DNA of 64,000 nucleotides. Source: a virus. The notes beneath the pieces were generated by a model. The model searched no databases and was not told the origin of the DNA. It saw only the letters and a program-made list of their open reading frames with translations. A program made the position numbers and the translations under genes. Location of the stretch: IMG/VR virus record IMGVR_UViG_3300031519_004866. One strand, written 5' to 3'. This document shows positions 1 to 64,000 of the stretch, piece after piece. Each line of letters begins with the position of its first letter. Within the stretch, counting starts at the first letter, position 1.

Positions 1-188
1 ATCTTTGTGTCCGTTGTGTTCAACCCCTCAGTGGATTCGTGTACCATGCGTCGATCACAACAGACAAGATGTTCAACCGTCATATCTCTATGTACAGCGT
101 TACATCCTACTAATGTGTATTTTGGAAATAGTTGTGGTAAATCTAAGCCTTTTCGACTCTCTCCATTACCTAATACTAACGTTGGCAC
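1..188 (-). CDS. Partial hypothetical protein running off the window edge; LVLGNGESR...GCNA family (possible MptE/glycosyltransferase-like nucleotide-binding fold)
   Basis: Manual translation from GTG at 188: VPTLVLGNGESRKGLDLPQLFPKYTLVGCNAVHRDMTVEHLVCCDRRM..., open to position 1. Not in the ORF track. Confidence 0.6.
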   Translation of the reverse strand, partial: MPTLVLGNGESRKGLDLPQLFPKYTLVGCNAVHRDMTVEHLVCCDRRMVHESTEGLNTTDTK

Positions 189-191
189 AAG

Positions 192-1001
192 CTATCGAAT
201 TTCTCCAAATGGTGCCCATATACCTGGGTTACCTGCTTGGATACATACCCAACCAATGTATGATTTTTGTCTTGCTTTAGTGTTCCAACAAATATCACCT
301 TGATTGTAATTTCCACCTTGCGGTGCTTCTGTGCCGTTAATGTGTAATGCGTTGTTAAATTTAATTGGACCTCTAACATGTAGGTCAACCTGTGCATCAG
401 GATTTGAAACACCTACTGCTAACTTACCAGCAATTTTTGCATCGTTTGTAATTTTAACATTGCCACCTGCTTCTACAACAATTCTATCTTGATTATCAGT
501 TTTGATGTGTAAAGCATGACTACCGTATGTACCAAGATATGCTTTTGATGCATCTTCTGCACCTAATACAATTTCAATACCATCTTCAGCAATACTAACT
601 TGGCCATTTGGTTGATCAGTACCAATACCTAATCTATCAGATCCAGCATCGTAGTAAACATACTGGTTAATAGACATCGAACCGTCTACAATCAACCCAC
701 GTAATCTACCTAATGTTTTAAGGTTACTTTCAGTAACACTGCTACCTAGTGCGCTTTGTGTTAATACGTCAAGTCCACCTACTTTGAATCCTTTGTTTTT
801 AGCAACGTCTACATTCTCAGTTGAAAAGATATTATCCTCCATCAACACAAGTTGTTTAGTGTAGTCGCTGCCAGCCCAAAATATGCCTTTGCCGTTAACA
901 TCGGTTTTAAACATTACTGACTGATTTGTAGCCCAGCCACCATCGTTTGTGAGTGCTGATTCTAAGTCTAAGAGTGCTTGATTAAGTTTTGTCTGATCCA
1001 T
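192..1001 (-). CDS. Putative virion structural protein (beta-rich, tail/baseplate-associated)
   Basis: 269 aa, Gly/Asp/Asn-rich beta-strand pattern, C-terminal GDICWN...YIGWVC...GIWAPFG motif of tail-fibre type; TAAATA 5 nt upstream of ATG. Confidence 0.55.
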   Translation of the reverse strand: MDQTKLNQALLDLESALTNDGGWATNQSVMFKTDVNGKGIFWAGSDYTKQLVLMEDNIFSTENVDVAKNKGFKVGGLDVLTQSALGSSVTESNLKTLGRLRGLIVDGSMSINQYVYYDAGSDRLGIGTDQPNGQVSIAEDGIEIVLGAEDASKAYLGTYGSHALHIKTDNQDRIVVEAGGNVKITNDAKIAGKLAVGVSNPDAQVDLHVRGPIKFNNALHINGTEAPQGGNYNQGDICWNTKARQKSYIGWVCIQAGNPGIWAPFGEIR

Positions 1002-1039
1002 ACTACTATTTATTCCTTTACGCAGAAAAGCTGTTTTCG

Positions 1040-2341
1040 CTATTGTACTTTCAATAATATTATATCATTATTTATGCGTCCGTTTAGCTTAATATCAACC
1101 GCTTTAATATCATCTAAGAACGTTCGCAGTTTAACTTTACCGGATGTCTTAAACTCTTTAAGTTGTTCTTCAGGTTTACGTAAGGTCTTCTGAATACTTT
1201 CAGTTTCTTTAAACCCAGTAATAGTTGTACCTTTTACACTAAGTCCACTACCTTCTCGACCTGCACCTAGCGGATCGATGATATCAGCAACATACTTGCC
1301 AATTTTACGTGTTTTAGTATTAAACACCCAAAGCTCGTTAGCTTTGATAATATCTTCTGGATTGATACTAGCTAATTGATACTTGTCATCAGTCTTAGCA
1401 TATTTCATCTTAGCAACAAGTTTATCTGCACTGTACACTTTACGCTTACGAGGCTTACGTGTTGCTTTACTAGATTCAATAATAACATCACATGCGCCTA
1501 CTAGTCGATCTAATGCTGCAATAAACTTCTTAGCATCAGCTTTGTTAACATGTGCATATGCTTCTTGCAATTGTGCTGCATGATCGTGATCCATTTCAGT
1601 TGCCTTCTTAGACAACTTAGTCGGTGAAACATATTCTTTCATTTCATCAAGTTCGGGCTGATACATCGATGCTATCATCCTTGCATGAGCTTGAGTAATT
1701 TTCATTACTGCAAAATGTCTTGCAAAGTCAAACTTCTTTGGATCAAACTTCTTTGGATCGTCACAAAAGTCGTCCAACCACAGGTCAAACTTTTCACACG
1801 CTGCAACAGACTGCTCTCGAATACGTTCTTGAATAGTAAGAACACGCACATTGCTTTTTGCTTTTTCTTCAGCTACCTTTTCTTCAATTTTGTCTTTGCC
1901 TTGTTCAATAGCATTATAGATTCTTTTTTCTAAAAATTCAATTGATGATTTTAAATGCCCACTTGTACCAGCTAATGATAACCAATGTTCTGCTTCTACA
2001 GTACAATCCCTAGGTGCGCCAAGCATGTCCATCCTAGCAACAATAGCAGCCGTAACACTTAATGCTGATTTAGGAGCATTTTTTGCCCACTTAATCTGTT
2101 CTTCAGTATACGTACCTTGAGTTTTCATCCATTCGTAAACATACCCATACAAATCGTCAGGTTTGAAGTTTTCGTAGTACCAAGTTGAAGTGTGTCTACG
2201 AAACTTATGAACTTCTTCACCAGTCCATTCTTCGTATCCTTCCCAACTAGGTTCCTTTAGCTTTGCTCCACGCATAATGCGAGGTGCCGAACGAACGGTT
2301 TTCTTTTTAGGTTTAGCTGCTGCTTTGTTAGCCCTGGCCAT
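1040..2341 (-). CDS. Conserved large-phage hypothetical protein
   Basis: 433 aa ORF with SD (GGAG) and consensus sigma70 promoter; basic N-terminus; C-terminal LNGRINNDIILLKV. Confidence 0.6.
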   Translation of the reverse strand: MARANKAAAKPKKKTVRSAPRIMRGAKLKEPSWEGYEEWTGEEVHKFRRHTSTWYYENFKPDDLYGYVYEWMKTQGTYTEEQIKWAKNAPKSALSVTAAIVARMDMLGAPRDCTVEAEHWLSLAGTSGHLKSSIEFLEKRIYNAIEQGKDKIEEKVAEEKAKSNVRVLTIQERIREQSVAACEKFDLWLDDFCDDPKKFDPKKFDFARHFAVMKITQAHARMIASMYQPELDEMKEYVSPTKLSKKATEMDHDHAAQLQEAYAHVNKADAKKFIAALDRLVGACDVIIESSKATRKPRKRKVYSADKLVAKMKYAKTDDKYQLASINPEDIIKANELWVFNTKTRKIGKYVADIIDPLGAGREGSGLSVKGTTITGFKETESIQKTLRKPEEQLKEFKTSGKVKLRTFLDDIKAVDIKLNGRINNDIILLKVQ

Positions 2342-2373
2342 TTTCTGCTCCTGTATATCCTGTAGAAAAATTA

Positions 2374-2402
2374 ACTATACGCTGATATATATCATTTGTC
2401 AA
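2374..2402 (-). promoter_or_regulatory. sigma70-type early promoter
   Basis: TTGACA (2402-2397), 17 nt spacer, TATAGT (2379-2374). Confidence 0.75.
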
Positions 2403-2416
2403 GAGATTTTTTCTCT

Positions 2417-3103
2417 TTACGATTTAATTGTGTCCATCAACGGAAAGATTTCTGCGATTACTTTAGCACAAGCATGGGCAATTTCCATGTGTTCTTTTTG
2501 AGTGCCATTGGCTCCACGTAGGTCAATATAATGTACCCAACTACGAATACTACCTTGCATATACAAACGTGACTTAGTTAAGCCTTCTGGCAAAACTTTA
2601 CGAGCTTGTTCTTTAGCAATACCATTTTCAATTGCCCAGTCATATGCATCTTTTGCGGCATCAATTACTCTTTGTTGTTTATTTTTCCAAGTGCCTTGGA
2701 GAATAGCATGTCCATCACTTTCAGGATCTAAGTCAACAGAGTTCTGCCTGTTCTTAGGATCTTGCAAACGTGCTTCACTTATTACAAACTGATCACCCAT
2801 ACTTGCTGGATCAGCATACCGTTGACTAAATTCTTGAAACGCAAAACTACGATGTCGAACAACCTGGTGTGCAATATCTCGAGTGGTATCAATTTCCAAT
2901 GTGGCGTTAACCATTTCGAGTGGTGACCAATGTTGGTGTTTAATCAAATACTTAATTAAGCGTTCGCTAGTTTCCATATTGATTTGTGCTGTAGGATTTG
3001 AAACCTTTGCACAAAATGCAATAAGTTCCTGTAGATCTGTTAAACCTTCTGCTTCAAAATCATCCGTTGCTTTTGAATAGCATACTAGACGTACTGCTGT
3101 CAT
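2417..3103 (-). CDS. thyX: FAD-dependent thymidylate synthase
   Basis: HWSPLE and RHRSFAFQEFSQRY ThyX signature; EQARKVLP; R...TQKEH. Confidence 0.95.
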   Translation of the reverse strand: MTAVRLVCYSKATDDFEAEGLTDLQELIAFCAKVSNPTAQINMETSERLIKYLIKHQHWSPLEMVNATLEIDTTRDIAHQVVRHRSFAFQEFSQRYADPASMGDQFVISEARLQDPKNRQNSVDLDPESDGHAILQGTWKNKQQRVIDAAKDAYDWAIENGIAKEQARKVLPEGLTKSRLYMQGSIRSWVHYIDLRGANGTQKEHMEIAHACAKVIAEIFPLMDTIKS

Positions 3104-3130
3104 TTACTTTTCCTTTATGTGTAGATAAAA

Positions 3131-3152
3131 TGTAGGGCGCAAAGGCCCTACA
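3131..3152 (-). terminator. Intrinsic terminator after the histone-like gene
   Basis: TGTAGGGC-6 nt loop-GCCCTACA inverted repeat followed by a T run on the minus strand. Confidence 0.6.
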
Positions 3153-3165
3153 CGTTTATGGGTGG

Positions 3166-3360
3166 TTACTGTCCTAATGCTGTATCTTTCCGTGCATTTT
3201 TTGTGTCAGTAATTTCTTTTCTAATTTCTTTAGCTGCCTTAGTGATTTCTTGTAGTGCCTTGCGAGCTCTTGTACCAGCTGCGCCGTTGCCTGCTTCAAA
3301 TTTTACGTTCTCTTCCAAAAACGCCTCAAAGTTTGTTTTGAGGTTTTCTAAATTACTCAT
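3166..3360 (-). CDS. Histone H1-like (Hc1-type) small basic nucleoid protein
   Basis: Start reassigned to ATG 3360 (MSNLENLK...); GNGAAGTRARKALQEITKAAKEIRKEI matches the Hc1/bacterial H1 family core. Confidence 0.75.
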   Translation of the reverse strand: MSNLENLKTNFEAFLEENVKFEAGNGAAGTRARKALQEITKAAKEIRKEITDTKNARKDTALGQ

Positions 3361-3405
3361 ACTATTTTTCCTTTTAAAATGCGGCATTCGTTTGCTGCAT
3401 GTTCT

Positions 3406-3434
3406 ATTATATAAGCCTAGACTGTGTTTGTCAA
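3406..3434 (-). promoter_or_regulatory. sigma70-type early promoter for the Hc1-like gene
   Basis: TTGACA (3434-3429), 17 nt, TATAAT (3411-3406): perfect consensus. Confidence 0.8.
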
Positions 3435-3461
3435 GCATTAAAGTGGTTAAATACGTATATA

Positions 3462-4442
3462 ATGAATGATTTTACTTTAATACCGTTTCACAATATTGTT
3501 AAGTTTGGGCAAAAGACCATGCTTGACCAGCCATTGTTTAATGTTAGCTGGATATTAGGCCGCTTTTGTAATTACAGTTGTAGCTACTGTTGGCCGTATG
3601 CAAACACAAATGTACCGGATCATCAGGAGTTTGAAATATATACTAATGCGCTTGATGAGATAAAACGTCAGGCTAGAGATAATGGCTTTACAGAATTCCA
3701 CTTTAGCTTTAGTGGTGGTGAGCCTACTGCGTATAAGAAGTTTGGTGATTTAATAGAACACTATGCCAACGATGATGATGCTAAGTATCTAAGTTTGCAT
3801 CTAACAACGAATTTAAGTCCAGGTAGTAAATGGTGGAACAGATTTATTGATGCTACACAGCATTTACACCGTCGAAGTATTACTGCAAGTTATCATGCAG
3901 AGTTTGCTAATGAACAAGAGTTTGGAGATAAATGTCTTCAGCTTATGAAAGGAGGAGTTTATGTTACGATCAATCAAGTTATGGTTCCTGAAATGTTTGA
4001 GGAACTTTACGAACGCCTGGAACGATTTGCCACCAGAGGTATCAATGTCACTCTCAAACCCCAATCTGACCCCACCGCATCTTTCGTTGTACATGGATAC
4101 ACTGAAGAACAAATCACAAGAATGCAAAGAGGATTCCCACAGCACTGGAAAGAAAAAGAAGTAATGCAAATGTACATGGAAGATGCCAAAGGCAACGACT
4201 ATGGGTTGGACCAAGCTGAACGCATGAACGCTTTTGGATTTAATAAATTTAAAGATTGGACATGTAACGCAGGATATCAAAGCTGCATTATAAGCGGTGA
4301 TACTGTCAAGAGAGCATATAGTTGTAGCGATAAACCATTAGGTACGCTACAGGGCGGTTTTACGCTGTTTAAGACACCAACTAAATGTATTACCGATACA
4401 TGTGTAAGTAGTGCAGACAGTAAGATACCAAAGGTAAAGTAA
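3462..4442 (+). CDS. Radical SAM enzyme with C-terminal Cys-rich (twitch/SPASM-like) extension
   Basis: CNYSCSYC (CxxxCxxC), SGGEP, C-terminal CNAG...C..CITDTCVSSAD; start set at ATG 3462, 8 nt after TAAATA. Confidence 0.9.
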   Translation: MNDFTLIPFHNIVKFGQKTMLDQPLFNVSWILGRFCNYSCSYCWPYANTNVPDHQEFEIYTNALDEIKRQARDNGFTEFHFSFSGGEPTAYKKFGDLIEHYANDDDAKYLSLHLTTNLSPGSKWWNRFIDATQHLHRRSITASYHAEFANEQEFGDKCLQLMKGGVYVTINQVMVPEMFEELYERLERFATRGINVTLKPQSDPTASFVVHGYTEEQITRMQRGFPQHWKEKEVMQMYMEDAKGNDYGLDQAERMNAFGFNKFKDWTCNAGYQSCIISGDTVKRAYSCSDKPLGTLQGGFTLFKTPTKCITDTCVSSADSKIPKVK

Positions 4443-5044
4443 TGAAGATTGATATTCAAGATATAAAGTTTTGGATGGACGCTATTCGCAACAGCGAAGA
4501 TAGAGACCGTACACTTGAAAGTTTTTGGGGAGGCCAGTTAAAATCAAAAACTTGGTTAATTGAAACTTTAGAAAAGTCTAATCATGTTGCCAATGCTGAA
4601 GTAGTTATATTTGGTGGATGGAATGGAGTGTTAGCTAACATGCTGTTTAATAGTAGCATAGGGTTTAAACATATTACAAGTGTAGACATTGATCCTGTAT
4701 GCGAAACCGTTGCATTGACAATTAACAAACGTCAAGAAATGGAAGGACGTTTTATAGCAGTAACATCAGATATGTGTGATTACGAATATACAAATAAACC
4801 TTATTTTGTTATTAATACAAGTTGCGAACATATTAGTCAACAACAATATAATAAATGGTTAAGTAATGTTCCAGAAGGCTCGAAGATAATATTACAATCA
4901 AATAACTATTTTGACCTTGAAGAACATGTTAACTGTAGTGCATCATTAGAAGAATTTGCAAGAAAGTCTAAGTTAAAAGTATTACACTCAGCTGAATTAG
5001 AATTACCTAAGTACAAAAGATTTATGATTATAGGAAACCTTTAA
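4442..5044 (+). CDS. Class I SAM-dependent methyltransferase-like protein
   Basis: VVIFGGWNG motif I, ITSVDID, INTSCEH; stop/start overlap with both neighbours. Confidence 0.75.
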   Translation: MKIDIQDIKFWMDAIRNSEDRDRTLESFWGGQLKSKTWLIETLEKSNHVANAEVVIFGGWNGVLANMLFNSSIGFKHITSVDIDPVCETVALTINKRQEMEGRFIAVTSDMCDYEYTNKPYFVINTSCEHISQQQYNKWLSNVPEGSKIILQSNNYFDLEEHVNCSASLEEFARKSKLKVLHSAELELPKYKRFMIIGNL

Positions 5045-6126
5045 TGTTTGACTTTAATGATCTAAAAACTATTCACATTGAGCTAACAACAAACTGTCAA
5101 GCAAAATGTCCAATGTGTTCAAGAAACATACACAGCGGAGTAGAAAATCCGCTATTACGAATAGTACAATGGACATTGGACGATTTTAAAACTATTATTA
5201 ACAAAGAAGTACTAGACACAATTAACCGTGCGTACTTCTGTGGTAACTTTGGCGATCCATTACTAAATGACAGTCTTATTGATATGTGCAGATATGTAAA
5301 GGACACCAGTCCTAAGACAGCAATAGGTATACATACAAACGGTAGTTTAAGGAATGCAAAATGGTGGTCAGATCTAGCAAAAGCATTACCAGAAGACCAT
5401 TGCGTTTACTTTGCTCTTGACGGACTAGAAGACACTCATAAATTATATAGAGTTGGCACAGATTGGAATCGTATTATTGAAAATGCAAAAACATTTATTG
5501 CAGCCGGAGGCCGTGCTAACTGGACATATATCAAATTCAAACACAACGAGCACCAAGTTGATAAATGTAGACAAATTGCAAAAGATTTAGGCTTCCAAGA
5601 TTTCACAGTTAAAAACACATCAAGATTTTTAGTTGAGCCTAAGTATGATGTATGGGATAAAAATAAAATTCCACTGTATAGTTTAGAAGCACCATCTGAT
5701 ACCGAAACACACTTTTTACCTAAAGAAGTTATTGACAATTATAAATCAGTTTTAGACGAAGCAGAAATAGATTGTCATGTACAACAAATAAAAGAAATAT
5801 ACATTGATGGTTCTAAAACAGTATTACCATGTTGTTGGTTAGCACAAACTCCAATGACTCATTATGATCCTGCACATGTTTGCGAAGATGTTATAGATAT
5901 GTTAAGAGGACAATATAGTAAAATGATAAGTGACTTTGGCGGTATAAGCAATCTTGATGCAACTAAAGGAATAAAAAATATTATTGACTCTGACGTTTGG
6001 CAAAACATATGGAAAAAGAAATGGAATGAAGATAAAATGCTAATGTGTGCAAGAACATGTGGTAAGTTTAAAACATTTAATATCTCACAACCACAAGATC
6101 AATTTATTGAAAGAGAAATGTTATGA
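5044..6126 (+). CDS. Radical SAM enzyme with SPASM-like C-terminus
   Basis: CQAKCPMC, GNFGDP, HTNGS, PCCW...CARTCG. Confidence 0.9.
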   Translation: MFDFNDLKTIHIELTTNCQAKCPMCSRNIHSGVENPLLRIVQWTLDDFKTIINKEVLDTINRAYFCGNFGDPLLNDSLIDMCRYVKDTSPKTAIGIHTNGSLRNAKWWSDLAKALPEDHCVYFALDGLEDTHKLYRVGTDWNRIIENAKTFIAAGGRANWTYIKFKHNEHQVDKCRQIAKDLGFQDFTVKNTSRFLVEPKYDVWDKNKIPLYSLEAPSDTETHFLPKEVIDNYKSVLDEAEIDCHVQQIKEIYIDGSKTVLPCCWLAQTPMTHYDPAHVCEDVIDMLRGQYSKMISDFGGISNLDATKGIKNIIDSDVWQNIWKKKWNEDKMLMCARTCGKFKTFNISQPQDQFIEREML

Positions 6127-7529
6127 CAGATTGGCACTACGATAAAGAAGATACTAGATTAGGCAAGTTTCAAAGAGAGCTTGAATCTGTTTCTAGTAGT
6201 ACGTTTTGTGTACTTCCGTGGATACACATGGCAACTAGGCCTAACGGTGATATGCGCTTATGTTGTACTGCTAATGCTAGTGGAGCTGGAGACGATCACG
6301 AAGTTGGTCTTGTAAAAATGGAAGATGGCAAACCTGCAAACTTTGGCAAACATACTCCAATGGAAGCATGGAATAACGATTACATGAAAAGTGTACGTAC
6401 AACTATGCTTAAAGGAGAGATCCCTGCAAGTTGTAAAGGATGTTTCAAAGAAGAGTCACAAGGCATTGTTAGCAAACGTATATGGGAAAGTGCAACATGG
6501 AAAAATGATGAAGGTATTGATATACCAGAACTTATTGCACAAACACAAGAAGACGGAACCGTGCCTGAACAATTAAAATATCTGGATCTAAGATTAGGAC
6601 ATACATGCAATATTAAGTGTGTAATGTGTAGCCCGCATGATTCAAGTAAGTGGGTTGCGGACCATAAAAAACTTATTCCTGTACTACAAGACCCAGAAGT
6701 TAAAAGACAAATGCAATGGGATAAGAAACTTTTTAACAACAAATGGCACGAAAAAGATGCTTTTTGGCAAGAACTCAATGCGCAAATACCTTACCTTAAA
6801 CAAGTATATTTTGCTGGAGGAGAGCCGTTAATGATCAAAGAGCATAAACGCTTTCTTAAAGAAATTATTACACAGGGCTATGCTGACAAAATTTTAGTAA
6901 GGTACAACTCCAATGGTTTGCTAGTTGACAACGAGTTAATTGATATATGGAGTAAGTTTAAGAAAGTTAAATTTGCAGTAAGTATCGACTCGTATAAAGA
7001 GCGTGACGAATACATTAGATTTCCAACTAACTTTAAACAAGTTGAAAGCACATTACATTTACTAGATAACACTCCCGACAACATTCATGTTAGCATTGCA
7101 ACAGCAGTACAAATATTCAATATAAAAACTATACCCGAATTTATTAAATGGAAAGTTAATAGTAATTTTAAAAAGATGAATGTTGGTTTGATTGATGGAC
7201 ATATTATGGGAGGCGGCCTTTTAAATGCACACTTAGTACACATACCAACATTTTTAAATATTACAATACTGCCTGAAAAAGACAAGCAAGAAGTACGTGA
7301 AAAGTTCGCTGAACTAAAACAATGGTTATGGAATAACTTTACACAAGACGATGAGTTTTGGAAACACAATCCTAAAGGTTGGCGCCAATGGGAAGGGTTA
7401 CTAAAGCACATGGATAGTTGTGATAACAGTCATATGTTACCTGGCTTTAAAGAGTATGTAAATAAATTAGATGCAATCCGTGGCTTGAATGCCGCATCAG
7501 TATTTCCGGAGTTATCACATTTACTATGA
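6123..7529 (+). CDS. Radical SAM enzyme with N-terminal SPASM/twitch-like domain
   Basis: N-terminal FCVLPW...RLCC...CKGC, then CNIKCVMC and AGGEP. Confidence 0.9.
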   Translation: MTDWHYDKEDTRLGKFQRELESVSSSTFCVLPWIHMATRPNGDMRLCCTANASGAGDDHEVGLVKMEDGKPANFGKHTPMEAWNNDYMKSVRTTMLKGEIPASCKGCFKEESQGIVSKRIWESATWKNDEGIDIPELIAQTQEDGTVPEQLKYLDLRLGHTCNIKCVMCSPHDSSKWVADHKKLIPVLQDPEVKRQMQWDKKLFNNKWHEKDAFWQELNAQIPYLKQVYFAGGEPLMIKEHKRFLKEIITQGYADKILVRYNSNGLLVDNELIDIWSKFKKVKFAVSIDSYKERDEYIRFPTNFKQVESTLHLLDNTPDNIHVSIATAVQIFNIKTIPEFIKWKVNSNFKKMNVGLIDGHIMGGGLLNAHLVHIPTFLNITILPEKDKQEVREKFAELKQWLWNNFTQDDEFWKHNPKGWRQWEGLLKHMDSCDNSHMLPGFKEYVNKLDAIRGLNAASVFPELSHLL

Positions 7530-8536
7530 CAGATATTATTAAGATTGTTAATACTAGAGAAGAAGATTATATAGCAATTACATACTTCCCTACAGATATT
7601 TGTAATTTTGATTGCACGTATTGTTTTCCAGGAAGTCACCCATCTAAATATAGATACAGAAAAGACACAGACTTTGTCATTGACAACTTTAAAAAATTAT
7701 TTGCTTTTTATAAATTAAAATTTAATAAATCTAAAATATATTTTGAAATTGCCGGTGGCGGCGAACCAACACTATGGCCGGATTTATTAAAATTTTGCAA
7801 AGAAATTAAAAAAGTTCCAGACTTATCTATAGCACTAGTATGCAACGGATCAAGAACACTTCGTTGGTGGGACACTATTATTCCCTATATTGACGAAGTT
7901 ATGTTAAGTTACCATAACGAATTTACAAAAACAGATCATTACATCAATGTAGCAGATTTGATTTGGGAGAATGGTAAGAAAGTAAATGCTATGGTATTAA
8001 TGGATTATCCTAATTGGGATAAGTGTATCGATGCAATTGAACAAATGAAACAAAGTAAATACAACTGGTTTATAAATGCAAAAGAAGTAGTAACTGCTCC
8101 AGGGCACGATGTAGAATCATATACTTTAGAACAAAAAGAATATTTAAAACAACCTATTAAGCGGTTGCCTGATTCAAGTTATATACTAAACAATCTACAA
8201 GATTATAGAATGGTCGAAAGTGTTGCAATACTTAATAACGACAAAGTAGTTACAGCAGGTCCTAATTATTACTTAATAAACTCTATTAATAATTTTAAAG
8301 GATGGGCATGTAACGTAATATCTGAAAAAATAACTATTTTTCCTTCTGGCAAAATAACAGGATCGTGTAATATAGACTTTGATTATGATTTAAATTTATA
8401 CTCGACCACGTTAGAAAAAGACTTAAAACAAGTTACATTACCTTATGTAACATGTACTATGAATTGTTGTGCTTGTCTAAGTGATAATCACATTACAAAA
8501 TCAAAGCCAGCTATTATTCCTGCAGTACCTTTGTAA
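7526..8536 (+). CDS. Radical SAM enzyme
   Basis: CNFDCTYC, GGGEP, C-terminal WACN...SC...CTMNCCAC. Confidence 0.9.
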   Translation: MTDIIKIVNTREEDYIAITYFPTDICNFDCTYCFPGSHPSKYRYRKDTDFVIDNFKKLFAFYKLKFNKSKIYFEIAGGGEPTLWPDLLKFCKEIKKVPDLSIALVCNGSRTLRWWDTIIPYIDEVMLSYHNEFTKTDHYINVADLIWENGKKVNAMVLMDYPNWDKCIDAIEQMKQSKYNWFINAKEVVTAPGHDVESYTLEQKEYLKQPIKRLPDSSYILNNLQDYRMVESVAILNNDKVVTAGPNYYLINSINNFKGWACNVISEKITIFPSGKITGSCNIDFDYDLNLYSTTLEKDLKQVTLPYVTCTMNCCACLSDNHITKSKPAIIPAVPL

Positions 8537-9428
8537 GAGGTATATCAGCAGCACACGTACACCATTTACGAGTACAAGTTATCCATTCTTCAGGCTGCTC
8601 AAAACTGCCATCATAGATGTTACCTATACTTCCACCTACTCTACAAGTAGCACGATGTACATCGCCATCCCAATTAATCATTAGGCTTTCAATTCCTGCA
8701 CTGCATTTCCAACCTTTAAATTGATTTAGGTGTTGTTTAATAACATCGTTGGCATGCATCTTAGTTGTGTCGTCAATAATTACATTAGGATTTACGGTAG
8801 ACGTTCTGTCTAATATCCATTCTAAATCTTTACCTTCATATTTCAAATCATCAAACACATCATGGTCACCTTCTGTCCATCGTATTCGTCTTACAACATA
8901 AGGAATACAGTGTCCATCAAACATTGTAGCACACTCTTTTACTCTATCCATAAATTGATGATGTGCCATTAAGTTAACTTGAAATGGCTTTTGTGTATAC
9001 GCACCTTCATTTAATTGAGAAAACAATAATACTGTTTCTGCGCATCGTCTCCAATTTTCAGTATCTTCTACGTGCAAACTAAACACAATGTGACTTACAT
9101 TAAGATCGTTGTAGTACTCGGCTGTGCGGGTTCCGTTGGTAGTTACGTTAACCCACTCAAGCTGTTGACCTTGCATTGCATGATCAACTAGTTCTACAAA
9201 CTGTGGATGAACACACGGCTCACCGCCTGTGAAACTTACACGTATTGGCTTGCCAATTTCCCCTAGTGCATCAACTGCATCTAACAATACTTTAATATTT
9301 GTGTGTGGGCTAGTGTTGTCATGAATTGCTGCTGGGCAATAACTACAATCTAAGTTACAGCGTTTACCTAAATTCCATTCAACATGAACGCTATCTTGTC
9401 GATCATAACTAGAAGCTATTTTAAACAT
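8514..9428 (-). CDS. Radical SAM enzyme
   Basis: CNLDCSYC, TGGEP, TTNG, C-terminal CSAG...TC...CTRKWCTC; start may be 9428 or 9437. Confidence 0.9.
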   Translation of the reverse strand: MFKIASSYDRQDSVHVEWNLGKRCNLDCSYCPAAIHDNTSPHTNIKVLLDAVDALGEIGKPIRVSFTGGEPCVHPQFVELVDHAMQGQQLEWVNVTTNGTRTAEYYNDLNVSHIVFSLHVEDTENWRRCAETVLLFSQLNEGAYTQKPFQVNLMAHHQFMDRVKECATMFDGHCIPYVVRRIRWTEGDHDVFDDLKYEGKDLEWILDRTSTVNPNVIIDDTTKMHANDVIKQHLNQFKGWKCSAGIESLMINWDGDVHRATCRVGGSIGNIYDGSFEQPEEWITCTRKWCTCAADIPLTKVLQE

Positions 9429-10692
9429 ACGGCGCAAACTCTGGATTTATAACTTCAAACGGTCCTTGCTTACGACTTTTGTCTAAGTTACGATTAAAGT
9501 TAATACAGTCTTGCCATAACTCGTCGTGTAAATCGTCTGCTTGTAAGAAGTTAATATTATCCTGAATCTGCGTTAATGTAAAATCTTTAATTCTGCTATC
9601 ACTTTTTACAAGTTTGTAATCTAAAACTTTTTCTTTCATTGCTTCTAGTTTATCAATTACTTGTAGTTTTAGTTCATTAGGAATAACCTGTGCTGATAAC
9701 GCCTTAGGATATTGTACTCTATGACTGTAGAATATAATTTCCATGTTCTCCATAAAGTACTCAATTACTTTATCAATTTGCATTATATTGTTTGACTGTA
9801 CAGTAAATGCTCCAACAATTCTACTAACTGTAGGAATTGTTTTCATAATTTTAATATTTTCTTCAATCTCAATAAACTTGCCATTGCCTCTAATGTATTC
9901 ATAGATATCGTGTATACCGTCTATGCTTACATTAACAGCAACACTTTTAAACTTAGGCCAATATTCGTGTACAGTTCGACCGCCCTTAATACCAAGTGTA
10001 GTTCCGTTAGTAGCATACTTTAATTCAATGTTCTCTCCATACGGTGCTAACATATCTAAAATTTTATAATGTTGAGGATCCATTAATGGTTCGCCGCCTG
10101 CAAACTCTACTCGTCTAAAGTAGGGCAATAGTTTCTTAAAACTACTCCACCAATTATCTGTATCTTCAAATGCATCAATATATTGACCTGGCTTTTTAAC
10201 CAGTGCATTAACTGTTGGAATGAGAAAGTTATTTTCTTTTTTGTAAAATTCTGTAACTTGATCCCAGTCTTTCCATTGTGTGCTATCTAACGGGTTACAC
10301 ATACGACATTTAAGATTACATAAGTTGTTTAACTTTACTTCCATTGTAGGTATTTCAAATGGCATTGAATAATCATCTTCTAAGGCGTCTAATGCATTAG
10401 GATATAAATTAATCCTAGCTTCTGGTATAACACCTTCTATATGTCGCTGACGTAAACTTTGAACTCCTTGGTCTTCTAACCTAAAACAAGGTGCGCATAC
10501 TTCAGGTCGTTCGTCATTCATTACCTGCCGGCGTACCTCTTTAATCTTGTCTCCGTTCCAAATTTCTTCTAGTGTGTTATCTTTGATATCGCCAATAGGA
10601 GCACTGCGGCAACAAATCTTAATTGCGCCATCTTCTCTAGTTGCTAATCCTGTAAAAGGATGCATACAAAAAGTTTTACTGTTGCATGGCAT
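9421..10692 (-). CDS. Radical SAM enzyme with N-terminal SPASM/twitch-like domain
   Basis: FCMHPF...ICC...CAPC, then CNLKCRMC and AGGEP; start moved to ATG 10692, which has a GGGGAG SD. Confidence 0.9.
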   Translation of the reverse strand: MPCNSKTFCMHPFTGLATREDGAIKICCRSAPIGDIKDNTLEEIWNGDKIKEVRRQVMNDERPEVCAPCFRLEDQGVQSLRQRHIEGVIPEARINLYPNALDALEDDYSMPFEIPTMEVKLNNLCNLKCRMCNPLDSTQWKDWDQVTEFYKKENNFLIPTVNALVKKPGQYIDAFEDTDNWWSSFKKLLPYFRRVEFAGGEPLMDPQHYKILDMLAPYGENIELKYATNGTTLGIKGGRTVHEYWPKFKSVAVNVSIDGIHDIYEYIRGNGKFIEIEENIKIMKTIPTVSRIVGAFTVQSNNIMQIDKVIEYFMENMEIIFYSHRVQYPKALSAQVIPNELKLQVIDKLEAMKEKVLDYKLVKSDSRIKDFTLTQIQDNINFLQADDLHDELWQDCINFNRNLDKSRKQGPFEVINPEFAPYV

Positions 10693-11416
10693 TGGTAACT
10701 CCCCATTGTCTTTCTTGGCACCAAAAACATTTTTTACATGTTGGAACATATTGTCCTGGCTTGTATGTTGCGTAGTCTAATCCTTTAAACACTTCCGGAT
10801 ATTGCTCATTATCACCTTCGCAACTTCTTGTTATATTGAGTAACTCGGCAATATCATATTTTATAAATTGCCCAATAATCCAATCTTTTCTAGTTTCTAT
10901 AAATGGGTGACAAACTGTAACTCCCATATGTAACATTATAGCATCTATTGATGGTGTTTGTCTATCATTTAATGCACCTTCTAACTCTACATCGGGGTTT
11001 AATGTTACTCCTGCAAACCATGCATCTAACTTTTCCTTGTGTGCTAGATACTCATTAAACGATCGTAAAATAATTCTGTTTCCAGATTTCATTTTACCAT
11101 TTTCGTCTTTGATCATAGTTGTGTGTGGTTCTTCTAGATCGGGTGGTATAAAGTTTGTGTGTCTTATAAATTCAAGTTCTGGAAATTTAGCAATAAACCA
11201 ATCAAACACTTCAGCTGAAATGTGTTCTTGCCATGGCCTTGTTTTCCAACAGCGTATCTGTGTACTAATATGTACCCTGCAATTTACAGGTAAATTTTTA
11301 CATACCAAATATGTTAATAATGCACTGTCTGCGCCACCGCTAAGGCTTATGCCAATATTTCTCCATTTTGGATCAATGGGGAAATCTACATGATCTATTT
11401 TAATCCACTTACGCAT
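10676..11416 (-). CDS. QueC-like PP-loop ATPase (adenine nucleotide alpha-hydrolase superfamily)
   Basis: ISLSGGADS PP-loop; C-terminal TRSCE...TCKKCFWCQER Zn-type motif; start at ATG 11416, 5 nt after TAAATA. Confidence 0.75.
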   Translation of the reverse strand: MRKWIKIDHVDFPIDPKWRNIGISLSGGADSALLTYLVCKNLPVNCRVHISTQIRCWKTRPWQEHISAEVFDWFIAKFPELEFIRHTNFIPPDLEEPHTTMIKDENGKMKSGNRIILRSFNEYLAHKEKLDAWFAGVTLNPDVELEGALNDRQTPSIDAIMLHMGVTVCHPFIETRKDWIIGQFIKYDIAELLNITRSCEGDNEQYPEVFKGLDYATYKPGQYVPTCKKCFWCQERQWGVTNAMQQ

Positions 11417-11470
11417 GATAATATTTACCAAGTTCTGTACGCAGTTAATACAGTTCCGGTAAATATTAGT

Positions 11471-12133
11471 ATGCTAGAAAAAACAACATACACAGTCCCC
11501 TTGGAAATGCTTAGTTTGGTTGATGTTAACGAGCTTAACGGCAAAACTTCAATTAACAAGCCAACTGGAAATTTCTTTTACGATCCGTGGATTATATCTG
11601 CTGATTATAGAGACACTGTATGGCATAAAATTTTACAAACACTAGATTGCTCTAATATTGGTGAAGCACGAGTTATAGTTTTAAATTCTCCAAGCTGCTA
11701 TACCAAACATGCAGACATTGACGATCGCTGGCATTTAAATATATTTGGCGATCAAGGATATCTAATTGATCTTGACACTGAAATAATGCACAAAACAGAA
11801 CAAGATGGCATTTGGTACAAAATGGATGCTGGTGTTATGCATACTGCTATAAGTGTTGGCGAGCATAAAAGAGTCCAACTAATTGTAAGAGAACTTTTAG
11901 AACGTAACAAATTAGTTGACCCAGTAAAAGTATGGATATCATTAGTAGGTAACAATCCAAGATACGTGTTTGATAACACACTAAGTCCTTGGCTTAACAA
12001 AATACATAAACAAAAACTAATGTCAAATTTTGAAGCAGGCAGCACTATGGTTAAATTTGATATTGAAAAAGAATTACTTGCAGAACTTAACAAAGTGAAG
12101 CCAGTGCAATTTACAATAGGAATATATGAATGA
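11471..12133 (+). CDS. Asp/Asn beta-hydroxylase-like Fe(II)/2OG cupin oxygenase
   Basis: HADIDDRWHL...MHTA HxD...H triad; start at ATG 11471, 5 nt after TAAATA. Confidence 0.7.
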   Translation: MLEKTTYTVPLEMLSLVDVNELNGKTSINKPTGNFFYDPWIISADYRDTVWHKILQTLDCSNIGEARVIVLNSPSCYTKHADIDDRWHLNIFGDQGYLIDLDTEIMHKTEQDGIWYKMDAGVMHTAISVGEHKRVQLIVRELLERNKLVDPVKVWISLVGNNPRYVFDNTLSPWLNKIHKQKLMSNFEAGSTMVKFDIEKELLAELNKVKPVQFTIGIYE

Positions 12134-13044
12134 AAATACTAATGACAGGAAGTTCCGGTTTTATCGGACAACACTTAACTGCTAGATTAAAAGATCACAA
12201 CGTACATCACATGGTAAGTGACCTTCGAGATCATAAAGCAGTCACTGACGAAGTAATAGCTGTTAAGCCTGACATCATTGTACATCTAGCAGCACGTACA
12301 GAAGTTGAACAAAGTTTTTATGAACAGATTACTTTCAGTGAGATTAATTACGTTGGTACTGTTAATTTAATTGAAGCAGCAGCAAAAGTTAAAAATTTAA
12401 AAAACTTTGTATTTGCTAGTACTATGGAAGTTTATGGGTGGCAACCTATTAGTGACGAAGTTGAAAAACATACTATACCAGATAACTTTGTAGCCTTTGA
12501 TGAAAATACACAACCTAATCCAAATGCTCCATATGCAGTTGCTAAGTACGGATGTGAAAAATATTTAGAATACGCACATCGTTGTTTGGATCTTCCGTTT
12601 ACTGCATTTAGACAAACTAACTGCTATGGTAGAAAAGACAACGACTATTTTGTAACGGAACAAATTATTAGCCAGATGCTAGTTAGTGATGAATGTAACT
12701 TAGGGTACGCAGAGCCATATCGTAATTTTATACATGTAACTGATATGCTAGATGCATGGCAAACTGTAATAGAAAACCCGGACAAATGCAATGACGGAAT
12801 GATATTTACAATTGGTCCTGACAACCCTATCAAGATCAAAGACTACGCAGAACTAATTGCAAAGAAGATTGGGTTTACAGGTAAGATTAACTGGAACACA
12901 AAACTTTTCCGTGCAGGAGAAATTTATTGGTTAAACAGTAACAACACCTTAATTACTGAACGATTAGGATGGGAACCTAAAGTTAGCCTAGACGAAGGTC
13001 TAGATAAAACAATTGACTATTGGAGAAGTAAACTTGAAGGATAA
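12130..13044 (+). CDS. NAD-dependent nucleotide-sugar epimerase/dehydratase (extended SDR)
   Basis: TGSSGFIG, IVHLAA, NYVGT, FASTMEVYG, YAVAK (YxxxK). Confidence 0.9.
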   Translation: MKILMTGSSGFIGQHLTARLKDHNVHHMVSDLRDHKAVTDEVIAVKPDIIVHLAARTEVEQSFYEQITFSEINYVGTVNLIEAAAKVKNLKNFVFASTMEVYGWQPISDEVEKHTIPDNFVAFDENTQPNPNAPYAVAKYGCEKYLEYAHRCLDLPFTAFRQTNCYGRKDNDYFVTEQIISQMLVSDECNLGYAEPYRNFIHVTDMLDAWQTVIENPDKCNDGMIFTIGPDNPIKIKDYAELIAKKIGFTGKINWNTKLFRAGEIYWLNSNNTLITERLGWEPKVSLDEGLDKTIDYWRSKLEG

Positions 13045-13726
13045 TTGGAAACCATATCTTAAGTTTGATCCAGTTGGGTGGCCGTGTATGGCTCAACAAA
13101 CTTATGAACCACTTGTAAGCGAAGACGGCACAACGTTTTGTAAAAACTATGATGTTGATAGCGAATATCAAAAGATGGAAGGTAAAGACCGTCCTCTATA
13201 CACCAAAGAAGTTGTTGATTGGTTTTTTCAAAACGAACTAACATATCTTGAACTTTTTAAAGACAAACCGTATGCTCCGGAAGTTAAAGACATTGATTAC
13301 AAAAATCAAAAGATTTATCTCAAATGGTACGGTAAAAGTTGTAATCAAGTAATATACGATAAACAAAGCGAAGGCTGGCCAGAGTATATGTGGCGCCAAC
13401 AAATTAGAGATATTATAGTTGATCAGTATGATGAAGGTATCTATAAACTAACAATGTATCCACATTGTCATTACATAGACAATCACAGACAGATGAGAGC
13501 TATCGACTGGTATGGGTGTGTTCCTATTGACGACCCATATATTGAATTAAAATACATGGATGGTATTATACATGATACAGCACAATTTAGATTAGATGAA
13601 ACAGGTGCACCTATTGACGATAAAGTAAATTTAGAAATTATGTTTAAGCGTAGTTTGAGTACACATGTGTTATGGGGAGATGAAAACATGAGTTACATAC
13701 ACAAGGAAATATTTGGAGATGGCTAA
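13034..13726 (+). CDS. Protein-kinase-like fold protein with degenerate catalytic loop
   Basis: FQNELTYL...YAPEV...IYLKW and YKLTMYP...IDWYG resemble kinase subdomains; TTG start with GGAG SD; paralog of 17993-18688. Confidence 0.45.
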   Translation: MKDNWKPYLKFDPVGWPCMAQQTYEPLVSEDGTTFCKNYDVDSEYQKMEGKDRPLYTKEVVDWFFQNELTYLELFKDKPYAPEVKDIDYKNQKIYLKWYGKSCNQVIYDKQSEGWPEYMWRQQIRDIIVDQYDEGIYKLTMYPHCHYIDNHRQMRAIDWYGCVPIDDPYIELKYMDGIIHDTAQFRLDETGAPIDDKVNLEIMFKRSLSTHVLWGDENMSYIHKEIFGDG

Positions 13727-14297
13727 ACTAGTTGGACTTACAGAAAATATAATCGACTGGGATCCTATTGTTGATCTTTGTGCCAACTGCACAACAGGCG
13801 ATTACAATTCTGTTAAAACAGTTGTTGATCGTTCAGAAGGCAACTGGAGAGAAAATCCTGAATTACTAGGATCGTATCATGACGTTATCGATACTTGGGA
13901 TAACGCAGGTTACAATTTAGATGAAATCGAATGGTGGGATTATTATCCAGGAGACCATTTTGATATTGATATACAAAACAAGTTTGCAAAAATTATAGAT
14001 GCAGAACCGTTAAGAGTGTTTGTTAGCGATGTTAGACCAGGCACAAATGTTCCATATCATTGGGATGTAGAAGATAAAGAAGAAGAATGGTTAGCACTTG
14101 GCGAACTTAAACGTTGGGTATGTTTTATGGATAAGCCACGATGGGGTAATGTGTTAATACTAGAAGACCAAGCATTTCATAATGTAGCTCAAGGCGAGAT
14201 ATGGGAATGGGATAGTTATCGTAGTCATCATGCTGGAACAAGCTGTGGTATACATCACCAATACTTGTTTCATTTTTTAGGAAGGCCAAACAAATGA
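13719..14297 (+). CDS. Fe(II)/2OG cupin oxygenase
   Basis: PGTNVPYHWD...HHAG (HxD...H). Confidence 0.65.
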   Translation: MAKLVGLTENIIDWDPIVDLCANCTTGDYNSVKTVVDRSEGNWRENPELLGSYHDVIDTWDNAGYNLDEIEWWDYYPGDHFDIDIQNKFAKIIDAEPLRVFVSDVRPGTNVPYHWDVEDKEEEWLALGELKRWVCFMDKPRWGNVLILEDQAFHNVAQGEIWEWDSYRSHHAGTSCGIHHQYLFHFLGRPNK

Positions 14298-14821
14298 AAA
14301 ACTTAGGCGTATGTGATACAATAGATTGGAACAACGTTATTGCACAATGTGCTAGTGTTGATCCTGAGTTTGTAGGTCCAAGCCACAAACGTGGAGATAC
14401 AATACCTGGACTAGATCCTATACTAGATATGTGGGAACAAGCAGGATATAAAACTGTACACGAAGGTGGCACAGCAGGATGGGATATGTTTATGCCCGGC
14501 AAGCAATTTGATCAAAGTGTAGCAGATGCATGGAATGAATTTTATGGATTAAAGTGTGAAAACATTTGGATAAGCAGAGTATGGCCCGGACGGTTTGCTC
14601 CTATACATTGGGACGTACACGATGACGAAGTTAACTTGCCCGACTGCCCAAGATATCATAGCCATATAGGAGAACCGCAATGGGGCCACATTTTTATTGC
14701 AGATGAAGAAATATTTTATAACCAGCCACAAGGTACAACTTGGGAATGGACTGATAGAAAGATATGGCACGCCGGAACTAATTGCGGGTTAGTGCCTAAG
14801 TATATATGGAACGCATGGTAA
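14294..14821 (+). CDS. Fe(II)/2OG cupin oxygenase, tandem paralog of the preceding gene
   Basis: PGRFAPIHWD...WHAGTNCG; ATGA overlap. Confidence 0.65.
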   Translation: MKNLGVCDTIDWNNVIAQCASVDPEFVGPSHKRGDTIPGLDPILDMWEQAGYKTVHEGGTAGWDMFMPGKQFDQSVADAWNEFYGLKCENIWISRVWPGRFAPIHWDVHDDEVNLPDCPRYHSHIGEPQWGHIFIADEEIFYNQPQGTTWEWTDRKIWHAGTNCGLVPKYIWNAW

Positions 14822-15420
14822 TGGAAAATATTTTATATTTAGATCATCCATGGATCATGGTTTACAAAGATGTGTTAGACGATGAAACTTGTGATAAGTT
14901 TGTTAAAAAGTATGACGAGTTAGGAATGAATCCAAACGCAGGATTAGAATCTAGAGAACAAACATACGGACAGATTACAGAAGAAGTAGAACAGCGCAGT
15001 ATTAGTTGGGACACTTCACCTGAAGATAGACAGTTTTTTAGAGATAAAATTTGCGAAGTATTAAAGATACCTGACAGCCATATTGAAGCTGGTGACATTT
15101 ATAGATATGATACTGGGCAGTACTTTGGCCTACATCATGACTTTCCGTACACACCTGAAGATATTGCGTACTATGCCAAAGGCGGCGATAGAAAAGCAAC
15201 TGCAATCTTTTGGTTGAATGACGGATACGATGGTGGAGAATGCAAGTTTCCTGAATTAGCCGTTAGTGTTGTACCTATGAAAGGCGGCATGATGTATTTT
15301 GAATACGACTACGATGATGAAATAATCAATAAAATGACAATACACGAAGGCATGCCAATTACCAAAGGCGCAAAATGGATAGCAGCTTTCTTTATTGCCA
15401 ACGGTCCGAGGGTAGAATGA
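14821..15420 (+). CDS. Prolyl-4-hydroxylase-like Fe(II)/2OG oxygenase
   Basis: YDTGQYFGLHHD, RKATAIFWLND, GGECKFP, HEGMPITKGAKW: canonical P4H alpha-subunit motifs. Confidence 0.85.
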   Translation: MENILYLDHPWIMVYKDVLDDETCDKFVKKYDELGMNPNAGLESREQTYGQITEEVEQRSISWDTSPEDRQFFRDKICEVLKIPDSHIEAGDIYRYDTGQYFGLHHDFPYTPEDIAYYAKGGDRKATAIFWLNDGYDGGECKFPELAVSVVPMKGGMMYFEYDYDDEIINKMTIHEGMPITKGAKWIAAFFIANGPRVE

Positions 15421-15875
15421 AAGTTGTAGTATTAGGCGGATCAAAAGGTTTAGGGCAACTCCTTTCAGCATATTTCAAACTTAAAAATTCTGATGTAAAA
15501 GAGTTTAGTAAAAACAGTTCGTTTGATGAAGTAATTGCAGTTGCTAAAACTTGTGATGTTTTTGTTTGTAACGCTTACGCAGACGGCATGCAAATAAACT
15601 ATATAGAAACACTAAAAGACTATAACATCAAAATTATAGTAAGTGGTAGTATTGCAGCAGACTCTCCTGATCCTAATATGCCTGTGTATAGTCTAGACAA
15701 AAAGAACCTGCGTGAAAGAGTAATTGAATTATCACAATCTCGTAATACATGTAAAGCAAGTATACTGTTATTAACACTAACAGGAACAGCAGTAAAAGAA
15801 TATCAAACAATACACAATACATTAGACTATTGGCTGGAAAATGACACAATTAACGAAATTAGGTTTACAATATAA
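15417..15875 (+). CDS. Small short-chain dehydrogenase/reductase-like protein
   Basis: MKVVVLGGSKGLG Rossmann motif, FVCNA, YSLDK (YxxxK). Confidence 0.65.
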   Translation: MKVVVLGGSKGLGQLLSAYFKLKNSDVKEFSKNSSFDEVIAVAKTCDVFVCNAYADGMQINYIETLKDYNIKIIVSGSIAADSPDPNMPVYSLDKKNLRERVIELSQSRNTCKASILLLTLTGTAVKEYQTIHNTLDYWLENDTINEIRFTI

Positions 15876-16478
15876 ATGACTAAAAAAATAGTAATCACAG
15901 GACACACTAGCGGTATTGGTAAAGCAATTTTTGATAAGTTTAGCGAACGCTACAGAAGCCATGAGATTATAGGTATGAGTCGTAGCAACGGATACGACAT
16001 TGAAAAAGATTTTGATAAAGTTGTAGATGAATCCGTCGGTGCAGAAATTTTTATTAACAATGCTTATAGAGATCAGCAGCAACTAAAATTATTTAATGCA
16101 CTCAAAGACAAAGTAGATATGATGGTTGTTATGGGCAGTGTAAGTAGACTTTACCCTGAACTTATTCCCACAGACTATGTACAAGATAAACAAGCTCTTG
16201 CAGAAGCATGCCGCTTAGAAAGTATTAATCCTAATGGTATTCCTGTGTTGCATTTAGACTTAGGCTTTCTCGAAGGAACTACAGTAAGTGGAGATGATCC
16301 TGCAGAATTTTTAAGTGACTCTACTACTCCTTTAGAAGATGTAGTAGATACTATTATCTTTTGGGCAGGCAAGCCTACTATTAGACAAGTTGAATTTCGT
16401 TGGAAGCTGACAGATCATCTACGTGCAGAACTAGAGCGTATTAATCCTAACTTAGACCCATCTCGGATACAGTTCTAA
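15876..16478 (+). CDS. Short-chain dehydrogenase/reductase-like protein
   Basis: ITGHTSGIG, FINNA, YVQDK. Confidence 0.75.
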   Translation: MTKKIVITGHTSGIGKAIFDKFSERYRSHEIIGMSRSNGYDIEKDFDKVVDESVGAEIFINNAYRDQQQLKLFNALKDKVDMMVVMGSVSRLYPELIPTDYVQDKQALAEACRLESINPNGIPVLHLDLGFLEGTTVSGDDPAEFLSDSTTPLEDVVDTIIFWAGKPTIRQVEFRWKLTDHLRAELERINPNLDPSRIQF

Positions 16479-17009
16479 ATTTTCATAAAACTTTTCAGGA
16501 TGTATTTCCCACACAGTTTGATCAGTGTGTCTGTAATGCACTTCTTTTACTTTACTAACAATACCTATCTTTGCTAGTGTAGGAAAGTAATAACTGTGAA
16601 CAAGTCGTTGACTTGCTTCTTTACTAGCATTTGAAGTAGCAAACACTCTACCTTTATCCCCAACCCATTTTAAACATTGCGGAAGTAAAAATTGATCAGT
16701 TAAGTTTTGATGTTGTGCTACAAGACGTTTGGGTGTAATAAGGCCTTTGTCTTTACGTGCTTCTGCAAAGGTGCATACACGAGTTAGTATACGATAGCCT
16801 CCTGGAACAACATCGTCAAATGAATGTGCAGCAACACTACCTATAGCTTGTCCATCTTTATATAATATCCATGCTTCCCACTCACGCTCACTGCGAAAGC
16901 AGTCAATCATTGCTGCCTGACTACTGTTATTTTTAAATCCTCTACGCTCTGCTTCTGCATAAAAGTTAGATAAGTCTAACAGGTCGTTCCACTTAGATAG
17001 CTTGTACAT
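16452..17009 (-). CDS. GNAT-like acyltransferase (putative)
   Basis: WILYKDGQAIGSVA...RILTRVC beta-strand pattern typical of GNAT motif A. Confidence 0.45.
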   Translation of the reverse strand: MYKLSKWNDLLDLSNFYAEAERRGFKNNSSQAAMIDCFRSEREWEAWILYKDGQAIGSVAAHSFDDVVPGGYRILTRVCTFAEARKDKGLITPKRLVAQHQNLTDQFLLPQCLKWVGDKGRVFATSNASKEASQRLVHSYYFPTLAKIGIVSKVKEVHYRHTDQTVWEIHPEKFYENLELYPRWV

Positions 17010-18003
17010 TTATTTTTCTTTTGTTAGGCAACACCATCTCCGGTGTTTTAGTAAAGTCGTCGCCGTTCTTAGGACACATTTGACATTGTTTAACAGATCT
17101 ATATTTGTCTAAGTTAAACTGTGCTACTTCCTCGTCTGTACAAGTTTCTAAATCCAACGGCTTGTACTCTAAATACATTTGCCAATCAGGGTCATCTAAA
17201 CTATTATGATGTGATAAGAATCTATGTAGTGTTCCTAGTGAGCCACACTTCCATAGCTTCTTGTCGTGCATATATGTACACCATGGACTACAACACCCTC
17301 TTTTATACGATGAAGTGGGATCACCTTCGTTATATGGTTTAGGCTTTCCAAACTCATCAATATAATGATGTTTTTGAAATGTGCCGTATTGTTTGTAGTA
17401 TAGACCGTGCTGTTCTTTTAAGAAAAACAAATCATGTTCTAACCCACCGTTTATATCTTCGTGTGTAACACTTAACAGGTCCAGCCAACCTTGAAACAAA
17501 GGATCTTGCTTTTCATTCTTAAAGTCAAATATTTTGTAAAACCAATCTACAGGATCTAACTGAGGATATTGAATTCTTTCTTGAACTTCAATTGCTGCCT
17601 GCCTAACTTTATTTGATAATTTTTTATCTTCAAACTGTGCAAAGTGATCACTAACAATTAGTAATACCTTGTATTTTTCAATTAACTCTACGCACCATTC
17701 TCTATTCTTTGATAATAATGCTCCATTAGTAGGACACATAATAACTGTATCAGGTGCAATAGACCTAATGTATTTTGCTAGTTCAATAATCCTGTCCATG
17801 TATAAAAGAGGCTCGCCACCTAGCAGTGTATAGTTTTCAATTTCAAACTTTTCACTTGCAAGTCTTATGCCTTCTTTGATATTTTCTAAATCTTTGTCAT
17901 ACTCGCCCTTTCTAAATATATCGCTACGTACATCACATTGTGAACAGGTAAGGTTACACATGTTTCCATAGAACACATCAAGTATTTTTAATTTAGGCTG
18001 CAT
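16993..18003 (-). CDS. Radical SAM enzyme
   Basis: CNLTCSQC, LGGEP, PTNG, C-terminal CC..C...KLWKC...CQMC. Confidence 0.9.
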   Translation of the reverse strand: MQPKLKILDVFYGNMCNLTCSQCDVRSDIFRKGEYDKDLENIKEGIRLASEKFEIENYTLLGGEPLLYMDRIIELAKYIRSIAPDTVIMCPTNGALLSKNREWCVELIEKYKVLLIVSDHFAQFEDKKLSNKVRQAAIEVQERIQYPQLDPVDWFYKIFDFKNEKQDPLFQGWLDLLSVTHEDINGGLEHDLFFLKEQHGLYYKQYGTFQKHHYIDEFGKPKPYNEGDPTSSYKRGCCSPWCTYMHDKKLWKCGSLGTLHRFLSHHNSLDDPDWQMYLEYKPLDLETCTDEEVAQFNLDKYRSVKQCQMCPKNGDDFTKTPEMVLPNKRKINVQAI

Positions 18004-18688
18004 ATATTTGTTTTGCCTTTTCCATTACATCGTCACGAAAGTTAGTTTTAAAACTTTCAAACGCCAGCTGTTGTATAGCATTATGATTAGTAGGTGCATC
18101 GACATCAATGCCCATTGTTTCCATTTTAGGAAATAAGTCTGCTTGTCTATCTTCACTGATATGACTCATTACACTACGTAAGCTAATATTAACATCATTA
18201 TTATCATATGTAAAGAAGTAATTCATACTTTTTAGTTTACCGTCTACAATAAAATAACTGCTAGGGTGCATACTGTATTTGTATAATCCTAAGTCTTTGT
18301 GTGCTTGAATAATTTCTAACATTTGTATGTCCCAGTCTGGTAGTACAGATGTATAATCATTTGTATTACAGCCCGCTAATTCCCACATGTCTGGTCCGTC
18401 AATTTCTAAATATATTTTACGCCATTCGTAATCTACAGTATATGCAGGTATGTGCTGAGGATACTCTTTACGCATTATACTAAGGAATTTTATTTCACGT
18501 TCAAACTTTTCATCCATTAAATTAGGATCAACTACTTGATTGTGTCCTTTGTGATAGTCAGTATCATTGTAGTACCATTGACAAAACTGTTTCTTGTTAT
18601 TGTCAACAAGACTGGTGTATATTAAGTTATTGCGGCAAAGGCCTTTTCCGGGAACGTTGTTGTAGTAATATTCAAAGTTAGTGTTCAT
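17993..18688 (-). CDS. Protein-kinase-like fold protein with degenerate catalytic loop
   Basis: FEREIKFL...HIP...IYLE and YKYSMHPSSYFIVDGKLKSMNYF; paralog of 13034-13726. Confidence 0.45.
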   Translation of the reverse strand: MNTNFEYYYNNVPGKGLCRNNLIYTSLVDNNKKQFCQWYYNDTDYHKGHNQVVDPNLMDEKFEREIKFLSIMRKEYPQHIPAYTVDYEWRKIYLEIDGPDMWELAGCNTNDYTSVLPDWDIQMLEIIQAHKDLGLYKYSMHPSSYFIVDGKLKSMNYFFTYDNNDVNISLRSVMSHISEDRQADLFPKMETMGIDVDAPTNHNAIQQLAFESFKTNFRDDVMEKAKQIYAA

Positions 18689-18714
18689 GCTGTTATTTAA
18701 CGATAAGTATTACT

Positions 18715-19530
18715 ATGATTAGAGGAATTGGCGGCAAGCCTTATATTAACTTAGACCCATACTTAGACATCACAGGTTTCAAAAATTTGCATCCGGAGAT
18801 TGCTAAAGGATTTGCATTAGCAAGAGATTATGCTAAAGAAGGCACCTGGATGGCCCCTGGTTTTGATTGGAAAGATTCTAGTTACATACTAGATTGGAAA
18901 CCAATTTATAAAGCCATGGAAGAATACGAAGCATTGCCTGATGACGATCCTATTAAAGTACAAGGACAACTAATACTTCCTAAAGATTTTGGCGACTACA
19001 AACAGCGTAATATTTTTACTCGCTATCTTAAAGCTACTATGGGAGCAAATGATCCTTACATTTATTACTTTTTATGGAACGAAGGAGATTGGAATGAGCG
19101 TAATGCAGAAAGACAATTAACTGAAGAGTCAAAGTATTTTCCGGGTGTAGTTAACTGGGTGCAAAGTATGCAAAATGAAGGTATTATTGATCGTATTGGT
19201 AGAGTTATATTTTTCCATTGCGACCATAATGGCAAAGCATTTGAACACAGAGACTTGGACGCTAATAATGGAGTACACGATGATAAGCAATACAGTCCGC
19301 ACAATAATGAATTCATACATATACGCTATCGCACAAAGAGAGGATTTTATATTTGGGATCCCGAGAGTGAAAACAAACAGTACCTCAACTGCAACGCAGC
19401 ATTTTGGAACGACCAAGATTGGCATGGCGGTGAAAGTTCTAAAGAAGTAGAATACGGCTTACGTATTGATTGCAAATTTTCAAATGCATTTCGCAAACAG
19501 CTAGGTATTGACACACTGGATCATTATTAA
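18715..19530 (+). CDS. Cupin/2OG-oxygenase-like protein
   Basis: FEHRDLD...NDQDWHGG...LRID; TAAGTA 5 nt before ATG. Confidence 0.55.
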   Translation: MIRGIGGKPYINLDPYLDITGFKNLHPEIAKGFALARDYAKEGTWMAPGFDWKDSSYILDWKPIYKAMEEYEALPDDDPIKVQGQLILPKDFGDYKQRNIFTRYLKATMGANDPYIYYFLWNEGDWNERNAERQLTEESKYFPGVVNWVQSMQNEGIIDRIGRVIFFHCDHNGKAFEHRDLDANNGVHDDKQYSPHNNEFIHIRYRTKRGFYIWDPESENKQYLNCNAAFWNDQDWHGGESSKEVEYGLRIDCKFSNAFRKQLGIDTLDHY

Positions 19531-19532
19531 AT

Positions 19533-20033
19533 ATGGATTGGGTAGGTAACTTTAATAACACACTAGCTCCTGAAATAAATGATCTTGTAATGATCTCAAC
19601 TGGTCAAGCTCGACCTGGTGATTGGGAACCTATTAATGCTGTTGAAGAAGATCTTTGGAAACAAGGCCAAGAAACATTTAACTTTGATAAAGTAATGTGG
19701 TATGTATATGAACAGCAAGACTTACAAATTGATCTAAAGTTTCCTTGGACAACTGGAAACTGTCATTGGTGGATCACTAAACTACTACCTGGGCAAATGA
19801 TGCCTATGCATACAGATCCACACACTCACGATGATGGCACATGCAAACGATATTGGGTACCTTTACAAGATTATATTCCTGGGCATGTTTTTATATACAA
19901 TGATGTAATGGTATCAGATTACAAAAGAGGTGATGTGTTTCAATACTCACATTCGCAAGACGAACACGGTGCAGCAAATCTTTCTTTTGTACCAAGGATA
20001 GTGCTACAAGTTACTGAGTACACCAATCATTAA
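19533..20033 (+). CDS. Fe(II)/2OG cupin oxygenase
   Basis: PGQMMPMHTD...HGAANL...RIVLQ. Confidence 0.65.
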   Translation: MDWVGNFNNTLAPEINDLVMISTGQARPGDWEPINAVEEDLWKQGQETFNFDKVMWYVYEQQDLQIDLKFPWTTGNCHWWITKLLPGQMMPMHTDPHTHDDGTCKRYWVPLQDYIPGHVFIYNDVMVSDYKRGDVFQYSHSQDEHGAANLSFVPRIVLQVTEYTNH

Positions 20034-21249
20034 TATGCCAAGTAGGGCATTTAAATTCATCAATATTATATACAAGAATATCTTTTGCAGTCCCATATAA
20101 GTTATAAGGTGTAAACGCTTCTGAAGTTCTTGAGCTAAAGTTTATTTGTGCGTCTGGCATTTCTTGCTTTAAATAATTGATTAAATGGTTCTCTTTTTGC
20201 AGTTTATACTTAATGTTGTATAGTGTATTAGTGCCTTCATAGCAAAAAATGTTGCTTATGTTGTACAATGTATACTTTATGTAACGTTTTTCCAGGTAAT
20301 CACATATATTAACATGCTCTCCTAGTAAATCCCATTTAACAAATTTGTATGTTACGTTAGGCAAACGTTCAACATTTTCTTTCCAGTAAGCTAAACTGCT
20401 TTCATTGTAATCATAAAGTACAACAGTTACAGGCTTAGTTTTGTGTATCCATGATTTATACATTTCACCACTTGCTGGAGCAACTACTTGTCTTAGATTT
20501 TCGTAAATCCTATTATGATGTTCAGTGTGATCTGTATGTATATGCTCGGTCCTGCAAAAATTATCTTTGTAATATACATACTCCAACTGCTTGTAAAAGT
20601 CAGTAGGACTTTCAGGATAAAGATGTTTTTTATTGTTTCTAATATCTTCAGGAAATGCTTTAACATGAAACCCTTTTTTTAATGCAACACTAATAATATT
20701 CCATCCGTGACATTTATGATTGTATTTGGTGTTTCCAGACGGCGTATCTAGTTTAATCCAATGAGGAGTATAGCTGTCATGAAAGTTATTAGTTGAACGT
20801 TGTACTGCTAGTTGTGTGTGCTGCTCACCAAGTTGCTGTTGTCCAATTTTTGGACACCCTAGGTCTTTATAGTTTGTTAGGTTAACCAAAAAACACTGTT
20901 GGTGCAGTTCGTAATATGCATCGCCTCTATCCAAAATATGCCCTTTAACTAGATAGTCAGGTTGGCATTCTTTGAGCAGCGCATCTATTGCTGTTGTGCC
21001 ATTAGTAAATTCAGTACCCGTAGACAGCATACAAGCGTGTTTAAAGCGTTTCATTGCTTCCTGTAGTAGTAAGTCCCCACTTGTGCCTTGCAGCACTGTA
21101 TAGCCCTTAGAGAAGAGGTTCTGTAGTGTAAAGTCAGCTTGGTTCTTAGTAAGCTCTTTGATCCACGGATCAGTTATTTTGGTAGTTGTATCCAAAATAC
21201 AAAATACTAGTTCGTTGTCGCCATTAGGATTATATTCAACTATGTTCAT
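20011..21249 (-). CDS. Hypothetical protein (412 aa)
   Basis: Long ORF coupled to the upstream oxygenase; no confident motif. Confidence 0.6.
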   Translation of the reverse strand: MNIVEYNPNGDNELVFCILDTTTKITDPWIKELTKNQADFTLQNLFSKGYTVLQGTSGDLLLQEAMKRFKHACMLSTGTEFTNGTTAIDALLKECQPDYLVKGHILDRGDAYYELHQQCFLVNLTNYKDLGCPKIGQQQLGEQHTQLAVQRSTNNFHDSYTPHWIKLDTPSGNTKYNHKCHGWNIISVALKKGFHVKAFPEDIRNNKKHLYPESPTDFYKQLEYVYYKDNFCRTEHIHTDHTEHHNRIYENLRQVVAPASGEMYKSWIHKTKPVTVVLYDYNESSLAYWKENVERLPNVTYKFVKWDLLGEHVNICDYLEKRYIKYTLYNISNIFCYEGTNTLYNIKYKLQKENHLINYLKQEMPDAQINFSSRTSEAFTPYNLYGTAKDILVYNIDEFKCPTWHINDWCTQ

Positions 21250-21967
21250 GCTGTTTTCGATAACTCCTTGCTACAAGCTCTGCAAAATCTTTTTTACTCT
21301 TTCCTGGAATGCCATGCGATATTAAATGTATCCTTGATTGATTAGATGGATTAATAACACTATGATAATTTCTAATGTTTATAATAAATGCTTTGCCTTC
21401 TTCAAAGGGAACACAGCCATATCCTTCGAGAGTCATTACACAATCCTTAGGGTGTATAATTGCTATGTTAATAGGAACCCCAAACTCTAATATATCTAAG
21501 TTATCTTCTCCAGGTAATTTACCAGGTGCGTCACTATGTGGGCTAATATAACCTTTTGGCTCTATCTGCATAAGTCGTATTCTTCGATAAGTTTCATATG
21601 GAAACTGTTGCCAAAAACTTTTTATACTTGGGGTGGATTCACTTAGCGTAGTCCATTTGTAAGGAACATCTTCTTCACGCTCATACCCATAATTTGTCCA
21701 TGCACCTGTCTTGTCAACATCGATGCCATGAATGCAGGCACTATTCCAGCCTGGGTGATCATTTCCTCTATGGTTATAGAATCTAGCATGTTGCACATCT
21801 AACTTCCATGAGTCTATAGGAATATCAATGTCTAATTCTAGCCAACCAAAGGCGGCCTCGTTTAACAACCAATGTGCTAGTTCTACATCATTGCTGCAAT
21901 TGGCAGGTGCCGCAGGCATTTTCCATGTACAATTTTTATTCTTTTCGTAGAAATTTACAGCATTCAT
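21236..21967 (-). CDS. Asp/Asn beta-hydroxylase-like oxygenase
   Basis: RIRLMQIEPKGYISPHSD...NYHSVINPSNQSRIHL. Confidence 0.8.
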   Translation of the reverse strand: MNAVNFYEKNKNCTWKMPAAPANCSNDVELAHWLLNEAAFGWLELDIDIPIDSWKLDVQHARFYNHRGNDHPGWNSACIHGIDVDKTGAWTNYGYEREEDVPYKWTTLSESTPSIKSFWQQFPYETYRRIRLMQIEPKGYISPHSDAPGKLPGEDNLDILEFGVPINIAIIHPKDCVMTLEGYGCVPFEEGKAFIINIRNYHSVINPSNQSRIHLISHGIPGKSKKDFAELVARSYRKQHEHS

Positions 21968-22006
21968 ATAGTTACTTATGTGCGTAGTTAACTTATAAAT
22001 AGTAAT

Positions 22007-22975
22007 ATGGATAATAGATTAAGCCTGCCTGATAATGAATTCGGCCAAGCAGCAGTATGCATTATCATAAACAATACTTGTAATCTTACATGTAATGAAT
22101 GTGGTACATTGCAAAATTATAACTTTGCAGGAGTAATGTCTTGGAAGGAAGAAAAGCATCTTTATGAAGAATGGGCTAAGAAAGCAAACTTCCCAGATAT
22201 TGACATACTAGGAGGAGAGCCATATCTTAATCCTGAACTACTAGATTGGGCGTTAGGTATTAAAACCCTATGGCCAGAGAGCCGAGTGAGTGTTGTAACT
22301 AACGGAACACTATTAGGATTGAAAAAGAATGTCGAAGCAACTCGTACATTTTTAGAAGCAGGTGTGTGTTTAAATTTATCAGGCCATGCTCAAAAAGATG
22401 TTCCTAAATTTAAAATGTTCATTGATAAAATTCTAGAACCATTCGGCGACAGAGCTCAAAGGATAAATCCAGATTATGATGATCCACACGGAATTGAACA
22501 TCTAGATATGTGGCAGATTGATGGACAGTATGCTATTGGACACACTCTTGTAGATAAGATGTTTCCTAATTATATAAAAGAAGTAAAAGATAACACAATA
22601 ATTTTAGATGATGGCGATAGAGAAAAGAGCCACGATGCGTGTATATACGGACAACACTGTCATACGCTACAACGAGGCAAACTATTTAAATGTCCTCTAG
22701 TGTTAAACTATGACGAATTAAAAACACAAACATACTACGAAGAAAGAGCATATCCATTATTAGAAGATTATAAAGCGTTAACAGTGGATCAAGACAAAGA
22801 AACAATGCAAGACTTTTTTAACAATATAGGAAAGTCAATTCCAGCATGTTCTTTGTGTGCTATGCATAAAAAACCAGATCCAAAAAAACTTTCAGTTGAT
22901 GTAAAATTTGATAAAAACAGAAAGAAAGCATTCAAAGGAGTAGATCTTGTCAAAGTTAAAAATCTCACATCTTGA
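22007..22975 (+). CDS. Radical SAM enzyme
   Basis: CNLTCNEC, LGGEP, VTNG, KLFKCP...CSLC; TATAAATA 5 nt upstream. Confidence 0.9.
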   Translation: MDNRLSLPDNEFGQAAVCIIINNTCNLTCNECGTLQNYNFAGVMSWKEEKHLYEEWAKKANFPDIDILGGEPYLNPELLDWALGIKTLWPESRVSVVTNGTLLGLKKNVEATRTFLEAGVCLNLSGHAQKDVPKFKMFIDKILEPFGDRAQRINPDYDDPHGIEHLDMWQIDGQYAIGHTLVDKMFPNYIKEVKDNTIILDDGDREKSHDACIYGQHCHTLQRGKLFKCPLVLNYDELKTQTYYEERAYPLLEDYKALTVDQDKETMQDFFNNIGKSIPACSLCAMHKKPDPKKLSVDVKFDKNRKKAFKGVDLVKVKNLTS

Positions 22976-23783
22976 GTGGCACGTAGCTCACTCATGTAAT
23001 CTTACATGTGTAGGGTGTGGGCATTTTAGTAATCATAGACATACAGGTATAGTAAAATATGACGAATTAGAATCTTGGTACAAGAGTTGGGCTCATAGAC
23101 TTGATCCGAAAACAATTGACATACTAGGAGGAGAGCCTCTACTAAACAAAGACATTTATAACATTCTTTTCTTAACAAGAAAGTATTGGCCAGACTGTGA
23201 AAATTTAAATTTACAAACTAATGGCTTTTTGCTTTACAAGTATCCTGACTTACCTAAAGTGCTAGAAGAAACTAATATATCTATTAGCCTTAGTAAGCAC
23301 AGTACTAAAGAAGCATATATGAAAAAGTTTACGCCTGCAGAAGAATTACTATTACAATGGAAAAAAGATTATAATATTAAAGCAGAAGTTTCCCCATGCC
23401 ATACATATTGGTTTGAAATATATAAAGGGTATGGAAACAACATGATGCCCTATGAAGATAATGATGCACAGAAAAGTTGGGATAATTGTATTACCGGACA
23501 AGATTGTTTCCAACTACTAGATAACGAAATATACAAATGTTCGCCACTAGCATATCTTCCGTTTCAAAAGAAATTATACAACTTATCTCCTAAGTGGGAT
23601 CCCTATTTAAAGTATAAGCCAATAACAGCAGATTGCACAGATCAAGATCTAGCAGAGTTTTTTGCTAGAGGATGTGAAAGTTTTTGCTCAATGTGTCCTA
23701 CTAATCCAAAGCGTATGGATCAACAAGGTGATCCAACAACACCAAGATCACACTACGAAAACATAAAAATTCAACAGGTATAA
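22947..23783 (+). CDS. Radical SAM enzyme (paralog of 22007-22975)
   Basis: CNLTCVGC, LGGEP, QTNG, IYKCSP...CSMC. Confidence 0.9.
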   Translation: MSKLKISHLEWHVAHSCNLTCVGCGHFSNHRHTGIVKYDELESWYKSWAHRLDPKTIDILGGEPLLNKDIYNILFLTRKYWPDCENLNLQTNGFLLYKYPDLPKVLEETNISISLSKHSTKEAYMKKFTPAEELLLQWKKDYNIKAEVSPCHTYWFEIYKGYGNNMMPYEDNDAQKSWDNCITGQDCFQLLDNEIYKCSPLAYLPFQKKLYNLSPKWDPYLKYKPITADCTDQDLAEFFARGCESFCSMCPTNPKRMDQQGDPTTPRSHYENIKIQQV

Positions 23784-23784
23784 T

Positions 23785-24720
23785 ATGCAAAAGTTTCCAT
23801 ACGATAAAAAACATTTACCATTTGGACATTCAGGAGCAGTCCTCGATCAAGAAGTAATGAACTTTTTGAACATGATACCTCTTAGATTCACAGAACACAT
23901 GTATGATGTAAATGTAACTGAAGAATATTTAGAAAGATATCATGCTTGGATTAGAATGTCAGCTCTAAATTTAATAGCAGGGCTAGATGATTTTCCTTAC
24001 AAATGTTACTCTCATGGTACTACTGAATCATTTGATAAGTTTTACATGAAGCACAAAGATAGAAGATTTAGATGCTTTAGAGGTGAATATCTATATCATC
24101 AGTTAGCATGGCGTGATAAATTTAATTGGTTGTATGCCGATGATGATTGCTTAGATGCTAATGACGCACTAGTTATTAGTTTACCTTTTAGTAATACAGG
24201 AAACAAACACAAGTTACACGAAGCAGCATTAAATGAATGCGATAGACTAGGTATACCTGTTTTACTTGACTGTTGTTACTTTGGTATATCGTCTGCTATA
24301 GAATTTAATTTTAAGCATGAATGTATAACTGATATTGTTTTTAGTTTATCAAAAACATTTCCAGTAGCACATGCAAGAATAGGTATGCGTTTAAGCAAAT
24401 ACGATGACGATGATACTTTGTTTGTTTATAACAAAAACAGTTACGTGAATAGACTAGGTGCTTATATAGGTTTACAGTTAATGGAAAATTACAGTCCTGA
24501 CTTTATCTACAAAAAGTATAAATCACAACAATTAGAATTTTGTAAACATCTGGATGTTGAGCCTAGCAGTACTGTGTTGTTTGGTATTGCGCCTCAAGAT
24601 AAGTATGTTGAATACAATAGAGGCAGCGGCAGTCCTGATGCTGAACTAAACAGGCTTAGTTTTCATAAATTTTTATCTATGTCAGTTGAGGAGTTTGCAC
24701 AGTGCATAAAGCAAGAGTAG
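23785..24720 (+). CDS. PLP-dependent fold-type I aminotransferase-like enzyme
   Basis: PVLLDCCY (PLP Asp), SLSKTFPVAHARIG (Schiff-base Lys motif). Confidence 0.75.
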   Translation: MQKFPYDKKHLPFGHSGAVLDQEVMNFLNMIPLRFTEHMYDVNVTEEYLERYHAWIRMSALNLIAGLDDFPYKCYSHGTTESFDKFYMKHKDRRFRCFRGEYLYHQLAWRDKFNWLYADDDCLDANDALVISLPFSNTGNKHKLHEAALNECDRLGIPVLLDCCYFGISSAIEFNFKHECITDIVFSLSKTFPVAHARIGMRLSKYDDDDTLFVYNKNSYVNRLGAYIGLQLMENYSPDFIYKKYKSQQLEFCKHLDVEPSSTVLFGIAPQDKYVEYNRGSGSPDAELNRLSFHKFLSMSVEEFAQCIKQE

Positions 24721-25889
24721 TTAATATTGAATGGACTGCTGATAATAACAGATGGAATCTTGATAAAACGGTATTCAGCGAATTAAAACTAAAGTGGATA
24801 TTCAAAGAATTTAAACAAGCAGCCAAAGACGGATGTAATACTGTTATTGCAGTAATGATGATCGATGGTGTTCTAAACCCAGAGCCAGATATTTGGCCAG
24901 GTGAAGTTGCTAGAATGAAAGAACGTTGTACAAAACTAGGAATAGAAAAACTAGTGTTTGTTTCGGGTCATGGCGGTTACGAATATATAGTACCTTTAGC
25001 ATTTGATAAAATATATGCTATTGATTACACACTCCAATTTACTTATAAGTCTTACGAAGATAGAATTACCAAAAACAAACTAACTGAATATAATCCACAT
25101 GCAGATAAATTTCTATTTCTTGGCGGCGTGCCATCGAGGATGAATCGTATAGGATTGCTTTACAAGTATTATAAACTTGGAATGTTAGACTACAATGCTA
25201 TTTGGACATTCTTTGTTCCATGGACAGAAAGTGAACGCAAAGTGTGCAAGGATTTAATGCACATGTTAACAGACGAAGATCTAACCAAGTTTTACAATTT
25301 TGCCAAAAGAAGAATAGGCGATGAGTACGAACATGCTAAACAGTTTTTTGCAGATAACACAAGTGACTGGCATGATGTTGGAGAAACTGATTGGGCTAGA
25401 GCACCTGCACTGATTAACAGTAGTATATTTCCAGAAACGTGTTTAAGCATTATTAGTGAAGGTCCTAACTATTGGGATCACAATGCAAACAATTCTTTTG
25501 TAACAGAAAAGTTTTGGAGAGCAGCATTTCACAAACATCCGTTCTTGTTTGCGGGCGACTTAGATCAATTTAAATATATGGAAACTCTTGGGTTCCGAAC
25601 CTTTGCAGAATATATGACTATACCAGAGTATGCATACCTTGAAACAGAGGAGCAACGTCTTGATGCAATTGTAACCAATACAGCAGACTTTTTAAAACTT
25701 CAGAAGCCACAAAAATTAATTGATGATATAGAACACAACTATCAATTAGCAAAGCGTTATGTTGATAAGCAACATTTACTTCTTGATCATCTAGTTGATC
25801 ATTATGGGGCACCAAGAAATGAAGTAAATTATTATCTTAATCAAACAGGATATACTAATCTAGTACAGAGGCCGCCATCGTATGAGTAA
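24702..25889 (+). CDS. Glycosyltransferase-like protein (GT10/fucosyltransferase-like C-terminal motif)
   Basis: LSIISEG...FVTEKFWRA...HPFLFAG...LGFRTF resembles the GT10 Y(V/I)TEK motif; GTG start with GAGGAG SD. Confidence 0.5.
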   Translation: MHKARVVNIEWTADNNRWNLDKTVFSELKLKWIFKEFKQAAKDGCNTVIAVMMIDGVLNPEPDIWPGEVARMKERCTKLGIEKLVFVSGHGGYEYIVPLAFDKIYAIDYTLQFTYKSYEDRITKNKLTEYNPHADKFLFLGGVPSRMNRIGLLYKYYKLGMLDYNAIWTFFVPWTESERKVCKDLMHMLTDEDLTKFYNFAKRRIGDEYEHAKQFFADNTSDWHDVGETDWARAPALINSSIFPETCLSIISEGPNYWDHNANNSFVTEKFWRAAFHKHPFLFAGDLDQFKYMETLGFRTFAEYMTIPEYAYLETEEQRLDAIVTNTADFLKLQKPQKLIDDIEHNYQLAKRYVDKQHLLLDHLVDHYGAPRNEVNYYLNQTGYTNLVQRPPSYE

Positions 25890-26796
25890 ATGTGCAGCAT
25901 TTTATAAGCATACTAATGTGCGTAGCGGAAATAGAATATTTCCTTGTTGTCGCTATAAAGAACCTATAGCTGTGTTCGACGGTAATTTAAACAGGGTACT
26001 TGACTTACCAGAGATGCAAAAGTTAAGAGAAACACCTGTTGAAGATAACCCTAATTGTGCAAAATGTGTACACGAAGAGTCGTTAGGAAAAAACAGTTTG
26101 CGTGAACGCTTTAATGCTGAGTATAACACACAAGAAGTAAAATTAGAATATTTAGAAATAGGGTTTGATAATATTTGTAATGCAGCCTGTGATGGGTGTT
26201 ATCCAGAGTTTAGCAGCGAGTGGGGTAAGATACTAGACCCAAACAAAAAGAATCATATTGTAAGCAGTGACGAAATAACTTCTATTCCAGATACTGTAAC
26301 AAAGATATTATTCTTAGGAGGCGAACCATTAATGACTAACAGACACAGACGCCTATTAGAAATGGTAACCGACCTAAGTAACATGACAGTAATATACAAC
26401 ACCAATGGTACATTTATGTTAGACAAAGAAACTATAATACAACTTGAAAAATGTAAAAGTGTTGAATTTATTCTAAGTCTTGATGGCTATGGTGAGCTAA
26501 ATGAGCGTGTAAGAAAAAACTGTAAATGGAGTAAGATAGAACGCTTTATTGATCAAGTAAAGATATGTGGTTATAAATTAAGTGTAAACACTGTACTCCA
26601 CAAAAATAACTATCACGGACTTGTTGATTTAGAAAACTATATTAACAGTTTAAAAGATGTTGAATGGTCAGTAAACATACTTACATTCCCTCAAACATTA
26701 GATGTTAATACGGTTGAAAATAAACAAGCAGTAATAGATAGTATAGTGAAAACAAATATAGCAAACAAGGAAGCACTTATTAAACATGTTACATGA
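25882..26796 (+). CDS. Radical SAM enzyme with N-terminal SPASM/twitch-like domain
   Basis: KCAAFY...PCC...CAKC, then CNAACDGC and LGGEP. Confidence 0.88.
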   Translation: MSKCAAFYKHTNVRSGNRIFPCCRYKEPIAVFDGNLNRVLDLPEMQKLRETPVEDNPNCAKCVHEESLGKNSLRERFNAEYNTQEVKLEYLEIGFDNICNAACDGCYPEFSSEWGKILDPNKKNHIVSSDEITSIPDTVTKILFLGGEPLMTNRHRRLLEMVTDLSNMTVIYNTNGTFMLDKETIIQLEKCKSVEFILSLDGYGELNERVRKNCKWSKIERFIDQVKICGYKLSVNTVLHKNNYHGLVDLENYINSLKDVEWSVNILTFPQTLDVNTVENKQAVIDSIVKTNIANKEALIKHVT

Positions 26797-27337
26797 TATT
26801 AGATTATACGCTGACTATGACAAGTTTTTACAAGTAGTAGAAGCAGCAAAGACTGCTATACCAAATAAGTTTTGTATTGTAGAACATCTAGTTAATGTAA
26901 CAGAATATGATGACAGCCCTGACTTGACAGATATACACCCAAAAGATAGAAATAACGTAGACTTCCGTGTCTGTATATTTTATCCAGACAAAGATAATAC
27001 AATACCAAGACTAAAACCTGTGTGCGATATACTTGAAAATATGCAAGGAGTTGAACGTGCTGCAATTATCAACATAGGTCCTAAGTCTATTATGCCAAAG
27101 CACATTGATGATATGGAAAGACCTTTATACGAAGAAACTCCATTCTATAATGTGTTTACAGGTTTTCAAATTCCACAAGGAGATTTAGGTGTTAAAGTTG
27201 GAGAAGATTTAGCAGACGTTAGCAACCCGATAGTTTTTAATGCACAAATACCACACGAAGCATGGAATCAAACTTCGCAAGACTGGTTATCTTTACTGAT
27301 ATATATTAATAACGATACATTTAAAAAGGAACAATAA
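26786..27337 (+). CDS. Asp/Asn beta-hydroxylase-like oxygenase
   Basis: IGPKSIMPKHID...IPHEAWN. Confidence 0.7.
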   Translation: MLHDIRLYADYDKFLQVVEAAKTAIPNKFCIVEHLVNVTEYDDSPDLTDIHPKDRNNVDFRVCIFYPDKDNTIPRLKPVCDILENMQGVERAAIINIGPKSIMPKHIDDMERPLYEETPFYNVFTGFQIPQGDLGVKVGEDLADVSNPIVFNAQIPHEAWNQTSQDWLSLLIYINNDTFKKEQ

Positions 27338-28389
27338 TGAAAGTATCTACTCACAACCATTGGGATCCCTTAGAAGAGATAGTAGTTGGAATAGCTGACC
27401 ATGCTAGAGTACCAACTGTAGATCGTAGCACTATGAGCATGAGCTACACTAATCATCCTATGGATTTGATTAAACCTTTAGAGGGTGAATATCCTAAATG
27501 GCTTATTGATGAAGCAAATGAAGATCTACAAGGGTTAAGTGATGTACTATCTAAAGCAGGTATAAAAGTACACAGACCTATTCCAATTGATCACAGCAAA
27601 GAATTTAGTACTCCTGAATGGAAAACTACAGGATGGTATACATGGTGTCCTAGAGATTTACTATTGCCTATGGATAACTTAGTTATTGAAACTCCTAGTG
27701 CTTGTCGTGCAAGACAGTACGAAACTAGAGCATACAGAGATATTATGTTAGAAGCAATTGCCGACGGTGTTGAATGGATTGCTGCGCCTAAACCAACCCT
27801 ACCGGATGAAGGCTATCAGTTTGATGACATTGAGGGTAAACCCAGTTTGTTAAATCTAGAGCCTATCTTTGATGCACCTAACTGTGTACGTCTGGGCAAA
27901 GACATATTGTTTCAAATTAGCAACACAGGAAACCATTGGGGATTAAAATGGTTGCAAAATGTACTAGAGCACAGAGGGTATCGTATACACCCTGCAGAAC
28001 ACATTTATAGTTACGGACACTTTGACAGCACAATAGTACCTCTACGTCCTGGATTAGTATTATTAAACAGTTCAAGAGTAACCGCAGAAAACTGTCCTAA
28101 AGTATTTGAGAAATGGGATAAAATTTGGTTTGATGATTGTGTTGCCCAAGGCAGCAAAATTCCAGGAGGAGTTGCACCATGCAGTCCTTACATTGGTATG
28201 AACATTTTAAGTATTGATCATAATACAGTTGTTGTAGACGATACGCAAGAACCTCTAATGCGTGAGTTAGACAAGCACGGTATTACTAGTGTACCTGTAC
28301 GCTTTAGACATGCTATGACTTTAAGTGGTGGGTTGCATTGTGCAACACTTGATTTAAAACGTAAAGGCGTATTGGAGGATTATACATAA
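27337..28389 (+). CDS. Amidinotransferase (glycine / scyllo-inosamine-4-phosphate amidinotransferase StrB1 family)
   Basis: HNHWDPLEEIVVG, CPRD, GHFDST, C-terminal GGLHCATLD with catalytic Cys. Confidence 0.9.
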   Translation: MKVSTHNHWDPLEEIVVGIADHARVPTVDRSTMSMSYTNHPMDLIKPLEGEYPKWLIDEANEDLQGLSDVLSKAGIKVHRPIPIDHSKEFSTPEWKTTGWYTWCPRDLLLPMDNLVIETPSACRARQYETRAYRDIMLEAIADGVEWIAAPKPTLPDEGYQFDDIEGKPSLLNLEPIFDAPNCVRLGKDILFQISNTGNHWGLKWLQNVLEHRGYRIHPAEHIYSYGHFDSTIVPLRPGLVLLNSSRVTAENCPKVFEKWDKIWFDDCVAQGSKIPGGVAPCSPYIGMNILSIDHNTVVVDDTQEPLMRELDKHGITSVPVRFRHAMTLSGGLHCATLDLKRKGVLEDYT

Positions 28390-28883
28390 TGTTAAAGTAT
28401 TGGGGCAATGTAACTGACTTCTGGAAAGAAGATTTACAGAATTACACATGGCCTGAGTCTGTAAGTACAGGACAGAACGAAAATTTTCATGATGCTTACT
28501 TTGATGAATCTAATAATTTAATGCAAGGGTTTGATGGGCAATTGCCAACCTGCTGTGATAGATTCTTTAAAGAACTATACATTGAAAAAAAAGAAATTAG
28601 CAGCATAAGTTGGACACAAATTAAACCGTCAGGGACTATTCCTGTACATGCAGATAAATTTTTTAAACTTAGAACAAAACATAATTTAGATATTGATGAT
28701 TGTGTAAGATATCTTATATTTTTAGAAGATTGGACGTTAGGTCATATGGTTGAGTTTGAGCAACAACCAGTTACTAAATGGAAAAAAGGTGATGTATGGA
28801 CATTTACACACGACGATTTACACTGTGCTGGAAATGCCAGTAACCATAACTTTAACACATGCCAAGTAAACACGAGGAAATAA
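28389..28883 (+). CDS. Fe(II)/2OG cupin oxygenase
   Basis: PSGTIPVHAD...RYLIFLEDW..GH...LHCAGN; same subfamily as 14294 and 19533. Confidence 0.65.
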   Translation: MLKYWGNVTDFWKEDLQNYTWPESVSTGQNENFHDAYFDESNNLMQGFDGQLPTCCDRFFKELYIEKKEISSISWTQIKPSGTIPVHADKFFKLRTKHNLDIDDCVRYLIFLEDWTLGHMVEFEQQPVTKWKKGDVWTFTHDDLHCAGNASNHNFNTCQVNTRK

Positions 28884-30010
28884 TGGAACTAACTTCTCTA
28901 CAAAAAGAATGGAATAACTGTACACTTGAGTACGATCTAGAAAGATTTAATTGGCCTGCATGGGCTTTAAGTGTTGTACAAGAAGTAGCGCCAACTGTTA
29001 CTAAATTAGAAACACTACACGAAGTGCTATCTCCTAAAGAGATTGTAACAGTTAGTAAGCATGTACAGAATGCGTGTAGCCGTAAAGACTTTATGGAACG
29101 CTTTGATGCGTTTGTTGCTGAATACATTCCGCAGCGTATTGACGGTAAACGATTTATGATACAGCGCCAAGGAACATTGCGTGTTGTTATTCCAAATCAA
29201 GCAAAAGTAGGCAGACGTTTGCAGTTTCATCAGGGCATTTTTGTAGGCAACGGTAGAGGTTGTAGAACTATATGGACACCGTTCACTGAAGCTCGTGGCA
29301 CTAATACAATGTGGATGGTTGACCTAGAAAACAGCCGCCGTATTACTAAAGACTTTGTTACAGAAAAATGGAGTCTCGAACGTATGGAAGATGAATGTTT
29401 AAAGGTTGCGTTTCCTGTTACTCTTAAACCAGGACAAAGTCATTTATTTTTCCAAGAAATGTTACACGGCAATGTCAACAACGAAGAAGGATATACTCGT
29501 GTTAGCATGGATATGCGTATCTTAATTGAAGGTGAAGAATACGGACGCAGACATCCAGGAGGCTTTATGCGATTGCCTGGCGATCATGAAGTAGCAGAAC
29601 TAGGAGACTATTCCGGCAAGAGTGCAATTACATATGCAGGATGGGCTAGTGATTTTTCTAGGAATGTTACACTACCTATGCAAAGAGCAATTATTGATCA
29701 GTACTGCGAAAGAACAAATATACAATACACTAGTTATGAATTTGAGAATGATCATTGTGATTGGCAGCCAAGTTTAGAATATTTTATTAAACAACAACCT
29801 GATGTGATTGTTCTTAACAGTATGTACAGCCTTACTGATGATGCAGAGCGCAGAACAGAATTATTAAATTTAGCATTAAGATTAGGTGTAGAGTTGCATT
29901 TTGCAAACGAATTGACAGTTCTTAAAACACAAGATGATTTAGATAAAATTGAAACCTATCTCAATTTTGCAGTAGAAAAATTAGAACCTTATGTTTGGGA
30001 ATTAGTGTAA
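28883..30010 (+). CDS. StrG-like 2OG oxygenase fused to a 'sporadic carbohydrate cluster' (LIC12192-like) domain
   Basis: N-part QRQGTLRVVIP...FHQG...LHGNVNN...TRVSMDMR; C-part TLPMQRAIIDQYC...QPDVIVLNSMYSL; recognised by motif only. Confidence 0.55.
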   Translation: MELTSLQKEWNNCTLEYDLERFNWPAWALSVVQEVAPTVTKLETLHEVLSPKEIVTVSKHVQNACSRKDFMERFDAFVAEYIPQRIDGKRFMIQRQGTLRVVIPNQAKVGRRLQFHQGIFVGNGRGCRTIWTPFTEARGTNTMWMVDLENSRRITKDFVTEKWSLERMEDECLKVAFPVTLKPGQSHLFFQEMLHGNVNNEEGYTRVSMDMRILIEGEEYGRRHPGGFMRLPGDHEVAELGDYSGKSAITYAGWASDFSRNVTLPMQRAIIDQYCERTNIQYTSYEFENDHCDWQPSLEYFIKQQPDVIVLNSMYSLTDDAERRTELLNLALRLGVELHFANELTVLKTQDDLDKIETYLNFAVEKLEPYVWELV

Positions 30011-31480
30011 GTTAACCCAAGTGCTACCAGCATACGCCTGTATCTTACTATCAGTAGTATTATAAATCATTTGACCGTTTACTGCTGTAAGAGCATTACG
30101 TTCTGTAGTGGACAAAGATTTAAGCTGTGCTGGTCCACCAAATACTGTTTCTTGTTTTGAGTTAAATGTAACTGCTGTTTGTAGGGCACCTGCTGCATCT
30201 GCTGTTTGTACTTTATATCTACCTGGAACTTGGTTAGCTGCAATAGCACCATCTGCTTCAGCGTCGACAACCACTGCTACACCAATTGATGATTCAGCTC
30301 CTGTGCCGTAGCCCATATAAGCAATTCTAAAGATACCGTCGCCATTTTGAATAGCTGCTGGACTTGCTTTTGTACCACGTGTTTTAACAACCTGTTGTGC
30401 CGGTGCATCTGCGCCAGTGTTGTAGGCTTTGAATGTGAATAGATCGTAATTATCTTCACCGTCACCTTCTGTTTCAAGGAATAAACCGCCAGCTGCAAGA
30501 TCACTGTTAATAATAATATTAGAAGTAGTTACACTGTCGTTAACAACATTACCTTGTACTGTACCGCTTGTTGAATCAATAATAGCAGAGCTATCATCAC
30601 CAAAAACACTACCTCTTAAATCACCGTAGATATTAGCTGCAACAATTTTTCTGTCAATGGCATCAACCATAACTGAACTATCATCACCATACAAACTACC
30701 TCTGAAATCACCAACAACTTGGTTTGCAGTTACCGTATTAAAGATACCACTGTTAGTAGATGTATTAATAATAAGACTTGAATCGTCACCAATAATATTT
30801 GCATTAACGTTTGCACCTGGCTCAGCAACACCACCTAGTGTTAAACCGCCTACAGTTGATCCTGCAGGTAATTCAATTGCTCCGCCATTGTTTGCCATCT
30901 TTGCGCCACCAATCCATACACCGTCACCGGCATATACATTGGCAAATGTTGTTCCTGGTGCACCAACGTTACGTGTATTAGTAGCATCTGGAATTACGTT
31001 ATCTTTAATAGTGCCGTTTAAGTTAATTGCACTGTCTACTGCATTAATAAGAATAGAAGAATCGTCACCAAATACTGAACCTGTATAGTCTGCTACAATT
31101 TTACCTGTAACAGTTAAGTTGCCACCAATTGTGCTGTTTCCAGCAATATCCAATCCACCACTGCCAGTAATGTTATATGAATTTAAATCTAAATTTTGTA
31201 GTAATTGAGGTGGGCTAACTGTTGCGCTGATAGTGTTTGCGCCATCGTTGTAAGCAAATGTAATTCCTGTATTGGGGCCTGCTACTAGCATGTTCCCAAC
31301 TGCATCTTGTGCATCTTCTGCATTAAAACCTGTTACTGGCTCTAGCGCATTTAATAATGTTGTACCGTCTCCGACGTACAATTTGGCCTGATCTGTAATC
31401 CAAATAAGCTCTCCTGCCTGTGGTGCAGTGGCTAGCGTTTGGCGTTCAGCGTCGGTCCCTCTTCGAATTTGTAGTGGCAT
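30002..31480 (-). CDS. Virion structural / tail-fibre-like protein
   Basis: N-terminal MPLQIRRGT...GELIW.TD..KLYVGDG tail-fibre head motif; four GDDSS repeats; C-terminal GQMIYNTTDSKIQAY. Confidence 0.75.
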   Translation of the reverse strand: MPLQIRRGTDAERQTLATAPQAGELIWITDQAKLYVGDGTTLLNALEPVTGFNAEDAQDAVGNMLVAGPNTGITFAYNDGANTISATVSPPQLLQNLDLNSYNITGSGGLDIAGNSTIGGNLTVTGKIVADYTGSVFGDDSSILINAVDSAINLNGTIKDNVIPDATNTRNVGAPGTTFANVYAGDGVWIGGAKMANNGGAIELPAGSTVGGLTLGGVAEPGANVNANIIGDDSSLIINTSTNSGIFNTVTANQVVGDFRGSLYGDDSSVMVDAIDRKIVAANIYGDLRGSVFGDDSSAIIDSTSGTVQGNVVNDSVTTSNIIINSDLAAGGLFLETEGDGEDNYDLFTFKAYNTGADAPAQQVVKTRGTKASPAAIQNGDGIFRIAYMGYGTGAESSIGVAVVVDAEADGAIAANQVPGRYKVQTADAAGALQTAVTFNSKQETVFGGPAQLKSLSTTERNALTAVNGQMIYNTTDSKIQAYAGSTWVNLH

Positions 31481-31555
31481 ATTTTTTTAAACTCCTGGCA
31501 GTATTCGTTTCTTATACGTAGTATTTATGCCTAGTCACACTTTGTAGCATATTTC

Positions 31556-32128
31556 CTAAGATAATATTTCAACGTCTGCAGCTATTATATATCTATATTT
31601 ATCACTTTGCGGCATTGCTGGTCTATGCCAGTAATGGCTTGGGTATACTAACCAACTGTAATCAGCTGGTTTTACAAAGAATTTACCTTCCTTTTCAGGC
31701 CCGTTAGGTGCAAATTCAGTTCCGCAGTAATCTTTGTTTTCAACGTTATCAGGAATTTCTAAATACATAATGCCGCTCATACTTTGTGGCTGCGGTTTGT
31801 GTTGATGATGGTGCCATAGCTTTTCTCTATCTTCTGCACCTGCTGTATTAGTTTTAAAACTCCATGCCTGCATATTACCTACTTTAACTTCTTTATCAAA
31901 GTACATGAAAATACTAAACAAGAAGCTCATACGGTACTTTAACCATAAAGGTTCTGGCCTAGCAAATATGTTTTCTTTAGTTTGAAATTTAGGAGAGTTT
32001 TCCCAATAGTTGCCGCTGTCAATGATGCTGTTAACAATTTGAATAGCGTTTTGATTATCTTCTGCTGTTATAGTAGAACTAAAATCAAACTTTTTAAACG
32101 TTGAATTAGAATCAATTAAATTATCCAT
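31556..32128 (-). CDS. Putative 2OG-Fe(II) oxygenase
   Basis: WHHHQH...SGIMYL...GTEF...WLVYPSHYWHRP...RYIIAAD. Confidence 0.65.
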   Translation of the reverse strand: MDNLIDSNSTFKKFDFSSTITAEDNQNAIQIVNSIIDSGNYWENSPKFQTKENIFARPEPLWLKYRMSFLFSIFMYFDKEVKVGNMQAWSFKTNTAGAEDREKLWHHHQHKPQPQSMSGIMYLEIPDNVENKDYCGTEFAPNGPEKEGKFFVKPADYSWLVYPSHYWHRPAMPQSDKYRYIIAADVEILS

Positions 32129-32837
32129 CTACAAGATTCTCTTTAATTTGTTTTAAAACAAGTTGTTTCATCCGTGTTTCTTTAAACCTTGCATACCTAT
32201 TTGCCAAAGGTACCCACGAGTCCCAAGATGTTGATGTACTACATGCAACCGAATAACGCTTTAGCTCGTCATTCATTTTAAATCTAATAAACTCAATAGG
32301 TTTCTCTGTACCAAATCCAAAGTAGCATAACGGTTCATCTTCTTTAATTGTAAACTTTTTAAGACCTGGATCTAGCATGAACTCTACATTAACTGCCCTA
32401 AACCACTTGCCAATATCGTACCTAGCAGGTACCATAGTTGCAGTCTTCTGCCATAGACTGTTATTAAACCACGGAGCAGTAAGAGTACAGTCTAAGCTAT
32501 CAGCATCAGTAAAGAACACATAACGCAACCCATATTCTAATAGGATTTGATCATGCAAGTTAGGTTGTCGAACAACATTTGCAAACACACCTTGACGTGT
32601 AGTTGGCGGTATCATCTGTCCATTGTTATCAAACTCGAACGTTGATGTAAGAGGGTTCTTAAATTCTAGTGTATTTTTTGCTAAATGTTTAAAGGCAGGG
32701 CAATAGAACATACTGTCATACTTGTTGACATCTGTTTTTTGTTTATATGATTTATCAAAAACACTGATTGGATCTGCATACAACATGTTCCAATCAATAC
32801 TAGTGTGTTCGTAATCGGGTGCCCAATAAACCTTCAT
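32121..32837 (-). CDS. Hypothetical protein
   Basis: 238 aa ORF coupled to neighbours by overlaps. Confidence 0.6.
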   Translation of the reverse strand: MKVYWAPDYEHTSIDWNMLYADPISVFDKSYKQKTDVNKYDSMFYCPAFKHLAKNTLEFKNPLTSTFEFDNNGQMIPPTTRQGVFANVVRQPNLHDQILLEYGLRYVFFTDADSLDCTLTAPWFNNSLWQKTATMVPARYDIGKWFRAVNVEFMLDPGLKKFTIKEDEPLCYFGFGTEKPIEFIRFKMNDELKRYSVACSTSTSWDSWVPLANRYARFKETRMKQLVLKQIKENLVDG

Positions 32838-33289
32838 GCTAATTCTTCTTTATCGTTACCTATCCAGTTAGCTACATCATCACCGTAATTACGAATAAAG
32901 TTTCCGTTCTTAACTTTCATTGCAACTGCGCCGCCACCCGATCTAATATACTGCCGGCCTCCGTCAATCATTTTATCGCCTACAACTTTGTAGTCGTGGT
33001 GTGACTGACTGTAATAGTATTTACCGTCAACTTCAATCATACCAAACTCAAGTTCTTCTATTTTATCAGCATTAGTGATCATCATACAGTCACGTATCGA
33101 ATCCCAATATAAACCAAAATACCTATTACCAAAGTCAGGGTGAGGCTCGGCCCTGTAAAAAATGTCACAAGGAACGTCACTAGCATTGAGATCGCTAGTG
33201 CATACATATCGTATTTCACATCCGTCTTTTCGTCCATAGAGTTCTTCTACCTTTGCTGTATCAAATAATGGCTCGTGTTTGATGTTCAC
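32834..33289 (-). CDS. Hypothetical phage protein
   Basis: 151 aa; C-terminal YSQSHHDY...MIDGGRQYIR motif typical of myovirus hypotheticals. Confidence 0.6.
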   Translation of the reverse strand: MNIKHEPLFDTAKVEELYGRKDGCEIRYVCTSDLNASDVPCDIFYRAEPHPDFGNRYFGLYWDSIRDCMMITNADKIEELEFGMIEVDGKYYYSQSHHDYKVVGDKMIDGGRQYIRSGGGAVAMKVKNGNFIRNYGDDVANWIGNDKEELA

Positions 33290-33820
33290 TTACATTAATC
33301 CTTCTTGTCCTAATAGTTCAACATTTTCATCTGTTAGCGGAATTTCAGTCTTGACCATTAATTCAAAGATCTCTTCTTCAAGTGCTTGTCGACTCATTGT
33401 AAGACTGCCAACTTCTGCTTTAGCTTGTTTAATTTGTTCTAATGATACAACACCTGTACTTACGCTTCCATCTACTTCGTCTAAATAGCCTTTGAGCGCA
33501 TCAGGGTCTGTTAGCGGAATTGCATCTGCAATCTGTTTTACCTGTGCAATCCTATTATCAACAAACCCAATCTTAGCTTGTGCAGTAGTAATACCACTAC
33601 CTGCCATAGCTTGTGAAACTAGTGCTGCAATATTGTAATAGGTTTGAAGTAGACGTTGTCTACGCTCGTCAGTTTTAAAAAGTGTTTCGTTAGCACTTTC
33701 AAGTGTTTTAATAATATCATCGTCTTTCTTAACTTCGTGTGAAAAGTTAAGGTGTACAGAATCAATATGTCGCTTAATACTATTCTGTAAATGTGTTGCT
33801 TTGCGAATGCTCAGTTCCAT
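33290..33820 (-). CDS. Hypothetical coiled-coil protein
   Basis: ATG 33820 with GAGGA SD; helical heptad pattern. Confidence 0.55.
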   Translation of the reverse strand: MELSIRKATHLQNSIKRHIDSVHLNFSHEVKKDDDIIKTLESANETLFKTDERRQRLLQTYYNIAALVSQAMAGSGITTAQAKIGFVDNRIAQVKQIADAIPLTDPDALKGYLDEVDGSVSTGVVSLEQIKQAKAEVGSLTMSRQALEEEIFELMVKTEIPLTDENVELLGQEGLM

Positions 33821-34103
33821 AATTATCCTCCTCGTTAATTGCTGCAATTAGTTCTTCTTCAGCATTGTTTACAAGACCATTATAATGATCTTCGGTATAC
33901 ATACCAAGTGCAATTTCTTTTATTGCAATTGTTGTAACTTTTTGGCCAGGATGAATTTCTACCCTAGGTGCAGATCCTTGCTGAAGTTCTCGAGCTCTTT
34001 TTGATGCCATCAAGCACAACAAATGTTGATTATCTACAGCATCGTGTGCTGCCTGATGTAGTGTATATGCTTCACGTTGTTTTTGGTCTGCTACAGTAGC
34101 CAT
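33780..34103 (-). CDS. rpoZ: RNA polymerase omega subunit-like protein
   Basis: DNQHLLCLMASKRARELQQGSAPRV...KVTTIAIKEIALG aligns with the omega core N(R/K)(F/Y)xLV.xAAxRARQL..G..P...K.T.IALxEI..G. Confidence 0.75.
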   Translation of the reverse strand: MATVADQKQREAYTLHQAAHDAVDNQHLLCLMASKRARELQQGSAPRVEIHPGQKVTTIAIKEIALGMYTEDHYNGLVNNAEEELIAAINEEDNYGTEHSQSNTFTE

Positions 34104-34134
34104 AATTTAATTCCTTTATATTTGTTACAATATC

Positions 34135-34163
34135 ATTGTAGCACGTTTTAAACAGTATGTCAA
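34135..34163 (-). promoter_or_regulatory. sigma70-type promoter for the rpoZ-like gene
   Basis: TTGACA (34163-34158), 17 nt, TACAAT (34140-34135). Confidence 0.7.
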
Positions 34164-34167
34164 CATA

Positions 34168-34779
34168 TCATTTAGCAATAAGTTTAGCATCCCATGCCAA
34201 AATAGTTCTACAACCTTGACCGCTCCATGGATACACTGTGTGCGGTATGTAACTTGGAAAAATAATCATTTTTAATGGCTGCGGTTTAAATCGCCATTGA
34301 TCAGTAAACACAAAATGTGCTGGATTTCTAATTACTGGTAATCTAAATTCAATATTTGCATCGCTTGGCCTAGCGTTTTCTTCTAGTAACGGTATGTCAA
34401 TATAAATGTTACCACTAATGTGTGCTTCATGACTGTGAAGTGCTTGGTAGTCCCCGCTTTCTTGTTTAATAGTCCATGCTGAAATTAATACAGGATCATA
34501 TCCATATAAGTCACCAACGCCACTAGTTTTAATAATGTTAGCAATATACTCTTTACAGCGATTCTCAACAAAGTCTTTTAGGTGTGTAGTATTCAACCCA
34601 AGTTCGTTTGGTAACAACTGTATTTGTTGCCCACCTCTAATGCTAATCTCAGGATTGCCTTCATCGTTCTTTTCGCTGTGTTCGTGAGCAGCATCTGTTA
34701 GTGCTTTTAGTTGTGAATAATCTCCTGACGGAACATCGTCAACTGCCATCACTGTTGGATTAAAATATGCAAACTTCAT
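34168..34779 (-). CDS. Putative 2OG-Fe(II) oxygenase (TIGR02466-like)
   Basis: AWTIKQESGDYQALHSH...ISGNIY...IIFPSYIPHTVYP. Confidence 0.8.
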   Translation of the reverse strand: MKFAYFNPTVMAVDDVPSGDYSQLKALTDAAHEHSEKNDEGNPEISIRGGQQIQLLPNELGLNTTHLKDFVENRCKEYIANIIKTSGVGDLYGYDPVLISAWTIKQESGDYQALHSHEAHISGNIYIDIPLLEENARPSDANIEFRLPVIRNPAHFVFTDQWRFKPQPLKMIIFPSYIPHTVYPWSGQGCRTILAWDAKLIAK

Positions 34780-35378
34780 TATACATTTAACCTTGTTAGA
34801 GTTTGACCGTTAATTTGACCTTTGACAAACGTGTTAAAACTTAGTGTAATTCTAGGTGTTGTTCCTGTGTACGACTGTACCAAGTGTTCCATGCTAGAAG
34901 GAAAAATTAGCATTGTACCAACTGTCGGTTCAACTGACCAACTTTTACTGTTCCACAAGTTTGGTTCTGTGATTTCAAACTCTAGTGTGTCGTATGCACC
35001 TGTAATGAAGCTAGTATGTCCGCCTTGCTCTGCGTCACCACTAAGGAATACAATTGCAGAAAGTACTGAGTTAGGATGCCAATGTCTATGATGTGTTTGA
35101 TTAGTTTCTGTTTTATTAAACCAAGACTCTGTAATGTAAATTTCTGTTACAGGGTCAACATGCATAACGTCATAAAAGTAATCGTGTATACCTTTCATAC
35201 ATTCTTCTTTAAGTTTCTTAAAGTTATCATCATCTAGCACTGTTTGACTAGTACTAATGTTGTTATGATAGTTAGGCACCCATTCAATTTTGCTTATGTC
35301 TGTACCTTCTAAATCTACTGTGGTACGTATAACTGTTTTAGCAAACAGTGGATATACTTCTAAGTTTTCGTTGTTCAT
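34779..35378 (-). CDS. Putative 2OG-Fe(II) oxygenase (TIGR02466-like)
   Basis: SWFN...HHRHWHPNSVLS...LIFPSSMEHLV...RITLSFN. Confidence 0.8.
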   Translation of the reverse strand: MNNENLEVYPLFAKTVIRTTVDLEGTDISKIEWVPNYHNNISTSQTVLDDDNFKKLKEECMKGIHDYFYDVMHVDPVTEIYITESWFNKTETNQTHHRHWHPNSVLSAIVFLSGDAEQGGHTSFITGAYDTLEFEITEPNLWNSKSWSVEPTVGTMLIFPSSMEHLVQSYTGTTPRITLSFNTFVKGQINGQTLTRLNV

Positions 35379-36019
35379 GTTCTTTCCTTTGGTATCATTA
35401 TCCTGTCTATGTTTCTTTCGCAGATATCTACAACTACATAATCTAATTTGTTTTCTAGATAGTCGATAGCATAATGTTGTTGCTGAAAGCGAAGTGCTTC
35501 GTCAGGCGCAGCTTCGCAAATAATTAGTGGTCTGTATTTCTCAATAGTTTTTAACGCTCCTTGGATGATATCATATTCAAAGCCATCAGTGTCTATTTTA
35601 ATGTAGTCAATATTAGGAAGATTAAAACTATCTAACGTATAAGTTTTAAGTTCGCTTTGGCCAAATGTTGTATCTAATCTTGGGTACTTGTTTTTAGTAT
35701 TTCCTAGACAACATGTAAAGTGCGTAACTTTTTCTTGACTTACATTTCTAGGAAATAGTTTACGCTTACGAGGATCAAAACAAAATACATGTTCAAAGTC
35801 TTCTTGTAGATAACGAGTAAATTCACCATCTCTACAACCAATGTCAACTGCATTGCGTCTTGAGTGTATGTGTGGAACACTCTTAACCCAAGTTAATTTA
35901 CAATGATGATTAGGAAACTCTTGAATGCCATCCGTGCTATGAAAGAAATCTTTATCATACCATGACGGATCATAGATGTACTGTTCTGGTAAAAATTCTG
36001 TTATAGATACTGGGTACAT
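35375..36019 (-). CDS. FkbM-family methyltransferase
   Basis: AVDIGCRDG, VFCFDP, YIKIDTDGFEYDIIQGA...RPLI. Confidence 0.8.
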   Translation of the reverse strand: MYPVSITEFLPEQYIYDPSWYDKDFFHSTDGIQEFPNHHCKLTWVKSVPHIHSRRNAVDIGCRDGEFTRYLQEDFEHVFCFDPRKRKLFPRNVSQEKVTHFTCCLGNTKNKYPRLDTTFGQSELKTYTLDSFNLPNIDYIKIDTDGFEYDIIQGALKTIEKYRPLIICEAAPDEALRFQQQHYAIDYLENKLDYVVVDICERNIDRIMIPKERT

Positions 36020-36037
36020 TATAATCCTTTTATTATA

Positions 36038-36113
36038 TGGTGCCGGCAGCAAGATTCGAACTCGCGACCTATGGTTTACAAAACCATTGCTCTACCAACT
36101 GAGCTATGCCGGC
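36038..36113 (-). tRNA. trnT: tRNA-Thr(UGU)
   Basis: GCCGGCA acceptor stem, D-arm AGCTCAGTTGGTAGAGC, anticodon arm ATGGT-TTTGTAA-ACCAT, GTTCGAATC, encoded CCA; 76 nt. Confidence 0.95.
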
Positions 36114-36793
36114 GTCTTGTTATTTAACTCCCATGCTGTTACATCAGCAGGAGAATTGATTTCTATTCCGTTAAAGTCCACACAACTGCAACCTATATCC
36201 CAGCCTGCTTTAAGCCAACGTAACTGTTCTAGTTTTTCAACCTGTTCTTCTTGTGTAACTTCCATGCCTTTATAGAATAATAACGGATTGCGTTTGTATC
36301 CGTAAATACCTAAATGCCAATGTCCGTATCCAGTTAGTCCTCTACCAAACCACAGAGCTTTGTCACCAGCACGTACCATCTTAACTGAGTTAGGATCGTC
36401 TTGCATTGCTTTAGGCATTTCTGCGTATACTGTGCTTATTTGATAATACTTGAGCCATTCTACACAACGTTCAATCATTTGTAGTGTTACATCAGGCATA
36501 TCGCCTTGTACATTAATAAATTGATCGTACTCATTAAAGAAGTCGTTTTGTACTGCGCCTGCAACACGTTCTGTGCCGTTGTCGTAATCTTTTTCATCAA
36601 TCCAGCAGTTATCCGGGCCAAACAAATTAAAGATACGCATGTCATCTGTTAGTACATATGTTGGTATCTTAGACGCAACACAAGCGTCATACACACGTTT
36701 AATCATAGGAACTCCATCTAACATAGCAAGAGGCTTTCCAGGGAAACGTGTGCTACCGTAACGTGCAGGTATTAGAATAGCAGTGTTAGGCAT
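36104..36793 (-). CDS. kdsB: 3-deoxy-manno-octulosonate cytidylyltransferase (CMP-Kdo synthetase)
   Basis: IPARYGSTRFPGKPL, NGTER, INVQGD, HLGIYGY, EKLEQLRWL. Confidence 0.92.
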   Translation of the reverse strand: MPNTAILIPARYGSTRFPGKPLAMLDGVPMIKRVYDACVASKIPTYVLTDDMRIFNLFGPDNCWIDEKDYDNGTERVAGAVQNDFFNEYDQFINVQGDMPDVTLQMIERCVEWLKYYQISTVYAEMPKAMQDDPNSVKMVRAGDKALWFGRGLTGYGHWHLGIYGYKRNPLLFYKGMEVTQEEQVEKLEQLRWLKAGWDIGCSCVDFNGIEINSPADVTAWELNNKTPA

Positions 36794-37064
36794 TAACTTC
36801 ACCTACTGTAACTACATTATCCCAACGAAAGCTGCGCCAGCCTTTTGCATTGATATCCCAAACAATTTGTACTTCTGGATTAATAGCTCTTATTTTCTTT
36901 AGTGATGCTGGGTCTTGCTTAGTTGCAGCAGGAACAACACCTTCTTTAAGTGTACAAGTCATTACTCGTTTGTCACCATTAATCTTAGTAAATGTTACTA
37001 CAACTTCTTCTTTTAAAAGTTTAGGAACTGTTTGTTCTTTTAGTTCTTTAGCTTGGTCTTTCAT
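36786..37064 (-). CDS. SH3-like beta-barrel (WYL_2/DUF2693-like) phage protein
   Basis: VVTFTKINGDKRVMTCTL...WDINAKGWRSFRWD. Confidence 0.75.
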   Translation of the reverse strand: MKDQAKELKEQTVPKLLKEEVVVTFTKINGDKRVMTCTLKEGVVPAATKQDPASLKKIRAINPEVQIVWDINAKGWRSFRWDNVVTVGEVNA

Positions 37065-37074
37065 AAGTTCTCCT

Positions 37075-37242
37075 CTACCATAACCCTATAGTTTTTCCGT
37101 TTCCAATAATAATGAAAAAGCAGGTTACGATGTGTATGATCCACCAAAAGGTTCGTACCACCGCAACCATGTCAGCTTGACTATCAGTCTCGCCTACTTT
37201 TTCACCCAGACTTTTAGCCCAGATTCTCCACACCTTCTTCAT
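37075..37242 (-). CDS. Small membrane protein (55 aa)
   Basis: Manual translation MKKVWRIWAKSLGEKVGETDSQADMVAVVRTFWWIIHIVTCFFIIIGNG...; ATGA overlap with the HD gene stop; GGAG SD. Confidence 0.7.
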   Translation of the reverse strand: MKKVWRIWAKSLGEKVGETDSQADMVAVVRTFWWIIHIVTCFFIIIGNGKTIGLW

Positions 37243-37763
37243 ACATCTCCTGTGATGTACTTGTTAACAATATCAAATGCTTTTGCTCTGAGACTTGCAT
37301 CTCCTTTGTCCATAACATCTAACAATAATTTCTTTTCTTGCATAAACACTTTGGCAAAGCTAGGATCATGTTTGATGATACTAGATGAGTTAGCAATTAA
37401 ATCGGCGTACTTGATAGTCTGCGCATCAGCAGAAGCAGCAGCAGAGTGATCTCTATCTTTTGCTTTTCTTACAGCTCTATTACCGTCTTCTGGTGTAGAG
37501 ATATCTGTAAGATCTGATACAAGTGCAGCAACCTTTTCGCCAAATGCTTCTGTAATAAGCTCGATGCTTGTAGGAGTATCCTCAACTACATCGTGCAATA
37601 CAGCAGCCATTAACATTTCAGTCGAGTGGGGAACAGTCCGTACAATACCCATAACTTCTAATGGGTGACCGATGTACGGAGCACCAGTGTACTTGCGCTT
37701 TTGCCCTGTGTGAGCAACAGTAGCAAGATGAATAGCTCTGTCTAATGGGCGCATAATGCTCAT
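37239..37763 (-). CDS. Stand-alone HD-domain hydrolase (small alarmone hydrolase / Mesh1-like)
   Basis: AHTGQKRK..GAPYIGHP, AAVLHDVVEDT, IKYADLIAN: RelA/SpoT hydrolase-domain motifs with no synthetase domain. Confidence 0.85.
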   Translation of the reverse strand: MSIMRPLDRAIHLATVAHTGQKRKYTGAPYIGHPLEVMGIVRTVPHSTEMLMAAVLHDVVEDTPTSIELITEAFGEKVAALVSDLTDISTPEDGNRAVRKAKDRDHSAAASADAQTIKYADLIANSSSIIKHDPSFAKVFMQEKKLLLDVMDKGDASLRAKAFDIVNKYITGDV

Positions 37764-37795
37764 ATCATACTCCTGTTCTGTTTGTTTATACTATG

Positions 37796-37824
37796 ATTAT
37801 ACAATCTATCAACTAGAATGTCAA
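37796..37824 (-). promoter_or_regulatory. sigma70-type promoter for the HD hydrolase
   Basis: TTGACA (37824-37819), 17 nt, TATAAT (37801-37796). Confidence 0.8.
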
Positions 37825-38057
37825 GCAAATTTTAATAAAAAAATCATCTTTTCTTGGTCTGTTGAGAACTCAGCTGTGAGTTTGTATATATGGCCGTACG
37901 AGTAATCGTCAGCATTTCTTGTCCACTTTATTCTAGCGTTGTCCATGCAATATTTGCCAGCGGGTGTTTGCTGCCATTCGAATATTGCTGATTGAGCATA
38001 AAGATCTGGATCTTCAACATCGCCCATTTTGAATTCATGTACAAGTGTGCCAGCCAT
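37821..38057 (-). CDS. Hypothetical protein
   Basis: 78 aa; VHEFKMGDVEDPDLYA motif; coupled to upstream ORF. Confidence 0.6.
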   Translation of the reverse strand: MAGTLVHEFKMGDVEDPDLYAQSAIFEWQQTPAGKYCMDNARIKWTRNADDYSYGHIYKLTAEFSTDQEKMIFLLKFA

Positions 38058-38344
38058 TAATCACCAGTAAAGTCGAAGTCTTCTCCTTCGGGTCCATATT
38101 GATTCATTAAGATGTGTTTACCAATTTCAAACAACCCAACGCCGCCGGCAATATCACCAACGCTGGTCCAAATAACAGCATTACCTGATTGATCTAAACT
38201 TGCGCCAACAAATTCGATAATTTCACCGTCTTTAACTCGTTTGCGTAGTGAGTCAACTATCTCCAATCGACTTTTAATATCGTCACTAAGCTCTTCTTGA
38301 CTGTTGTTGAAACTAACAACTTTCATATCTACTTCCTTATCCAT
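38057..38344 (-). CDS. Hypothetical protein
   Basis: 95 aa acidic ORF with AGGA SD. Confidence 0.55.
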   Translation of the reverse strand: MDKEVDMKVVSFNNSQEELSDDIKSRLEIVDSLRKRVKDGEIIEFVGASLDQSGNAVIWTSVGDIAGGVGLFEIGKHILMNQYGPEGEDFDFTGD

Positions 38345-38359
38345 GTAGCAAATTCCTTC

Positions 38360-38917
38360 TTATAGGATATGATCCGCAATTTTAAGTTTGATCAGATCTT
38401 TTGCGGTGTAATACTGATCACTTGGGCTATCAAAATATTCTTTAACTTTTGCTAAACTATATCCTGTAGCGTCTCTTAGAATGTGTAAACTACGATACTC
38501 GCAGTTATTATTTTCAATCATAGCTGACTTCATGTCGTGCAACTTTGATTCTATATGATCTGAGTGTTGATGATTCATAATACCTGTGTTCTTACCAATG
38601 TATCTATGTCCTTGTTCACCACTTGCAAATATTAAAAACCCTGCACTCATAACAGCACCAACACCGTATGTTGCAATGTTATGCCTACTTTGTTTCATAA
38701 TATCAATAAGTGCAAATGCTTCATATACTTCGCCACCATAGGTGTTAATATACAGTTTTAGAGTACGTTTTGGTTTAATCTTTAAGTTTGCACTTAGTAT
38801 CCATTTGATTGCTGGTGCTACTGTTTCAGCACTAATGTCTCCGTTGAGATAGAAAATATCGTTGTCTACTAGACTTTTGTCTATAGCGTCTGATGCTGTC
38901 CAGTTGTCATATTGCAT
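38360..38917 (-). CDS. ClpP-like protease subunit
   Basis: IFYLNGDI, LYINTYGGEV, VMSAG (nucleophile Ser), IMNHQ (His), YYTAKD. Confidence 0.85.
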   Translation of the reverse strand: MQYDNWTASDAIDKSLVDNDIFYLNGDISAETVAPAIKWILSANLKIKPKRTLKLYINTYGGEVYEAFALIDIMKQSRHNIATYGVGAVMSAGFLIFASGEQGHRYIGKNTGIMNHQHSDHIESKLHDMKSAMIENNNCEYRSLHILRDATGYSLAKVKEYFDSPSDQYYTAKDLIKLKIADHIL

Positions 38918-38954
38918 AAAGTGTTACCTTTAAATTAATGTACGCATATTTAGT

Positions 38955-39158
38955 TTAGATTTTAATACCAGCTTGTTCATTATGATCACTGCCATATTTT
39001 AGTCCAAAAAGTGTTGCATCTCTTGAGTTTTTAAAATACCATGTACCGCTTCTATTATAAAACTTAGACTCACAGTTTTCTAAGCACCAACACAGCTTTT
39101 CATTAGTGTCAGTTGATTTTACTATACTCCAGTCTTTTATTATAGTATGTAGGTCCAT
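38955..39158 (-). CDS. Hypothetical protein
   Basis: 67 aa; WYF...DATLFGLKY motif; sigma70 promoter upstream. Confidence 0.55.
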   Translation of the reverse strand: MDLHTIIKDWSIVKSTDTNEKLCWCLENCESKFYNRSGTWYFKNSRDATLFGLKYGSDHNEQAGIKI

Positions 39159-39164
39159 TGTTTT

Positions 39165-39193
39165 ATTGTAGCATAGTTGCTAATTGATGTCAA
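39165..39193 (-). promoter_or_regulatory. sigma70-type promoter
   Basis: TTGACA (39193-39188), 17 nt, TACAAT (39170-39165). Confidence 0.7.
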
Positions 39194-39241
39194 GTTATAT
39201 TATGCTATAAAAATGCTAAATACGTATGGAGCGTAGAAATT

Positions 39242-39520
39242 ATGGACTTTTTAACAATTGTTAGTGAAGTAGGTTTTCCAATTGCAGGTGCCCTTGCAGC
39301 CGGATTCTTTGTGTTTTTAACACTGAAATTTATATTGGCGGGCGTAACTGATAGTGTAAAAACACTAAAAGGTATTATTGGATCACTTGACAATCGTGTT
39401 CAAACTATGAACAATGATTTGGTTAAAATAGATGCTCTATTAAGTTATGCACTAGGCGTGAAACCAAACATAGATCGAATAGCAGCAAACGAAGGTAAGG
39501 AGGATGCTCGACGTGATTAA
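39242..39520 (+). CDS. YvrJ-like single-pass membrane protein
   Basis: EVGFPIAG + TM helix + coiled coil; paralog of 40065-40391. Confidence 0.65.
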   Translation: MDFLTIVSEVGFPIAGALAAGFFVFLTLKFILAGVTDSVKTLKGIIGSLDNRVQTMNNDLVKIDALLSYALGVKPNIDRIAANEGKEDARRD

Positions 39521-39707
39521 GATAACGCTGAACGGTAAAGAATTTGAAGTTGAAGCAAATAGTGTTTCACAAGGAATAAAACTTATTCGTGAACAACAAG
39601 AATCTAATAAACTAGGATTCAGTAATGTACAAGAAATGAAATGGGCAAAAGCAAATGGATTTGCTGATAAAGCTGCATGGTGGGCAGCAGAACAACTAAA
39701 AGGATAA
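39513..39707 (+). CDS. Hypothetical protein
   Basis: GTG start with GGAGG SD overlapping the previous stop. Confidence 0.5.
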   Translation: MIKITLNGKEFEVEANSVSQGIKLIREQQESNKLGFSNVQEMKWAKANGFADKAAWWAAEQLKG

Positions 39708-39713
39708 TACACT

Positions 39714-39929
39714 ATGATGTGGGTTGATTACACTATTAATAGCATACCCGGCGGCAACGGCTTTAAGGTAGAAGGTGACACGCCAACTGAAGTAATGGAC
39801 AAAGGCTTGTACAAACCAGGTGACGTGTTCGTTGTAAACGAAAATGGCTGGCTAGTTAAGTCAGATGAACTAGCTGTAATGATAATGAAACACAAGGCGA
39901 AAACAGATGAAGAAAAACTTTCCCAATAA
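39714..39929 (+). CDS. Hypothetical protein
   Basis: 71 aa ORF in a co-directional run. Confidence 0.55.
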   Translation: MMWVDYTINSIPGGNGFKVEGDTPTEVMDKGLYKPGDVFVVNENGWLVKSDELAVMIMKHKAKTDEEKLSQ

Positions 39930-40068
39930 TACAGATTTCTATAAAAGTCAAAATGCATCAACACAAGCATATTTAGATAGAACACCAATTTGGCATGATA
40001 GAGATGTGTTACTTGTAGCAATTGGAAGTGCATTAATAGGCTTCATTGCAGGCATAATAATTTTATGA
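39907..40068 (+). CDS. Small membrane protein (53 aa)
   Basis: Manual translation MKKNFPNNTDFYKSQNASTQAYLDRTPIWHDRDVLLVAIGSALIGFIAGIIIL; TGA overlaps the next ATG (ATGA). Confidence 0.6.
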   Translation: MKKNFPNNTDFYKSQNASTQAYLDRTPIWHDRDVLLVAIGSALIGFIAGIIIL

Positions 40069-40391
40069 ATCTAGACTTAGTAACAGCTATTAAGGACTTT
40101 GGTTTTCCTATCATAGCCGCAATGGGTATGGGATATTTTATCTATTTTATATGGAAATGGGTAACTGAAACTATCGATCCTGTTATTGGTGAAACTATGG
40201 GTACACTAATACGACTTGTTGATCGTGTGCGTATGTTAGATAACGACATGATACGCCTAAACAGTAAATTAAGTATGGTATTAGAACATCGTGCTAAATT
40301 AGATCCAGTTGCTCAAGAAGAGCTTGATGATCTAGTGTCTAAGTATCAAAGCCTTAGCGAGCAATTTGATAGCACCGGAAAGGAAAAGTAG
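40065..40391 (+). CDS. YvrJ-like single-pass membrane protein
   Basis: DFGFPIIAA + TM + DRVRMLDNDMIRL, matching NRVQTMNNDLVKI of 39242. Confidence 0.65.
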   Translation: MNLDLVTAIKDFGFPIIAAMGMGYFIYFIWKWVTETIDPVIGETMGTLIRLVDRVRMLDNDMIRLNSKLSMVLEHRAKLDPVAQEELDDLVSKYQSLSEQFDSTGKEK

Positions 40392-40769
40392 TTGGAACTT
40401 GTTCTACTTTCATTACTATTAATAAAGCACACTATAGTTGACCTTGCACTACAGTATTACCTAAAGGGTCAACAAAAACTACAGTGGTTAAATCCTAAAG
40501 CACATATTCACTATGCACAACACGGTATAGGCACACTAATTGTTACAGTTCCTCTTACTGGGGATTTGTTGGTTTCTGCATTAGTTTCGCTTTTAGACTA
40601 TCTAATTCATTGGCACGTTGATTGGGCAAAGCATCATTGGATTGCTCGACACGGTTGGAGCTCTGCTGATAGTGGTTATTGGTGGGCTGCTGCGATTGAT
40701 CAGGCTCTGCATTACTTAACTTACTGCGCAATCGTATTGTTACTTGCAAGTCATGTATACGTCTTCTAA
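40392..40769 (+). CDS. DUF3307-like membrane protein
   Basis: KHTIVD..LQ, HYAQHG, HWHVDWAK, DQALHY His-rich TM pattern; TTG start. Confidence 0.7.
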   Translation: MELVLLSLLLIKHTIVDLALQYYLKGQQKLQWLNPKAHIHYAQHGIGTLIVTVPLTGDLLVSALVSLLDYLIHWHVDWAKHHWIARHGWSSADSGYWWAAAIDQALHYLTYCAIVLLLASHVYVF

Positions 40770-40807
40770 TATTAATAACTTTATCATCTAAACTTAACTG
40801 CTTAAAA

Positions 40808-42859
40808 TTACTTGGTCGTTGCAATGAAAACTCCATTCCAATCTTCAGGTAAGTCTTGTGTCTTTTGGAATTCACAACGTTCTATCCACATTGTATAATA
40901 GCCTTCTAATTGACCACTAAAGTGTCTTTTTAGTTTTTCACAAATCCAAATTGCTTCATCAAACTTTTGAGCTCTATATGCTTCATACATACGCTGGTGC
41001 ATGTTTTGGCTTTTATATTCAGCTTTTGTGCCTTTAACGTCTAGCACTGTCCATATCCCAATGCCTACAGTTTTTCCTTTAACTGCTAGGTCGTCTATCT
41101 TTAAGTAGAAGAAGTCGTCTTTAGTAGTTTGGTATGTCGCATCTCCAACAAGTAATACACATCCGTACTCTTTACATTTGCTTTCAATACGAGCGGCTGT
41201 ACTAACTGCATCTCCGAGGACATCATAACTGTGTCGGGCTGTTGAACCCATCTCGCCAAGATAGCCAAGACCAGTATTAATGCCAGCCCCCATACCCACT
41301 GGGGGTCTTCCTTCTTTGGTAATCTTATCATTAAATATCTCCACTGCTTTTAACATATCCAATCCACATTGTACCGCCGTTCTAGGATGATGTGGATCTT
41401 CAATTGGTGCATTGTGTATGTGCATACTTGCGTCACCAATATACTTAATAACCATACCGTCTGCATCTAGTATGGGCTGTGTAATAGCGTCCATGTAGCC
41501 ATTCATAATTTTAGTTAGGCCTTTTACATCATCACCAAATGATTCACCTAGTGGAGTAAAGCCTCTTAGGTCTGAGAAACAAATTGAAACTTCTTTCTTC
41601 ATACCGTCTTTGATTAGTTCAGGATTTTCTTGTAGTAGTCTTACTACTGTTGGTGATGCATATCCAGCGAACTGTTTCTTAATTGCTTGTTTTTGGAAAT
41701 ACTCGTTTACAAATCGGTTAAACACTGCATGAAAGCCAACAAATGTACTTACTAGTAGTACCCAACTAACGTCCCATAGCTGTAACTGCCCTTTAAACAG
41801 CGTGTAAGCACCGTACAAGCACGTTGCATATATCACAAGTAGCAATGCTCCAACTACATAATACGGTGCAAAAACAGCAGCAATTATAAGAATAACACCA
41901 ATTGCAATAGATGCAATGTACTCTACAAATGTAGCATAATCAAAACGTACAATGTTATCTCCACTAATAATAGTTTGGAGAGCTGTTGCTCCTGCAACAT
42001 GACTATACATTTCTCCTTTTGGAGTACCAATCACACCTCCTAGTCCTTCTGCTGTTATACCAATAATAACAGTTTTTCCTGCTAGACTAGAGTAGTCTTC
42101 ATTTGCAGCACTAAGTGTGCTAAACTCTTTATTCCAACGCAACCAAATTCTAGCATTTGGGTCTGTTTTAATAGTTGCATACGCAGGAACTCGTAACGCA
42201 ATAATTCCGCCTGGTCCTGTTTTAACTTGATAACTAGGATCTCCAACAGCAACTCTAATAGTTTCTAATGCAATTGCAGGATATACTTCTTCTCCTACTC
42301 TCATCAACAATGGCATACGTCTTACAACACCATCGATCTCTGGAGCAGTATTAATAACACCAACACCAGCAGCAACATCGCCTAACTCAGGTATAGGTCC
42401 AAGCATGCCTGGCCACTCAAATAACCAAGGAAACGGATCTCCTATTTTAGCAACACCTCTTGGCACTGCATTTTTGTTTGTTTGAGTTGTTCCTACTTGT
42501 GCAATAACAACACCGTTGTCTTTAAGTGCAAAAACTAAATCGTTGTCGCCTTGCAATCTATCTGACTCAGAAAACAGTATTGGCATTACAATAATACCAG
42601 CGCCTGCTTCTCGCAATTTGTAAATAATATCTGCTAGTACATCACGCTTCCAAGGCCACTGTCCGTATTGCTGTATAGACGCTTCGTCTATTTCTAGTAT
42701 TGCAACATCTTGAGATTGTTCTGGAGTGTCGTACTGTTGTATAAGATCAAATGACTTCAGTCGCATTGTTTCTTTAACAAAAGGATCATTAAATCCTAAA
42801 ATGCTAATAACAGCCAATGTAATTACTGCTGTGAACCAATGTGTAATATATTTGCCCAT
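40808..42859 (-). CDS. CHASE2-domain class III adenylate/guanylate cyclase
   Basis: N-terminal TM; IDEASIQQYGQWPWKR and DGVVRR (CHASE2); three TMs; FSDLRGFT, KYIGDA, GAGINTG, YDVLGDAVSTAARIE. Confidence 0.93.
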   Translation of the reverse strand: MGKYITHWFTAVITLAVISILGFNDPFVKETMRLKSFDLIQQYDTPEQSQDVAILEIDEASIQQYGQWPWKRDVLADIIYKLREAGAGIIVMPILFSESDRLQGDNDLVFALKDNGVVIAQVGTTQTNKNAVPRGVAKIGDPFPWLFEWPGMLGPIPELGDVAAGVGVINTAPEIDGVVRRMPLLMRVGEEVYPAIALETIRVAVGDPSYQVKTGPGGIIALRVPAYATIKTDPNARIWLRWNKEFSTLSAANEDYSSLAGKTVIIGITAEGLGGVIGTPKGEMYSHVAGATALQTIISGDNIVRFDYATFVEYIASIAIGVILIIAAVFAPYYVVGALLLVIYATCLYGAYTLFKGQLQLWDVSWVLLVSTFVGFHAVFNRFVNEYFQKQAIKKQFAGYASPTVVRLLQENPELIKDGMKKEVSICFSDLRGFTPLGESFGDDVKGLTKIMNGYMDAITQPILDADGMVIKYIGDASMHIHNAPIEDPHHPRTAVQCGLDMLKAVEIFNDKITKEGRPPVGMGAGINTGLGYLGEMGSTARHSYDVLGDAVSTAARIESKCKEYGCVLLVGDATYQTTKDDFFYLKIDDLAVKGKTVGIGIWTVLDVKGTKAEYKSQNMHQRMYEAYRAQKFDEAIWICEKLKRHFSGQLEGYYTMWIERCEFQKTQDLPEDWNGVFIATTK

Positions 42860-42869
42860 ACTGTATTTA

Positions 42870-43088
42870 TTAATGATCGTACACGTTAGGACCGTCTTGT
42901 ACTTTTACAGGCTTACAATATGCTGTAAGTCTATGTTCTTCTGGTACTAGATAACTGTGGTCATAGTTTCCGTACTGTCTTGGTATACGTACAGCATAAT
43001 ATTGGCAAACATCAATGCTTCTAAAGTACATAGGACTAGGTTGTTGCTTGCCTGCTATTAATACTACTAACATAAATGCATGTATCAA
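42870..43088 (-). CDS. Hypothetical small protein (possibly exported)
   Basis: Hydrophobic N-terminus, two Cys (DVCQ...AYCKP). Confidence 0.55.
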   Translation of the reverse strand: MIHAFMLVVLIAGKQQPSPMYFRSIDVCQYYAVRIPRQYGNYDHSYLVPEEHRLTAYCKPVKVQDGPNVYDH

Positions 43089-43571
43089 TTATATCATTCC
43101 TTTTGCTTTTGCTATAAAATACACAATGCCAAACAGTATTGCACAACCTGCTAACATTAGTGCAATAATTGCTACTCCGTTTACAAATGCTTGTCTAGCT
43201 TCTGCTGCTGCATATACTTGTTTCTGTCGGTCAGCACGTATCTTACGTTGCATCTCTTTTAGTTCGTCCCAGGTGCCAAAGCCAAAACGCATGTTTAGCA
43301 TTTGCTGTAGTTCTAGTTGCATCTCCAGAACTTTCTTTTCATGGATTAATAGATTCAGTGCTTCTTCTTCGACTGACCCTGCAGCCAAAAGTTTTCTGAA
43401 TATAGGAGGGTTCTTTTGCATCTCCTTTCCTTTACGGAAGTCAGATACTGCACTGTACCATTTGCCCATTTGCCCCATGCAGTTTTCAAAATCTTGACCT
43501 GCGTGTACAAATTTCTTAATCGTATTAAATGCCGTGGTGGCTGCTGCTACTGCTGTAAACGGATCTATCAT
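43089..43571 (-). CDS. Hypothetical membrane protein
   Basis: MIDPFTAVAAAT... and a C-terminal TM helix; GGAG SD. Confidence 0.65.
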   Translation of the reverse strand: MIDPFTAVAAATTAFNTIKKFVHAGQDFENCMGQMGKWYSAVSDFRKGKEMQKNPPIFRKLLAAGSVEEEALNLLIHEKKVLEMQLELQQMLNMRFGFGTWDELKEMQRKIRADRQKQVYAAAEARQAFVNGVAIIALMLAGCAILFGIVYFIAKAKGMI

Positions 43572-43600
43572 TGTCGCTCCTTCCGTCTGTTCAGCTGTAT

Positions 43601-43735
43601 TTATGTGTTTCTTTTAGGTTTGGGGGATCTCTTCTTGCTACGTTTTTTAATTATCTGTAGTGTTGATAAATGTTTATCTTCTTCGTGCTGACGCAATAAC
43701 TTTTCTATATGTTTTTGAAATTCTTTGTCAGTCAT
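43601..43735 (-). CDS. Small basic hypothetical protein (44 aa)
   Basis: Manual translation MTDKEFQKHIEKLLRQHEEDKHLSTLQIIKKRSKKRSPKPKRNT; ATG directly follows the curlin stop. Confidence 0.35.
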   Translation of the reverse strand: MTDKEFQKHIEKLLRQHEEDKHLSTLQIIKKRSKKRSPKPKRNT

Positions 43736-44599
43736 TTAGTATTGAGTAACAGTAACCGCACATCCACCTAATGTAACACAACTTCCAGTTAGACTGTAAG
43801 TTTGTGCATTTGCTGAATTTTGTGTAGTTGATATATTGTATCCGCCACCGTTGTTAGTAAGGTCTAGTGTAAGACTGTGTGCGCCGTACATACCGCCACG
43901 TTGTACACCTGTCACTGTATGATCATCTCCAGTTAATACTATGTCTGCAAAGTGTGTTGCTGTATTTCTTTGTTCAAGAGTAACACTATTGTCATTGCCG
44001 TCTATCTCAACAAACCCCATCTTCTTACCATCAGCATATTGTAAATGGCTTAAGAAGTTTCTATCGCCGTCTATGATATGTGCCATGTGATGATCTGAAC
44101 TTGTTCCATTACTGTTTACTTGAGATGTAATAACATTATTATCATCGCCTAGTACGGTTATGTACTGTTCAAATTCGCCACTGTCATTACCATCAATTGA
44201 CCCATCTATCTTCTTGCCTTGTCGTGCGTCTATTGTATTGTTATTACCAACTATAGTGCCTCTCATAAAACTGTTGTCAGCACTACCACCTTGGTATGTA
44301 GTTATAGTATTAGAATTTCCGTAAACGTATCCTTGAACAACCATATCATCGCCCTGTTGGGTAAATGTCATAGTATTATTATTTCCAGTAAGAGGTACTG
44401 TACTATTAGGCACTCCTCCAATATAATTGTTTTCACCTGACTGTGTAACATCTAACTCAAAGTTGTTGCCAACTTGATCCATGTATATGTCATTAGCCAT
44501 ACAGGTTTGTGCTGAAAAGTACAGTAACATAACTAGTATACCTAGGTGTGTTCCGGTTATTTTATTTTTGAATGATATCAATTTCGTTGCTCCCGTCAC
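43736..44599 (-). CDS. Curlin-repeat (CsgA/CsgB-like) secreted protein
   Basis: Signal-like segment, then NDIYMDQVG and repeated G(N/D)xNxxxxxQxG beta-arch units; true start uncertain (e.g. 44530). Confidence 0.75.
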   Translation of the reverse strand: MTGATKLISFKNKITGTHLGILVMLLYFSAQTCMANDIYMDQVGNNFELDVTQSGENNYIGGVPNSTVPLTGNNNTMTFTQQGDDMVVQGYVYGNSNTITTYQGGSADNSFMRGTIVGNNNTIDARQGKKIDGSIDGNDSGEFEQYITVLGDDNNVITSQVNSNGTSSDHHMAHIIDGDRNFLSHLQYADGKKMGFVEIDGNDNSVTLEQRNTATHFADIVLTGDDHTVTGVQRGGMYGAHSLTLDLTNNGGGYNISTTQNSANAQTYSLTGSCVTLGGCAVTVTQY

Positions 44600-45674
44600 C
44601 TAGTTGAAATTCTCTAAATTCAAAATCTGATTGTTGTAGATTAATGTTATAACCATTTTGTTGATCTAATAATAGTTCAACTGTCATGCCTGTGCCACTG
44701 TCTCTTTTAAATAACCAACTTGGTGCTTGGTTGTAAATTTCAATTCCTGTTACTGGATCTTTTCCGTAAGTAAGTTTTCCAGACTTTTGATTCAATGCTC
44801 CACTTAACACCATTGCTAACATTTCGTTAAGTTGATCAAGTACGTTTGCTAAAAAGTTTTGATCTAAATAGTTCATGTCTAAGCCTGTTTGCCAAATGTC
44901 TGTAGTTTGTTCATCTAGATAGTTAATATCCAATCCGTCAAATTCTAAATAATCAAATCCTAAAAAGTCTGCTAAGTCTTTGGCTCTTTCTATTTCTAGT
45001 TCTAGTTTAAGTGCTTTGGGCTTACGTATGATTAACAAGTTATCTATCAATCGTTCATTAATGTCAATAATAATCGGCTTCAAAGGGTTACTCTTAGGTG
45101 TGTCTACAACAGTTGCTTGGAACGCTTGATTAAGTATTACCGTGCCAATGTCTGATGTTACTTCAATTTCGCCTACCACGCATATACGCTTTACTCCAAT
45201 TGCAGAACAACTTGGAAGTAAGACAATAGTTGAAGAACCAGTTTCGTCTACTGTCATAGTAAAGTCTGTTCCACGAACACCAATACTAGCTGTTGGTGTT
45301 GAAATCTTTATGTCTTGCCTGCTGTTTTTAGCAATTTGTCCTGAGGCGTAACGTATAGTTCCGAATGATGCTTTTAATGCTAGTTTACCTGTTGAAGTAG
45401 CTGGGTCATACACAAACTCATCAATTATTAGTTTACTGTTTTGTGTTACATCAACTCGAGTTTCATCTAGAAACTGAATAGCAGTCTTACCTTGGCCTGT
45501 CTTAATAGTGTCATAACTTACTACATCACTACCTTTTTGTGCTTTCAGTGATTCACCAGCTTTTCTCTCAATAACAGTGTTACCAACTTGTTGAGTCACT
45601 GCACCAATACTATCAGATGCGGCCCTCGCTGGAGAGATCATAATTATACATAAGAAAAGCCAACGGAAAAACAT
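44562..45674 (-). CDS. FecR-domain periplasmic protein
   Basis: Signal peptide; DTIKTG.GKTAIQFLDET, IKISTPTASIGVRGTDF...VD..G. Confidence 0.88.
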   Translation of the reverse strand: MFFRWLFLCIIMISPARAASDSIGAVTQQVGNTVIERKAGESLKAQKGSDVVSYDTIKTGQGKTAIQFLDETRVDVTQNSKLIIDEFVYDPATSTGKLALKASFGTIRYASGQIAKNSRQDIKISTPTASIGVRGTDFTMTVDETGSSTIVLLPSCSAIGVKRICVVGEIEVTSDIGTVILNQAFQATVVDTPKSNPLKPIIIDINERLIDNLLIIRKPKALKLELEIERAKDLADFLGFDYLEFDGLDINYLDEQTTDIWQTGLDMNYLDQNFLANVLDQLNEMLAMVLSGALNQKSGKLTYGKDPVTGIEIYNQAPSWLFKRDSGTGMTVELLLDQQNGYNINLQQSDFEFREFQLGDGSNEIDIIQK

Positions 45675-46444
45675 CAGTCAGTCTGCGTAATGTCTACAGT
45701 TGCATCGTTGCCAACAGTTGTTAAGTTAATAGTTTTATCTTCAACACCTGATTGCGTAATGTTTACTATGCTACCGCCACCCTTCTGATTAAAAATTAAA
45801 CTATGTCCGTTAATATCGCCAGCGCCTGACTGTGTAACGTTTACAGTATTAGCAACTCCACTTTCTACTGAAGATGCAGTGCTTGTAGTACCACCTATTC
45901 CTACTCCAGTAAGTGCAGTTGAACCATCGTTGCTTAAATCGTAATCCATGTCGCCGTTTGCAGCTTCAAGGATAAAGATAAAAGTATCTTGGTTACTTGC
46001 GTTCGCAATATCAATAGTACCTACAAAGTTAGCAGCATCGCTATTATCACCAATGGTTGCTGTTAGGTCAACTGAACTACCAGTTACATCAATACTTAAA
46101 CTTACAGTTTCACAGTTGGTTCCACCAGTGCTATCACAGTCCAAATCAACTGTGTTGCTGTTACCAACTAGATTAATGTTACCCGTATATGTATTACCAT
46201 TGATCTGAGTTTTGATTATATTAGTATCTCCTTGTTGTACCACGGAGAAGGTCATGTTGTTTCCTGTAAGGATCACTCCTTGTGTAGTTGTACCAAGTAT
46301 GTTATTAGTACCATCTTGTGTTACGTCTAGATCTAGATCGTTACCTGACTGTTGAATGTATATGTCATTCGCGAACACCGGCAGAGTTCCTAATCCAAAA
46401 CCAAACATTAAAAGACTACTTGCTACTAGGGTCTTTATTTTCAT
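45674..46444 (-). CDS. Curlin-repeat (CsgA/CsgB-like) secreted protein
   Basis: Signal peptide ending VFA; NDIYIQQSGNDLDLDVTQDGTNN and further NxxxxxQxG repeats. Confidence 0.75.
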   Translation of the reverse strand: MKIKTLVASSLLMFGFGLGTLPVFANDIYIQQSGNDLDLDVTQDGTNNILGTTTQGVILTGNNMTFSVVQQGDTNIIKTQINGNTYTGNINLVGNSNTVDLDCDSTGGTNCETVSLSIDVTGSSVDLTATIGDNSDAANFVGTIDIANASNQDTFIFILEAANGDMDYDLSNDGSTALTGVGIGGTTSTASSVESGVANTVNVTQSGAGDINGHSLIFNQKGGGSIVNITQSGVEDKTINLTTVGNDATVDITQTD

Positions 46445-47444
46445 TTTCGCTCCCTTGTCCAATCATAGTGGACAATTGTTTAATTTTCGGGTCATCATGC
46501 CAACACATGTCATCTTTATTACAATAGTAATCTGTTACGCCTGGAAATGCTAGTTTAAATTCCGGTTCTGGTAATTTAATTATTGCATCACTGCGTTGAT
46601 CTACTGTAGGTTTTGATGTCGGTATTGTCATCTCTACTTCTACGTTCTCTTTCACGAAGTCCCAAAGTTTTTGTTTTCTTCCTTTGTTAATCAATTCGAC
46701 TATTGCAGCTTCTATCGCTGTTCTAACTGCATAATTAGTCGGTTCATTTACTGCTGCGCCTACTTCTACTTCTATTGCCTTAGTGCCCATGTCTAAGAAA
46801 CGAAATACATCGCCTCCACTACTATAACTTGCGATCTTTTTCTCAGTTGCAACAGTTAAAAGTATCTCTCCTGTTTGCGTACTAATAAGTCGCATTGCTA
46901 CCGTGACTTGGTCTGTTCTATAACTAGTTTGCCCGCCTATGCCAAAGTATCTAGCACCTGCGCCACCGCTTTCAATATTAGAATCATACCCAACTACTGC
47001 ACCTTCTAATAACAAACCTGCAAACGTCATCGGCTTAAGATCTGTAGGATTTGTTTCATAAACTTCTCTAGTACTTCTTATCAATTGTCTTTCTTTTACT
47101 AGATTATCTAACCCTACACGCTCTACTACCGTAAACCAAGTTCCTCCGCCTACTTCTTTCAAAGCATTAATAACCCAAACTTCTGATCCCTGTGTAACCG
47201 CACTGCTAAGTTGGCTAAAAGAATCGTTTGCTTTACGTTGCCCTGTTTTATCTATAAAACTATAAACGGCTATAGTGATCTTCGGCCCATTAATTGGTGG
47301 AACCGTGTCAAGAACACTTTGGTACGGGCTAACTGCTGCAACGGGTGCAGACCAGTCTTGTTTAGTATAGGTTGCAGCACAACCTTGTAATGCTATGCCA
47401 AACAATAGTACCAATATATTTTTAAACATAACATTCTTGATCAA
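46416..47444 (-). CDS. csgG: Curli secretion channel lipoprotein
   Basis: Lipobox LQGC; AVYSFIDKTGQRK, SSAVTQG, WFTVVERVGLDNLVKERQLIRSTR, GYDSN...GGAGARYFGIG; start possibly 47429. Confidence 0.92.
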   Translation of the reverse strand: MIKNVMFKNILVLLFGIALQGCAATYTKQDWSAPVAAVSPYQSVLDTVPPINGPKITIAVYSFIDKTGQRKANDSFSQLSSAVTQGSEVWVINALKEVGGGTWFTVVERVGLDNLVKERQLIRSTREVYETNPTDLKPMTFAGLLLEGAVVGYDSNIESGGAGARYFGIGGQTSYRTDQVTVAMRLISTQTGEILLTVATEKKIASYSSGGDVFRFLDMGTKAIEVEVGAAVNEPTNYAVRTAIEAAIVELINKGRKQKLWDFVKENVEVEMTIPTSKPTVDQRSDAIIKLPEPEFKLAFPGVTDYYCNKDDMCWHDDPKIKQLSTMIGQGSENENKDPSSK

Positions 47445-47899
47445 AATCCAAATCCTTGTAGTGGTACCGTTATGGTTGTAACACTGCCGTCTTCTTCAGT
47501 AATTGTAATAGAGATAGTATCAGCTGATACATCCTTGAGCCAGTATATAGTGGCCCCTTCTATTTCGGCAGTGCCAGATAATGCACCATTGTCAGCGAAC
47601 ATATTATCAACCATCTGCTTGGATAATTGTGCATATATTCTTGACTCAACGTTGTTAAGAAACTTAGCCAAGTTAGTTGACTCTTCTTCTCTTTTCGCTT
47701 TGGCGGCATCAGCTGCGGCTTTTTCCTTAATATCTTGTTTACGTGTGAACTGTAACTGTTCAATACTAAGTACATGGCTCGAATAACCTAGACCACTAAA
47801 GGAGGGATTCTTAAATGTGAAGACTTCGTCACCGCCATGTGCGGCAGATGATGTCGCTAACACACCTAACAGAAATATTTTAAATATACCTTGTTTCAT
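47441..47899 (-). CDS. csgF: Curli assembly component
   Basis: Signal peptide; VFTFKNPSFSG.G, FLNNVESRIYAQLS, ITITEEDGSVTTITVP. Confidence 0.85.
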   Translation of the reverse strand: MKQGIFKIFLLGVLATSSAAHGGDEVFTFKNPSFSGLGYSSHVLSIEQLQFTRKQDIKEKAAADAAKAKREEESTNLAKFLNNVESRIYAQLSKQMVDNMFADNGALSGTAEIEGATIYWLKDVSADTISITITEEDGSVTTITVPLQGFGF

Positions 47900-48079
47900 A
47901 AATCGCTCCTGCAGTTATTAGGAAATACATCAGTATTTAACCGAAGTATTTCATTTCTTTCTAACTACATACATATTTATCTTTTCTGGTGTAAAAATAT
48001 TTACACCCAGCCCTTATAACTCAACATTTTTTTAAGTTACGTGTCGTAACAAATAAATACTAGTAGCAAAGGAATAAAC

Positions 48080-48322
48080 ATGTCTTATCAGAACGAACAA
48101 GACGCCATTTGGAACATGCTAGAAGAGCATTTCCCCGCAGCAAACGACAATGGCGCACCAAGCACACTAACAGCTGAAATGGAATTATTTGAAACTAGTC
48201 GCTTAATACAAGCTCTTGATTACCATGACTGGAATCAATCTAGAGCAGCTAAAGAATTAGGTATCGGTAGAACTAATTTAATTGCTAAAATAAAAAAATA
48301 TAATTTAGTACGTGTATGTTAG
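48080..48322 (+). CDS. Fis-family helix-turn-helix protein
   Basis: LIQALDYHDWNQSRAAKELGIGRTNLIAKIKKY = Fis/NtrC-type HTH; AAGGA SD; TAAATA upstream. Confidence 0.85.
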   Translation: MSYQNEQDAIWNMLEEHFPAANDNGAPSTLTAEMELFETSRLIQALDYHDWNQSRAAKELGIGRTNLIAKIKKYNLVRVC

Positions 48323-49417
48323 CTATTCTTGAGGACGGCTTGTAGTCTCAATATGTGTTTGAGGATAAATGTTCCTATACTCGCCACTAATTGGATACGC
48401 TGTACTTGAGTGTAATCTTAGCCCGCCTTTATTAAGCGAAGCATTATCAGTAAAGAAGATTAATGTATAAGGATTTTTCGTTAAATCAATCATTAAGATA
48501 CCTACATCTTCTACTTTAACATTAATATAATTTTCTAAGTTTGCTACAGCATAACGCTGTTTTGCTTGACCGGTATTGCCCATCATAATTGCATCAACTA
48601 TTGGGCCTGCTGCATTTGGTAACGCTGGAAAGATTTCTTTCATTACAGGAGTAAGTAGCTGTTTCATCTTTTGCTTAGACTCTGGTGGTATAGCTGAGGC
48701 TAATTTAATTAATCCTGCAATACTAATTCCTGTACCTGATTCAACTTTTTGTTCTTTAATTTCAACATCGAATGTTTTCTTAAAAAAGTTTGCAGCTGGA
48801 ACATAGTTTGATGTAGGTTTAACTTGTTGATCATGGAAACGTCCTGCTCCACCTTCTCTAGTTTTTACTTCAACACTGCCAACGCCTTCAATATTTAAAT
48901 CACCTTTGCCTGCTTTGCCAATCTTCTTACTAAACACTGAAAGTAGGAACTCACCTTTACCTTGCCCTAAGAACGAGATCTGAGCAAGATCGTCTGTCAT
49001 TTCTTTAATAGCAGGGTTAGCGTTATATCCAACAATAATATCTTCAACAGTGTGGGCGCCTGGTGTTACAAGTTTTTTAACATCAACTAACTGATCATTC
49101 TTCCAAGCAGTTAACATTGCTTGTTTATCTTTAGGATCAGCTTCTAAACTCATAAAGTATTTTGCTAAGAGCTTTTGTGCTTTGTTTACTTCAGCATCAG
49201 CAATTGTTGCCAGCGACTGTTTAACCATTTCTACACGACTACCAGCACCAATGCTTTGCAGCAGTTCTTCAATTTCTTGTAAGACTTTTTGTGTTTGTGG
49301 ATCAGTAGGAAGTTCTTTAATCTTACTTGCCAAGCTGGATTTAAGATTTTCAAGATCTGGACTATCTCGCAGATCTTCGCTATCAGTAACTTCAATTAAA
49401 AATTCAAATGCTCTCAT
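48323..49417 (-). CDS. Hypothetical protein with PD-(D/E)xK nuclease-like motif
   Basis: GKGEFLL...GDLNI...VEVK; start at ATG 49417, 5 nt after TAAATA. Confidence 0.5.
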   Translation of the reverse strand: MRAFEFLIEVTDSEDLRDSPDLENLKSSLASKIKELPTDPQTQKVLQEIEELLQSIGAGSRVEMVKQSLATIADAEVNKAQKLLAKYFMSLEADPKDKQAMLTAWKNDQLVDVKKLVTPGAHTVEDIIVGYNANPAIKEMTDDLAQISFLGQGKGEFLLSVFSKKIGKAGKGDLNIEGVGSVEVKTREGGAGRFHDQQVKPTSNYVPAANFFKKTFDVEIKEQKVESGTGISIAGLIKLASAIPPESKQKMKQLLTPVMKEIFPALPNAAGPIVDAIMMGNTGQAKQRYAVANLENYINVKVEDVGILMIDLTKNPYTLIFFTDNASLNKGGLRLHSSTAYPISGEYRNIYPQTHIETTSRPQE

Positions 49418-49425
49418 ACTATTAT

Positions 49426-50121
49426 TTATCCTAGTTTTGGAAATAACATATCTGTGCAAAACTTGTCTACATCAGCTTCGTTAAGACCTAGGCTTTTCAT
49501 AGTACGTGGTGTGTGGGGATTTTGTTGCTGGTTGTGACAATAATAGTTTTGGCATCCTGCTGTAATGGCTGGATCTGCATAGCCTGTAAACTCTTTAATT
49601 TCAGAAAAATATGCACGTAGGTTATCTAATGCTAGATCAACAATTGCAGTTGCTTCTTCTTCACTAGCAACGTTACCAGCAGCGATCATACTGTCAGTAA
49701 AAATATTTGTAGCCCATTCAGGCAATGCACGTTTTTTGCTAGGAATAAATTCTGCTACTGCTTCTTTGTAGCCTTCTATCATAGGATGGTCATCACCGCC
49801 ACTACTAGCACTAAAGTCATGGAATGCACCAGTCATCTTACGCTTACCTGAAATAACATCAAAGCCGTATATAGGACCGTCATTAGTTAGTACAGGAAAC
49901 ACACATACATGCATCATCCACAAGCCTTTAGACTCACGAGCATCTACTACATCAATATGCGCTCTACGCACATGATCGTTTTTCCAAACTCTGTTAACCC
50001 AAGTGTCGTTGTTAAAGTGTGCTAATCCTGGCTCGTCAAACTCTACAGCGTTCTCATTAAATATATTAATAATTTCATTCTTACAATCGATTAAACGATC
50101 CCAAATTACACTTTCACTCAC
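49426..50121 (-). CDS. pcyX: Ferredoxin-dependent bilin reductase (PcyX/PcyA-like)
   Basis: RRAHIDVVD, MMHVCVFP, PIYGFDVI, GAFHDFS, LPEWA..IF, QQQNPHT; directly downstream of the heme oxygenase. Confidence 0.85.
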   Translation of the reverse strand: MSESVIWDRLIDCKNEIINIFNENAVEFDEPGLAHFNNDTWVNRVWKNDHVRRAHIDVVDARESKGLWMMHVCVFPVLTNDGPIYGFDVISGKRKMTGAFHDFSASSGGDDHPMIEGYKEAVAEFIPSKKRALPEWATNIFTDSMIAAGNVASEEEATAIVDLALDNLRAYFSEIKEFTGYADPAITAGCQNYYCHNQQQNPHTPRTMKSLGLNEADVDKFCTDMLFPKLG

Positions 50122-50659
50122 CCTTTTTATGCTCCATCAATTCTTTGAATAGTTCAGTGGCAAAATCAAAACATACCTTAGCTTCGTCTGCCATGTTGTC
50201 GTTACATTTAGCTCTAATCTTTTCTTTATAATCGTTAATGTCACAATCAAATTTATACATGTTGCCTTCACCTGGTACACGTTTAGCAATCATTTGACCG
50301 CCACTCAGGTCGCCCATGTGTCTAACATAGATGTGTGCCATAAGTCTATTTGGATCATTCATGATCTCTTTTAGATACATCACATACTTGTGAGTTGTTT
50401 TAAGTGTTGGAGGACGATCTTCGTGTTTCCAAAGCTCTAAGAAGTCTGCCATAATAGCTTTAGACCTTATTAGTTGTGGTACATCGTCAAACAAACTATG
50501 TTGTTGGCCCATAAGTTCTAATAGCTCGTATGCTGGAAATTGATTCCACAAATACAATGCATAAAACTCAGGTTCAATGTTTCCACCGAACATAACTTTT
50601 ACAAATTCTTGTCGTTCAGCGTTAGTGTGATTTTCTTTTGTTAGTTCTTTTAAGCTCAT
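50114..50659 (-). CDS. hemO: Heme oxygenase
   Basis: LKELTKENHTNAE (proximal His), AHIYVRHMGDLSGGQMI. Confidence 0.92.
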   Translation of the reverse strand: MSLKELTKENHTNAERQEFVKVMFGGNIEPEFYALYLWNQFPAYELLELMGQQHSLFDDVPQLIRSKAIMADFLELWKHEDRPPTLKTTHKYVMYLKEIMNDPNRLMAHIYVRHMGDLSGGQMIAKRVPGEGNMYKFDCDINDYKEKIRAKCNDNMADEAKVCFDFATELFKELMEHKKGE

Positions 50660-50694
50660 TTGGCACCTCAGTATTAATTATAACAGTAGTTATC

Positions 50695-51000
50695 TTATTG
50701 TTCTTCTATAGTAACTCTAAGTGGAGATCCAAATTTTCTAGCAATTTTAGTTGATTGCAATGCTCTTTCTTCTGCAATTTCAAACGGATATGGTCCCATA
50801 GCAGCAGCACCAAAATTGTGTATTTCTAGTGTTTTCTTTTTTGCTTGTTCTTTTTCCATTTTAAATACACTAAGAAGAATATCAATTACTAATTCCATAG
50901 GTGTTACATCATCGTTAAGGAATACTACGGTCCACAATCGAGGCATCTCTACATCAATTTCAACTCGTTCATCAATAATTGCGTCTGTCTTATTACTCAT
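50695..51000 (-). CDS. clpS: N-degron adaptor ClpS
   Basis: VVFLNDDVTPMELV, LEIHNFG.A, EIAEE, PLRVTIE. Confidence 0.9.
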   Translation of the reverse strand: MSNKTDAIIDERVEIDVEMPRLWTVVFLNDDVTPMELVIDILLSVFKMEKEQAKKKTLEIHNFGAAAMGPYPFEIAEERALQSTKIARKFGSPLRVTIEEQ

Positions 51001-51023
51001 TATTTCCCTCTCTTAACACTCTT

Positions 51024-51051
51024 AAAAGCGGGGGAGGTATTTCACTCCCCC
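51024..51051 (-). terminator. Intrinsic terminator after hsp20
   Basis: GGGGGAG-8 nt-CTCCCCC stem followed by GCTTTT. Confidence 0.7.
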
Positions 51052-51062
51052 TAGACACGATG

Positions 51063-51515
51063 TTACTTGCCTTCGATAGTAAGACCATCTTTGATCTTAA
51101 TTGTTTTAGGTTTTAATGCTTCTGGAACTTCACGCTTTAGGTGTACATTAAGCATACCTAGTTCTAGTGTTGCGCCTTCAACATTAACATGGTCAGCAAG
51201 TGTAAACTCTCTGCGGAAGTTACGTCCGCCGATACCCTTGTGTAGGTAGTTTACATCTTCGTCTCCTTTCGGAGCAGTTCCTTCAATCTTTAGTTGATCA
51301 CCATCTTTGGTAATCTCAAGATTGTCCATACTAAAGCCAGCCACAGCGACTGAGATCATATACTCGTCTTCGTTGACTTGTGCGATGTTGTATGGAGGGT
51401 AACCATTTCCATTTGGACTATTTGCAAAGCCTCTTTCGAGTTCATTGAATAGTCTGTCAAAGCCGATTGTAGCTCTGTGGAATTGTGGTAGGTCTAGAGT
51501 TGTTATTCTTGTCAT
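51063..51515 (-). CDS. Small heat-shock protein (Hsp20/IbpA family)
   Basis: IGFDRLF, YPPYNI, AVAGF, YLHKGIGGRNFRREFTLAD, GMLNVHL. Confidence 0.95.
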   Translation of the reverse strand: MTRITTLDLPQFHRATIGFDRLFNELERGFANSPNGNGYPPYNIAQVNEDEYMISVAVAGFSMDNLEITKDGDQLKIEGTAPKGDEDVNYLHKGIGGRNFRREFTLADHVNVEGATLELGMLNVHLKREVPEALKPKTIKIKDGLTIEGK

Positions 51516-51520
51516 AGTTT

Positions 51521-51539
51521 TCTCCTTTATTAAGCAAGA
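51521..51539 (-). promoter_or_regulatory. ROSE-like RNA thermometer hairpin over the hsp20 SD
   Basis: UCUUGCU-UAAUAA-AGGAGA: UUGCU motif pairs with the SD leaving a bulged G; two upstream hairpins; TAAATA at 51607-51602. Confidence 0.7.
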
Positions 51540-51600
51540 TTAAATTTAGGATCCTTTCGGCATCCCGTTAAATGTACTCCGGTTCGTCCTTTGTACACAT

Positions 51601-52761
51601 TTATTTATCATTTGACGCATACACACTATTAAATTGTTGAGTACAACGTACAAATGTTGTGCAACGCATAAGGTGTTTTAACCTTAATGCACCTGCGTAT
51701 GTGCAAGTACTACGCAATCCGCCTAGTAAATCTTGCACTGTACGTGCTACTTCTCCCCTGAAAGGAACAAGTATTTCACGTCCTTCTGATGAACGATAGT
51801 CTTTAAGTCCACCAAAATGCTTTGTGTTTGCTGCATCACTACTCATACCGTAGAACTGCACAAACTGCTTTTCTTCAATTTTTAGTTTAATTTCGCCGAC
51901 ATCTGTATCACCAACCATATATCCTGAGGGCAAAACTTCATTGGTTTGATAGCGTTTGGTAATTACTTCACCACCGCCTTCGTCGTGTCCTGCCAGCATA
52001 CCGCCAAGCATCACAAAGTCTGCTCCGCCTGCAAATGCTTTGGCTACATCACCAGGACAAGTACAACCTCCATCAGCAATAATATGGCCTCCGAGACCGT
52101 GAGCAGCATCAGCACATTCAATAACTGCTGAGAGTTGAGGATACCCAACACCTGTTTGTATACGTGTTGTGCATACACTACCAGGGCCAATGCCCACTTT
52201 AACAATATCTGCTCCAGCAAGAATAAGTTCCTCCGTCATTTCGCCTGTAACTACATTACCTGCTATAATTACAATGTCTGGATATTGTGTTCTAAACTCT
52301 GCAACAACATCTCTAAAGCGACTACTATAACCGTTTGCTACATCAATACAAACATACTTCAATCGATCGTTAACTTGTTCGTATACCATTCTAAATTTTT
52401 TATGATCGTCATCTGTAATACCAATGCTCATAGCAACATATTCTGTCCTTGCAGGATCATGTGATCTGTCATCTTGATCAAAGTAATCTACAAGTTCCTT
52501 GATACTATATGTTTTAACCAAGCAAGTAAAAATCCCGCCTTCTGCAAGTTTGTCTGCCATTTCAAATGTACCAACACCATCCATGTTACTTGCCATAATA
52601 GGTATGCCACGATAATGTCTATGCATTGGACGTGGTCCTTTGTAGTTACGGAAAGTGAACCCACGTTCTAGATCTACATCCTTGCGTGAACCTAGTGTGC
52701 TACGTTTAGGACGTATCAATACATCCTTATAATCTAACTTCATATCTTCTTCGATCCGCAT
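51601..52761 (-). CDS. guaC: GMP reductase
   Basis: [47 protein letters not shown]. Confidence 0.95.
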
Positions 52762-52772
52762 TAATTTACTCC

Positions 52773-53354
52773 TTAATGTTGATTTGCATAAGGCTGTATA
52801 AACTTGCCTTCAATAGTCGAACTTGATCTCAACGTTCGAAGTACATTTTGTACACCAACTGCTTGATTCCATGCATCTTCTAATGCGTGGTGAGCTAACA
52901 CAGGCGGACGGTGTGGATTGATTCCTATGTCAAATAGTGTACGTGTATCACGCACTTGCCAAAAATTCCAAGGACACATCTTTTCTAGTTTTTGAAAAAT
53001 ATGTTCACAAATAACAACATCAAAACTAGCACCGTGACTCCATACACGTTTAGCACCCCAACAAAATTTATAAAGTTGATTCATTGCATCTGCAATAGGA
53101 ATACGGTTGTCTGTACTAAATGCTTCGTCTTGTGCTGCTTTGCTTTGTTGAGCCCACCAATCAATTGTGGACTGCGTTGTAGTTAATCCTAGTGCATCAC
53201 AGCTATCAATATCTACTTTTACATAAAATTTATCTGCTGTCTTTTGCCTTACATCGTCACCAAACGGATCGAACTTAACGGCCCCAATTGTTAGTACCGT
53301 TGCCGTTGGAAGTACATCCAGCGTTTCTAAATCGATCATAATGTCTGTTTTCAT
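52773..53354 (-). CDS. DEDD 3'-5' exonuclease (RNase AS / phage exonuclease-like)
   Basis: [34 protein letters not shown]. Confidence 0.85.
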
Positions 53355-53382
53355 GTGTGTGCCTTTCTAATTTATATAGTTT

Positions 53383-53411
53383 ATTATAACAGGGAGTTAT
53401 AGACATGTCAA
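53383..53411 (-). promoter_or_regulatory. sigma70-type promoter for the exonuclease
   Basis: TTGACA (53411-53406), 17 nt, TATAAT (53388-53383). Confidence 0.75.
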
Positions 53412-53425
53412 CCTTTAAGTTGAAA

Positions 53426-53743
53426 CTATTTGCGTCTTGGTTGCTTTTGTGGTCCTAGATCAAGTTCACGTTCTTTTCTTTTCCAACGTGCCTTTGCCGC
53501 CGCTTTAGCGATCTTACGTTTTTCACTAGGCTTAGTGTAGTGCTGACGTTCACGGATTTCATTAAACAATCCGTCACGTTCAATTTTTTTCTTTAACCTA
53601 CGGAGAGCCTTATTGACATCTTCACCGTCTCTTACAGTTACCGCCAAGCCCTCTGGATCAGGTGTAAACTGTCTCTTAGGTTTTTGAAATCTATCTCTGT
53701 TAGTATTAGTATGATGGTGTTTTGTGGTTCTATTATATGCCAT
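53426..53743 (-). CDS. rpsU: 30S ribosomal protein bS21 with N-terminal extension
   Basis: VTVRDGEDVNKALRRLKKK...EIRERQHYTKPSEKRK. Confidence 0.9.
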   Translation of the reverse strand: MAYNRTTKHHHTNTNRDRFQKPKRQFTPDPEGLAVTVRDGEDVNKALRRLKKKIERDGLFNEIRERQHYTKPSEKRKIAKAAAKARWKRKERELDLGPQKQPRRK

Positions 53744-54116
53744 AAGTGTTTATTGCTATCTCCAGTATGTTGTTAATTTGTTCGATATTCATAATCTCAT
53801 TTTTGTTTGCTAATTGCAAACCAGTTTGTCCAAAATAGTAGCTGTTCTGCTGTGCCAGTAAATATCCAAACATTGTTTGATCTTGTGAATGTGCATTACT
53901 TATAATTATACTACTTTTATGTTTTTTGTCAACCACCCATTCACACTCTTGGCCGCTTTTGGCAACATAAATTATAATGTTTGGAAGAGAGTCGATGTTA
54001 GATAATACATCAGATATTAGTTGGGATTGTTCTGGAGCTAGATCGTATGTAAGTATTCTTAATGCGTCTAACTGTATATCATCCGGTGGCGTAATGATAT
54101 TAATTGTGTTATTCAT
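53733..54116 (-). CDS. Hypothetical protein
   Basis: 127 aa; ITPPD motif; coupled to rpsU. Confidence 0.55.
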   Translation of the reverse strand: MNNTINIITPPDDIQLDALRILTYDLAPEQSQLISDVLSNIDSLPNIIIYVAKSGQECEWVVDKKHKSSIIISNAHSQDQTMFGYLLAQQNSYYFGQTGLQLANKNEIMNIEQINNILEIAINTYGI

Positions 54117-54179
54117 TTGCTACTGCTTTTACTCGTTGCCAAATTGAAGTTTCGGATTGCTCTGCATTCTGTATATATC

Positions 54180-55934
54180 CTAAACTTCTTTCTCTATTGT
54201 TTTCTTGACTTGAGTTGAACCTTCCTTTTCGATCCAACTTAAAGACTTCTTTTTTTTTAATTCTTCTTGTAACTCAGGAATAATTTGGTAATCTGGTTCA
54301 GCTTCTAAATACTTTTTCCACGGTAGTTCTTTTATTCTACCAAGGGTATGATTAATTCTGCTTGTCTTTAATTTGTTCTTTTGTGGATCTTCGGCTTTCC
54401 ACTTTTTCATAGCTTCAGCTTCTTGGCTGTCTACACCTTCAAATACACTATCGTCATCTTCATCATCATCTACTTCTTCTGCAACTGCTGCCTCTGCGGC
54501 ATCAACCATTTTATTCCATTTCTCAAGATCATCTTCTTCAATCATCTCTTTAGATAAAGTTGCAAAGTCAGGTGGAACATTATCAGCAATTAATTGAGCT
54601 CTTGCTTGTTCTTGACGTTTAGTTGTCCACGCTTCATTTTCTTCTAGTGCTTCAGTATGCTTACGTTCTATGTTTTCTTGATGTGCTTCTTCCCATTCTT
54701 CGTCCGTAAAAGGTGGAGTGGGCAAGATTGGATTTGGGTCTGGATCTGACTTTGGGGGCAACGTGCCACCTTTTTGGTCACGTCTCCATTCAAACGTATA
54801 TTGACTTGCAATTAGTAATAGTACAGCAAGTGGATCAAACACAAAGATAATAATAATTATTACCCACTTCACTGCTTCTTCTAACATGGAGTTGTCAGCA
54901 TTTTCACCGTAAACAAATTCAGCAATATATTTAATAGGTCCTACTTCTGCTTCTAGTTTACGATACTCGCCTTCTAGTGCAAACTTCTCGTCTATAAGAT
55001 CATCAATTTCTGCGTTAGCTGTTTTAATACGAACGTTTTGTTCATCTACTTGTGAATCAATATCGTCTGCTTTATCAGTGTTACCAAGCTGACTGCGTAA
55101 TCTCTCAATAAGTTTGTTTGACTGTGCAATCTGTTTGTCAGCGTTATCACGCAACCGTGCTATTTCTGTACGTGCGGCTTGTACTGTTGCTGAGTTAGCA
55201 GATTCTTGTATCTTAACTAACCATTCTGCACGTTCTGCTTGTTTAGCTTTTTTCCAATCACCAATCTTCTCAGCAGTCTTTTTACCAAACACACCATCAG
55301 CACTTGCACCAATCATTTGTTGTGCTTTTTTAATTTCGTTGTTGTCTACATAGCCTTGCAGGATTTGTAATTCCTTGTCAATCTTGTCTAGCTCTGTTTG
55401 AAATAATGCTGTTACGTTAGCAATAATTGTGTTTTGTTCTGCAATAGCAGGTTTAATTCTATCGTATGCTGATTCAATACGTTCTTGTTCTTTATCAATT
55501 TGTGACTGTACATTAGCATCATTACCTGTACCGCTAGTTTGTAACGATGCAATCTTTTGTTCTGCACGTTCAACTACGTCTTGCTGACGTGTAATTTCGC
55601 TTTCTAGACGTTCTACTTGTGCAACACTTTCTTGTCCTGCACTAGTTTGTTCGATGTGTGCTTTAGATAAAAATCCAAAGATTCCCATAGAAGTAATAAA
55701 CATAAGGACCAATACTGCAATAGACAAGTATCCTTTTAACCACCAGCGAGCCTGCTGCCAATACTTGTGCAACCAAACTGCTGTTACTAGTTTACCTACT
55801 TCTAATGCGGTGCCCATGATTATAATAGGTACTGCCGCTGCCGCAAAGATGGCAACTAAACCTGCTACAGAGTAGTAGATTGCAATAGCACTGATAGTCA
55901 GAGCTGTTAAAAGTGTTAAAATTCCTAATATCAT
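54180..55934 (-). CDS. Membrane-anchored coiled-coil protein with a possible peptidoglycan-binding motif
   Basis: Three N-terminal TMs, long coiled coil containing IGASADGVFGKKT (PG-binding-like DG.fG..T), C-proximal TM VIIIIIFVFDPLAVLLL, acidic tail. Confidence 0.7.
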   Translation of the reverse strand: MILGILTLLTALTISAIAIYYSVAGLVAIFAAAAVPIIIMGTALEVGKLVTAVWLHKYWQQARWWLKGYLSIAVLVLMFITSMGIFGFLSKAHIEQTSAGQESVAQVERLESEITRQQDVVERAEQKIASLQTSGTGNDANVQSQIDKEQERIESAYDRIKPAIAEQNTIIANVTALFQTELDKIDKELQILQGYVDNNEIKKAQQMIGASADGVFGKKTAEKIGDWKKAKQAERAEWLVKIQESANSATVQAARTEIARLRDNADKQIAQSNKLIERLRSQLGNTDKADDIDSQVDEQNVRIKTANAEIDDLIDEKFALEGEYRKLEAEVGPIKYIAEFVYGENADNSMLEEAVKWVIIIIIFVFDPLAVLLLIASQYTFEWRRDQKGGTLPPKSDPDPNPILPTPPFTDEEWEEAHQENIERKHTEALEENEAWTTKRQEQARAQLIADNVPPDFATLSKEMIEEDDLEKWNKMVDAAEAAVAEEVDDDEDDDSVFEGVDSQEAEAMKKWKAEDPQKNKLKTSRINHTLGRIKELPWKKYLEAEPDYQIIPELQEELKKKKSLSWIEKEGSTQVKKTIEKEV

Positions 55935-55939
55935 ATATA

Positions 55940-56377
55940 CTATTTACCAGAATACCATGACCAATCTGCGCTACTATTATTATAGCAACCAGTAACTGTC
56001 ATAGTTTGTTGTTTATTGTATGCAATAGCAGTTAAATGCAACCTTCTGCAATACCCAGACCCTGTAGGCCAAGTCATAACTGGAGTTGAGATACCACTTG
56101 CATCAAATACATTCCAACGAACACTGTCGCCAGTTTCTGCATAAAGTAATGCATGTGTTACGCTACTCATATATGCTTCTCGTTGTGTTGGATCTAATTT
56201 TTTAAACCAACCAAAGGACCATTCCAACATCCTTGTGGTTCCTTGATTAGATGAATAATCAAAAAACTTTGGATTAGTAAAATCTGCTGAAACTGCCGGA
56301 CTGCTAATTAAGAGCAGTATTGACAATTTCCCAACTGCCATCAGGCTTTTGACAGCTAACACCTTTTCTTTGAACAT
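55940..56377 (-). CDS. RT0821/Lpp0805 (17-kDa surface antigen)-like exported protein
   Basis: ALLYAETGDSVRW...SG..TP..T...G.YCRRL...C......W; start possibly 56341. Confidence 0.7.
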   Translation of the reverse strand: MFKEKVLAVKSLMAVGKLSILLLISSPAVSADFTNPKFFDYSSNQGTTRMLEWSFGWFKKLDPTQREAYMSSVTHALLYAETGDSVRWNVFDASGISTPVMTWPTGSGYCRRLHLTAIAYNKQQTMTVTGCYNNSSADWSWYSGK

Positions 56378-56630
56378 TATATCCTCCTACGAGCATCCAG
56401 TAATTAAATTCACCACAGTTTGGAGCCATACCAGATTTAACCTGGAACAGCCTTTTTATGTCATCGTCTGTACACTCTACGTGAGTTCGACTGTCAACAG
56501 TCTCTCCGTTCTGTATCATGATGTCCTGTGATGTATGACAATATTGCGGCTTCTCAGCAATAACATGTGGCTTAGATGCACACCCTGTCATTGCAGCCAG
56601 CCCAGCTAACAGCAAAGCTAGTCTAAGCAT
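56304..56630 (-). CDS. Lipoprotein
   Basis: MLRLALLLAGLAAMTGC lipobox; Cys-rich body. Confidence 0.7.
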   Translation of the reverse strand: MLRLALLLAGLAAMTGCASKPHVIAEKPQYCHTSQDIMIQNGETVDSRTHVECTDDDIKRLFQVKSGMAPNCGEFNYWMLVGGYNVQRKGVSCQKPDGSWEIVNTALN

Positions 56631-56631
56631 T

Positions 56632-57123
56632 TTATTGTACCTTTGCTTCAGCAATAAGTCGATCAAATGTTTCTAGTGGCATCTTAATTCGAACATACGT
56701 ATGCACACGACTAGTTGCTGCTAGTTCGTATGAGTATTTCTTAACTTCAAGATGTTCACGGATAGTTGTATCCTTAACCATATGTTCGACATATGTTCTG
56801 TCTTTACGTGTGTCGTTTTGGATATCAACTGTAGTTGAACTGTTTACAGTTCCGTTAATACGTTCTGCAAAACCTTTTACAGCAAATGCATACGCTTGTG
56901 CTTCTGATGCTTGTTCAAATTTGCTTTCGCCCATTCCACATGCATAAGCATACTTGTCTTTCCAGAACAAGAAACCTTCTGAACCAATTTGTTCACAATC
57001 CATATACCAACTTGGATTAGCTTTAGTTTCTCGAATATCAATTGTCTTCATTGAACTACATGCACCTAATCCTAGAATCAGTGTACCTACAGTTAATGCC
57101 TTTAATGTTGCCTTCGTTTTCAT
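56632..57123 (-). CDS. LPP20-like lipoprotein
   Basis: LGLGAC lipobox; P.WY...YAYACG.G...A...A...FAERI. Confidence 0.7.
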   Translation of the reverse strand: MKTKATLKALTVGTLILGLGACSSMKTIDIRETKANPSWYMDCEQIGSEGFLFWKDKYAYACGMGESKFEQASEAQAYAFAVKGFAERINGTVNSSTTVDIQNDTRKDRTYVEHMVKDTTIREHLEVKKYSYELAATSRVHTYVRIKMPLETFDRLIAEAKVQ

Positions 57124-57156
57124 AACATGCCTCTCTGTGTGTGTTAATGTTCTTTT

Positions 57157-57185
57157 AGTATAGTATAGTTTGCGCTAGTTGTCAA
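57157..57185 (-). promoter_or_regulatory. sigma70-type promoter for the lipoprotein operon
   Basis: TTGACA (57185-57180), 17 nt, TATACT (57162-57157). Confidence 0.7.
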
Positions 57186-57469
57186 GTCTTTTTAGGTTGT
57201 TTTGGATACTTTTCTTTCCAAAACTGTAGTATTGCACCATCTCGGGTGTACCATATAAAACGATTAGGAACTATCCTTAGATGCCAAGGGTAAGGACGAC
57301 TCTTCATGTCCGTCCAACTTTCTGTTCTTTGTTGGCACCAAGGCCATATGCTAGATCCAATCCTTGTAAGACCAACACAGGCGGGGTACTTTGAATTTTT
57401 ATGTAATTCATCTAAGATGCTGCTTTGGGTCAATAATTTATCTTTGCACGTAAAATATGTGAAGTCCAA
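57182..57469 (-). CDS. Hypothetical protein
   Basis: 95 aa, TTG start; no motif. Confidence 0.45.
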   Translation of the reverse strand: MDFTYFTCKDKLLTQSSILDELHKNSKYPACVGLTRIGSSIWPWCQQRTESWTDMKSRPYPWHLRIVPNRFIWYTRDGAILQFWKEKYPKQPKKT

Positions 57470-58031
57470 TTCGTCCTACTAGCAACATGTCATCATTCCA
57501 TTTAGGATCAACATAAGTTGCATGATAGTGTGTGGCGCCTTCTGCAATGCCACGTAGGTAGTCGTTTTCTAACATTCGATATGCTATAGTTTGTGCCTTG
57601 TTCCAAGAATCGCCCGATGCAGGTTCGTCAGCTTTGCCATCACAGAACCAACTGAACTGACACTTGTTACGGATTGGAATATACTTCCTTTCAGAATCAT
57701 GTAATTCTGGAAATTGTTTTGTTTTCCAACTCTCTTTCATTTTTGCTTGTTTGATAACATCGCAAACAGTGTTTGGGTAAACTGTACTTTCTACCCTGTT
57801 TAGTACTACGTCTGATACTGCTGCCATTCCAGCCAAGTTATCACTTCTTGATTCATAATATATATTAAGAGCAAGACAGTACGCTTCTGGGTGTTGCTTT
57901 TCTGTAAACAGCTCTTGCTCAATCTCTTTAGAATTAGTGCTATCCATTTGTGTTGATGCAACTAATACAGTGGTTTTAAACATAACAGAAATTGCAATAA
58001 TTCCAGCGATAGTTTTAGTAAGTTTTTTCAT
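57438..58031 (-). CDS. SleB/Hydrolase_2-family cell wall hydrolase
   Basis: CLALNIYYESR, AVSDVVLNRV...PNTVCDVI, CQFSWFCDG, GATHYHA.YV.P.W, IG.HIFY; signal/TM N-terminus. Confidence 0.9.
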   Translation of the reverse strand: MKKLTKTIAGIIAISVMFKTTVLVASTQMDSTNSKEIEQELFTEKQHPEAYCLALNIYYESRSDNLAGMAAVSDVVLNRVESTVYPNTVCDVIKQAKMKESWKTKQFPELHDSERKYIPIRNKCQFSWFCDGKADEPASGDSWNKAQTIAYRMLENDYLRGIAEGATHYHATYVDPKWNDDMLLVGRIGLHIFYVQR

Positions 58032-58073
58032 TTAATTCTCTCCGTGTTCTATTTAGACTATGTTTTGACAATA

Positions 58074-58499
58074 TTATCTACGCATACTGCTAATTTCTTT
58101 AGCTTGGTCAGTTCCACGCATAACAGGAACTGCATTACTCTTATGCATTGTTGCAATGCCAACAATAAGGTTACCGGTATACTTGGGCGTTTCTTTTTTA
58201 AACGCATTGTAGGTGCCAGAATCTAAACTTGGAATATCATTAGTACTTGAATTCGGACGTGAAAACACAGCTGAAGGTTTATATTCTTGTGGTTTCCTTT
58301 GTGTCTTTGGCTTGTACTGTCCGCGAGTGTAAAGAACATAATCGTCAAACGACAGTGTTTCACTACGGATTGATTTTAAGAATTTATTATGCTTACGATG
58401 TGCTACTGTAAGTTTTTCAATTTGTGATTTCGTAAGAGGTTTTTTCTTACGTACTTTTGTGTTTAATGTGGAAAGGCCACGTGCAAGATGCATAGTCAT
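58074..58499 (-). CDS. Conserved myovirus hypothetical protein
   Basis: C-terminal YTG...GIATMHKSNAVPV motif. Confidence 0.65.
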   Translation of the reverse strand: MTMHLARGLSTLNTKVRKKKPLTKSQIEKLTVAHRKHNKFLKSIRSETLSFDDYVLYTRGQYKPKTQRKPQEYKPSAVFSRPNSSTNDIPSLDSGTYNAFKKETPKYTGNLIVGIATMHKSNAVPVMRGTDQAKEISSMRR

Positions 58500-58753
58500 T
58501 ATGCTGCTCCTTCAATAAAGTCATCTGAACAAGCATACTCCCAACGTTCTGCTATTGCTCTAGTATGTTTACACTTACCATGCATTGTCATTCCAATACA
58601 GTTACAAGTGAATCCTTTTGGAGTAAACTCAATAGTGTACTCGTTTGTGCCGCTGCCTTGGACTGCGTACTCTGTTCCTACTGCCCAATGCTTAGACATA
58701 TCAAAGAAGTCTACTTTGAGATATCTTGGTCCGTATTTGCCTTTTTGTGCCAT
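58499..58753 (-). CDS. SWIM zinc-finger protein
   Basis: FTCNCIG...GKCKH (CxC...CxH). Confidence 0.75.
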   Translation of the reverse strand: MAQKGKYGPRYLKVDFFDMSKHWAVGTEYAVQGSGTNEYTIEFTPKGFTCNCIGMTMHGKCKHTRAIAERWEYACSDDFIEGAA

Positions 58754-58817
58754 ATTGTGTGCCTCATTAAGTTATTAACTTAGTATTATAATAGCACTAC
58801 TTGAACAAAAAGTCAAG

Positions 58818-58854
58818 AAAAAAGGTGCCAAAATGTTGGAAATTGGCACCTTTT
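58818..58854 (-). terminator. Intrinsic terminator after the outer-membrane protein gene
   Basis: AAAAGGTGCCAA...TTGGCACCTTTT inverted repeat with T run. Confidence 0.65.
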
Positions 58855-58872
58855 GGAGTAATTTAAGCTAAC

Positions 58873-59487
58873 TTAGAAGTTAACGTTAAACGATACAACT
58901 GCTTCTCTGTCAGTTCTATTAAAGTCTGTGTCCATTTGCTGTAACACTGCTACATTTACTGTAGTAGTAGAAGTTACACCATATGAAAGACCAACTTGTG
59001 CAAATGCATCTGCTTCATCAAAATCCATAAAGTCGCCTTTAGAAGATTTCCAATCATAGCCTACTTCAGCATATGGAGTTACAATACCCATATCAAATGC
59101 TGCGCCAACAACTGGACTAAATCTTAACTCGTCTTTAGTTGTTGAATCACCAGTTGTGTAGTGAAGCTCTGGAGTAGCATAAAACGATACTCTAGATGGT
59201 TCTAACTCGTCTTGTGTAGTAGTAAAAGTTTTACCAACTGTTAAACGATAATCTTCAACAGCATCGTTGTCGATAAATTCAAGACCTACTGTTGCTGTAC
59301 CAAAGTCGTGAGCTACGCCAAAAACGTTTGCTTCGTGACTAAAATCACTGTTTGCACCAGTACCTACTGAAAAGGTTGTGTTGTCTCTAGAAAGGTTAAT
59401 GTTTACCCCTGTCTTGTCAAAATTATCAGCTTGTACTGCGGTTGCCATTAATGCAACTGCTGCTGCTGTTATTAGTATTTTATTCAT
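58873..59487 (-). CDS. Outer-membrane beta-barrel protein
   Basis: Signal peptide (AVQA), alternating amphipathic strands, C-terminal SFNVNF (terminal Phe BAM signal). Confidence 0.75.
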   Translation of the reverse strand: MNKILITAAAVALMATAVQADNFDKTGVNINLSRDNTTFSVGTGANSDFSHEANVFGVAHDFGTATVGLEFIDNDAVEDYRLTVGKTFTTTQDELEPSRVSFYATPELHYTTGDSTTKDELRFSPVVGAAFDMGIVTPYAEVGYDWKSSKGDFMDFDEADAFAQVGLSYGVTSTTTVNVAVLQQMDTDFNRTDREAVVSFNVNF

Positions 59488-59517
59488 GTGTTTACTTTTC
59501 CTTGTTCCTTAAAACTA

Positions 59518-59545
59518 AAAAAACAGTGGACATCATTGTCTACTG
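59518..59545 (-). terminator. Intrinsic terminator after peroxiredoxin
   Basis: CAGTAGACA-ATGA-TGTCCACTG stem followed by TTTTTT. Confidence 0.55.
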
Positions 59546-59605
59546 TACGGTTATTATCCAACATCGATCTATTTAATCGTATACAACTGTAGAGTTATAT
59601 ACTAA

Positions 59606-60184
59606 CTAAACTTTCTCGTTGTTGATGTTCTTAATAAACTCAAACGTCTCTGTATGAGTTTTCAAAAAAGCTAAACAGTTTTCCGGAGCGGTTTCGCCAT
59701 ACGGATCATCGTCTAAGCCTTCGTTGTTAATGCCAGGTTCCTGCCACCACTGTTCTACTACGCCATCGTTAACGATAGCCATGTATCGCCAGCTACGTAA
59801 ACCAAATCCCAAATGGTACTTTCCAATTAACATACCCATAAATCGGGTAAAGTCGCCGGAGCCATCTGGAATAACTTTAACACGTTCGATGCATTGATCT
59901 TTGGCCCATTTGTTCATAACAAATGCGTCATTGACACTCATGCAATAAATGTCGTCAATTCCCATTTCACAAATTTTGTTGTAGTTCTCTTCAAAACCTG
60001 GTAGCTGATACGTTGAGCAAGTAGGTGTAAATGCACCCGGCAAACTGAATAACACTACACGCTTACCTTTAAAGTAATCGTCTGTTGTCATGTCTTGCCA
60101 ACGGTATGGGTTTGGTCCTTCAATTGTTTCGTCACGAACTCTTGTCTTAAAAGTAACGTGTGGAATTTTAAAGCCTGCAATCAT
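59606..60184 (-). CDS. Peroxiredoxin (Prx5/PGdx-type)
   Basis: KRVVLFSLPGAFTPTCS, SVNDAFVM, PDGSGDFT, RSWRY. Confidence 0.93.
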   Translation of the reverse strand: MIAGFKIPHVTFKTRVRDETIEGPNPYRWQDMTTDDYFKGKRVVLFSLPGAFTPTCSTYQLPGFEENYNKICEMGIDDIYCMSVNDAFVMNKWAKDQCIERVKVIPDGSGDFTRFMGMLIGKYHLGFGLRSWRYMAIVNDGVVEQWWQEPGINNEGLDDDPYGETAPENCLAFLKTHTETFEFIKNINNEKV

Positions 60185-60259
60185 TAAGTTCTTCCTTTAT
60201 TGTCGTGCAAATTATTTACCCTGTACTCTAAACACTATAGTTAGATCTGAATACAAGTA

Positions 60260-60406
60260 CTACGTTTCGGACAATTTTTCTTTGTCTTTATTTTCTCTGA
60301 TATGCCATTTTAAACTGCACTCTGGTCCACAGAATATGTGTTGCCTTCCTGCTGTATAATACGGTGAAGTAAAGTATGCTTCGCCACATTCACTGCACTC
60401 ATTCAC
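60260..60406 (-). CDS. Small Zn-binding-like protein (48 aa)
   Basis: Manual translation MNECSECGE...HIFCGPEC...; GTG overlaps the upstream TAG. Confidence 0.5.
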   Translation of the reverse strand: MNECSECGEAYFTSPYYTAGRQHIFCGPECSLKWHIRENKDKEKLSET

Positions 60407-60759
60407 TAGTCTTCATCATCGTCGTCCCACAACCTAGCAATACGCATTTCGTTTGTTAGACGTGCTATTTTAATCATGCTGCCTGGCCCGTCCCATAGCT
60501 CGTTCATCAGCTCATTTATTTCATCAAGTGGAATTGCTTCAATATGATTCTTCTTCCAACTGTTAGCAGTCTTAAAACATTTTTTATGAAAGTGTTCTAA
60601 TAAGAACTCTACAATGCCTTGCGGAATTCGACTGTGTTCACTGAATGCAAATGTACCTTTAAATCCGTTAAGTGTTCCTGGATCGTTTATAGGTTGCTTT
60701 GCCCAATATGCGTTACGGTGTTCAGCTTCTGGAATTAAAAAGTTGTGCAATATATTCAT
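60406..60759 (-). CDS. Hypothetical protein
   Basis: ORF downstream of the msmA-like gene; start taken at internal ATG 60759 (uncertain). Confidence 0.45.
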   Translation of the reverse strand: MNILHNFLIPEAEHRNAYWAKQPINDPGTLNGFKGTFAFSEHSRIPQGIVEFLLEHFHKKCFKTANSWKKNHIEAIPLDEINELMNELWDGPGSMIKIARLTNEMRIARLWDDDDED

Positions 60760-60796
60760 AGTACGTGCCTTAGTTAAGTAATAATTAACTATTATA

Positions 60797-61882
60797 CTAC
60801 AAACTGTTAACGTTGTCAACCATATTGTAAGGATCAATGTCTAAATACTTGCCCCACTCACTGTAGTAATGACGCATACCAACTTCATCATGAATTGTTT
60901 CGTTCTCATGACGTCCGTGTAATACGTTTCTACGTTCAGTGCCTGGAGCCATTGCTACACCCTGTCCACTTACACCTAACAAGTCTTCGTGCAAGTTACG
61001 GCCAAACGGTCCCCATATAGTGTTGTGATGATCTATACGTTGCTTACGTTCTTCAGGTGTGTCTTTTAACAAGCCATATCCTCTAAACTCTATAAGCACA
61101 CTGTTAGGTCCTAGTGGAGTAACACTATCACTACGGAAAGCACTTCCACGTAGGTTAAAGTTAAAGCCTGGAAACAAGTCTACCATGTACCACTGATTGG
61201 GTGGTAGGGTAGGAAAACTTAATGCTTCTCTATCTCCTGCTCCTTCGTATTGACCGTACTGTACTGTGAAACTACTTACGTTTACATGTCCGTTATCAAA
61301 CGCAATGTTCTTACGTGCAAAGTATTCATCATTAAATCCTGTTACACGATTAAAGTAATGCATAAAGTCGTGATAGAATTCACTGTTAGTGTCGTGCCAT
61401 AGTTTGTAGTTTGTTGGAATGATTGCTTTATGATAATGGAACACTTCTAGTTCTTCAGTGTCAATAGCACCAGCAATACAATCAAATGCTCCTGCGGTCC
61501 ATTCTTCTACATTCATGCTTGGATTAGGATCTAGTGTTACCCATACCATGCCTCCGTGTTTTACTTCGCAGTATAGTTCTTCTACATCACTTAGTAATAA
61601 TTCATAAGGGCTTGTATTACCTGCTACACCTTTGATACCTGGATTCATAAAAGCTCTAACTCGATCTCCATGATTTACTATAATTATATTTCGAAATGCA
61701 ATCTGAGATGTTCTGTAATCACCTATTTCTTTTATTTCGCTTTTGTGTATAACAGGTACCCATACTTTAGCAAAGATATTTTTAATCTCTTCTTCGTATA
61801 TTTTTTGACTAGAATATATTTCGCTACTTACTGCTTCTACTGGTGGTACTGACAACCAACTCTTGTGGTTACGTGGTGGCAT
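60797..61882 (-). CDS. msmA: Ring-hydroxylating oxygenase alpha subunit, methanesulfonate monooxygenase MsmA-like, lacking the Rieske motif
   Basis: NYKLWHDTNSEFYHDFMH and GPFGRNLHED mononuclear-Fe ligands plus NQWYMVDLFPG resemble MsmA as recalled; no CxH or CxxH anywhere; start 61882 fits the GGAG SD. Confidence 0.7.
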   Translation of the reverse strand: MPPRNHKSWLSVPPVEAVSSEIYSSQKIYEEEIKNIFAKVWVPVIHKSEIKEIGDYRTSQIAFRNIIIVNHGDRVRAFMNPGIKGVAGNTSPYELLLSDVEELYCEVKHGGMVWVTLDPNPSMNVEEWTAGAFDCIAGAIDTEELEVFHYHKAIIPTNYKLWHDTNSEFYHDFMHYFNRVTGFNDEYFARKNIAFDNGHVNVSSFTVQYGQYEGAGDREALSFPTLPPNQWYMVDLFPGFNFNLRGSAFRSDSVTPLGPNSVLIEFRGYGLLKDTPEERKQRIDHHNTIWGPFGRNLHEDLLGVSGQGVAMAPGTERRNVLHGRHENETIHDEVGMRHYYSEWGKYLDIDPYNMVDNVNSL

Positions 61883-61981
61883 AAACATTTCTCCTTTTAC
61901 AATGTTATTTAATATATAATAACACCAAAAAAGAGAAAAGTCTAATTGTTTGTTCCTATAAGCTAATAGGTACTAGTTAAC

Positions 61982-62056
61982 TGGCATGCGAGCAGGGATT
62001 CGAACCCCGACTAACGGTTTTGGAGACCGCTGTGCTACCATTAACACCACTCACAT
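61982..62056 (-). tRNA. trnW: tRNA-Trp(CCA)
   Basis: ATGTGAG/CTCGCAT acceptor stem, anticodon arm GCGGT-CTCCAAA-ACCGT, GGTTCGAATCC, discriminator G, encoded CCA. Confidence 0.92.
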
Positions 62057-62063
62057 ATAAATT

Positions 62064-62357
62064 TTATTCGTGTTCGCCGCCTTTGCCGCGACCGTACCCG
62101 CCAAAATATTCTGGCTTACGTTTTGCTGTTTCAAATGTTGCTACTGTAATTGCAATGGCTCCTAGTAATACTGTATGCGCAAACATACTAATAACACCTG
62201 CCCACATGCTACCTACAATTATAGCAAATGCAATACACCACATCCATGCTAACACTTGCATAATCATATGCCGTGTACTAAAGTCTGGAATGACACTCAG
62301 AGGATTCTTTTCGTGATCCATTACTACATTCCAACAGTTATATATCCATTCTCTCAT
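62064..62357 (-). CDS. Small membrane protein
   Basis: NPLSVIPD...RHMIMQVLAWMWCIAF...; two TM segments; AGGA SD. Confidence 0.7.
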   Translation of the reverse strand: MREWIYNCWNVVMDHEKNPLSVIPDFSTRHMIMQVLAWMWCIAFAIIVGSMWAGVISMFAHTVLLGAIAITVATFETAKRKPEYFGGYGRGKGGEHE

Positions 62358-62430
62358 CCTGAGGTCCTTTCTAATGTTTATATAAACTAAGTTAACACAG
62401 ATATATTATAGTGTCAACCTTTTTAATATG

Positions 62431-62717
62431 AAGTGCAACTTTTCTGTTGCCAGGTAAGTTGCCAACCCCTACGTGCTTAGTTAGACTAAGCCGCTAATGC
62501 CATTCCTGGCGCTGTATTTGCGTTTGCATTTACAAAGTTTGTTCGCGGTAACGGCGCTTACATCCCGGTAACTCCACTAACTCTATTAAACACCAGTCGA
62601 TCCTGTGTCGCCCCCATCAAAAATACATTCACAGTTTAATAGCAGAATGTATTTTTGGTGGAGGCGTCGGGTACTGCCCCCGAGTCCTGTATGCCGTTTG
62701 AATTGCTTCAACGTTAC
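62431..62717 (-). ncRNA. ssrA: Permuted two-piece tmRNA (alphaproteobacterial type)
   Basis: Acceptor piece ends CGCCTCCACCA at 62656, then a hairpin spacer, then coding piece starting GGGGGCG at 62615; G3.U70 pair; tag ORF 62527-62486 = ANANTAPGMALAA*; outer ends approximate. Confidence 0.9.
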
Positions 62718-62759
62718 GATAGTATTTATAATATAACATCAAGCGAGCAACAAGTCAAG

Positions 62760-62782
62760 AAAAAAGGGCCGAAGCCCTTTTT
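62760..62782. terminator. Bidirectional intrinsic terminator
   Basis: AAAAAAGGGC-CGAA-GCCCTTTTT; UUCG tetraloop on the minus strand, downstream of cspA. Confidence 0.8.
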
Positions 62783-62799
62783 CCCTATTCAAATCTTTA

Positions 62800-63003
62800 T
62801 TAAAGAGATTGAATGTTCGACGCTTGAGGACCTTTCGGACCTTGTTCTAGTTCATACGAAACAGCTTGGTTCTCTGTTAAAGTCTTAAACCCTTCGCTTG
62901 AAATAGCTGAGAAATGTGCGAACACATCTTTTGAGCCATCGTCTGGTGTAATGAAGCCATAACCTTTCTCTGCATTAAACCATTTTACTTTTCCTGTTGT
63001 CAT
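62800..63003 (-). CDS. cspA: Cold-shock protein
   Basis: [15 protein letters not shown] (RNP1), DVFAHFSAI (RNP2), GPKGPQA. Confidence 0.95.
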
Positions 63004-63017
63004 TTTATTTCCTTTTG

Positions 63018-63338
63018 TTATGCGGCTTGTCTATCTACTACTTTGTCTTTTACGACAGACGCAGTTCTATTCTTGCCAGTTTCAGGTCGGATAGGTTCCA
63101 ACCATGTGTCAGCAATGTAGGCTTTCGGTGCATCTCCAAACATGTTACTTAATCCATGTTCTGCGGATATCCACCAGTAATGATCTGTTACAGGAATTAA
63201 ACAGGCTAGTCCTTTGAAATCAAAAGATTCCCCTGCCTTGTACTTTCCGATGTAGTTCTCAACCAAAACAATCTTGCCGATATTCTCTGGTCTAACAGAG
63301 TATATAATTTTAGCTAAATCACCTTGTTCGCATTTCAT
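63018..63338 (-). CDS. Hypothetical protein
   Basis: [11 protein letters not shown]...NIGKIV...DTWLEPIRP. Confidence 0.6.
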
Positions 63339-63339
63339 A

Positions 63340-63759
63340 TTACTTTAACCAAGCTACTCGCTTTCCTTCACGAACACGACGAGCGTGTTCCTCTTCTGAA
63401 CCTGGATATCTCCAAGCCCATATTGCAACGCCTAACATAAACACACCACTCCATACTACTGCTTTAATATTGCCAGTAGCAAGATAAGTTGCAAGTAATG
63501 TTGTTGACATCACAAATACCATTGCATACTTTCCCTTAGTAGGGAAAATACGTTTAGTGTTCCAATTTGTTAAGAACTTACCAAACCAAGGATGATTGTA
63601 TAACCATGCCTCCATTTTAGGTGAACTCTTAGCAAACGCCCATGCAGCAATTACTAAAAATATGCTGAATGGTATTCCAGGAGTTACGATACCGATGTAG
63701 GCTAAACCTACACACAAGAATCCTAATGCCTGGTATAAATACTTTTTGATTTTATTCAT
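63340..63759 (-). CDS. YbaN/DUF454-family inner-membrane protein
   Basis: LGFLCVGLAYIGIVTPGIP...FAKSSP...WL.NHPWFG. Confidence 0.85.
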   Translation of the reverse strand: MNKIKKYLYQALGFLCVGLAYIGIVTPGIPFSIFLVIAAWAFAKSSPKMEAWLYNHPWFGKFLTNWNTKRIFPTKGKYAMVFVMSTTLLATYLATGNIKAVVWSGVFMLGVAIWAWRYPGSEEEHARRVREGKRVAWLK

Positions 63760-63840
63760 AAAGCCATCCTTCTAGCAAAGTTTGTCTTTGCCTTGTAGTA
63801 TTAGTTATTGTATAATCAAACATATAATACTATTCGTGGC

Positions 63841-64000
63841 TTATTTAACAACTGGTCGAAAGATTCCACTAATCCTACCTCTACTCTGGGTCCATCCGCC
63901 TTTCCAGCTATTAGTAATCGTTCCACCCGATGGATTGTTATTAGTGGCACTCGCTTTATCACTTTGGTTACCGCCAACAAAAGAATAAACTCCTGGCGAC
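63841..64000 (-). CDS. Partial C-terminus of a CHAP/NlpC-P60-like protein
   Basis: Manual translation SPGVYSFVGGNQSD...ISGIFRPVVK*; GGNQ motif; open at the window edge. Confidence 0.55.
   Translation of the reverse strand, partial: SPGVYSFVGGNQSDKASATNNNPSGGTITNSWKGGWTQSRGRISGIFRPVVK

Follow-up and report, generated by a model that had tools for sequence, protein, structure and literature searches.

A phage-borne MsmA-type alpha subunit without a Rieske site and a possible division of two metal centers between alpha paralogs in SAR116

Judged from its sequence, the window, i.e., the whole 64-kb stretch of DNA analyzed here, is part of a large phage. Its proteins match PHROGs, and its nearest record is an IMG/VR virus fragment (G001), from which the gene described below is absent; a megablast search of window positions 40–64 kb against phage records matched the tRNA-Trp only. 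The gene of interest encodes an oxygenase alpha subunit of the MsmA type, for which PHROGs holds no family (Table 1). It is preceded by a tRNA-Trp and by a permuted tmRNA, the latter being consistent with an alphaproteobacterial host; for this phage, the host is presumably SAR116. On the downstream side, the SleB-type hydrolase and two small neighbors are common to the window and to phage loci L003 and L028.

Table 1 Features of the window discussed in the text, in window coordinates.
Feature	Position	Strand	Details
CHASE2 + adenylate/guanylate cyclase protein	40808-42859	-	683 aa; strong phrog_35576 match
SleB-type cell-wall hydrolase	57438-58031	-	downstream neighbor
Predicted outer-membrane beta-barrel protein	58873-59487	-	downstream neighbor
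Peroxiredoxin (Redoxin/AhpC-TSA)	59606-60184	-	downstream neighbor; phrog_2281
ORF of 143 aa	60406-60837		downstream; no Pfam or PHROG match and no counterpart in related phage loci
Rieske-less MsmA-type alpha subunit CDS	60797..61882	-	361 aa from second ATG
H300-E301-D302	60983..60991	-	D302 presumed iron ligand; invariant in alignment A1
E170-F-Y-H173-D-F-M-H177	61358..61381	-	presumed bridging Glu and two His iron ligands; invariant in alignment A1
Variable Cys-free 22-residue linker (residues 83-104)	61577..61642	-	alignment to canonical MsmA
Shine-Dalgarno AAGGAG	61891..61896	-	8 nt 5' of ATG at 61882; read from sequence
TAAATA motif	61906-61911	-	about 24 nt 5' of oxygenase start codon
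tRNA-Trp	61985-62056	-	upstream of oxygenase gene
Alphaproteobacterial permuted (two-piece) tmRNA	62432-62762	-	upstream of oxygenase gene; Rfam RF01849, 142 bits; tag ANANTAPGMALAA

The reading frame of the oxygenase is intact and could also be opened further upstream, at 61888, which would give a protein of 363 aa (60797..61888, minus strand). Translation from the second ATG, at 61882, yields the N-terminus MPPRNH..., and the homologs all begin with MP(P/A)RNH. Because this N-terminus agrees with that of every homolog and a good ribosome-binding site lies 8 nt ahead, the 61882 start is the likelier one, and the 361-aa coding sequence is favored over the 363-aa form. Residue numbers throughout are those of the 363-aa form (P0001).

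We then delimited the segment in which a Rieske cluster would be expected. In the window protein, RAFMN ends at residue 82 and LYCEVKHGG begins at residue 105, and the 22 residues between them (PGIKGV...SDVEE) take the place of 67 residues that include CPH-X26-CMFH in canonical MsmA. Motif inspection and alignment found no CxH...CxxH Rieske ligands in the N-terminal domain, and the CXH-X26-CXXH motif that serves as the MsmA signature (PMC4433239) is absent from the protein, whose only cysteines are C107 and C137. A first, sequence-only reading of the locus had described a cleanly missing Rieske motif replaced by unrelated residues, a protein with two cysteines, an intact frame with a good Shine-Dalgarno sequence and a catalytic domain with its iron ligands in place, and each of these points was borne out. 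For the catalytic domain, the alignment with CntA sets ECYH opposite EFYH (residues 170–177 reading EFYHDFMH) and the Asp of PEDL opposite HED (residues 300–302). We take these two CntA motifs to contribute the bridging Glu, one His ligand and the Asp ligand. By this alignment, the 2-His-1-carboxylate site and the bridging acidic residue are intact in the window protein (E170, H173, H177, and D302), and all four residues are invariant across the phage and cell copies of alignment A1.

Profile and structure comparisons placed the protein among ring-hydroxylating oxygenases. PF00848 was the sole Pfam family detected (residues 145–349, 24.1 bits against a cutoff of 24.9, E = 3.8e-5), and PF00355 gave no match in the window protein. 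Over residues 19–83, the protein aligns with the initial strands of the Rieske domain in CntA, IadD, GbcA, and aromatic dioxygenases, and this alignment ends precisely where CxH would start; in NCBIfam, partial N-terminal matches to GbcA, HcaE, and BenA were far under the cutoffs of these families. An AF2 model built from 58 sequences reached a pLDDT of 85.5 and a pTM of 0.86, with a pLDDT of 89–98 for the N-terminal beta-sandwich base (residues 21–90), and matched ring-hydroxylating oxygenase alpha subunits with TM scores of 0.68–0.74.

A protein search yielded 1,214 homologs; the top 120 are 327–398 aa long and 70–100% identical to the window protein. When these 120 were considered together with the query, the E..H...H and HED motifs were kept in 120 of the 121 proteins, and the Rieske motif was found in none. 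The window gene is under purifying selection: against phage relatives, dN/dS (Nei–Gojobori) was 0.20 (dS 0.60), 0.135, 0.135, and 0.08.

A scan of species-representative genomes divided the relatives into two classes. Long forms (413–423 aa, 53–58% identical to the window protein) carry CPH-X26-CMFH, come from Hyphomicrobium, Filomicrobium, Methyloligellaceae, Xanthobacteraceae, and others, and lie in an operon of the order msmA-msmB-msmC(Rieske ferredoxin)-msmD(Fer2-FNR reductase). Short forms (349–364 aa, 68–78% identical) come mostly from single-cell and metagenome genomes of SAR116 (Puniceispirillales), one of them from a 606-kb contig. Kinship to MsmA, as first proposed, was confirmed, the nearest full-length relatives being MsmA proteins with CXH-X26-CXXH; at the Filomicrobium insigne MsmA locus, identity is 57% overall and 72% in the catalytic domain. 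The short form itself is not confined to viruses, a finding that the first reading had named as counting against it: SAR116 genomes carry ~71% identical short forms in msm-type clusters, so that it is also an ordinary cellular gene, and these cellular copies rule out a virus-specific deletion. Nor did the deletion arise in this particular virus. Maximum-likelihood analysis grouped the main short forms, phage and cellular, in a single clade (SH-aLRT 100) embedded among canonical MsmA sequences, which places the Rieske deletion as one event on the main short-form clade.

One short form fell outside this clade. P0122 (L097 1457-2533) is a divergent 358-aa protein of more canonical appearance that keeps a remnant of the Rieske region (...IVERRPRG...) and a KFGGFVWV motif, and its contig is phage-like, with an Mtd_N tail-fiber gene. 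It may be basal to the main short clade or represent an independent Rieske loss.

The cellular short forms have a conserved setting. On the 606-kb SAR116 contig (L011), the gene order starts with an NMT1-like binding protein, an 815-aa fusion of Rieske, Pyr_redox_2 and Reductase_C parts, and a Ring_hydroxyl_B beta subunit, continues with a Rieske ferredoxin, a 274-aa unknown protein, the short MsmA, LysR, and a TauE sulfite exporter, and ends with a PanB-like gene, formate-THF ligase (FTHFS), and FolD. This order recurs in 12 or more loci, and a 2.75-Mb single-contig genome has the same type of order with an inserted molybdopterin oxidoreductase trio, a set named dmsABC or soeABC in the SAR116 literature. 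We hereafter refer to the short MsmA (~362 aa, the ortholog of the phage gene) as S and to the ~800-aa MsmA paralog as F. Clusters with S and F also hold an MsmB-like beta subunit, an MsmC-like Rieske ferredoxin, sulfite dehydrogenase-like genes, and C1-tetrahydrofolate enzymes, a neighborhood that fits an enzyme yielding sulfite and a C1 unit.

Two further observations concern these clusters. The gene directly preceding short MsmA in SAR116 (L011 4921-5745) encodes a protein of ~275 aa that belongs to no Pfam family, has homologs in L062, L034, L064, L067, and others, and also has homologs of ~30% identity in canonical msm clusters; it looks like a conserved, uncharacterized msm-associated protein. 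In G002, the fusion and the short form are each present in two copies, on contigs C45 and C16 (L083 and L087), reflecting either a genuine duplication or a bin of mixed origin.

The F paralog mirrors S. Its N-terminal 400 residues are an MsmA paralog and its C-terminal part is a Pyr_redox_2/Reductase_C ferredoxin reductase. CPH-X26-CMFH is retained in 13 of 13 F fusions; in the same 13, EFYHDFMH is deleted or altered to KFHQDFMK and the segment bearing GRNLHED is missing, which removes both His ligands and the Asp ligand. Sequence identity in the Rieske segment is 95% among F proteins and 85% between F and canonical MsmA, and S has lost most of this segment. For the catalytic domain, the corresponding values are 47% (F–F) and 40% (F versus canonical), compared to 92% among S proteins and 73% between S and canonical MsmA. 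S, in turn, combines the E-x2-H-x3-H...D iron site with a vestigial Rieske-fold base devoid of [2Fe-2S] ligands. On the strength of these motifs, each paralog keeps the overall alpha-subunit layout with one metal site only, i.e., the iron site in S and the Rieske site in F, and the two metal centers are therefore predicted to be divided between two alpha paralogs. An AF2 model of the N-terminal 405 aa of F, from a 13-sequence alignment, had a pLDDT of 38, too low for use. The two parts are unfused in one genome (G003:C5:71188-73571, L085), where neighboring ORFs encode the Rieske-only paralog (341 aa) and the reductase (491 aa).

S and F also tend to occur together. Both were present in 14 of 192 SAR116-order genomes, usually 2–12 kb apart, and single occurrences in this set were limited to one genome with S only (G124), one with a partial F only, and one with canonical full-length MsmA only. 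Co-occurrence thus extends to 14 of the 16 genomes holding either paralog, and canonical MsmA and S were never found together in the genomes examined. The branching orders inside the cellular S clade and inside the F clade look congruent in the tree.

We next considered how the pair and its phage-borne half may have come about. Close relatives of the window protein lie on contigs of 57–340 kb rich in phage-type genes, and the cellular SAR116 short-form clade (SH-aLRT 99) sits within phage-borne lineages. AU tests rejected both S plus F as an exclusive sister clade (p = 1e-4) and a single clade of phage-context copies (p-AU 0.008), each result being weakened by long branches and by groups that were named after the tree had been seen. 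Since S and F are not recovered as sisters, the pair is not simply an in-place duplication, and a simple tandem duplication of msmA with subfunctionalization within SAR116 is unsupported; the pair may instead have been put together by transfer. Similarly, the rejected monophyly of the phage forms implies several phage–cell transfers, and, together with the nesting of the cellular clade in phage lineages, it suggests that the Rieske-less half may have spread through phages, or may even have entered SAR116 from them.

No partner gene accompanies the phage copies. By tblastn, a beta subunit, a Rieske ferredoxin, a reductase, and a Rieske-bearing paralog are all missing from the entire 64-kb window, msmB, msmC, and msmD homologs included, which extends the initial remark that none was nearby; the other phage loci examined lack a beta subunit, a Rieske ferredoxin, the F paralog, and the 274-aa neighbor. 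The genes that do adjoin short MsmA in phages vary. A NifU_N/IscU-like gene lies just downstream in one lineage (L094-L096 9102-9482) and an Fe-S_biosyn/IscA-like gene just upstream in a different one (L097 1072-1470), a curious neighborhood for a subunit with no Fe-S cluster of its own. On a 244-kb phage-like contig (L100 925-6607), a TRAP set (three DctP, DctQ, and DctM) and a cold-shock gene precede short MsmA.

In canonical alpha3(beta3) Rieske oxygenases, electrons reach the iron of an alpha subunit from the Rieske center of the adjacent one via a bridging acidic residue, and the residue presumed to play this part in S, E170, is invariant (A1). In the simplest reading, S, F, and beta would assemble as a hetero-oligomer; alternatively, F might dock onto S as a built-in Rieske-plus-reductase donor. 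Electrons would travel from NADH to the FAD of the F C-terminal part and on to the Rieske ferredoxin, then to the Rieske center in the F N-terminal part and across the subunit interface to the Fe(II) of S, the site at which methanesulfonate would be converted to sulfite and formaldehyde. SAR116 and its phages would then share a split Rieske oxygenase in which no alpha subunit is complete, F contributing Rieske center and reductase and S the iron, and activity arising only across the hetero-oligomer interface, a model that we advance tentatively and with slightly less than even confidence. This model leaves the S:F stoichiometry unexplained, since perfect alternation of S and F is impossible in a three-fold alpha ring.

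As the phage brings S alone, its gene would raise or replace the catalytic subunit of the host F/beta/ferredoxin machinery in infection, and phage S could thereby sustain sulfite, with energy gained by sulfite oxidation, as well as the C1-THF flow. Overall, we consider the window gene to be probably a phage auxiliary metabolic gene (AMG) for the catalytic mononuclear-iron half of a SAR116-type methanesulfonate monooxygenase (MSAMO), dependent on F, beta, and ferredoxin from the host. A phage with only the catalytic half of an enzyme can be likened to psbA in cyanophages. Whereas the sequence anatomy, complementary losses, co-occurrence, cluster context, purifying selection, and fold are results of this analysis, the assembly of S with F, the substrate oxidized, and any gain for the phage are inferred. 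The sequence-only reading had envisaged mixed trimers with host MsmA: mixing with host subunits is compatible with the host clusters, but the likely partner is the Rieske-only, reductase-fused paralog and not a normal MsmA.

Other explanations have to be weighed against this dependence on host partners. S may be an enzyme that works independently of any Rieske center, taking electrons straight from ferredoxin or from a small reductant, for example, or one that acts on another substrate, with the SAR116 cluster context being coincidental to mechanism. Such an enzyme could account for the S of G124, which lacks F, for two SAR116 layouts in which S is 10–12 kb from F and not adjacent to it, and for phage copies whose neighbors are unrelated genes, in two lineages among them genes of Fe-S assembly. 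We nonetheless hold it unlikely, given the co-occurrence of S and F in all but two of the genomes with either, a catalytic domain 72% identical to that of true MsmA, and the invariance of the presumed bridging Glu, which links the neighboring Rieske His to the iron His in Rieske oxygenases; moreover, the ligand-less yet structurally conserved catalytic domain of F would be hard to explain unless it serves assembly.

A second alternative, raised at the outset, is a dominant modulator: phage S would displace host S or poison the complex, shutting down or redirecting methanesulfonate oxidation. A poison subunit would need no intact iron site, whereas conservation in this protein is highest in the catalytic domain and no catalytic residue, the presumed bridging Glu included, varies between phage and cell copies, which makes this role quite improbable even though the phage brings one subunit only, a hetero-oligomeric enzyme would allow subunit swapping, and phage and host S are just ~71% identical. 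Finally, a decaying relic or a broken msmA carried passively, as the loss of a cofactor site normally held essential might suggest, is extremely improbable in view of the intact frame with its good ribosome-binding site, the confident fold prediction, and the shared length class of the homologs, and a pseudogene or assembly artifact, like the relaxed selection named at the outset as a possible objection, is ruled out by the 1,214 homologs, the dN/dS of 0.08–0.20, and the same short form in conserved cellular operons. A host-dependent catalytic half remains our preferred reading of the phage gene.

Oxidation of dimethylsulfide in the atmosphere yields methanesulfonate as a major product, and msmA serves as the marker gene for this compound. 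In surveys and AMG catalogs, the short forms of viruses and SAR116 are tallied as "MsmA" despite the missing, supposedly essential cofactor site. The viral gene, its missing Rieske motif, its presence in SAR116, and its purifying selection are already published: the absence of the Rieske motif was pointed out in 2015 (PMC4433239), a citation of HMO-2011 msmA followed in 2016 (PMC4928673), and a 2021 report described viral msmA AMGs with dN/dS < 1 (bioRxiv 10.1101/2021.01.05.425418), so that the viral link to the sulfur cycle, initially thought to be new, had been described before. The 2015 study regarded the F-type protein of IMCC1322 simply as the motif-bearing MsmA and the short protein as the one lacking the motif, and it emphasized that the motif is intact in every proven MSA degrader (PMC4433239). 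In the literature searched, we found no demonstration of MSA oxidation by a SAR116 strain or by a short form and, with incomplete coverage, no description of iron-site loss in F or of S/F complementarity; the complementary Rieske-only, reductase-fused partner seems to be unreported.

Should the short form need F, the 2015 puzzle of how a Rieske-less MsmA functions would receive a concrete, testable answer, and marker-gene counts would require both halves for predicting activity. The host functions on which the phage AMG depends would likewise be defined, and the system would offer a natural case of an inter-subunit electron path made into an obligate two-gene arrangement.

Compared to known systems, the window protein is most distant from the solved alpha subunits CntA (6y8j), TPADO (7q04), NagG (7c8z), and IadD (8h2t), which are alike in overall alpha-subunit fold but have just 14–19% sequence identity to it, and every one of which has its own Rieske cluster, unlike the window protein. 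Canonical MsmA, as encoded in the msmABCD operons of Filomicrobium, Hyphomicrobium, and Methylosulfonomonas, shares with it the iron motif NYKLWHDTNSEFYHDFMH...NLHED and the MPxRNH N-terminus, whereas the 67-residue CPH-X26-CMFH segment and the adjacent msmB, msmC, and msmD have no equivalent at the phage locus. The cellular short MsmA of SAR116 is closer still, being ~71% identical, of the same architecture, and in the same clade as the phage forms; it adjoins the Rieske-only reductase fusion, beta, Rieske ferredoxin, TauE, and C1-THF genes, whereas the phage copy stands alone. A further parallel is gp61 of Puniceispirillum phage HMO-2011, which infects SAR116 (NC_021864, 47357-48439, annotated as "methanesulfonate monooxygenase"). 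This 360-aa protein is 68% identical over 97% of the window protein, likewise lacks the Rieske segment, has the same iron motif, and is phage-borne without partner subunits, and the window gene shows all features of this viral msmA type, i.e., phage-borne, Rieske-less, ~350–365 aa, with an intact iron site and under purifying selection. The two differ in genomic context, HMO-2011 being a 55-kb phage with another gene neighborhood and the window belonging to a much larger phage, and in the tree, where HMO-2011-type copies are basal and the window protein falls in a clade from large phage-like contigs.
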